Below, piece after piece: positions 1-32,000 of a stretch of DNA of 32,000 nucleotides. Below the pieces are notes generated by a model. It saw nothing but the letters and a program-made list of their open reading frames with translations. It did no database searches and was not told the DNA's origin. The position numbers were made by a program, and so were the translations under genes. Numbering within the stretch: the stretch's first letter is position 1; the number at the start of each line of letters is the position of its first letter. Source of the stretch: an uncultured Actinomycetota bacterium (GTDB lineage Bacteria; Actinomycetota; Actinomycetes; Streptosporangiales; Streptosporangiaceae); the NCBI GenBank assembly GCA_963712955.1, contig CAVQKF010000017.1:37739-69738 (forward strand). Reading direction: 5' to 3'.

Positions 1-1
1 G

Positions 2-361
2 CAGGACGTTCTCGGCGTGCCGGTCCCGGCGTCGCTCGTCGTCACCCTCACCCCCCCGGCCGCGGACGGGCAGGCTGTCACGGTGGAACAATTGGCTGAG
101 ATATTCCGCGCGGACGAAGACGTCTCGGTGATCCAATTGCCGGCCGGGCCTGCCGTGCGGTCAAGGCGCCGTACCATTCCCGGTGAGGGCGACCCGAGCG
201 GAAACACATCACCCGTCACCAATCTGGAAATCCACGTGCCGGTCCCGGCCAGCGGTGGCTCCTACCTGGTGCTGGCGTTCTCGACCAATATGGACACGCT
301 CGCCGACAGTCTGGTCGCGCTGTTCGACGCGATCGCGGGCACACTTCGCTGGATCCAATGA
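2..361 (+). CDS. 5'-partial conserved hypothetical protein; copy 1 of a three-member paralog family in this window
   Basis: The frame is open from the window edge (QDVLGVPVPASLVV...) to TGA at 359-361, with high GC3. Residues align by eye with the C-terminal half of the 8802-9431(-) product (LPAG.AVR...VPVP.SG..L.L.FST...LFDAI..TLRW). I recognise no family name. Confidence 0.55.
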   Translation, partial: QDVLGVPVPASLVVTLTPPAADGQAVTVEQLAEIFRADEDVSVIQLPAGPAVRSRRRTIPGEGDPSGNTSPVTNLEIHVPVPASGGSYLVLAFSTNMDTLADSLVALFDAIAGTLRWIQ

Positions 362-397
362 CCTACGGCTACCCGCGGCCAGTCGCTATCGCTGACG

Positions 398-541
398 GTG
401 AACGGAGAGAAATACAACGTCTCGCCCGGCTGGGGCAACTACGCGGGCACCTTTGTCATGCCCGGGCAAACCAAACCGGTGAAGAAGAACACCGACCTGC
501 TCCTCGAGCTGATCCAGCGCGGAGGCGGAGCTACCAGGTAA
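398..541 (+). CDS. possible 47-aa small ORF (GTG start), or the 3' remnant of a larger gene
   Basis: VNGEKYNVSPGWGNYAGTFVMPGQTKPVKKNTDLLLELIQRGGGATR has clearly GC-rich third positions, unlike the listed overlapping ORFs 358-789(+) and 386-691(-). It has no ATG, no clear RBS and no recognisable family. Confidence 0.2.
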   Translation: MNGEKYNVSPGWGNYAGTFVMPGQTKPVKKNTDLLLELIQRGGGATR

Positions 542-771
542 CCGGGTCAGGCAACCGGGCCGCAGGGCAACGACGTCAGCGGGCCACACTTGCGCAAAAT
601 AGTCAGGACCGTGGTGGGGGTGACGCTCACTGGCTGGCGGGATGGAATTGGGGCTGCCGGGGATCTGGATGTTCTTTAAGAAGAAAGGCAACCGGTACCT
701 GGGCGCCGGCGACCATTAGCCAACGGGCCCCCGGTCGCCGCAGTCTCAGCCTCGTTGCTGGGGCCAGGGTT

Positions 772-787
772 GTGAGCTCACTAGAGT
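772..787 (+). promoter_or_regulatory. 10-bp palindrome GTGAGCTCAC followed by TAGAGT (-10-like), ending 6 nt before the ATG at 794; possible operator or leaderless promoter
   Basis: The palindrome (772-781) and the TAnnnT hexamer (782-787) were read directly. No convincing -35 sits at proper spacing. Confidence 0.2.
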
Positions 788-793
788 GATCTC

Positions 794-1615
794 ATGAAAC
801 CGTTCCTGCTGCTGGCCACCCGTGCTGAGGATGCCGCAGCGGATAACGAGTACGAGTCGTTTCTGGCCTTCGCGGGGTTGGACGAGCGCGGCCTGCGCCG
901 GTCCCGGCTGGAGCAACGAGCGTTGGGTAACGTCGATCTGCAGGCCTGGTCCGGGATCCTGCTCGGCGGAGGGCCGTTCAACTCCAGTGACCCGGAGGGT
1001 TCGAAATCGCCGGTGCAGCGGCGGGTCGAGGCAGACCTGCGCAGGCTGCTCGACCGGGTGATCAGCGCGGACTTCCCGTTTCTCGGGGCCTGCTACGGCA
1101 TCGGGACGCTCGGCAGCCACCAAGGGGCGGTGGTCGATCGGCGGCACGCCGAACCGGTCGGTCCCGTCCCGATCACCCTCACCCGCGAGGGTCGGCAAGA
1201 CCCGCTGCTGGGCGGGCTGCCCGCCGCGTTCGACGCGTTCGTCGGCCATAAGGAGGCGATCAGCCGGCTGCCGCACCACGCCGTCCTGCTCGCCAGTTCT
1301 CCCACCTGCCCGGTGCAGGCGTTTCGGATCGGCGCGAACGTCTACGCCACTCAGTTCCATCCCGAACTGAACGCGGCCGGCCTGTGCACCCGGATCGACG
1401 TCTACAAGCACGCCGGCTACTTCGCACCCGAACAGGCCGGGGAACTCAAAGCGCTGGCCCACCGCAGCAACGTTACCCACCCGCCCGCCATCCTGCGCCG
1501 GTTCGTCGAGCGCTACGCCCACAGCGGGCGGGTCGGGGCGGACGCCGTGCCCGCGGCTGCCAGCCGCCGTTTCCTCAGCACGTCAGTAGCGGATGGCTCC
1601 ACCCCCACACGCTGA
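794..1615 (+). CDS. class I (type 1) glutamine amidotransferase-like protein
   Basis: 273-aa ORF with high GC3. It has the nucleophile-elbow motif FLGACYGIG and the downstream ATQFHPE His/Glu motif typical of GATase1 domains. Confidence 0.85.
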   Translation: MKPFLLLATRAEDAAADNEYESFLAFAGLDERGLRRSRLEQRALGNVDLQAWSGILLGGGPFNSSDPEGSKSPVQRRVEADLRRLLDRVISADFPFLGACYGIGTLGSHQGAVVDRRHAEPVGPVPITLTREGRQDPLLGGLPAAFDAFVGHKEAISRLPHHAVLLASSPTCPVQAFRIGANVYATQFHPELNAAGLCTRIDVYKHAGYFAPEQAGELKALAHRSNVTHPPAILRRFVERYAHSGRVGADAVPAAASRRFLSTSVADGSTPTR

Positions 1616-1685
1616 GGACTGCGTACTCAAGATGGCTATTCCAGACCCCCCCGGCGTCAGTATTGGGTTCGCCGTGACAGGGGTG

Positions 1686-2093
1686 TTAAAGGTGGGGCAA
1701 GAGCGGCAGCAGGACGTATGCGGGGTGCTGGGAGCCGTAATAGATTTCGAATCGGCACCGCAGCGCTCGGGTCGCCGCGCCGAATGGCTCTCCCGTGCCG
1801 AGGCTGCGGGCGTGCCGTGGGAACGCACCGCCGCTGATCTGCACGCGGATCCGGTGCCCGGCCTGTACCCGGTACGCCACCGGATAGAGTTCTACGTCCA
1901 CCGCCAGGATCTCGTCGCCGCCGACCCGGACGTCGGGGGCGGGCACGGTCTGCGGGCAGAGCCGCCGGATGCCGTCCACGACGTGGGCCGCCTCGACCCG
2001 GCTGCCGCGGCAGGCTCCCACTTTTGAGGCGTACCCGGTAGAGCCCAAGGAAATGGCTCTGCCCGCCCTCATTGCAGGTGGCGGCAATGTCAT
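1686..2093 (-). pseudogene. 3' remnant of a CocE/NonD-family hydrolase (X-Pro dipeptidyl-peptidase C-terminal domain only)
   Basis: Only the last ~115 aa of the family are present (DGIRRL...VELYPVAYRVQAGHRIRVQISGGAFPRH...YYGSQHPAYVLLPL). Full-length members are several hundred aa. The space upstream is taken by the acetamidase gene on the other strand. Confidence 0.6.
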
Positions 2094-2147
2094 GCTAAGC
2101 CCCGGATATCGAATCGTCAGTAGCAGTCATGAAGGGTGGAGGCTGAG

Positions 2148-3164
2148 ATGAGCGATCCGCAGGTGCTGTCCTTCCGGCCGGAAGCTGAGCAGTTTGCTTG
2201 GACATTCGGCGGCGCCACACCAGTGGCGCGGATCCGGCCAGGTGCCATGCTCGAGCTGTGGACGGAGGATTGCTTCGCCGGCCGGGTGCGCGGCACGAAT
2301 GATCTCGTATCGGAGGTCTGCCAGTTCCCGTTCCTGAACCCGCAGACCGGGCCGTTCTATGTCGAGGGCGCTGAGCCCGGCGATACCCTCGCCGTCCATT
2401 TCGTGTCGATCGAGCCAAGCCGGGACTGGGCCGCGTCCACCACGGTCCCGCTCTTCGGCGCACTGACGTCCACGCACCTCACGGCAACGCTCCAGGATCC
2501 GCTGCCGGAGATAGTGTGGATCTGGGAACTTGACCGGGCGGCAGGCAACTGCCGGTTTATCGCGCGGGACAGCGACTTCACCGCCGTGCTGCCCATGAAC
2601 CCGATGCACGGCACGATCGGAGTGGCGCCGGCCAACCTGGAGGTCCGCTCGGCCCTGGTACCCGACGCGTTCGGCGGCAACATGGACACGCCCGAGATGA
2701 CGACCGGGGTCACCTGCTACCTGGGCGTCAACGTGGCGGGTGCGCTGCTGTCGATAGGTGATGGGCATGCCCGTCAGGGCGAGGGCGAGACCTGCGGTGT
2801 GGCCGTGGAGTGCGCGATGAACACGGTCCTGGCCGTTGACCTGATCAAAGGGCTGGCGACATCGTGGCCCCGGATCGAGTCAGACACGCACATCATGTCC
2901 ACCGGGTCGGCGCGGCCACTGGAGGACGCGTTCCGGATCGCGCAAATCGATCTGGTGCAGTGGATCGTCCAGGACCATGGGCTCTCCGCCATGGATGCCT
3001 ACCAGTTCGTCAGCCAGGCCGTCGAAGCTCCGCTGGCCAATGTCTGCGACACGAACTACACGTCGGTCGCCAAGCTACGCAAGGATTACCTGCCCGCCGG
3101 TGAGATCATGCGAGGTGCGCACCAGCAGCTCAGGGAGGTGGCACGCATCTACCGGAGCCGCTGA
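2148..3164 (+). CDS. acetamidase/formamidase family protein
   Basis: Family motifs seen by eye: NPQTGPFYVEGAEPGDTLAVH, NPMHGTIGVAP, GGNMD, GDGHARQGEGETCG.AVE. GGAGG lies 7 nt upstream of the ATG at 2148; the listed ORF starts at an upstream GTG at 2136. Confidence 0.9.
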   Translation: MSDPQVLSFRPEAEQFAWTFGGATPVARIRPGAMLELWTEDCFAGRVRGTNDLVSEVCQFPFLNPQTGPFYVEGAEPGDTLAVHFVSIEPSRDWAASTTVPLFGALTSTHLTATLQDPLPEIVWIWELDRAAGNCRFIARDSDFTAVLPMNPMHGTIGVAPANLEVRSALVPDAFGGNMDTPEMTTGVTCYLGVNVAGALLSIGDGHARQGEGETCGVAVECAMNTVLAVDLIKGLATSWPRIESDTHIMSTGSARPLEDAFRIAQIDLVQWIVQDHGLSAMDAYQFVSQAVEAPLANVCDTNYTSVAKLRKDYLPAGEIMRGAHQQLREVARIYRSR

Positions 3165-3176
3165 GCGCGTCTCACC

Positions 3177-3194
3177 GATAGCGGGTCCGCTATC
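3177..3194. terminator. hairpin GATAGCGG-gt-CCGCTATC, 12 nt downstream of the acetamidase stop
   Basis: Perfect 8-bp inverted repeat read directly, in the convergent intergenic region. There is no T-tract, which is common in high-GC actinomycetes. The very short loop lowers confidence. Confidence 0.3.
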
Positions 3195-3346
3195 CTGCCA
3201 AGCCCGCAGACCCCGCCCGCCGGGAAAGATCCCGCGGGCCGTTCACCCTGATCATGCTGCCCTTGCCGGTTCCTGATGATCATTAAGTTGAAGGTATTAG
3301 GGTCGGCGCGGGTGGCTAACCCTGGGCTAACCCCGCAGCCTCACGG

Positions 3347-3751
3347 CTAAGGATCTTCACGTTCAGCCAAAGCCGACGCAAGAACATGCGCCTCACGCAG
3401 GAGCCGATCAGCGTGCCCAAGGTGCCCGCCCCGCTCGTATTCGGTGGCCGCGACTTCGCGTTCAGCGACCTCCGCCCAAGCAATCTCCTCGATTTCTTCT
3501 TCGCTGAGGCTCAGCCGCTCAACCTCCCCGGCACCAAGACCCGCCACAGTGCCCGCAAAATGCGAATTACTGCCGGCGGCGGCAGGCGCACAGCCGGGGT
3601 GGACGGCTTCAGCGTTGTCGATCGCGCCCAACGCTGAACGAAGCGCCGACAAGGCCGTCATGTCCCGCGCGCTGAGCGCCTCACGAAGCGCACGACGTAG
3701 CCGTGTGCGGACATCGCGGCCGAGGGGATCGTCCGGGCTGCGCGTGTCCAC
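3347..3751 (-). CDS. GatB/YqeY domain-containing protein
   Basis: 134 aa with the actinobacterial YqeY-like pattern: LR.AL..A...RD..ALSALRSALGAIDNAEAV, GAGEVERLSLSEEEIEEI, ERE.AATEYERGGH. Confidence 0.75.
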   Translation of the reverse strand: MDTRSPDDPLGRDVRTRLRRALREALSARDMTALSALRSALGAIDNAEAVHPGCAPAAAGSNSHFAGTVAGLGAGEVERLSLSEEEIEEIAWAEVAEREVAATEYERGGHLGHADRLLREAHVLASALAEREDP

Positions 3752-4147
3752 ACCGCAACCATACGGCGGGGCCGCCGTCCAAGCGCAAGCATTTGAACGC
3801 GCTGTCTACGCCCCCCGATACCGGCCCATGCTCCAGCAAGGCTGTGACCACCCGGATTTCCACCGACATCAGTCGACTGGCTGCATGGTGATACAGACGC
3901 GATCCCTGTATCAGGCGCCCAGCTGGCTCCTCTTGACAATCGACAAACCGGGCCAACCCGGTGAAGGGACTCTGCTTCGAACTACGACCGCTCACGACCG
4001 GGGCGCTTGTTCGGTGAGGAGCCGTAGGTGCGCCGTAACGGCATCGGTGAGCGTGGAATCACAGCCCACTAGCGGCTCACCTGAAGGGGACAGGTCTCAC
4101 CCGTGCACACCACCCGCAGCCCGCGCCGGGCACCGGCCGATCCGGCA

Positions 4148-4579
4148 ATGAAAACGAAGAACATGAGCGTGCCGGCAAGGTCCGCCGTTACGGTGGCTGG
4201 GCTCGGAGCCGCCGTCCTCTCCGCGGCCACGGCCGCTTCCGCAGCCGCGCCGCACGCCGCGGCCGCCACCCCGGCGGCGTCGGCAAACCCGCTTGCCTAC
4301 ATCGCCAACGACGGCTTCGGCTCGAACACAGTGACCGTGATCCGGACCGGCACCAACACCGCAGGCAAGCCGATCACCGTCGGAAACGAGCCCGAAGGCA
4401 TCGCGATCACGCCGAACGGGACGACCGCCTCCGTCACCAACAACGCGCGCCAAGGGAAGGCGATCAGGATGAGGTTCCACCGCTGGTACATGAGGCACTT
4501 CCGGCCGGAAACACTATGGGCCGCGCGGATGCTGATGGAATATGGCGATGACTACGATGCCTTCCGTTGGGCTTACTGA
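4148..4579 (+). pseudogene. secreted YVTN-type beta-propeller repeat protein, truncated after about 1.5 repeats
   Basis: A signal-peptide-like N-terminus (MKTKNMSVPARSAVTVAGLGAAVLSAATAASAAA) is followed by one YVTN repeat (AYIANDGFGSNTVTVIRTGTNTAGKPITVGNEPEGIAITPNGTTASVTNN). The sequence then becomes unrelated and lower in GC. Normal propellers have 6-8 blades. Confidence 0.5.
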
Positions 4580-4602
4580 AGTGCGCAGGGATGTCCCTGT
4601 GC

Positions 4603-5565
4603 TTAGTGCCGGCGATCCTGAGCGCCGTAACATGCCTTGCATCCTGCGGATTGGATCGGGCCAGAAGATACCGGCCGGAGGTCCGGGTCGAGGCCGTGGG
4701 CGCGGGTGAGGTCCTGCGGGCAGCCGCCGACGTCGCTCGCGGTTGATGTGCGTTTTGCCTGCCAGCTATATCGTTCCCCACGTGGAAAATCCGAAGATGC
4801 ATGGCGAGCCGAATGGCTGAGCACTTCTACCTGGTGGGACACCGCAACCGTGTGAGATCCAGCGCCCGGTGTCCAGGTAGAGCAGGTGACCCGGCTGCAG
4901 GACGGTCCCTTCCACCTCCGCCGACCCGCTGGCCGCGAAGAGCACGTGCTCGTGCGCCGGTTCCAGCGGCAGCCGGGCCCGGGCGTCTTTGGGCCAACAA
5001 GCTCGGCCCCGACGATGTCGGAGAACACCCGTGCAGGGGACCGGGCGCCGCCCAGCGACCCGATGAACACAGTGATCTCGAAACCGCCGATCCCAGCGTC
5101 CGGTAGCTGCGCCTGATGCTCGAAGGCGGGCTCGGTCAGCCGCGCCGCGTCGGGCAGCGCCACCCACAACTGCACGCCGTGCAGGCGCGGGTCGTGCTCG
5201 GTCGGCGACTCCTCGAAATGGGCTATCCCACGCCCAGCCGTCATCAGGTTGAGCTGCCCCGGCCTGATCATCTGCTCGCTGCCCAGGCTGTCCCGGTGCA
5301 GCACGTTGCCCGTCATCAGCCAGGTGACGGTCTGCAGGCCGATGTGCGGGTGCGGCGGAACCTGCATCCCGGCCAATCCATCCACCGACATCGGCCCGTA
5401 GTGGTCGATGAAGCACCACGCCCCGACACTCCGGCGCAGCCGGAGTGGTAGCAGCCGGCGCACGGTCATGTCCCCGACTCTGGCCTCCCGCGCGCCAGTA
5501 ATTTCAAGACCAGGAGCCATAACGGGCGTCTGGCCTATCTCAAGCTCCGCATCTACGGTGCTCAC
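4603..5565 (-). pseudogene. pirin family protein, frame-disrupted
   Basis: The N-terminal cupin is intact (RRLLP..RSVGAWCFIDHYGP, PHPHIGLQTVTWL, LMTAGRGIAHFE) from a GTG at 5565 with an upstream GGGAGAG. The C-terminal cupin (DARARLPLEPAHEHVLFAASGSAEVEGTVLQPGHLLYL) continues in a different frame after ~4985-4995. The extreme C-terminus is not recoverable in any frame. Confidence 0.7.
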
Positions 5566-6018
5566 GCGGATGCTCTCCCTTCGGGGCGATCCAGCGGCGC
5601 AATCAGCCGCCTCGCTCAGATGACCCCCAACCGACAATAACCCCGACCTGGCAGCGACGCCGGACCGGCACCTCTTCCGCTTGCTCATGCACCGCGCGAT
5701 CGCTGTCCGGCGGTCGGCACCGGCGGAGAAAAACCGGCCGACGGTACGGGGAAAGGACCAATGCCCCGGTCAGGAAGGGCCGGTCGGCTCTGCGGTAGGC
5801 GAGCCAAGCGGACCAGCGTTTGCCACAAGAGCGGCCGCGGGAGAAGTGGAGCCACGCACCTGCCGACATGGAGGTGATGCGCCGGCGAGACCGCAAAGTC
5901 CATCTGAACGAGATCGAGTCAGCCGCGTGTCAGGCATGGGGATGGGGGGCGGCCGGGCAAAGAGGGCGCGCACCTGGCGACGCGGATGTCGATGCAACCG
6001 CGAGAGGACGGCACACGA

Positions 6019-6495
6019 ATGATGAAAATCAAAGAGGCGGCAACCGGGTTTCTGGCCAGCAAGCGCATCGCAGTCACCGGGGTCTCCCGGACACCACAGG
6101 GCCACGGGAGCAACGTCGTGTACCAGCGCCTGCGGCAACGCGGCTACCAGGTCTTCGCGGTCAACCCGAACGCGGACGAAGTCGAGCACGATCGCTGCTA
6201 CCACGATCTGGCATCCATCCCCGACGGCGTTGACGCGGTCGTCATCGGAACCAGGCCGCAGGTCGCTGAAAGCACCATGCGTGAGTGCGCCGAGCTCGGC
6301 ATCAAGCATGTGTGGATGCACCGGTCCTTCGGCTCGGGGAGCGTCTCCGAAACGGCCACCGATTACGGCCGGGAGCACGGCATTACGGTGATCGACGGAG
6401 GGTGCCCGTGCATGTTCGATCCCACCGCCGACCCCGGGCACAAGGCAATGCGTCTGGTGTTCACCATGACGGGCAAAGTCCCGCGGCAGGTCTGA
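6019..6495 (+). CDS. CoA-binding domain protein (YccU/CoA_binding_2-like)
   Basis: KRIAVTGVSR......G..V...L...GY.VFAVNP ... DAVVIGTRP ... GIKHVWMH pattern. A GAGAGGA RBS-like element precedes the ATG at 6019. Confidence 0.8.
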   Translation: MMKIKEAATGFLASKRIAVTGVSRTPQGHGSNVVYQRLRQRGYQVFAVNPNADEVEHDRCYHDLASIPDGVDAVVIGTRPQVAESTMRECAELGIKHVWMHRSFGSGSVSETATDYGREHGITVIDGGCPCMFDPTADPGHKAMRLVFTMTGKVPRQV

Positions 6496-6545
6496 GCCGA
6501 ACCATTTGCGGCAGCCACCCGTCATCCGCAAGATACGTTCGGTGT

Positions 6546-7674
6546 GTGACGGTGTGGCGGGTCCGTGCAGTGCGGCTGCCCGATGGTGAGGCCATCGATG
6601 CGGGAGTCACCGCCGCTGGCCGTTGGATATCGCAACCGCAGCCGGATGCGGAGCCGCTGCCCGGCATGTTCGTGCTGCCCGGTCTGGTCGATGCGCACTG
6701 TCATCTCAGCGTTGGCCCGGGGCAGGACGGTCCGGCCGGGCTGGGCGTGGACGCGGCGCGGGCCGCGGTCGCGCAGGCCCGCGCCGAGGGGATTACCGGC
6801 ATCCGCGACGTCGGCAGCCCGGGCAGCGTCACCTTGAAACTGCTGGCAGACGACGGCGGTGACCTGGTGGTGTGCGGCCGGTTCCTGGCACCCGCGGGCC
6901 GCTACTTCGGTTCGCTGTATTCCCCGGTCCGGGGCGCCTGGCCTGGTGCCAGCGGCGCTCGCCGAAATCGCGGCCGGCGCGCGCTGGGTGAAGCTGGTCG
7001 GCGATTCCCCGTTCGGCAACGGCACCGCGCGCCCGGACGCGAGCGGGCATCCCGACGGAACCGCGCGATCACGCGCGATGCGGATCCGGCCGGCTCAGCC
7101 GGAGAACGCCACCTTGACCTATCCCGTGGCTGACGTACGGCGCCTGGCCGAGGCTGTGCACGCCGCGGGTGCCCGGGTCGCGGTGCATACGACGAGCGGG
7201 TACGTGCAGGAGCTGATCGACGCCGGAGCCGACTCGATCGAGCACGGCTACGCGCTGGACGAGGTGAGCCTGGCTGCGCTTGCCGAACGCGGCGGAGCCT
7301 GGACGCCCACGCTTTGCGTGGCCCTTGGCCTGGGCCGGGGCCGCGATCCGCAGCAGCGCAGGCGCTGGCAGGAACGCAGGGAACGGCTGGCCTACCTGCT
7401 GCCGCTGGCCGTCGGCCTGGGCGTGACGGTCATGACGGGGACCGATGTGTTCGGGACCATCCCGCAGGAGGTTGACCTGATGACGCGGCTTGGGCTCGCG
7501 CCACGCGATGCGCTGGCCGCGGCCACCACCGCGGCGCGTAGCTACCTCGGCTTTGGTGCACTGGGCGACGGCGAGCCCGCCGATCTGATCAGCTTCGACG
7601 ACGACCCGCGCGACGACCCCGCCGTGCTGGCCCACCCGGTCGCGGTGCTGGTCCGCGGCAGGCGGGTGCGCTGA
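6546..7674 (+). pseudogene. amidohydrolase-family metal-dependent hydrolase with one frameshift
   Basis: The N-terminal part (RLPDG..., PGLVDAHCHL HxH motif, GITGIRDVG, GRFLAPAGRYFGSLYSPV) is in one frame. The rest (APGLVPAALAEIAAGARWVKLVGD ... VAVHT ... SIEHG ... MTGTD ... ADLISFD) is in the +1 frame. The junction at ~6922-6935 lies in cccc/gggg runs. Confidence 0.7.
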
Positions 7675-7742
7675 GCGGCCAGCCCGCGCAAGTAGTCAGC
7701 CAGCGGGAGCCCGCCCAGCATTACTGGCCTGCGCCATCCCGC

Positions 7743-7776
7743 GCAGCCGTTCGGGATCATGATCCATAACGGCTGC
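7743..7776. repeat. 34-bp hairpin element GCAGCCGTT-N16-AACGGCTGC, copy A
   Basis: Perfect 9-bp arms with an inner 12-bp palindrome GGATCATGATCC. A second copy with identical arms and spacing lies at 12485-12518. Confidence 0.6.
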
Positions 7777-8140
7777 CGCTGGCGTGGCACCCTCATGAAT
7801 GGCGCTCGGGACACCGGCCGGCGATGGCACGACGCCCCGCACGTCCGCTGCGACCCGGATCATCCGCCGCCGTACCTCGTCACCGACGTTCGCCTGGGCG
7901 GTGGGCGGCTTCAAGGTGGTGCTTACCGTCACCCGGTCACCGGGCACGGGCCCCGGCCCGATGGCCACCGTCACCGCGGCCGGCTACCGGCACACGCCGC
8001 GGGGCTGGCCCCGGCAGCATTGGCTGACTTGGCTTAACCCGTTGCGCGGGCGCAAAAAGCCCAGGCGATGCGCGTCCGACTCCGGCTGATGGTTGACGGG
8101 CCCGGCGTGGCCTGCTCCGAAGATTGAGCCAGGCGACCGG

Positions 8141-8814
8141 TCAAGTGAAAGGCAGCAACGTCCCTACATGTCCAAAAAATACCGGCCCACCCCGCTTGCC
8201 CGCTAGCTCAACCGAGAGGGTCTCTACAATCCCGTCGGCGAGCATGATCACACCCTTGCCCATAACCGGCTCGAGCCAGAACGTGGTGATTACCACCGCG
8301 TCGCTGATCTGCGGCGGCCAGACCACCCAGACCAAGTCTTCTTGATGGTGCTGCGGCGCTTCGACGGATTGTTCTGCCGATAGCGGTGGACGCGCAGCGC
8401 GGGCCCGGCCGGTAGCTTCGCCTCGGTCATCTCAACCTCGCCAACTGTGGCATTATCCCGCTTCCCGTAGCTTCTTCTGAACCACTCCAGGGTCAGTGAG
8501 CCCTGCCGGACAGGGCCAAACGCCTGGACCTCAATATGGGCCGCGGGTGGCAAGCGGGTGACCTCGGGAAGAAACAACAGCGCGGCCAATATCAATGGCG
8601 GGTCAGCCCTGGCCTTGGCCTCAAGAGCTGCTTTTCTCAGGCAGTTGGCGTGCTCACGGATCTGGGATGGCCGAGCGTCTGCCCCCAGCAGCTTCGCTGC
8701 CGTCTGTTCGGCCTGCGGGCCTGGATCGCCATCGACTCTGACCGGCAGCCAGGCACCGTTCGGGGGAAGGCTTATGCGGGCAACCCAGTTCGTTTCTTCG
8801 CTCATCTCACCCAT
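8141..8814 (-). pseudogene. paralog-family protein, copy 3, with an apparent frameshift
   Basis: The 174-aa ORF (8290-8814) carries the family core up to LPAGPALRVHRYRQ...KK. The expected C-terminal block (LVWVVWPPQISDAVVITTFWLEP...GVIMLADGIVETLSVE) continues in another frame (8141-8335). The junction is at ~8336-8345. Its start overlaps the stop of the upstream paralog. Confidence 0.5.
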
Positions 8815-9431
8815 CTCAGTGTTGTGCAGATCGCGTCGAACAGGCGGGTCAGCGCAGGGGCGAGGGGTGCGAGCGGGGTGGAGAAGGACAGCAGCAGCCA
8901 GGTTCCGCTGCCCGGCACGGGCACGAACACCGCCAAGGTGGTCGCCGGCTCCGCGTGCTCGCCGCCGGGGAGAGCCCGGCGCAGTTCCCGCACCGCCGTC
9001 CCGGCGGGGAGGTCCACCACACCGACCTCGTGCCCGTCAGCGCGCCGCGCCTGGGCCAGTCCGGCAGCGGTGGTGGTGCTGCCATCGCCAGGCGCAGGGA
9101 TCAGGAAGGTCACTAACGACGCGGCGAGGGGAATACCGGCCGCCTCCTGCAGCGAGACGTACAGCTCAAGCCCGCCCGCCTGATAGGCGGCCCTGGCCCT
9201 GGCCCCGAGCTCTCGGCGGGCCTGCGCCTTCAGGTGCGGGACGTTCTCCGCGCCGCGGAACTGGCGCTTGACCAATGCCGCCACCGACCGCAGGCGGTCG
9301 ACCGGGTCGAGGTCAACGGTGAACCATTCGTCCGGCACCACCACACGGTAGCCCAGCGCCTCACCGGTGCCGGGCACCTCACCGGTGCCGGGCGCTCGGC
9401 CTGCGGTGCCCGTCACGTCCACCGCCGTCAC
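8802..9431 (-). CDS. conserved hypothetical protein; paralog family copy 2, full length
   Basis: 209-aa ORF with high GC3 and a GTG start overlapping (GTGA) the stop of the upstream remnant ORF. It contains an in-frame 18-bp tandem duplication (PGTGEV/PGTGEA). The C-terminus matches copies 1 and 3. Confidence 0.65.
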   Translation of the reverse strand: MTAVDVTGTAGRAPGTGEVPGTGEALGYRVVVPDEWFTVDLDPVDRLRSVAALVKRQFRGAENVPHLKAQARRELGARARAAYQAGGLELYVSLQEAAGIPLAASLVTFLIPAPGDGSTTTAAGLAQARRADGHEVGVVDLPAGTAVRELRRALPGGEHAEPATTLAVFVPVPGSGTWLLLSFSTPLAPLAPALTRLFDAICTTLRWVR

Positions 9432-9601
9432 GGCTCAGCCACTCCCGCCCATCGCGCCTTAAGGTCGTCGTAGCCGGGGAAGCGGATCCCGGCGAAGTTG
9501 AGCACTTGATCTGTCTTCGATGTCAGGTCGATCCCCAGCCCAGTGACCTGAACCGGCCGGAAAACGTCCCGCGGGCGGCTATCCGCGCCGCGACGTTCGT
9601 C
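9428..9601 (-). pseudogene. start-less 3' remnant ORF, translationally coupled to the paralog gene
   Basis: A 57-codon open frame (...RPVQVTGLGIDLTSKTDQVLNFAGIRFPGYDDLKARWAGVAEP*) has good GC3 but no plausible start. It is bounded upstream by a stop next to an 11-bp tandem duplication. An adjacent frame reads ALELRVGETNVAARIAARGTFSG. Confidence 0.3.
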
Positions 9602-9972
9602 TCACCGACGCGCAACTCGAGGGCACCTCCCTCACACCTCCCTCACAGACGCGAATCTCGGGCCGAAGCCCAAAGTTGTGCCGACCGCCGTGCCACTCCG
9701 GGCTAATCGCACGCTAATTGCATGCGGATCTTGACCTACGGTGCGCGTCCGTTCATCTGCCACGGAGGCAGCTTGCCTGTTGTTCCCGGGTGGGTCGGCT
9801 CCTTGCGTCGCCGAATCTGGCCGCGGGCGCCTCTGTGATTGACGGCCGTTTGCGCTGATTGTTAGATTCCGTCGGAAGCGTCTCGTATCGCGGGACGGTC
9901 AGGTGAGCGTTATCGCGCGGGCCTGAGTGGGTACCGGGACTGGCGGCACGCGGGAACGGGAGGGGCTCGTAT

Positions 9973-11838
9973 ATGCGCACTGTCTGGTCATCACGGGGAT
10001 CTTTAGCAAGATTCGGGCCGGGGTCGCCAACGGGAGGATGGCGAAGGTGGCGTCTGCTGCTGGTGCCCGCGGTGGGCGTCGCGGTCATCTGCCAGCTGGG
10101 GATGGCGGGCACGGCCGCCCTGGCCTTGAGGACAGTGAAAGCTGCGGCCTCGAGCACTATCGCACCCAACCGAGTGAACGAGCTTGACTGCAACGGCTGG
10201 AGCGCGAAGTACGGCACGGTCAGGAAGCTCGCCAGCAACTGTACGGACCCGGTCAAGGTCGTCAGCGGGAAGCGCTTCCGCTTCATCGACAACGGCTGGT
10301 ACATCGGCCACGACGAGCCCAGCGTCAAGTTCATCTCCACTGCGCCGGGTTCTGGCAACACGATGACGTACCTGACGAAGCTCCCGGTGGACCCGCGCAA
10401 GTCCCCGACCGCGTCGGGCAGCGTCACCGACTACGCTGAGCTGTCTGTCGCGCCCTGGTTCGGGCTTCCCATCTGTGACTCTCTGTCCTTCCCGCAGGGC
10501 GCCTGTACGCCGGACAGTGACAGCAATGACCCGAATGCGGCTGGCTCCGCGTTCACGGAGCTGCAGCTGTATCCGCCGGGCTACACCCCGTTCCGCGAAT
10601 CCACCAGCTGCAGCGCGACCAGGTGGTGCGCCGCGTTGACCATCGACAGCCTGGCGTGCAACGCCACCGGCGCCTGCAACAACAACTGCACTGAGCCGGT
10701 CAACTTCGGCTACCTGCAGACGAACGGCGTCCCCGCCGGACCGCCGAACCCGCAGCAGGCCGACGTCAGCACGTTCACCCCGAACGGCAATACCCTGATG
10801 ATCAACTCGGGTGACACGCTCGCCGTCTCCATCTCGGACCCGCCGCAGGGGTTCACGACGGTAATCCGGGATTTAACTACCCATCAGACCGGGTTCATGA
10901 CGGCCAGCGCGGCGAACGGCTTCGCGGACACCAACATGAGCGACTGCTCTGGCGTTCCGCACACCTTCCACGCGGAGTACAGCACCGCGTCTGTTCAGAA
11001 TCAGGTCCCGTGGGCCGCGCTCGAGGGCGGCGTGCTGATGCAGCAGGAGATCGGTCACTCCGAGGTCTGCAACTCGGTGACGAACAAGGACCCGTTCTCG
11101 GTCTCCATCAATGGCCAGACATACAGTGACCCGAACGTCTTCGACACGTGCGTGGGCGGGTCGGAAGGCCCGACCGCCACAGGTGAGGGCCCGTGTAATC
11201 CGCAAACGGGCATCTGTCAGAACGCGGAGACACAAGGACCCACCGGACCGGTGGCGTGCCCGACCAACGAGGCGGCCAGCGGCGCGAACTGCGAGTTCGC
11301 CGACGGTTACTGCTTCCAGAAAGGCACCCGGACGGTCACGATCAACGGCGCGCCAGTGACGGAAGTATCGCAGGCCAACTGGTGCAACACCGGTCGGTAC
11401 CAGAATGGTGACCTGGACTTCGACGGTGTCGACTACGTGCCGAATACCTGGCCGAATGGCACCAGGGACCATCCGACATCGTTCGAGTACGCCGGACCGT
11501 TCCAGGCAAACGGGAGGCCATATCCGCAGATCCAGTTCGAGACCAACGTCGGCGGATCCTCGGCCCTGTGCGACACCGTGACCGGGGTGGGTTGCACCGT
11601 CGCGCCGATCGGCGCGAAGTTCTATCCGTTCTGGTCGCTCAGCCCGCATCGCGTCGCGCTCGGGTCGACCCAGACCTTGTGCGTGTGGAATTTCGGGAAC
11701 GAGTTGCCCAACACCTTGCGGAGCTTCGGGAAGGACGCTCAGTACGGCACTCCTGACGTGGCCCGGTTCGCCGGCACGATCATCAGCCCGGTAGAGCCCA
11801 ATCCCGAGTTCGCCCCACGCTGCGCGGGTCAGCTATAG
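9973..11838 (+). CDS. secreted cysteine-rich protein of unknown function
   Basis: Uninterrupted 621-aa ORF with high GC3. It has an N-terminal Arg-rich and hydrophobic segment (WRRWRLLLVPAVGVAVICQLGMAGTAALA). By my count 22 Cys follow that segment. It contains a YIGHDEPS motif. I recognise no named family, and the start codon is uncertain. Confidence 0.7.
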   Translation: MRTVWSSRGSLARFGPGSPTGGWRRWRLLLVPAVGVAVICQLGMAGTAALALRTVKAAASSTIAPNRVNELDCNGWSAKYGTVRKLASNCTDPVKVVSGKRFRFIDNGWYIGHDEPSVKFISTAPGSGNTMTYLTKLPVDPRKSPTASGSVTDYAELSVAPWFGLPICDSLSFPQGACTPDSDSNDPNAAGSAFTELQLYPPGYTPFRESTSCSATRWCAALTIDSLACNATGACNNNCTEPVNFGYLQTNGVPAGPPNPQQADVSTFTPNGNTLMINSGDTLAVSISDPPQGFTTVIRDLTTHQTGFMTASAANGFADTNMSDCSGVPHTFHAEYSTASVQNQVPWAALEGGVLMQQEIGHSEVCNSVTNKDPFSVSINGQTYSDPNVFDTCVGGSEGPTATGEGPCNPQTGICQNAETQGPTGPVACPTNEAASGANCEFADGYCFQKGTRTVTINGAPVTEVSQANWCNTGRYQNGDLDFDGVDYVPNTWPNGTRDHPTSFEYAGPFQANGRPYPQIQFETNVGGSSALCDTVTGVGCTVAPIGAKFYPFWSLSPHRVALGSTQTLCVWNFGNELPNTLRSFGKDAQYGTPDVARFAGTIISPVEPNPEFAPRCAGQL

Positions 11839-11841
11839 CAG

Positions 11842-12438
11842 CTAGCACCGAACCAGCGCGATGACCTGCAGCCAGCCGGGCATGGCACTCAACGGTACGA
11901 AGACGCAGGAGGTGAAGACGAGCAGGAACATGACCGGCACGCCTGCCGCCTGGGCCGCTTCCGGATCGCTGACTCGGCCGAGGGCCGCGAAGCCCCAGGA
12001 GATCGCGTACGCGAACGCGACCACTTGGCCGAGGGCGGCGAGCAGACCGCCTGCGCCGTTGGGGCTGCGGAACATGGCCGCGAAACCGACGCCGATCATG
12101 ACCGCGACGACTACCAGGTGGCGGGCCAGGTCGGCCATCGTCCGGCCGCCCAGCACCGCGATGCGGGCCATGGGCAGCGTGCGGAAGCGGACCAGGATGC
12201 CGGAACGAAGATCGGTAGACAGCCCTACCGCGGTGCCGATCGCGCCGAAGCAGACGGACTGCGCGAAGATGCCGGGCATCAGGTAATCGACGTAGTCCAC
12301 TCTGGGCACGTGGATCGCGCCGCCGAACGCGTAGCGGAACAGCAGCACGAAGATCACGGGCTGGACGGTGGCGAAGATCAGCGCCTGCGGGGTCCGGAGA
12401 GAGCGCTGAGCCGACGGCGAATGTCTCTCCGGGCACAA
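11842..12438 (-). pseudogene. ABC-2 type transporter permease fragment (DrrB-like), lacking both termini
   Basis: The core matches ABC-2 permeases (RTPQALIFATVQPVIFVLLFRYAFGGAI...YVDYLMPGIFAQSV.FG...GILVRFRTLPMARIAVLGGRT...MPGWLQ). The N-terminal ~25 aa and the C-terminal ~40 aa expected for the family are absent. The only start is a TTG. There is no partner ATPase gene. Confidence 0.65.
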
Positions 12439-12484
12439 ACCCGCAGCCTACCGCCAGGCCGCCCGCGATCGACGACGCTACGCG

Positions 12485-12518
12485 GCAGCCGTTTCGAATA
12501 ATGATCCTTAACGGCTGC
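12485..12518. repeat. 34-bp hairpin element GCAGCCGTT-N16-AACGGCTGC, copy B; candidate terminator of the PQQ-like gene
   Basis: Arms and spacing are identical to copy A at 7743-7776, and 21 of the first 22 nt of ATGATCC[A/T]TAACGGCTGCCGC are shared. It lies 20 nt downstream of the stop at 12538 on the minus strand. Confidence 0.6.
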
Positions 12519-12537
12519 CGCGGCTGCGTCACGGCCG

Positions 12538-14214
12538 TCAGCGAGGCGCGAATGCGTAGAGTTTGTCGTTGCCTCCGCAGGAGGTCACTGCGGGCGGGCA
12601 GCTTGCGACGTAGTATCCGGAACCCCAGTAGACGGTGCCGTTCACTACGGCCGCGCCGGATATGACTGCGCCGCCGCTGGCGAATCCCCACAGAATCCTC
12701 CCGGTGGCGGCGTCCAGAGCGTACATGTTCTGCCCGGTCCCCGCGTTCGACCCGGCGTACATCACGCCGTTCGCAGCGCTGACGAATCCGAGGTCCACGG
12801 CTGTCTGCGGGTCCGGGGTCTGCCAGATGATCCTGCCGGTGGCCGAGTCAAGCGCGGCCCACGAGCCGCCGGTGGCGGTCTGCCCGGCGTCGGGTCCCGA
12901 GCCGCCAAGCGTGTAGGGAAGGTGGAAGGCGTCGGCCTCGGCCACGTAGATGCGCCGTCCGTCGGTCGCCGGACCCCACTCGATCCCGCCAAGCGCGCTG
13001 CCGGGGCCGACCTGGGCGCTCCAGACGACCTTCCCGGTGCCGGGGTCGACGGCCCAGTAGAACCCGCTCTTCTGGCCGATGCCCAGGAGTTGCTCGGGCC
13101 GCCCGGTGACCGGGCTGGTCGTGGTGAACAGGTTCGGTGCCGAGCCGAAGTCGAAGTCAGGCCCGGTCGGAGCGGCGATCGTGAATTCGTCGCCGCTCAG
13201 CGTGCGGTCGGCCCAGACGATCGCGCCGGTTCTGAGGTTCAGCGCGAGGATCGAGTCGACGTAGTCGCCGGCCGCCGCCGGTGTGCAGCCGGTCTGGCCG
13301 GGCATCGTACAGACGCCCACGGGGACGGTGTAGTTGTTGCCGGTGCCGATGTAGAGGAGCCCGGGTGCCGGGTCCACGACCGGTGAGGAGCCCCACACCG
13401 CATTCCCGCTGTAGTAACCGGTGAGGTTGGTGTCGCTCCCGTTGTTGTTCGACGGCACCGTGTAGGTCTTCCAGAGGAGCCGGCCGGTCCTCGTGTTCAG
13501 TGCGACGATCGCACCGCGGAACACGCAGCACTGGTACCCGGGCTGGAGGGACAGGCCCTCCTCAGTGGAGGAGATGCCAAGGTAGGCGACGCCGGCGTGG
13601 ACGGCGGGCGAACTGGTGATGATGGACCCGGCGAAGCTGTCCACCTTTGTCGACCACAGCAGCCGGCCGGTCAGCCGGTTCACGGCGAACACGCGAGCGC
13701 CGCCGGTGCTGGGTCCCACCCCCCAGCCGTCGCCGGTGATGAGTTCGTCGCCGTACACGGCCGGGCTCGTCCGCGAGAGGTCACCAGCGACGCCGGTGTA
13801 GCTGGCGATCGGGTGGGACCACAGCACCCGGCCGCTGCTCTTGTCTACGGCCCAGAGCGTGCCGCCGCCGTCGGAGACATAGACCACGCCCGCGTAGACG
13901 GTCGGGGTGGCGGACACGTTCCCATTCGTGGTGAGCGTCCATTTCGGCGCGAGCCCGCTCACGTTGGCGGGGGAGATCTTGTGCTCTGCCGCCTGGAAGT
14001 GGGTGTCGCCCAGGTTCTGGCCCGCCACGGGCCATTGCCCTGCCGCGGCGGTGCCGGCAGCGGGAGCGGCGGCGTAGGCGGCGGCCCCCGTCGCTGCTGG
14101 CGCTCCCGCCGCGAAGACACCCGCCAAGATGGCGGTCGCGGCGGCCATTGTGGTCGCTACCCGGCGGGGCCGGGAGCGCATGAGGCGCCTTGCGCGCCGC
14201 ACGGTCGGTAACAT
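12538..14214 (-). CDS. secreted PQQ-like / BamB-type beta-propeller repeat protein
   Basis: The ATG at 14214 has GAAGGGA 6 nt upstream. It has an Arg-rich signal (MLPTVRRARRLMRSRPRRVATTMAAATAILAGVFAAGAPA). Repeats of the type G.V(Y/F)...DG.L.A+D..TG..LW occur throughout. Confidence 0.85.
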   Translation of the reverse strand: MLPTVRRARRLMRSRPRRVATTMAAATAILAGVFAAGAPAATGAAAYAAAPAAGTAAAGQWPVAGQNLGDTHFQAAEHKISPANVSGLAPKWTLTTNGNVSATPTVYAGVVYVSDGGGTLWAVDKSSGRVLWSHPIASYTGVAGDLSRTSPAVYGDELITGDGWGVGPSTGGARVFAVNRLTGRLLWSTKVDSFAGSIITSSPAVHAGVAYLGISSTEEGLSLQPGYQCCVFRGAIVALNTRTGRLLWKTYTVPSNNNGSDTNLTGYYSGNAVWGSSPVVDPAPGLLYIGTGNNYTVPVGVCTMPGQTGCTPAAAGDYVDSILALNLRTGAIVWADRTLSGDEFTIAAPTGPDFDFGSAPNLFTTTSPVTGRPEQLLGIGQKSGFYWAVDPGTGKVVWSAQVGPGSALGGIEWGPATDGRRIYVAEADAFHLPYTLGGSGPDAGQTATGGSWAALDSATGRIIWQTPDPQTAVDLGFVSAANGVMYAGSNAGTGQNMYALDAATGRILWGFASGGAVISGAAVVNGTVYWGSGYYVASCPPAVTSCGGNDKLYAFAPR

Positions 14215-14257
14215 ATGTGTTCCCTTCGTTGCTTCGTCGCTTGACGGTGGGCGTGAC

Positions 14258-14290
14258 CCGTCCGCCGCCTGCCGGCGGCCTGGCGGACGG
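14258..14290. terminator. GC-rich hairpin CCGTCCGCC-N15-GGCGGACGG between the lipoprotein gene and the PQQ-like gene
   Basis: Perfect 9-bp inverted repeat read directly. It lies ~70 nt downstream of the minus-strand stop at 14358. Confidence 0.35.
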
Positions 14291-14357
14291 ACGGGTGACG
14301 AGCGGGCCCTGTTTCCCAAAGCGGGCGGGCCGCGGTGTCAGCGATCCCTTCGCGGTG

Positions 14358-15335
14358 TCAGTGGGTTGTTCCGGTGAGGTCGACGGTCTTGAAGGTGCCG
14401 CCGAAGGCGGTGATCCCTTCGCCGAGGGTCTGGCCCGGCTGGTCGAAGGCGAAGAAGTAAGCGGGTGGCCGAAGTAGGTGACCTGGAAGGTGCCGTCGGG
14501 GCGGGTGATCGTGCCCAGGCCTGCCTGGCTGACGCCGGAGCCGGCGGTGGTCAGGCTGTCCGCGACCAGTACCGGGGGCCAGAAGCGGGCGCAGGTTCCT
14601 GTGCAGGCACTGGTGGTGGCGCTGTCCGCGCTGAACGCGTACACGGCGAACGGCCGGAAGGCGAACGGTGACGGCGGGTTGACCGCCAGCACGGTGCCCG
14701 GTGCGGCCGTCATGCTGGCGACCGGCAGCGGGCCGGGGTCGGCGATCCCGGAGCGGCCGAGCAGGTACCAGACGCCGTTGGCGAACTGGTCAACGAGGTA
14801 TTCCCGTTGGTCAGCCCGGACGGCGCGCCGGGGCCGAGGTCGAAGGCGAACCGATAGACCGGGTGGCCAAGGTAGGTCACCTGCCGGGTCCCGTCCGGGC
14901 GCAGCAGGATGCCCAGCCCTCTCCGGTTCACTCCTGGCCCGGCGGCCGCTTGCCGGCTGGTGAGCAGCGGTGGCCAGATCCCGGCGCAGGGCCCAGTGCA
15001 CTTGGCGGTGGTCGGCGTGTCGAACGTGAGGTTGTACAGCGACCGGTAGCCGTTCGCGACCGGGGCGGCGAGCACGGCCCCCACCGGGGAGTTCTCCAGG
15101 ATGGCCGTCGCCGCGCCGGGCGCCGGGATGCAACCACGGGTGTCCAGCTGCCAGATGGCGTTGAACGCGGCCGCGTTCTCGCCGCTGACCGCGCCAGGCG
15201 GCATGCTGGCGTCGCGGACGGCGACCGGGCATACGGCGCCCAGTAGGGCAATGCCGTGGCGCCGCGCGCGGCTAATCGCGGACGCTGGGACAAACGGCTG
15301 ATCTGGGCCGTGAACGCGAGGGGTGGAACGCGCAT
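14358..15335 (-). pseudogene. secreted/lipoprotein with four Yx(FWY)xxD repeats (COG4315/PF03640-like), three frameshifts
   Basis: The ATG at 15335 has GGAGG 6 nt upstream. Four repeats (LYNLTFD, VYRFAFD, VYAFSAD, and LYFFAFD after correction), each with C.G.CA..WPP and RPDGT.QVTY.GHP, are spread over three frames. Junctions lie at ~15270-15290, ~14800-14806 (ggg run) and ~14455-14460 (aa run). Confidence 0.65.
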
Positions 15336-15453
15336 GGGTTGCCTCCGATACCGGTAGCAGAACTGCCTGGCCACAGCATTCACAATCATTTCATCGTCAG
15401 GGCGTTGCGCCTGGTCCATCCAGGGCGGTTTGGTGATGACGCTGACGTCTCGG

Positions 15454-16137
15454 GGCACTGTTGCGTTGCGTCATCCCTGTGCGCGTCAGGGCATGATCAC
15501 TCGAATGCCGCGCTGGTCATATGGTGATTGCCAGGTCGTCGAAGGCGATGCGGAGCCGGTGGCGGTCCGGGGCGTCGGTGGCGATGTCGTAGTGGTCGCG
15601 GCGCAGATTCTGCACGAGGGCGTGACCGGCGGCGAGGGTCCGCGCCGAGCGATGCCGTTTCAGGCCCCGCATCGGCCGGAGCCGGGCCTTCAGCCGTCCG
15701 TGATCTGCTTCGATCGGGTTGTTCGCGTATTGCTCGACGGTGTGCATCGCCGGGAGACCAGCTCGTCGAGGACCCGCGGGGTAGAAGGGCGCGCGGCCGG
15801 TAGTGACCTCGACCGGGACCGGGCCCGCGCGCAGCGCCCGGGTGAAGAAGCGCCGCGGCCGCCAGGTCACGCCTCCTCGACAGCAGAACATCTATGACCT
15901 GGCCATGCTGATCGGCCGCCCGGTAGAGGTAGGTCCACTTACCGCGACCTTCAGGTAGGTCTCGCCGACGAACCACCGGTCACCAGGAGCATGCCGGCAT
16001 GGCCTCGCAGCCTCGATGAACTCCGGGGTGCTGCTACGGCGAGGAGGTCCCGCAGGGGAGCCTCCTCGCCGTAACAGGGATGCTGTGGGACGGGTGTCCG
16101 GACGATCACGCGACCCCGGACGTCCGTCGCTGTTCAT
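15454..16137 (-). mobile_element. IS6-family insertion sequence remnant: one terminal inverted repeat plus a heavily degraded transposase gene
   Basis: GGCACTGTTGCGTT at 15454-15467 matches the IS26/IS6100-type terminal repeat GGCACTGTTGCAAA in its first 11 nt. Transposase pieces are spread over several frames with at least three frameshifts: GDRWFVGETYLKV / GKWTYLYRAADQHGQVIDVLLSRRRD / RRFFTRAL...VEVTT / YPRVLDELV / QYANNPIEADHGRLKARLRPMRGLK. The N-terminal HTH part is partly deleted. No second IR was found. Confidence 0.75.
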
Positions 16138-16229
16138 CTAGTCAAAGTGGTCCAGCCGGGCATGCTGGCTGTGCCTGGGGCTGGGGCCTGCGTATCCGGC
16201 TGCGGCGGTGCTGGTGCGGCCGGGATGGG

Positions 16230-17497
16230 TCAGGGCAGTGTCCACAGGGCCACCGTGTCGCCGGTGACGGGCGCTCCGGCCACGGCGCGCCCGCCGGGGG
16301 AGAACGCGACGGGCCCGGAGCCGATGCTGTGGCCGGTGATGGTGGTGATCCGGGTGACCCTGCCGGGGCCGGTCACGTTCCATCGGGTCACGGTGCTGTT
16401 GCCCGCGATGGTGGTCAGCGCGTGCCCGCCGGCGGAGAACGCGAGCGCGACGTCAGGAAAACCTCCCTGCCGAGCGGGCGGCGCCGGGACGGTGAGGCGG
16501 AGCGTGGCGGTGATGGCCGGCTAGCCGGCCCGGCAACGTTCCACAAGGCCACGGCGCCGTTGTTGCTCGCGCTTGCCAGCAGGTGCCCGTCCGGGGAGAA
16601 CGACAGCGCGGCAATGCCGCCGGCCTGGCGGGTGAGCGTGGCGATGCGGGCGACGCGGGCCGGGTCGGCGGCGTTCCACAAGGCCACCGTGCCGCCGTCG
16701 CTCGCGCTGGCCAGCAGGTGCCCGCCGGGGGAGAACGACAGCGCGGCAATGCGGCCGGCCTGGCGGGTGAGCGTGGCGATGCGGGCGACGCGGGCCGGGT
16801 CGGCGGCGTTCCACAAGGCCACCGTGCCGTCGTCGTAGCCACTGGCCAGGGTGCGCCCGTCCGGGGAGAACGCGACCGCACCCACCCCGGCGGGGCCAGC
16901 TGGCAGGACGGTGATCTGGGCGGGCCGGCCCGGGTGGTGGGCCACGTTCCACAAGATCACGGTCTTGCCGCCGGCGGTGGCCAGGACGCGCCCGTCCGGC
17001 GTGAACGCCGGATCTGTCCCGCTGACGGTGTCCCCCCTGGAGTAGCCGAGCCGCTCGGGACGGGCCAGGTCTGCGGCATTCCATATCTCCAGGCTGGTGC
17101 TGATCGTGGCCACGGTGCGCCCGTCCGGCGAGACCGCCACCCCGAACACTCCCTGGCTCAGCGGCGGCGGCGGCCCGTCATTGCCCAAATTGTCCTGCCA
17201 GACCACGATGCCCGCGAGCAAGACGAGCACCATGAGGCCCGCGATAACGAAACCGGCGGCGGCAAAGGCGTTCTTATGCAGGCGGATCACGGGGAGCCTT
17301 TCGGTCCGGCAGGCCGGGTCCAGGTGCGCGCCGAGGGCACTGGCGGCCAGGTTGAGCACGGTCCGCGCGCCCGCGCGGTGCTGGTCCAGGACATCGAGCA
17401 GTTCCTCGCCGTAGCGCTGCCGCCAGCGGCGCGGGTAGCAGCCGGCCAGCGCGCGGGACAGCCGGGCGGCCAGCGTGCGCCCCATCAGATGCCTCAC
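16230..17497 (-). pseudogene. membrane-anchored WD40 repeat protein with an N-terminal PadR-partner helical domain; one frameshift
   Basis: The ATG at 17497 overlaps the PadR stop (ATGA). An N-terminal helical segment is followed by one TM helix (AAAGFVIAGLMVLVLLAGIVVW), then WD-type repeats (AFSPDGRTLASG..DGTVALWN). The repeats continue in another frame after ~16517-16528 (ITATLRL...ALAFSAGGHALTT..GNSTVTRWNV...VAFSPGGRAVAG...TVALWTLP*), down to the stop at 16230. Confidence 0.7.
16575..16844. repeat. two tandem near-identical 135-bp units (a 45-aa WD repeat duplication)
   Basis: 16575-16709 and 16710-16844 share a ~100-bp core with a single mismatch. Both encode GTVALWNAADPARVARIATLTRQAG.IAALSFSP.GHLLASAS. 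Confidence 0.85.
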
Positions 17498-17811
17498 GCG
17501 GTCGCGCTGCGCAGCCGGCCGACGCGCACGATCTGCTGCATCGTGGCCAGCTGCTCGGCCAGCACCTCCTGGCCGGCGCCGGTGATCTCATACGGGCGGC
17601 GGCGCTCCTGGGTGGCCAGCGGCCGCACCCAGCCGCGCCGCTCCAGCCGCGGCAGCGCGCCGTACAAGGTGCCGGGCTCCATGCTGACGCCGCTGAAGGC
17701 GGCGACGTCCGTCATGATCGCATAACCGTGCTTGGGGCCGCCGGCCAGGCTCGTCAAGATCAGCACCGACGGGTCCGCGAACCGGCCGAGGCCATCGAAC
17801 TTGCCGTGCAC
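17494..17811 (-). CDS. PadR family transcriptional regulator
   Basis: 105 aa with the typical PadR winged-helix pattern (LILTSLAGGPKHGYAIMTDV...S.EPGTLYGALPRLERRGWV......RRRPYEITGAG). GTG start; operonic overlap with the WD40 gene. Confidence 0.9.
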   Translation of the reverse strand: MHGKFDGLGRFADPSVLILTSLAGGPKHGYAIMTDVAAFSGVSMEPGTLYGALPRLERRGWVRPLATQERRRPYEITGAGQEVLAEQLATMQQIVRVGRLRSATA

Positions 17812-18158
17812 GCCCCACCCCCACCCTCCAGCACCGCTTACTACGCAAAACTTAATAGCGTACCGGGCGGGCTCCGGTCAACACCCCGGGCCCGGCAGTG
17901 CCCGCCGCCGCGACCGGGCTGCTTCGCGGCCGCAACCTGTGCCGCTCGAATACTCAATTGGGGTGCCTGAACTGCACTGTCGCCGGCAGGCTGGACGCGG
18001 TGGTTGGCTGGGCGGGTGCTGTTCAAGATCGTCTACACGCCACCGCCGACCACCACGGTCGCCAGGCGGCGCTACCGCTCGGGTCGGTGGCGGCCGCGGC
18101 GCGCCGGTCTGCCGGATACTCGGCTTGGTCGTCGCGCTGTTCCGCGGCGACCGGGCGA

Positions 18159-18620
18159 TGACGCTGACCGCACACCCGGCGCACACGCGCCGTGCGCTCC
18201 CGACGGTCTCGCCCTGCCCAATCTCAGCGGGTCCGATCCTGGCGACCCGCCCGATCTTGGCCCACCGGATCTCGGCCGGCTGCGAGCCGCTGCCGAGCGC
18301 GCCGAACTGGCAGACGCCGTAGCCAGCCTGACCGACGCCAACGGCTACCGTCTGCCTGATTCCGACCCGTTGGCACCGCTGGCGCGCGACATCGCCCGCA
18401 GCCTGGTCGAGGCGGGCTTCACCCTTCACCACTGCGCCCGGCGCACCCCCTCTACCGGCTCGGAGGGGTATGCCTGCTGCCCGTCCCCGTGCACTACGAC
18501 CATGGCCACGGCGGTGTCGCGGTGTCGTGGACCACGCACGACCTTCTCTTGCGCGACTGGGACCGGTACGGCGCCTACCGCGATGCCCATGGTCACTGGG
18601 CGCCTTTGGCGGCATGCTCG
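18159..18620 (+). pseudogene. hypothetical protein, apparently frame-disrupted; boundaries uncertain
   Basis: High-GC3 coding signal moves between three plus-strand frames: MTLTAHPAHTRRALP... / ...ADAVASLTDANGYRLPDSDPLAPLARDIARSLVEAGFTLHHC / ...[48 protein letters not shown]. No family recognised. The 3' end is unresolved and converges on ispG. Confidence 0.25.
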
Positions 18621-19735
18621 GCGAGCAGTAGAGCCTCCTCCACAAGGGCCTGGACGATCTGTGATTCGGGCACGGTCTTGACCACCTTGCCGCGCACGAA
18701 GATCTGCCCCTTGCCGTTGCCTGAGGCGACCCCGAGATCTGCTTCCCGGGCTTCACCGGGGCCGTTGACCACGCAGCCCATGACCGCGACGCGCAGCGGC
18801 AGCGGAAAGCCGTCGAGGGCTGCGGTGACCTGGTCGGCGAGCTTGTAAACCTCGACCTGGGCGCGACCGCATGACGGGCAGGACACGATCTCCAGCCGCC
18901 GCGGGCGGAGCGCCAGCGACTCGAGGATCTGCTGGCCGGCCTTCACCTCCTCCACGGGCGGGGCGGACAGGGAAACGCGGATGGTGTCGCCGATGCCCTC
19001 CGCCAGCAGGACGCCGAACGCGACGGCGGATTTGATGGTGCCCTGGAGGGATGGGCCGGCCTCGGTGACCCCGAGGTGCAGCGGGTAGTCGCATGCGGCG
19101 GCGAGCTGCCGGTACGCGGCAATCACGACCAGCGGGTCATGATGCTTCACGGAGATCTTGATGTCGGTGAAACCGTGCTCTTCGAAGAGCGAGCATTCCC
19201 GTAGCGCAGACTCCACGAGGGCCTCCGGCGTGGCCCTGCCGTACTTAGCCAGGAGGCGGGCATCGAGCGACCCGGCGTTGACCCCGATCCGGATCGGCAC
19301 CCGCGCCTCGGATGCTGCCCTGGCGATCTCGGCCACTCTGTCATCGAAAGCCTTGATGTTGCCGGGGTTTACCCGTACGCCGGCGCAGCCGGCCCGGATG
19401 GCGGCAAATACGTAACGGGGCTGGAAGTGAATGTCGGCGATCACCGGGATCGGTGACTTTGCCGCGATCACCGGCAGCGCGTCAGCGTCGGCCTGGCTGG
19501 GGACCGCGACCCGCACGATCTGGCAGCCCGCTGCCGTCAGCTCAGCGATCTGCCGCAAGGTCGCTTCTGTGTCCGCCGTCTGCGTCGTGGTCATCGACTG
19601 CACGGACACCGGAGCACCGCCACCAACTGGCACCGCCTTCTCGCCGTCGCCGACAGTGATCCGCCGGGAGATCCGTCGAGTTGCCAAGGGCTCCCCGGAC
19701 CTGGCCGCAGGCATACCGAGCCTGGTGGTGGTCAT
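18593..19735 (-). CDS. ispG: 4-hydroxy-3-methylbut-2-en-1-yl diphosphate synthase (flavodoxin), MEP pathway
   Basis: Full-length 380-aa GcpE/IspG: VQSMTTT...[45 protein letters not shown], the SCPSCGR and [10 protein letters not shown] cluster-binding Cys motifs. Its ATG overlaps the stop of the dxs remnant (ATGA). Confidence 0.95.
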
Positions 19736-20469
19736 AGCGTCCCCGCCTCTGGTGCCTTCTGGCGGTAAGCCAGCACGGCTGCGGTGATCCCGGCGCTATC
19801 GAGCCGGTGCTTGGCCAACATCGCGGCACGGTCGCCGTGCGGGTAGAAGCAGCCGGGCAGCCCAAGACCATGAACGTGGGCGGCGGCTCCAGCCCTGGTG
19901 AGCGCCTCGCTGATCCGGCCGCCGAGTCCACCGGTGACCGGATGCCCCTTACCCTTCGCGGTAACTGTGTGCACAGGCACAGGGCGATGCTGTGCGGCCG
20001 CGCTGCGCAGGGCGTGCTCAAGCGACCCGATGTGGTGCCCGTCAACCGGTCCGAGGTAGGCGATACCGAGGTTCTCGAACAAGCACTTGGCGCGGTGGCC
20101 GAAGGCGTGACCCTGACCAGCGCCGTTCGCGCGCAGCCCGCCGAGATGGGCCGCCACGGCGCCGGCGGTGGGATCGTAGGAGCGGCTGTTGTCGTTGAGC
20201 ACAATGATCACCTGGCGCTGCGAGCCCGCGATGTTGTCGAGTGCTTCCCAGCACATGCCACCGGTGAGCGCCCCGTCGCCAACCACCGCGATCACCCGGC
20301 GCCGCGCCAGGCCCCGCAGACCGAACGCCTTGGCCAGGCCGTCGGCGTACGAGAGGGCCGTGGAAGCGTGAGAATTTTCGATCCAGTCGTGATCCGACTC
20401 GGCCCGGCAGCCGCGCGGGCCCCCGTTCGGGCAGGCGACGTCAAGGGTCATGCCTGGTATGCCTTCCAC
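19732..20469 (-). pseudogene. dxs: 1-deoxy-D-xylulose-5-phosphate synthase remnant (N-terminal truncation plus internal in-frame deletions)
   Basis: 245 codons where Dxs normally has ~620-660. The retained part is the TPP/PP-domain core ([78 protein letters not shown]). It joins directly to the extreme C-terminus (GGLG..ISEAL......V...GLP..F..HG....MLA...LD..GI). The ~100 N-terminal aa and the whole pyrimidine-binding domain are absent. Only ~750 bp exist between ispG and the P450 gene. Confidence 0.75.
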
Positions 20470-20482
20470 AGTGGTTCTCGCA

Positions 20483-21733
20483 TCACCACGTCACCGGCAG
20501 CTCACGTGCGCCCCCGACGAGCACGCCGCCGCGCCCGGGTAGCTCGATGAACGGGACGACGAGGCGCAGGGCATCGTCATAGGGGACTGCGAGGCGCAGG
20601 GCCGGGAAAGCATGGGCGAGCGACGCGAAGGCGACCTGCAGTTCCAGCCTGGCCAGCGCCGCCCCGACGCAGTGATGTGGGCCGTAACCGAACGAGAGAT
20701 GAGGATTGTCCTTACGGGCGAGGTCCAAGCGGTCCGGCTCAGGGAAGTAGCTCGGATCACGGTTGGCCGCGGCCAAGGGCGTGAGCACGGCCTCACCACG
20801 GGCGATCACCGTCGCGCCGACTTGTACATCCTCTGTCGCGATGCGCAATACCCCGGTGTCCCCCGACTGGCCATAGCGAAGGATCTCCTCCACCGCCTGG
20901 ACGATCCCCACGGAGCCGACGCTGAGTTCCGCGTACTCGCCGCTCCGCAGCAGAGCGAGCGTGCCGCGCGCGATTGCGTTGACCGACGTCACGTAGCCTG
21001 AGATGAGAAGTCCGGTGGCCATGGAGAACAGTTCGGCATCTGAAAGCCGGTCACCGGCGTCGCCATGTGCCGCGATCAGGGCTGTCATCAGATCACGACC
21101 CGGATTGCACCGCTTGGCCGCGATCATGTCGTCGACGTAGTCTCTCAGCCGCTGGCCGGCCTCTTTGGCCTTTTCCGAGCCCTGTCCCCCGGTTACGAGC
21201 CGGGCCGCTGTCCAGGCGCGGAAGATGTCGCGGAATTCTTCCCTGTCTGGGATCGGGACGCCGAGCAACTCGGCGATAACGATGACCGGCAGCGGAAACG
21301 CGTAGGCCGCTACGAGGTCCACCGGGGGCGACTGATCGGCCATCCGGGCGAGCAGGTTGCTGGCGATTTCCTGGATCCGGGGCCGCATGCCTTCGATGTA
21401 ACGGGGCGTAAAAGCCCAGCCGACGATCTGGCGCAGCCTTGCGTGGTCGGCGGGTCCCTTGCTGAACATGAAATTCGAGCCGCCCGCGCTGCTCGCGCCG
21501 GGCTGGCCCCCGGCGCCCACAAAGCCGGGATAGCGTGGGCGCAGCCGCGGATCCGCGAGCACCGCCCTGATGTCGTCATAACGTGTTACCAGCCAGGCCG
21601 CATCGCCGGTGGGCAGCGTTACCCGTACCACGGGAGCCTCGCTGCGAAACCGGGCAATTTCGGCTGGCGGGTCTGTGCGGGAATCTCGGGGGAACGGATA
21701 AGCGAGTGCTTCCGCATCGTTTGCGATGGTCAT
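20483..21733 (-). CDS. cytochrome P450
   Basis: Heme-binding loop [18 protein letters not shown], plus an I-helix-like and an EILR (ExxR) region. The ATG at 21733 has GAGG 6 nt upstream; the listed ORF extends further upstream to 21835. Confidence 0.9.
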
Positions 21734-21765
21734 GCTGCGCCTCGGAGGATATGCATGCGGCACCC

Positions 21766-21951
21766 TCATTCTGAGTTGGCCCGCACGCTTAGCGGGCGCA
21801 TATCGGTCCAGATTTGGTCGATGTCGGCCGGGCATTCTTCCCTGGTACCCACATGGCCTATTTCACGCCAGCCCAGTCGGTTGCCGATATGATCGGGCAG
21901 GATTGAATACTGCTCTTCGTCATTCATGACCACCCTGTATACCGTATCCAT
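21766..21951 (-). CDS. MbtH family protein
   Basis: 61 aa: YRVVMNDEEQYSILPD....LGWR..G..GTREECPADIDQIWTDMRPLS, with the invariant Trp/Pro pattern of MbtH-like proteins. GAGGAG lies 6 nt upstream of the ATG at 21951. Confidence 0.85.
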   Translation of the reverse strand: MDTVYRVVMNDEEQYSILPDHIGNRLGWREIGHVGTREECPADIDQIWTDMRPLSVRANSE

Positions 21952-21991
21952 ATAATCTCCTCGTCGAAATGACGGCGCCTGGTCGGGGCCG

Positions 21992-23452
21992 CTATCCGGG
22001 CGCCCGCAGCAGGGCCATGAGATCTTCGGCAGCTGAGCCCACCGCGTCCGGCGAGTAGGCCAGCTGGTCAAAACCAAAGTTCACGCGCAGCCGGCCGTCC
22101 ATGACCTGCGCGCCGACCAACAGGCTGCGCCCGGCCCAGATGTGGGGCGCCCCCAATTCAACGTCCGCATCGTCGGTAATGGGTTGCAGGCCGGCCGGAA
22201 AGGCGTGGCCGCCGCTTTGGTAATCGAACGTCAGATGGCCCTGCCGCAGCCTGCTCGCCCATTGCGATCGCTCCTCGGGCGCCATGCGGTACCGCATCCA
22301 CTCCCAGGTGATGCCATCGAGCGGCACATGGCGAAGCTGCTCAGCTACGGCGGTGGTCGCCGCCACGAGCCCAGTCGCACCAGCCAGGTCGATCAGCACC
22401 GTCGGATGAACGGTGAGCCATCCAGCGGTGCGCGACAAGTCGATGCCGGGGAACAGGGGCGCGCGTCCATGCCGCACCAGGCTGACCGCAAGGGCATCTC
22501 CGCCCGCCCAACGGCCCAGTGCCATGACCAGGCCGGCAAGCAGCGCCTCGGGCAGCTGCGTGCCAGGTGGCAGAGTTTTCAGCAGCGTGCTGGTCTCATT
22601 CGCGGGCAGCGTTGCCTTGATTGAGGTAAGGGCGCCCGGATAACCGGGCCTGTTCGCGGCCGGCGTCGCCGGGAGGGCAGCCGCAGTGGCGGGCAGCTCG
22701 GTCACCCGGTCCCAGGAGAAGTCGTGCCAGTACTGGCCATCTTCCTTGCACTCCGGCGCCTGGGCGTATGCCTGAAGCCGCTCAGCCCATTTCTTGAATG
22801 AGGTCGTCGGCTCGGGCAGGCGGATTACTTCACCGCGTTCGAGTTGCTGGTAGACGGTCCAGAAGTCGTTGATGAGCACGCCAAGCGAGTAGCCATCGGC
22901 CACCAGATGGCTGATAACGAACAGCAGCCGGGCAGCCTCGCCGGATCGGGACCGTGACATCGCCAGCCGCAGTACCGGCCCGGCGCCCAGGTCCAGGCTC
23001 GCGTGCAGTTCCCGCGCCGCGCGCCGCCATGCCTTCGAGCGTTCGCCAGCCGAGAGGCCGGTCACGTCGACGAGCCTGGGCGGTACCGACTCGGCGGTGT
23101 CGACAACCTCCTGACGCCACCCGCTGGCCAAGCGGGTAAAGCGGAGCCTGAGCGCATCGTGTCGCATTACGACGTGGGCAAGCGCCAACTCGGCCAGGTC
23201 GGCGCGGAGCGGGCCTGGCGCCTCCATCAGCGAGGTGATGTTGTACGTGCCCGGGTCCACTCCGCGGGCTCCGAGTTGATCGAGGAGGAGTCGCTGCGCT
23301 GGCAGGAGTGGCACCGGACCAACAGGGGAGCTGCGGTCATCCCTGCCTCCCACGTCGGCAGGCCGCTCCGCATGCATGCCGACGAGCTGGGTGAGCAGGG
23401 CAGATCGCTGCCCGGCCGACAGACGGCCGATCCTGTCCGCCAGGTTGCTCAT
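21992..23452 (-). CDS. stand-alone NRPS-type condensation (C) domain protein
   Basis: 486 aa with no A or T domain. The active-site motif SHLVADG lies at 22892-22912, a variant of HHxxxDG that keeps the second His. It has N-terminal PLLPAQ..LL and downstream C-domain-like blocks. Confidence 0.85.
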   Translation of the reverse strand: MSNLADRIGRLSAGQRSALLTQLVGMHAERPADVGGRDDRSSPVGPVPLLPAQRLLLDQLGARGVDPGTYNITSLMEAPGPLRADLAELALAHVVMRHDALRLRFTRLASGWRQEVVDTAESVPPRLVDVTGLSAGERSKAWRRAARELHASLDLGAGPVLRLAMSRSRSGEAARLLFVISHLVADGYSLGVLINDFWTVYQQLERGEVIRLPEPTTSFKKWAERLQAYAQAPECKEDGQYWHDFSWDRVTELPATAAALPATPAANRPGYPGALTSIKATLPANETSTLLKTLPPGTQLPEALLAGLVMALGRWAGGDALAVSLVRHGRAPLFPGIDLSRTAGWLTVHPTVLIDLAGATGLVAATTAVAEQLRHVPLDGITWEWMRYRMAPEERSQWASRLRQGHLTFDYQSGGHAFPAGLQPITDDADVELGAPHIWAGRSLLVGAQVMDGRLRVNFGFDQLAYSPDAVGSAAEDLMALLRAPG

Positions 23453-23454
23453 GA

Positions 23455-24474
23455 CTACCTCCTGCCTGGCAGTTGCGGCTGGTGGAGCAGGGCGGCAAGC
23501 TCGTCTGGCGCGTAGCGGCGCCTGGTGCGCTCTACGTCGTGCACGAGCGAAACCACCCGCTCATTGAGCGGAGCCGCCACGCCGAACTGCCTCCCGGTGC
23601 GGACGACCTCGCCGTTCAGGTAGTCGACCTCGGTAGGCCGGTGGCGGCGGACGCTTTGCAAGGACGACAGCACGACCGGCCCCGTGATCGCCAGCCGCCG
23701 CGACCGGCGGCGGGCCAGCCGGGCGGACACCGAGCTTGGCAGCCTGCTCAGCAGGCGCACGACATCGGCTGGAACCCCTGGCAGGGATTCCAGCCGCACC
23801 CCGGCTGCATCCGCTACCCGCAGGCCCTCCCGCACCAGGCTCCGCCCTAGTCGTGCCAGCGCCGGCGCCTGCAGCATGTCGTGATCGTCGAGACCGGTAA
23901 GCGCCGCAAGCGCGTTGTTCAGATTGATCAGCAGCTTGGTCCACTGAACTCCGCGGAGGTTCCCCGTTACGAACGTGGGCAGCGCGTCGCCAAGCACCCC
24001 CGCCACCCTCATGACGGCACCGTCCGGCGGCCCCGCCGCTCGCCCGACGACCATCGATCCCAGGTAGGGAACGTCCACGCGGCCAGGTTCCAGGTAGGTC
24101 GCCGCCATTACCGCCACGGCCCCGAGGATCTGCTCGGGCGAAAGCAGTGGTTTCAGAAGGTCGATCCCCCGTAGCCCGTTCTGGATGACGAGCACCGGCA
24201 CGCCGCCCAGTGGGCCGAGATTCGCCCTGATCGCCTCGGCGACGTCCGGCGCCTTGGTTGTGAGCAGCGCAAGATCGGGCGCCGCCGTCAGCCGCGCAGC
24301 CACTTCGACGTCGACGGTGAGCGCGCCCACGGCACCACTCAGCCGCAGTCCTTCTGCGCGCATCGCCGCGAGGTGGGCAGGCCGGGAAATCAGGACGCAC
24401 CCGTGGCCGGATCGCGTCAGGAGTGCGCCGAGCACGCTCCCGATGGCCCCCGCGCCGATGACTGCTACCTGCAC
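23455..24474 (-). CDS. ketopantoate reductase (PanE/ApbA) family NAD(P)H-dependent oxidoreductase
   Basis: N-terminal Rossmann fold VAVIGAGAIGSVLGALL, plus QNG, W.KL..N and the C-terminal ...TEVDYLNGEVVR.G...GV..P.N pattern of the ApbA family. Confidence 0.85.
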   Translation of the reverse strand: MQVAVIGAGAIGSVLGALLTRSGHGCVLISRPAHLAAMRAEGLRLSGAVGALTVDVEVAARLTAAPDLALLTTKAPDVAEAIRANLGPLGGVPVLVIQNGLRGIDLLKPLLSPEQILGAVAVMAATYLEPGRVDVPYLGSMVVGRAAGPPDGAVMRVAGVLGDALPTFVTGNLRGVQWTKLLINLNNALAALTGLDDHDMLQAPALARLGRSLVREGLRVADAAGVRLESLPGVPADVVRLLSRLPSSVSARLARRRSRRLAITGPVVLSSLQSVRRHRPTEVDYLNGEVVRTGRQFGVAAPLNERVVSLVHDVERTRRRYAPDELAALLHQPQLPGRR

Positions 24475-24486
24475 TTTCTCGCCTGT

Positions 24487-25722
24487 TCACCAGGTCACAG
24501 GGACTTCGGCGAGGCCCCCGCTGAGGAACTCGCGTCGGGTCCGCAACGTCTCAACCGGCACGGCCAAGCACAGCCGGGGGAAGTGCCGGAAGAGCGAGCC
24601 GAGGCCGATGGACAGTTCCATACGGGCCAGGCTCGCTCCGATGCAGAAGTGCCTGCCGTGCCCGAACGCTATGTGCGGATTTGGCTTGCGGTCCATGTCG
24701 AACCTGTCGGGCTCGGCGAAGACGCTGTGGTCGTGGTTGGCAGCCGCCATACTGAGCAGCACCGCATCCCCGGCCGCAACCGTGACGTCGCCGATCCGGA
24801 GATCATTGCGCGCGTAGCGTGGTGTGACCCCCAATCCGGGGACGACGATGCGCAGCAATTCCTCCACCACGGCAATTGCCCGTGGACCATCGTCCTGTAT
24901 CGCTGCCCGGTGACGCGGATCGGTCAGCAGCAGAACTGTGCCGAGGTCCAGATAAGTGGCGGTTGAGTGATGGCCGGCGAATAGCAGGCCCGCGACCATC
25001 AGCACGATCTCGTTGTCGGCAACTGTGCCGGACTCGTCCCTGACAGCGAGGACGTGGGAGATGAAGTCATCACCGCCGGGTATGCGCCGTCGCTCCTCGA
25101 TCAGAGCGCTGACGTAATTGATGAGTTCCGTCAGCGGCTGCTCGCCCGTCGATCCTTCCGGCGGGCTGATCGCTGCCTCGAACCAGGCGGAGAAGCGCGC
25201 ACGGTCCGCGAAGGGCACCCCGAGCAGCTCACAGATCACTCGGATGGAAAGCGCCAGGGAAAAATCCTCATGCAGATCGGCTGGTGGCGCGCTCGCGCTG
25301 ATCGCATCGAGCAGCGGATCGACGATTCCCTGCACACGCGGCCGCAGGGCGTGCATGCGCCGAGCCGAGAAGGCCGAGCCGGCGACCCTGCGCAGCCGTG
25401 CGTGGTCGGCCTGCTCGGTCGCGTAGCTGCCCTCAGGGCCGCCGAGGATGGCCGAGTTCGACAGCCGCGACGCCCGCTCCGGGTGCGGATGTGACCGGGC
25501 CAGCCTCTCATCGTCAAGCAGCACCTTGACGTCCTCGTATCTTGAGACAAGCCAGGCCGGGTCGCCTGCTGGGGTCAGCACGCGCACCGCGGGCGCCGCT
25601 GATCGGACGGCCTGAAACAAGGGGGCGAGGTCGAGGACGGTCTCCCTGGGAAACGGCAGGACCAGCGCCCGCCCGGCCGGGCACCTTCCGGCGGCCTGAT
25701 GAGCCATCTCAACGTCACTCAC
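24487..25722 (-). CDS. cytochrome P450
   Basis: Heme loop FGHGRHFCIGASLARMEL, I-helix AGHHSTA, ExxR (EELLR). The GTG at 25722 is preceded by GGAGAGGAAAG. Confidence 0.9.
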   Translation of the reverse strand: MSDVEMAHQAAGRCPAGRALVLPFPRETVLDLAPLFQAVRSAAPAVRVLTPAGDPAWLVSRYEDVKVLLDDERLARSHPHPERASRLSNSAILGGPEGSYATEQADHARLRRVAGSAFSARRMHALRPRVQGIVDPLLDAISASAPPADLHEDFSLALSIRVICELLGVPFADRARFSAWFEAAISPPEGSTGEQPLTELINYVSALIEERRRIPGGDDFISHVLAVRDESGTVADNEIVLMVAGLLFAGHHSTATYLDLGTVLLLTDPRHRAAIQDDGPRAIAVVEELLRIVVPGLGVTPRYARNDLRIGDVTVAAGDAVLLSMAAANHDHSVFAEPDRFDMDRKPNPHIAFGHGRHFCIGASLARMELSIGLGSLFRHFPRLCLAVPVETLRTRREFLSGGLAEVPVTW

Positions 25723-25913
25723 TCGTTCTTTCCTCTCCGGCTACGGCGGGCCGCTGCCACCGCGGCGCGGGGCCGACCTAGGCGTGAGAATGACGAGACG
25801 CGGTTAAGACGTGGTTAGTCCGTTTGCGGGATCCAGGATCGTTGCGGGCTGACGGCGGAGTTTCATCAATAACCGCGGTATAACCGGGCCCGGGTACCTT
25901 CATGGTCAGGATT

Positions 25914-26108
25914 CCCGGTGCTTCCGGGAACCCGGTGCTTCCGGGAACCCGGTGCTTCCGGGAACCCGGTGCTTCCGGGAACCCGGTGCTTCCGGGAACC
26001 CGGTGCTTCCGGGAACCCGGTGCTTCCGGGAACCCGGTGCTTCCGGGAACCCGGTGCTTCCGGGAACCCGGTGCTTCCGGGAACCCGGTGCTTCCGGGAA
26101 CCCGGTGC
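25914..26108. repeat. perfect tandem array: 11 complete copies plus 1 partial copy of the 17-bp unit CCCGGTGCTTCCGGGAA
   Basis: Counted directly: unit n starts at 25914+17(n-1), and the last full unit ends at 26100, followed by CCCGGTGC. All full copies are identical. The array lies in the divergent intergenic region between the CDS starts at 25722(-) and 26207(+). Confidence 0.95.
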
Positions 26109-26157
26109 CAGGGACGCACAGCCAGAGGCCCCACGTGTGCCGTGACCGACCTGGATT

Positions 26158-26172
26158 ACGCGCGGCGCGCGT
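26158..26172. promoter_or_regulatory. 15-bp palindrome ACGCGCG-G-CGCGCGT, 35 nt upstream of the monooxygenase start; possible operator
   Basis: Read directly. There is no functional evidence, and GC-rich palindromes can arise by chance in this DNA. Confidence 0.2.
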
Positions 26173-26206
26173 GGCCTCAGGAAATCTGGGAGGAGCTAGG
26201 CCGAAG

Positions 26207-27493
26207 GTGCGTAGATACGACGTCATTATCTGCGGCGCCGGCGTCGGTGGGCTCGCGCTCGCCGTCGGACTCGGCCGGGCTGGCCTGTCTGTGCTCCTCA
26301 TTGAGCGTCGGCGAGCGGATTCCATCGTGCACAAGGGAGAGTTCCTGCAGCCTAGATCGCTGCACATTCTCGATCAGTGGGGCGTGCTGCCAACGATCCG
26401 GCTCGGCGGCGCGGTCGAGATCGATGCGGCGGAGACTCGCGACGCGGACGGCGAGTTTCTCGGCGAGCTTGATTATCGGGTTCTTCCCTCAGATTTCAAC
26501 TATGGCCTTGTTCAGTACTACGAGGAGCTGAAGGGCGCGCTCGAGGGCTGCGCCGGGGCTCTCGTCGACATCCAGCGTGGCGCAAAGGTGGTCGAGCTGC
26601 TCAGGACGGCGAGCGGTCGGGTATCCGGGGTGCAGCTCCAGGGCAGTGACGGCAGCGAGAGCGTCGGCGCGCGGCTGACCGTCGGCGCCGATGGCCGGCT
26701 ATCGCTCGTGCGCCGCGAGCTTGGGATCCAACTGAGGCCCAAGGAGTACGACCACGAAATGATGTCGCTGGACCTAACGAGCGCCGAACTGCGGCCGCGG
26801 GTCGTCGCCTACCTGACAAACGGCGGGCTGCGCGCGCTATACCCGATGCCCGGCGGCAGGGGACGACTGTACGTTCAGATCCGCACCGGAGAGTTCGGGC
26901 AGATCAAGCGCGGCCGCGTTGACGAGTGGCTGGGCCAGCTGCTTGCGGGCGCACCAGGGCTCGCGCACCTGAGATCCTCGTTCCCTGACCGGTTCAGGTC
27001 GGCGCAGGTGCAGCGGGCCTGGCGCTACTGTGCACCGCAGTGGACGCGGCCGGGCGCGGCCCTGATCGGCGACGCGGCCCATTCGGTTCACCCGTCGGCC
27101 GGGCAGGGCATGAACGCCGCCATCATCGACGCATGGACGCTGGCGGCCGCTATCACGACGGCCGGCGGCAGCCGCCCAGACGATGGAAAAATGGACGAAG
27201 CGATCACGCGTTACGAATCGCAACGGCTCCAGGAGTTCCGGAATGTCGCCAGGATCTGCAACCGGATGGCCGTTTTCTGCACGTCCACGTCGCCTTTCAT
27301 CCGCCGGCTTTCGACACACATGGGCCGCAGGAACCGGTCCAACCACCGGTTGCAGTACATGATCGCGTACAACGTCTCCGGCCTCGGGGAGCAGCGGTTC
27401 ACGATCCGCGACCGGATGTGCCAGCTGGGCTTGCTGCCCGACCCGCACGCGGCAGCCGTTCCCGGCCAGCCAGGACGGAGTGGGTCATCGTGA
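26207..27493 (+). CDS. FAD-dependent monooxygenase, squalene-epoxidase-like (class A flavoprotein)
   Basis: A GTG at 26207 follows GGAGC..AAGG. Motifs: dinucleotide fold YDVIICGAGVGGLALA, GEFLQP (cf. the squalene epoxidase GELLQPGG), GADGRLSLVR (DG motif), GDAAHSVHPSAGQGMN (GD motif). The listed ORF start at 25952 runs through the tandem repeat and is not credible. Confidence 0.85.
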   Translation: MRRYDVIICGAGVGGLALAVGLGRAGLSVLLIERRRADSIVHKGEFLQPRSLHILDQWGVLPTIRLGGAVEIDAAETRDADGEFLGELDYRVLPSDFNYGLVQYYEELKGALEGCAGALVDIQRGAKVVELLRTASGRVSGVQLQGSDGSESVGARLTVGADGRLSLVRRELGIQLRPKEYDHEMMSLDLTSAELRPRVVAYLTNGGLRALYPMPGGRGRLYVQIRTGEFGQIKRGRVDEWLGQLLAGAPGLAHLRSSFPDRFRSAQVQRAWRYCAPQWTRPGAALIGDAAHSVHPSAGQGMNAAIIDAWTLAAAITTAGGSRPDDGKMDEAITRYESQRLQEFRNVARICNRMAVFCTSTSPFIRRLSTHMGRRNRSNHRLQYMIAYNVSGLGEQRFTIRDRMCQLGLLPDPHAAAVPGQPGRSGSS

Positions 27494-29175
27494 CCGTTGA
27501 CGCAGGTGCGGCCGAACGGCTTGATCAATCGGTCTACCGCGGCACCGAATACATCTACCGCGTGCGGCGATCCGACGGCTCATGGTGCGATTACGTGTCG
27601 TCCTCGGCACTCGCGACCGGAGTCTGCCTGCTTTCGCTTCACCTGGCCGACGCGGCCCGGCACGCAGGGGAGGTGCGGCGGGGATGCGGCTGGCTGCGGG
27701 ACACCCAGCACGGCGACGGTGGCTGGGGCGACGCCGTCGTAGACAACAGCAATCTCAACTCCACCGCGTTCGCCCTGGCGGCCCTGCATCTATGTGCCCG
27801 AGACGACTCTGCCCGGGCGCTCGCCCGGGGGCACGCCTTTATCCAGCGAGCAGGCGGCCTTTCGGCGCTACGCGACCGGTCCAGGTGCTCACTCGCGCCT
27901 GTCGTCTTGACCCTGTGGGCGGTGGCCGGGCTCTGCTCCTGGCGGGACGTGCCGAGGCTACCGCTTGAGCTGGCGCTTTTCCCGCAGTCGGCCTGGCGCC
28001 GGGTCGCATTCACCGTGCCCGCGGTCTTCGCGCTCGGCCTGCTGCACGCGGGTGCCAAGGCCGTCTCCGCCCCGTTGCGCGCACTGGCGCGACACGCCGA
28101 GCCACGCGCCCTCGGCTATCTGGAGCGCTGCCAGGGCAGCAACGGCGGATATCAGGAGTCCCCGCTGCTGAACGGCGTCGTCTATGTCGGGCTACGGTGT
28201 GCCGGGCTGGCCGACCGCGTCGCTGGTCCGGTCGCTGAGCGCGTCGCTGGCCGATGCCTGGCCTATATCGCGGACACGCAGCGAGCCGATGGCTCGTGGA
28301 CCTGCGAACGGGACCTTGAGCTTTCGGTCACCACCCTGATCGTCGACGCGCTTGACGCTACTGGGCATCTCGACGAGGTGCGGCTGAAGGACACGGCCCG
28401 CTGGCTGCTCGACCGCCAGTGCGACGCGCCCTTCGACGCCACTGGATGCCCGCCGGGAGCATGGACCTGGGGTTACCCATCGGGCTGGCCGGACACCGAG
28501 GACACTGCCGGAGCGCTCTGCGCGCTGCTCCGTCTCGGCATACCTGCGACATCGGAGCAGATCAACCTCGGTTACGGGTGGCTGGCCGCCATGCAGAACC
28601 GTGCGGGCTCGTGGGGCATGTTCGTCCGGAACAGCCGGGTCACGATCGACCGGCCGTGCCCGGCGCTGACCGCCCGGGTGCTGATGGCGTTCCATAGGCG
28701 TGATCACGGCTGCGGAGAGCACGCGAGGCGCGCGCTCGAGTACCTGCGGCGGGTACAGCAGCCGGATGGCTCCTATCACTCCCTGTGGTTCAGGAATCAC
28801 ACGTACGCCACCGCCGTCGCGCTGGAGGCGCATGCGAGGTGCGACCGGCCGGACGGACCCGCGTCCGTGCGCTGTGCCCGCTGGCTGCTCGACAACCAGA
28901 ACGATGACGGAAGCTGGGGCGGTCGCCGCGGCCAGGCCGGAACCGCCGAGGAGACAGGGTCTGCCCTTGCGGCTCTTTCGAGCACCGGGCTCAGCGCGCC
29001 TGCCAGCCGCCTGGACCGGGCCGCGCGGTGGCTCATCGGAGCGCAGCAGCCAACGGGCGGATGGATTCCTTCGGTGCTGGGCGTGTACTACTCTTCACTC
29101 TGGTACAGCAGCGACCACCTGGCCAATGCGTTCGCGCTGCGTGGGCTCGGCAGGTACCGGCAGAACGCGAGCTAA
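27490..29175 (+). CDS. class II terpene cyclase (squalene-hopene cyclase-like; prenyltransferase/squalene oxidase repeats)
   Basis: The GTG at 27490 overlaps the monooxygenase stop (GTGA). It has multiple QW-type repeats (QHGDGGWG, QRADGSW, QNRAGSWG, QQPDGSY, QNDDGSWGG, QQPTGGW). The active-site-position motif WPDTEDTA lies at 28492-28509. The stop TAA lies inside the left inverted repeat of the adjacent MITE-like element. Confidence 0.85.
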   Translation: MTVDAGAAERLDQSVYRGTEYIYRVRRSDGSWCDYVSSSALATGVCLLSLHLADAARHAGEVRRGCGWLRDTQHGDGGWGDAVVDNSNLNSTAFALAALHLCARDDSARALARGHAFIQRAGGLSALRDRSRCSLAPVVLTLWAVAGLCSWRDVPRLPLELALFPQSAWRRVAFTVPAVFALGLLHAGAKAVSAPLRALARHAEPRALGYLERCQGSNGGYQESPLLNGVVYVGLRCAGLADRVAGPVAERVAGRCLAYIADTQRADGSWTCERDLELSVTTLIVDALDATGHLDEVRLKDTARWLLDRQCDAPFDATGCPPGAWTWGYPSGWPDTEDTAGALCALLRLGIPATSEQINLGYGWLAAMQNRAGSWGMFVRNSRVTIDRPCPALTARVLMAFHRRDHGCGEHARRALEYLRRVQQPDGSYHSLWFRNHTYATAVALEAHARCDRPDGPASVRCARWLLDNQNDDGSWGGRRGQAGTAEETGSALAALSSTGLSAPASRLDRAARWLIGAQQPTGGWIPSVLGVYYSSLWYSSDHLANAFALRGLGRYRQNAS

Positions 29176-29509
29176 AGATCTTTAATGGTGGGGTTACGTA
29201 GGGGTGAGATCGAGCCTGGTCTTGGCGAGGAAGCCGTCGAGCAGGCCAGGCCGGTACTGCATCCGTTTGAGCCGGGGTCTTCACCAGCGCGGTGACGAAC
29301 CTGCGGTGCACCAGCTCAGCGATCCGGGCCAGCGTCCAGCACTGATCCTCATCCCAGCCCCAGCTGGCCGGGCCAGCGTCCAGCACCGCCTCCAGCTCAC
29401 ACAACTGGGCAGCGGTGAGCTTGCAGCGGGCACCACCCGGCCCTTTCGACGCCAGTGCCGCCCTGCCACCGGCGGCTAACACCCGCCGCCACCATTAAAG
29501 ATCTTTAGC
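29171..29509. mobile_element. 339-bp MITE-like, internally deleted IS630-family element with perfect 21-bp terminal inverted repeats
   Basis: GCTAAAGATCTTTAATGGTGG (29171-29191) and its exact reverse complement (29489-29509). The interior encodes only an N-terminal IS630-type HTH fragment on the minus strand (LASKGPGGARCKLTAAQLCELEAVLDAGPASWGWDEDQCWTLARIAELVHRRF). TA dinucleotides sit at both ends, consistent with a TA target. Confidence 0.7.
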
Positions 29510-31228
29510 GGCCATGGTGTGATTTCCACAGCGTTTCCTCAGCGCCGTCCGGTCGAGTTTCCCCATGCCTGTGACCGGCATGGCCGACACGATCTCCAGC
29601 CGTTCCGGGAGCTTGAACCGCGCGACCCCCGCGCGGTTGAGGAAGGCCCTGACCTCCTGGAGCGTCAGACCGGTGTCCGCGCGAACGGTGGCGTAAAGGC
29701 AGATAGCCTCTCCCGTTAGGGCATCCGGTACCGGCACCACCGCGCACTGCGCAATGGCGGGATGTCCAGCGAGCAGTTCCTCGAGCTCGGCGGCGGAAAC
29801 CTTCTCGCCCATGACATTGACGAAATCGCGGCGGCGGCCCTCGACGACGAAATTTCCCGTCTGGTGCAGGCGCACCGCATCGCCGGTGTGGTAGTAACCG
29901 TCGGCGTCGAAGGCGTTCTCGTTGACCGGGGGCGGCGCGAGATAGCCGCCGATTGTGTAGGGCCCGCGGACAAGTAGCTCGCCGCTCTGGCCGGCTGCAA
30001 CGTCAGCGCCTGACTCGTCGACGATTCGCCATTCGTCGGCGGCCGAGGCCGGTCGGCCCTGAGTCTGCCTTATCACATCCCAGGGGTCGTCAAGGCGTGT
30101 GCAGTTAATGACACCTTCCGACATTCCGTAGACCTGCTGAACCTGGCAGCCAAGGGCGTCACGGACCTGGTCGGCGTGCTGGGCGCTAAGACGCGCACCG
30201 CCCACCTGAATAACCCTGAGGCTGGAGAGGTCTCGCCGCGCGGCGGGAACCGCGGCGGCCAGCTGCAGCGCCAGTGAGGGAACCAGCGACGTCAGTGTGA
30301 CGCGCTCCCGCTCGATCAGGGCGAGGGCGTCCTCGGCCGGATCTGGCCGGCCTATGACGACCCGGCCGCCTGCCGCGAGGACGCCAAGCACGCCGGGGCA
30401 ACCGAGGGCGAAGTTGTGCACCATCGGCAGGGCCGCGAGGTACACAGTCTGCTCGCCGACGGGGCAGACCTCGCTGCAGACGTGAACGTTGCAGACGTAG
30501 TCGCGGTGGGTGCGCGGGATGGGCTTAGGTAGCCCCGTCGTGCCAGCGGACAGCAGATAGAGGGCGACGTCGCCCGGGTGATCGGTGCCGTCACGGAGCC
30601 GGCCGTGGGAGCCGGGGCTGCTGGGGATCCGATTGCCGGGGATTGTGCTGTCCGCCGCTACGGCGGCTGGGGGCACGCAGCCGCCGGGCAGGCATATCGC
30701 AGCAAGATCGATCTCACCGTCGCCGAGAGGTACGCGGCCGAGCACGATGAGGTGATCGAGCCATGGCTGCTCAGCGTGGAGCTTGCGCGCCGACTCCAGC
30801 GCATAGCTCGATCTGACGGGCGCGTGCAACACGTACGCATGAGGCTTCGATAGCTCGCCGACGTGGCGGATCTCCCGCTCGCGCAACGAGGGCAGCGTCA
30901 GCACCGGCCTGGCGCCCAGCTGGATGAGCGCCAGCATCGTGGTGACAAGCTCGGCGCTGTTTGGCAACTGGAGCAGCACGCGATCATGTCGGCGCAGCCC
31001 TGCCGACCACAGCCGGGAGGCGGCAAGGTCGACAGCCGCGGCGAGATGCCCATAACTGATCCGTTGCCGGTCACAGACCAAAGCCACCGCGTCCCGGCGC
31101 CGCGCCGCATGCCGCATGACGAGTTCGTGCAGGAGGCCGTCACCCCACAGGCCGCGGGCGCGGTACCGTGCAACCACATCCGCGGGCGGGAGGACGACAC
31201 CGTCCGCACGCGCTGTGTGGGCAGTCAT
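29495..31228 (-). CDS. aryl-acid (salicylate / 2,3-dihydroxybenzoate)-AMP ligase, MbtA/DhbE/EntE family
   Basis: 577 aa. It has the N-terminal Y...G.W pattern of aryl-acid adenylases and the adenylation cores LSAGTTGLPKPIPRTHRDY, YHTGD, GEKVSAAELE and TGMGKLDR. The last five codons and the stop lie inside the right inverted repeat of the MITE-like element. Confidence 0.85.
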   Translation of the reverse strand: MTAHTARADGVVLPPADVVARYRARGLWGDGLLHELVMRHAARRRDAVALVCDRQRISYGHLAAAVDLAASRLWSAGLRRHDRVLLQLPNSAELVTTMLALIQLGARPVLTLPSLREREIRHVGELSKPHAYVLHAPVRSSYALESARKLHAEQPWLDHLIVLGRVPLGDGEIDLAAICLPGGCVPPAAVAADSTIPGNRIPSSPGSHGRLRDGTDHPGDVALYLLSAGTTGLPKPIPRTHRDYVCNVHVCSEVCPVGEQTVYLAALPMVHNFALGCPGVLGVLAAGGRVVIGRPDPAEDALALIERERVTLTSLVPSLALQLAAAVPAARRDLSSLRVIQVGGARLSAQHADQVRDALGCQVQQVYGMSEGVINCTRLDDPWDVIRQTQGRPASAADEWRIVDESGADVAAGQSGELLVRGPYTIGGYLAPPPVNENAFDADGYYHTGDAVRLHQTGNFVVEGRRRDFVNVMGEKVSAAELEELLAGHPAIAQCAVVPVPDALTGEAICLYATVRADTGLTLQEVRAFLNRAGVARFKLPERLEIVSAMPVTGMGKLDRTALRKRCGNHTMAAKDL

Positions 31229-31256
31229 AATGTGCGCGGCGTGTGAACCCCCGCGT

Positions 31257-32000
<744 letters not shown>

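Follow-up and report, generated by a model that had tools for sequence, protein, structure and literature searches.

A 17-bp variable-number tandem repeat, probably derived from a hairpin element, in the predicted 5' leader of an epoxidase-cyclase operon from an uncultured actinomycete

The 32,000-nucleotide stretch of DNA analysed here (the window) carries, between two divergent operons of a biosynthetic cluster, a perfect array of short units. With its period of 17 bp it is a variable-number tandem repeat (minisatellite), a type of element already familiar: its copies abut head to tail, and the unit lies within the range of about 10-100 bp that defines such repeats. Within the epoxidase-cyclase operon, which is assigned to a terpenoid antibiotic, the array occupies part of the predicted 5' leader, and its copy number differs between the window and orthologous loci. 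Our preferred explanation, which we hold to be probable, is that this repeat expanded recently from a hairpin in the leader, that the expansion was incidental, and that any effect it has would be a change in cis in the behaviour of the leader RNA.

Cutting positions 25914-26108 every 17 bases yields eleven identical head-to-tail copies of CCCGGTGCTTCCGGGAA followed by CCCGGTGC, and Tandem Repeats Finder describes the same stretch with a period of 17, 11.5 copies, 100% matches, 0% indels, a score of 390 and the consensus CCCGGTGCTTCCGGGAA. The raw sequence and the program both confirm the perfect array of 11.5 copies that an earlier, sequence-only reading of this DNA had placed at 25914-26108. 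The "0.5" copy counted by the repeat finder is the first 8 nt of CCCGGTGCCAGGGACGC, a degenerate terminal copy, and the next four bases, ACAG, align with an ACAG that comes directly after copy two in the orthologous loci L001 and L005. Degenerate terminal copies are typical of genuine tandem arrays. When the whole 32 kb was searched for the unit with up to three mismatches, the 11 copies alone were recovered, against a chance expectation of 0.21, and none of 100 shuffled sequences reached 11.

The array lies inside a 484-bp gap (25723-26206) between a P450 gene on the minus strand and an epoxidase gene on the plus strand. The flanking genes and the gap are as the sequence-only reading had given them, the minus-strand P450 gene starting at 25722 and the epoxidase gene at 26207, and the internal motifs that it had listed (TTCC-G-GGAA, CCCGG/CCGGG and GGAA-N8-TTCC) are all present, as are its two flanking palindromes at 25884-25893 and 26158-26172. 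A single CCCGGTGCTTCCGGGAA unit consists of a 5-bp G+C stem (CCCGG/CCGGG), a 5-nt loop (TGCTT) and an AA linker. The coordinates of the array and of the features around it are collected in Table 1. A CRISPR array was rejected, since it needs unique spacers of similar length whereas the copies here abut directly, without spacers. A coding array was likewise rejected: open reading frames cross it merely because the unit has no stop codon, and the 17-bp period shifts the frame at every copy. The epoxidase GTG start, ribosome-binding site and N-terminus are kept in orthologues with two copies or none (including L001 and L005), which upholds the earlier view that the array is non-coding.

Table 1. 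Position of the tandem array, its associated elements and the flanking genes in the window
Feature	Position	Strand	Sequence or remark
Cytochrome P450 gene, first of the minus operon	24487..25722	-	
Predicted minus-operon promoter	25787..25817	-	TAACCAC 25817-25811, TAACCGC 25806-25800, 7-nt gap, -10-like CATTCT 25792-25787
Predicted plus-operon activator boxes (SARP-type direct repeats)	25870..25887	+	TAACCGC and TAACCGG, 11 bp apart
Predicted plus-operon -10 hexamer	25895..25900	+	TACCTT, 7 nt past the second heptamer
Predicted 5' untranslated leader of the epoxidase-cyclase operon	25907..26206	+	about 300 nt; from the promoter assignment
7-5-7 inverted repeat formed by the first copy and its left flank	25911..25929	+	TTCCCGG-TGCTT-CCGGGAA; from sequence, folding and the orthologue counterpart
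Tandem array	25914..26108	+	11 x CCCGGTGCTTCCGGGAA plus the first 8 nt of a twelfth
Degenerate terminal copy	26101..26117	+	CCCGGTGCCAGGGACGC; continues the partial twelfth copy; from slicing and orthologue alignment
Ribosome-binding site	26188..26195	+	GGGAGGAG; precedes the GTG start codon at 26207
FAD-dependent epoxidase gene, first of the plus operon	26207..27493	+	type II terpene cyclase gene next

The array also exists in independent read data, and its existence is secure. The Logan assembly of sequencing run ERR11523645 contains a 3,284-bp contig (L007) from the same strain as the window; it departs from the window in two places, a mismatch at the contig tip and 2 bp missing from the P450 gene, and is therefore a separate assembly. 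L007 is identical to the window across the left part of the intergenic region and the left junction of the array, and it stops exactly 30 nt into the array. Logan assembly graphs are built with k = 31, and a break k-1 bases into a perfect repeat therefore means that the reads hold at least about 48 bp of it, or about 2.8 copies. The figure of 11.5 copies comes from one assembly, L007 supporting the left junction and about three or more copies rather than the full 11.5. A mis-assembled short repeat could in principle account for the array or its length, a concern that touches the copy number only: a perfect repeat of 195 bp exceeds short-read k-mers, so that the number of copies may be mis-estimated, and several genes of the window are frameshifted. 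However, the reproduction of the left junction in L007 and its break within the array, the presence of two copies at the same site in orthologues, and the degenerate copy at the array end all speak against an artefact, which we regard as highly improbable. For metagenome assembly in general the locus is a caution, as an assembly with k = 31 breaks exactly at the array.

The genes on both sides belong to a biosynthetic cluster. The minus operon encodes the P450, a ketopantoate-reductase-like enzyme, a free condensation domain, an MbtH-like protein, a second P450, a short DXS fragment and GcpE, while the plus operon consists of the epoxidase and the cyclase and is followed, on the minus strand, by genes for an aryl-acid-type adenylating enzyme and a chorismate-binding enzyme. 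Named relatives of the epoxidase in the protein search include a putative monooxygenase of Streptomyces argenteolus, and the gene set is similar to that of terpenoid clusters which pair an epoxidase with a cyclase, such as those for longestin, brasilicardin and phenalinolactone. The cluster extends past the right end of the window, whose G+C content ranges from 62 to 76%.

Two pairs of TAACCNN heptamers in the intergenic region face outward, one on the minus strand (25817-25800) and one on the plus strand (25870-25887); the minus-strand pair was also caught by the repeat finder as an 11-bp repeat at 25796-25817. The underlying pattern, TAACY-N6-TAACY, has three occurrences in the window where 0.01 would be expected, and it fronts operons in the related loci L001, L002, L003, L005, L009 and L010. 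Locus L002 has four such sites, one per operon start, L010 has three exact sites and one with a single mismatch, L001, L005 and L009 have two each, and L003 and L004 have one exact and one mismatched site. In 18 of the 19 box pairs a NANNNT hexamer (e.g., TACCTT, CATTCT, TAGCGT or TATGCT) follows after exactly 7 nt. ATG codons stand 7 and 9 nt after the hexamer in operons of L010 and L002, and at one of these leaderless-type ATGs a condensation domain begins with its canonical N-terminus, MHLPAYPLSFAQ. These ATG positions would fit leaderless transcripts and support the assignment of the hexamer as a putative -10 element.

Promoters that depend on activators of the SARP type carry direct repeats with a spacing of 11 bp, one helical turn, or of 22 bp, and about 8 bp lie between the 3' repeat and the -10 element (PMC10936776). 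The promoters that flank the array follow this spacing with the layout TAACCNN-N4-TAACCNN-N7-NANNNT; moving the heptamer register by one base would widen the 7-nt gap to 8 nt. It is these promoters, and not the array, that resemble SARP-dependent ones: their heptamers repeat at an 11-bp spacing, with 7-8 bp between the 3' repeat and the -10 element, several operons of one cluster are preceded by this layout, and the related cluster L002 encodes a SARP (with Trans_reg_C and BTAD domains). The TAACCNN heptamer was matched to no characterised SARP site, and no SARP gene was found in the 32-kb window, even at a relaxed Pfam threshold. From the recurrence of the motif, both divergent promoters are predicted to belong to a conserved, recurrent class with the layout of SARP-activator promoters.

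With these assignments, transcription of the plus operon would start at about 25907-25910. Both predicted promoter cores lie to the left of the array, which would therefore belong to the plus-operon leader and does not separate the promoters; it begins about 5-8 nt past the predicted start and, in a transcript whose leader measures about 300 nt, would take up roughly +5 to +200, outside any coding frame and outside both predicted cores. A gain or loss of copies would therefore alter the leader and leave the geometry of both promoters intact. The earlier suggestion that copy changes alter promoter spacing does not hold, since the predicted cores (25787-25817 and 25870-25900) are both on the left side of the array. 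A promoter scan of the array returned nothing; neither a TA dinucleotide nor a NANNNT hexamer nor a TAACC box occurs in the unit, whose copies are therefore not extra promoters. An ECF-sigma promoter with GGAAC as the -35 element was also rejected, as no CGT-type -10 element stands 16-17 nt away, within the array or where it ends.

Orthologous loci were collected through a protein search and contig look-ups; locus searches guided by the epoxidase protein in metagenome contigs and genome contigs gave no confirmed relative. The closest locus, L001, comes from a soil metagenome (SRR30413551) and shares about 91% DNA identity with the window in the flanking genes and 76-83% in the intergenic region, and L005, from a JGI metagenome, is about 99% identical to L001. 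Both carry exactly two copies of an 18-bp unit, CCGGTTCTTCTGGAAAC(T/A), at the position homologous to the array. No repeat is present in the JGI loci L003/L004 (epoxidase 71% identical), L002 (62%) and L009 (62%); for L010, a related cluster also from JGI, the comparison of the homologous site is not applicable. Copy number is thus 11.5 in the window versus 2 in L001 and L005 versus none in the loci whose epoxidases are 62-71% identical, a comparison that spans lineages about 91% identical and not strains of one species or population. The variation in copy number between orthologous intergenic regions that the sequence-only reading had envisaged is therefore real at this level (11.5 versus 2).

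Between the window and the L001/L005 lineage, the unit differs by three substitutions and one indel in 18 positions, which is about the same divergence as that of the surrounding intergenic sequence (76-83% identity). Inside each of the two lineages the copies are identical, although the unit differs between them. This identity within lineages would fit recurrent duplication and loss, either as concerted evolution by slippage or as an independent duplication in each lineage.

About two-thirds of the predicted leader is occupied by the array. The leader is predicted to measure about 300 nt in the window, compared with about 133 nt in L001 and about 110 nt in L005, where 24 bp are also deleted; the predictions for L003 and L009 come to 45-65 nt and that for L002 to about 25 nt. 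The 308-nt leader of the window folds with a predicted energy of -179 kcal/mol (z = -4.8). The ensemble is diffuse, the best fold having a frequency of 0.0005 and the centroid leaving the array unpaired, which supports the earlier statement that the repeat could adopt many alternative folds. A single unit has a folding energy of -9.3 kcal/mol as RNA and -5.4 kcal/mol as DNA, and the first copy, which together with its left flank forms a 7-bp stem, reaches -15 kcal/mol as RNA and -7.9 kcal/mol as DNA.

The inverted repeat at the first copy has a counterpart in L001 and L005, TTTCCGG-TTCTT-CTGGAAA, at the same place and with the 5-nt centre kept, so that CCGG-N5-CYGG is shared by the window and these loci. 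Between the stems UUCCCGG/CCGGGAA (window) and UUUCCGG/CUGGAAA (L001), one C-G pair is replaced by U-A through a compensatory change and one G-C pair by G·U; the covariation amounts to this single compensatory pair in two lineages. In L001 the plus strand of the hairpin folds better than the minus strand, both as RNA (-7.7 versus -4.2 kcal/mol) and as DNA (-3.9 versus -2.1 kcal/mol). Comparison of these two lineages favours a putative hairpin on the transcribed strand over a palindrome that binds protein. The inverted repeat at 25911-25929 is probably the ancestral hairpin element from which the duplicated unit arose.

The same inverted repeat could instead be an operator. Here the 19-bp TTCCCGG-N5-CCGGGAA, at about +5 to +23, would bind a dimeric repressor, and the extra copies would serve as roadblock or titration sites. 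The location suits such a role, in that operators often lie where RNA polymerase covers the DNA just past the start, and the 5-nt spacing at the centre is conserved while both arms have changed symmetrically between lineages. However, no repressor gene was found in the related loci or in the window, beyond whose right end the cluster continues, and no second copy of the inverted repeat was found at the other promoters of the window or of related clusters, so that an operator common to the other cluster promoters was rejected. Moreover, internal copies of the array drop the outer 2 bp of each arm, the G:T mismatch of L001 is tolerated in RNA but weakens the symmetry of DNA, and the site is missing in more distant orthologues with the same promoter. 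The 17-bp period further rotates successive sites by about 223 degrees and thus takes them off one helix face, which would call for whole turns of about 10.5 or 21 bp. Taken with these points, we consider an operator array very unlikely.

The proposal that the array is a phased series of regulator half-sites is unsupported for overlapping reasons, namely the rotation of about 223 degrees, the lack of a nearby regulator gene or a second promoter copy, and the loss of the palindrome: TTCC-G-GGAA is not kept in L001 and L005, where it becomes TTCTGGAA, one base shorter and asymmetric. The two palindromes beside the array (25884-25893 and 26158-26172) were rejected as functional sites, neither of them being conserved in L001 or L005.

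The unit is not a dispersed repeat family, and it was found at one locus among the window, the species genomes, plasmids and metagenomes. An exact search with a 26-mer spanning 1.5 units found it absent from the genomes of 185,579 species (one genome each), blastn of the region against plasmids gave no match, and no Rfam family matched anywhere in the window at its gathering score. Among JGI metagenome contigs, a degenerate two-unit pattern had one match, L006, which was rejected as a relative of the repeat: it is an unrelated coding duplication (VPGSTG) at the N-terminus of a histidine kinase. These species-genome, metagenome and plasmid searches bear out the earlier statement that the unit falls outside recognised repeat families. 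Like REP and MITE families, the unit is short, G+C-rich and intergenic and contains an inverted repeat; unlike them, it occurs at a single locus (in the window, the 185,579 species genomes and plasmids, apart from the one unrelated coding match in metagenomes).

We propose that the leader began with a short G+C hairpin, perhaps a 5' stem-loop of the ordinary sort, just downstream of the SARP-type, activator-dependent promoter, and that this element was duplicated by replication slippage or unequal recombination. Stem-loops at the 5' end can protect bacterial mRNAs. Once duplicated, a hairpin-prone direct repeat would become a hot spot for slippage, and copies would therefore be identical within each lineage even though the unit differs between lineages; in the lineage of the window, a recent expansion would have given the eleven identical copies. 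Any effect would act in cis, on the plus operon only and not through promoter geometry, for instance through the length and structure of the leader RNA (stability, processing or access to the ribosome-binding site) or through hindered RNA polymerase. In our judgement the expansion is more probably incidental, nearly neutral or mildly dampening, than a selected switch.

Tandem repeats between bacterial genes are well known. In Mycobacterium tuberculosis, promoter tandem repeats lie upstream of dop, lpdA-glpD2 and cysG-efpA, with units of 54-58 bp that carry promoter sequence, and extra copies add promoters (PMC12817950). The array resembles them in being actinobacterial and promoter-proximal, in consisting of near-identical head-to-tail copies whose number differs between related genomes, and in being easily missed or mis-sized by short reads. 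In contrast, its unit is 17 bp long, has neither a -10-like hexamer nor an activator box, and lies downstream of the predicted start. The array is thus of the same broad class as the M. tuberculosis promoter repeats, but lacks the feature that defines that class, a promoter in each unit. A second comparison is offered by the (ATCTTTC)n repeats of hmw1A and hmw2A in Haemophilus influenzae, where a 7-bp, A+T-rich unit in the leader forms a tract that pairs with a separate G-rich arm into one long hairpin cut by RNase III (PMC12721329). Both arrays stand between promoter and start codon within the transcribed leader (predicted in the present case), and the hmw effect has been proposed to operate through RNA structure; unlike the hmw tract, each 17-nt unit here is itself a G+C hairpin. 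By analogy, it would work most like the transcribed leader repeat of hmw1A.

This analogy underlies the alternative that the array is a selected contingency or rheostat locus, in which the copy number in the leader tunes expression of the epoxidase and cyclase in a graded, heritable and reversible way, acting through leader RNA structure or RNase III processing as at hmw1A of H. influenzae. Several observations agree with it: the array lies within the predicted 5' leader, which, like an open reading frame or the space between the -35 and -10 elements, is a place where a change of length can alter expression; the two lineages have different copy numbers; the identity of the copies implies rapid turnover; the leader is predicted to be very strongly structured (the -179 kcal/mol and z = -4.8 given above); and both the hmw (PMC12721329) and the M. 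tuberculosis (PMC12817950) repeats are precedents. However, the difference in copy number is one between lineages, with no variation seen within a population; L001 and L005, from different samples and about 99% identical, both have exactly two copies; and the 24-bp deletion in L005, together with a range of leader lengths from about 25 to 300 nt among orthologues, points to weak constraint. A rheostat of this kind therefore seems unlikely to us. We likewise think it distinctly unlikely that the array is a selected copy-number dial on the biosynthetic cluster at the RNA level, in which each hairpin alters the stability, processing or translation of the mRNA. If such a dial did exist, slippage would generate subpopulations making different amounts of terpenoid, and actinomycetes would have, in this locus, an equivalent of the leader repeat of hmw1A, but one composed of units that fold on themselves. 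Should copy number tune expression, a soil actinomycete would have a simple, heritable and reversible means of varying the output of a secondary-metabolite operon, and cluster engineers would have a ready-made set of leader variants.

In this family of terpenoid clusters with an epoxidase and a type II cyclase, operon starts are marked by the predicted promoter class TAACCNN-N4-TAACCNN-N7-NANNNT. It could guide the activation of such clusters, and this use would hold even if the array beside it is neutral.

Operon starts in the epoxidase/type II cyclase terpenoid cluster family carry a conserved promoter class, TAACCNN-N4-TAACCNN-N7-NANNNT, with sites in the window, in two loci with about 91% identity to it in the flanking genes (L001 and L005), and in four further related clusters (L002, L003, L009, and L010). 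This class probably represents the regulon of a cluster-encoded SARP activator, and no characterised SARP site was found to correspond to the heptamer TAACCNN. In L010 (6994) and L002 (3386, minus strand), the predicted -10 hexamers are followed after 7 and 9 nt, respectively, by ATG codons, implying leaderless mRNAs. Database gene calls place the starts at other positions, 6946 for L010 and 3371 for L002, probably in error. In addition, a third exact TAACC-N6-TAACC box was found in the window, upstream of an ORF (3378/3444-4151) for which no Pfam match was obtained. Its -10 position is occupied by a weak hexamer, CACGGC, and the box could be a remote member of the regulon or a chance occurrence.

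The leader of the epoxidase-cyclase operon is evolving chiefly via insertions and deletions. Relative to L001, the L005 leader contains a 24-bp deletion 3' of the repeat (alignment A2, columns 430-453), whereas the two loci are about 99% identical outside this deletion.

Within the P450 gene, two nucleotides of the window (GC, 25378-25379) are missing from L007, an independently assembled Logan contig from the window's strain, in which their loss truncates the called P450 product to 289 aa; either the strain varies at this site or one of the two assemblies is in error. Separately, the gene for the chorismate-binding enzyme, at the window's right edge, carries frameshifts, one of which is a 2-bp deletion at ~31610 (compared with L001), and is either a pseudogene or the product of an assembly error. 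At the left border of the cluster, the split amidohydrolase gene, the DXS gene fragment, and the transposase fragment collectively suggest decay or rearrangement.

Features located in the window
Feature	Position	Strand	Remarks
Third exact TAACC-N6-TAACC box	3317-3334	+	22 kb from the cluster
Amidohydrolase gene	6285-7674	+	split into two overlapping ORFs
IS240-type DDE transposase fragment	15497-15976	-	left of the cluster
135-bp tandem repeat	16537-16922		2.5-2.9 copies, 83-90% identity
DXS gene of the cluster	19732-20469	-	245-aa fragment only, adjoins intact GcpE gene
Promoter class sites	25787-25900		
Chorismate-binding enzyme gene	31230-32000	-	

A JGI metagenome contig, L006 (Ga0335073_10017458), contains two exact copies of the array's 17-mer separated by 1 nt (7405-7439; 18-bp period). 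This pair is coding: it doubles the motif VPGSTG at the N-terminal end of a sensor histidine kinase whose gene adjoins a response regulator, and it is unrelated to the window locus. Likewise, the 135-bp tandem repeat matches the WD40 blades of ORF 16415-17497 (-), and is therefore coding sequence rather than a non-coding array.
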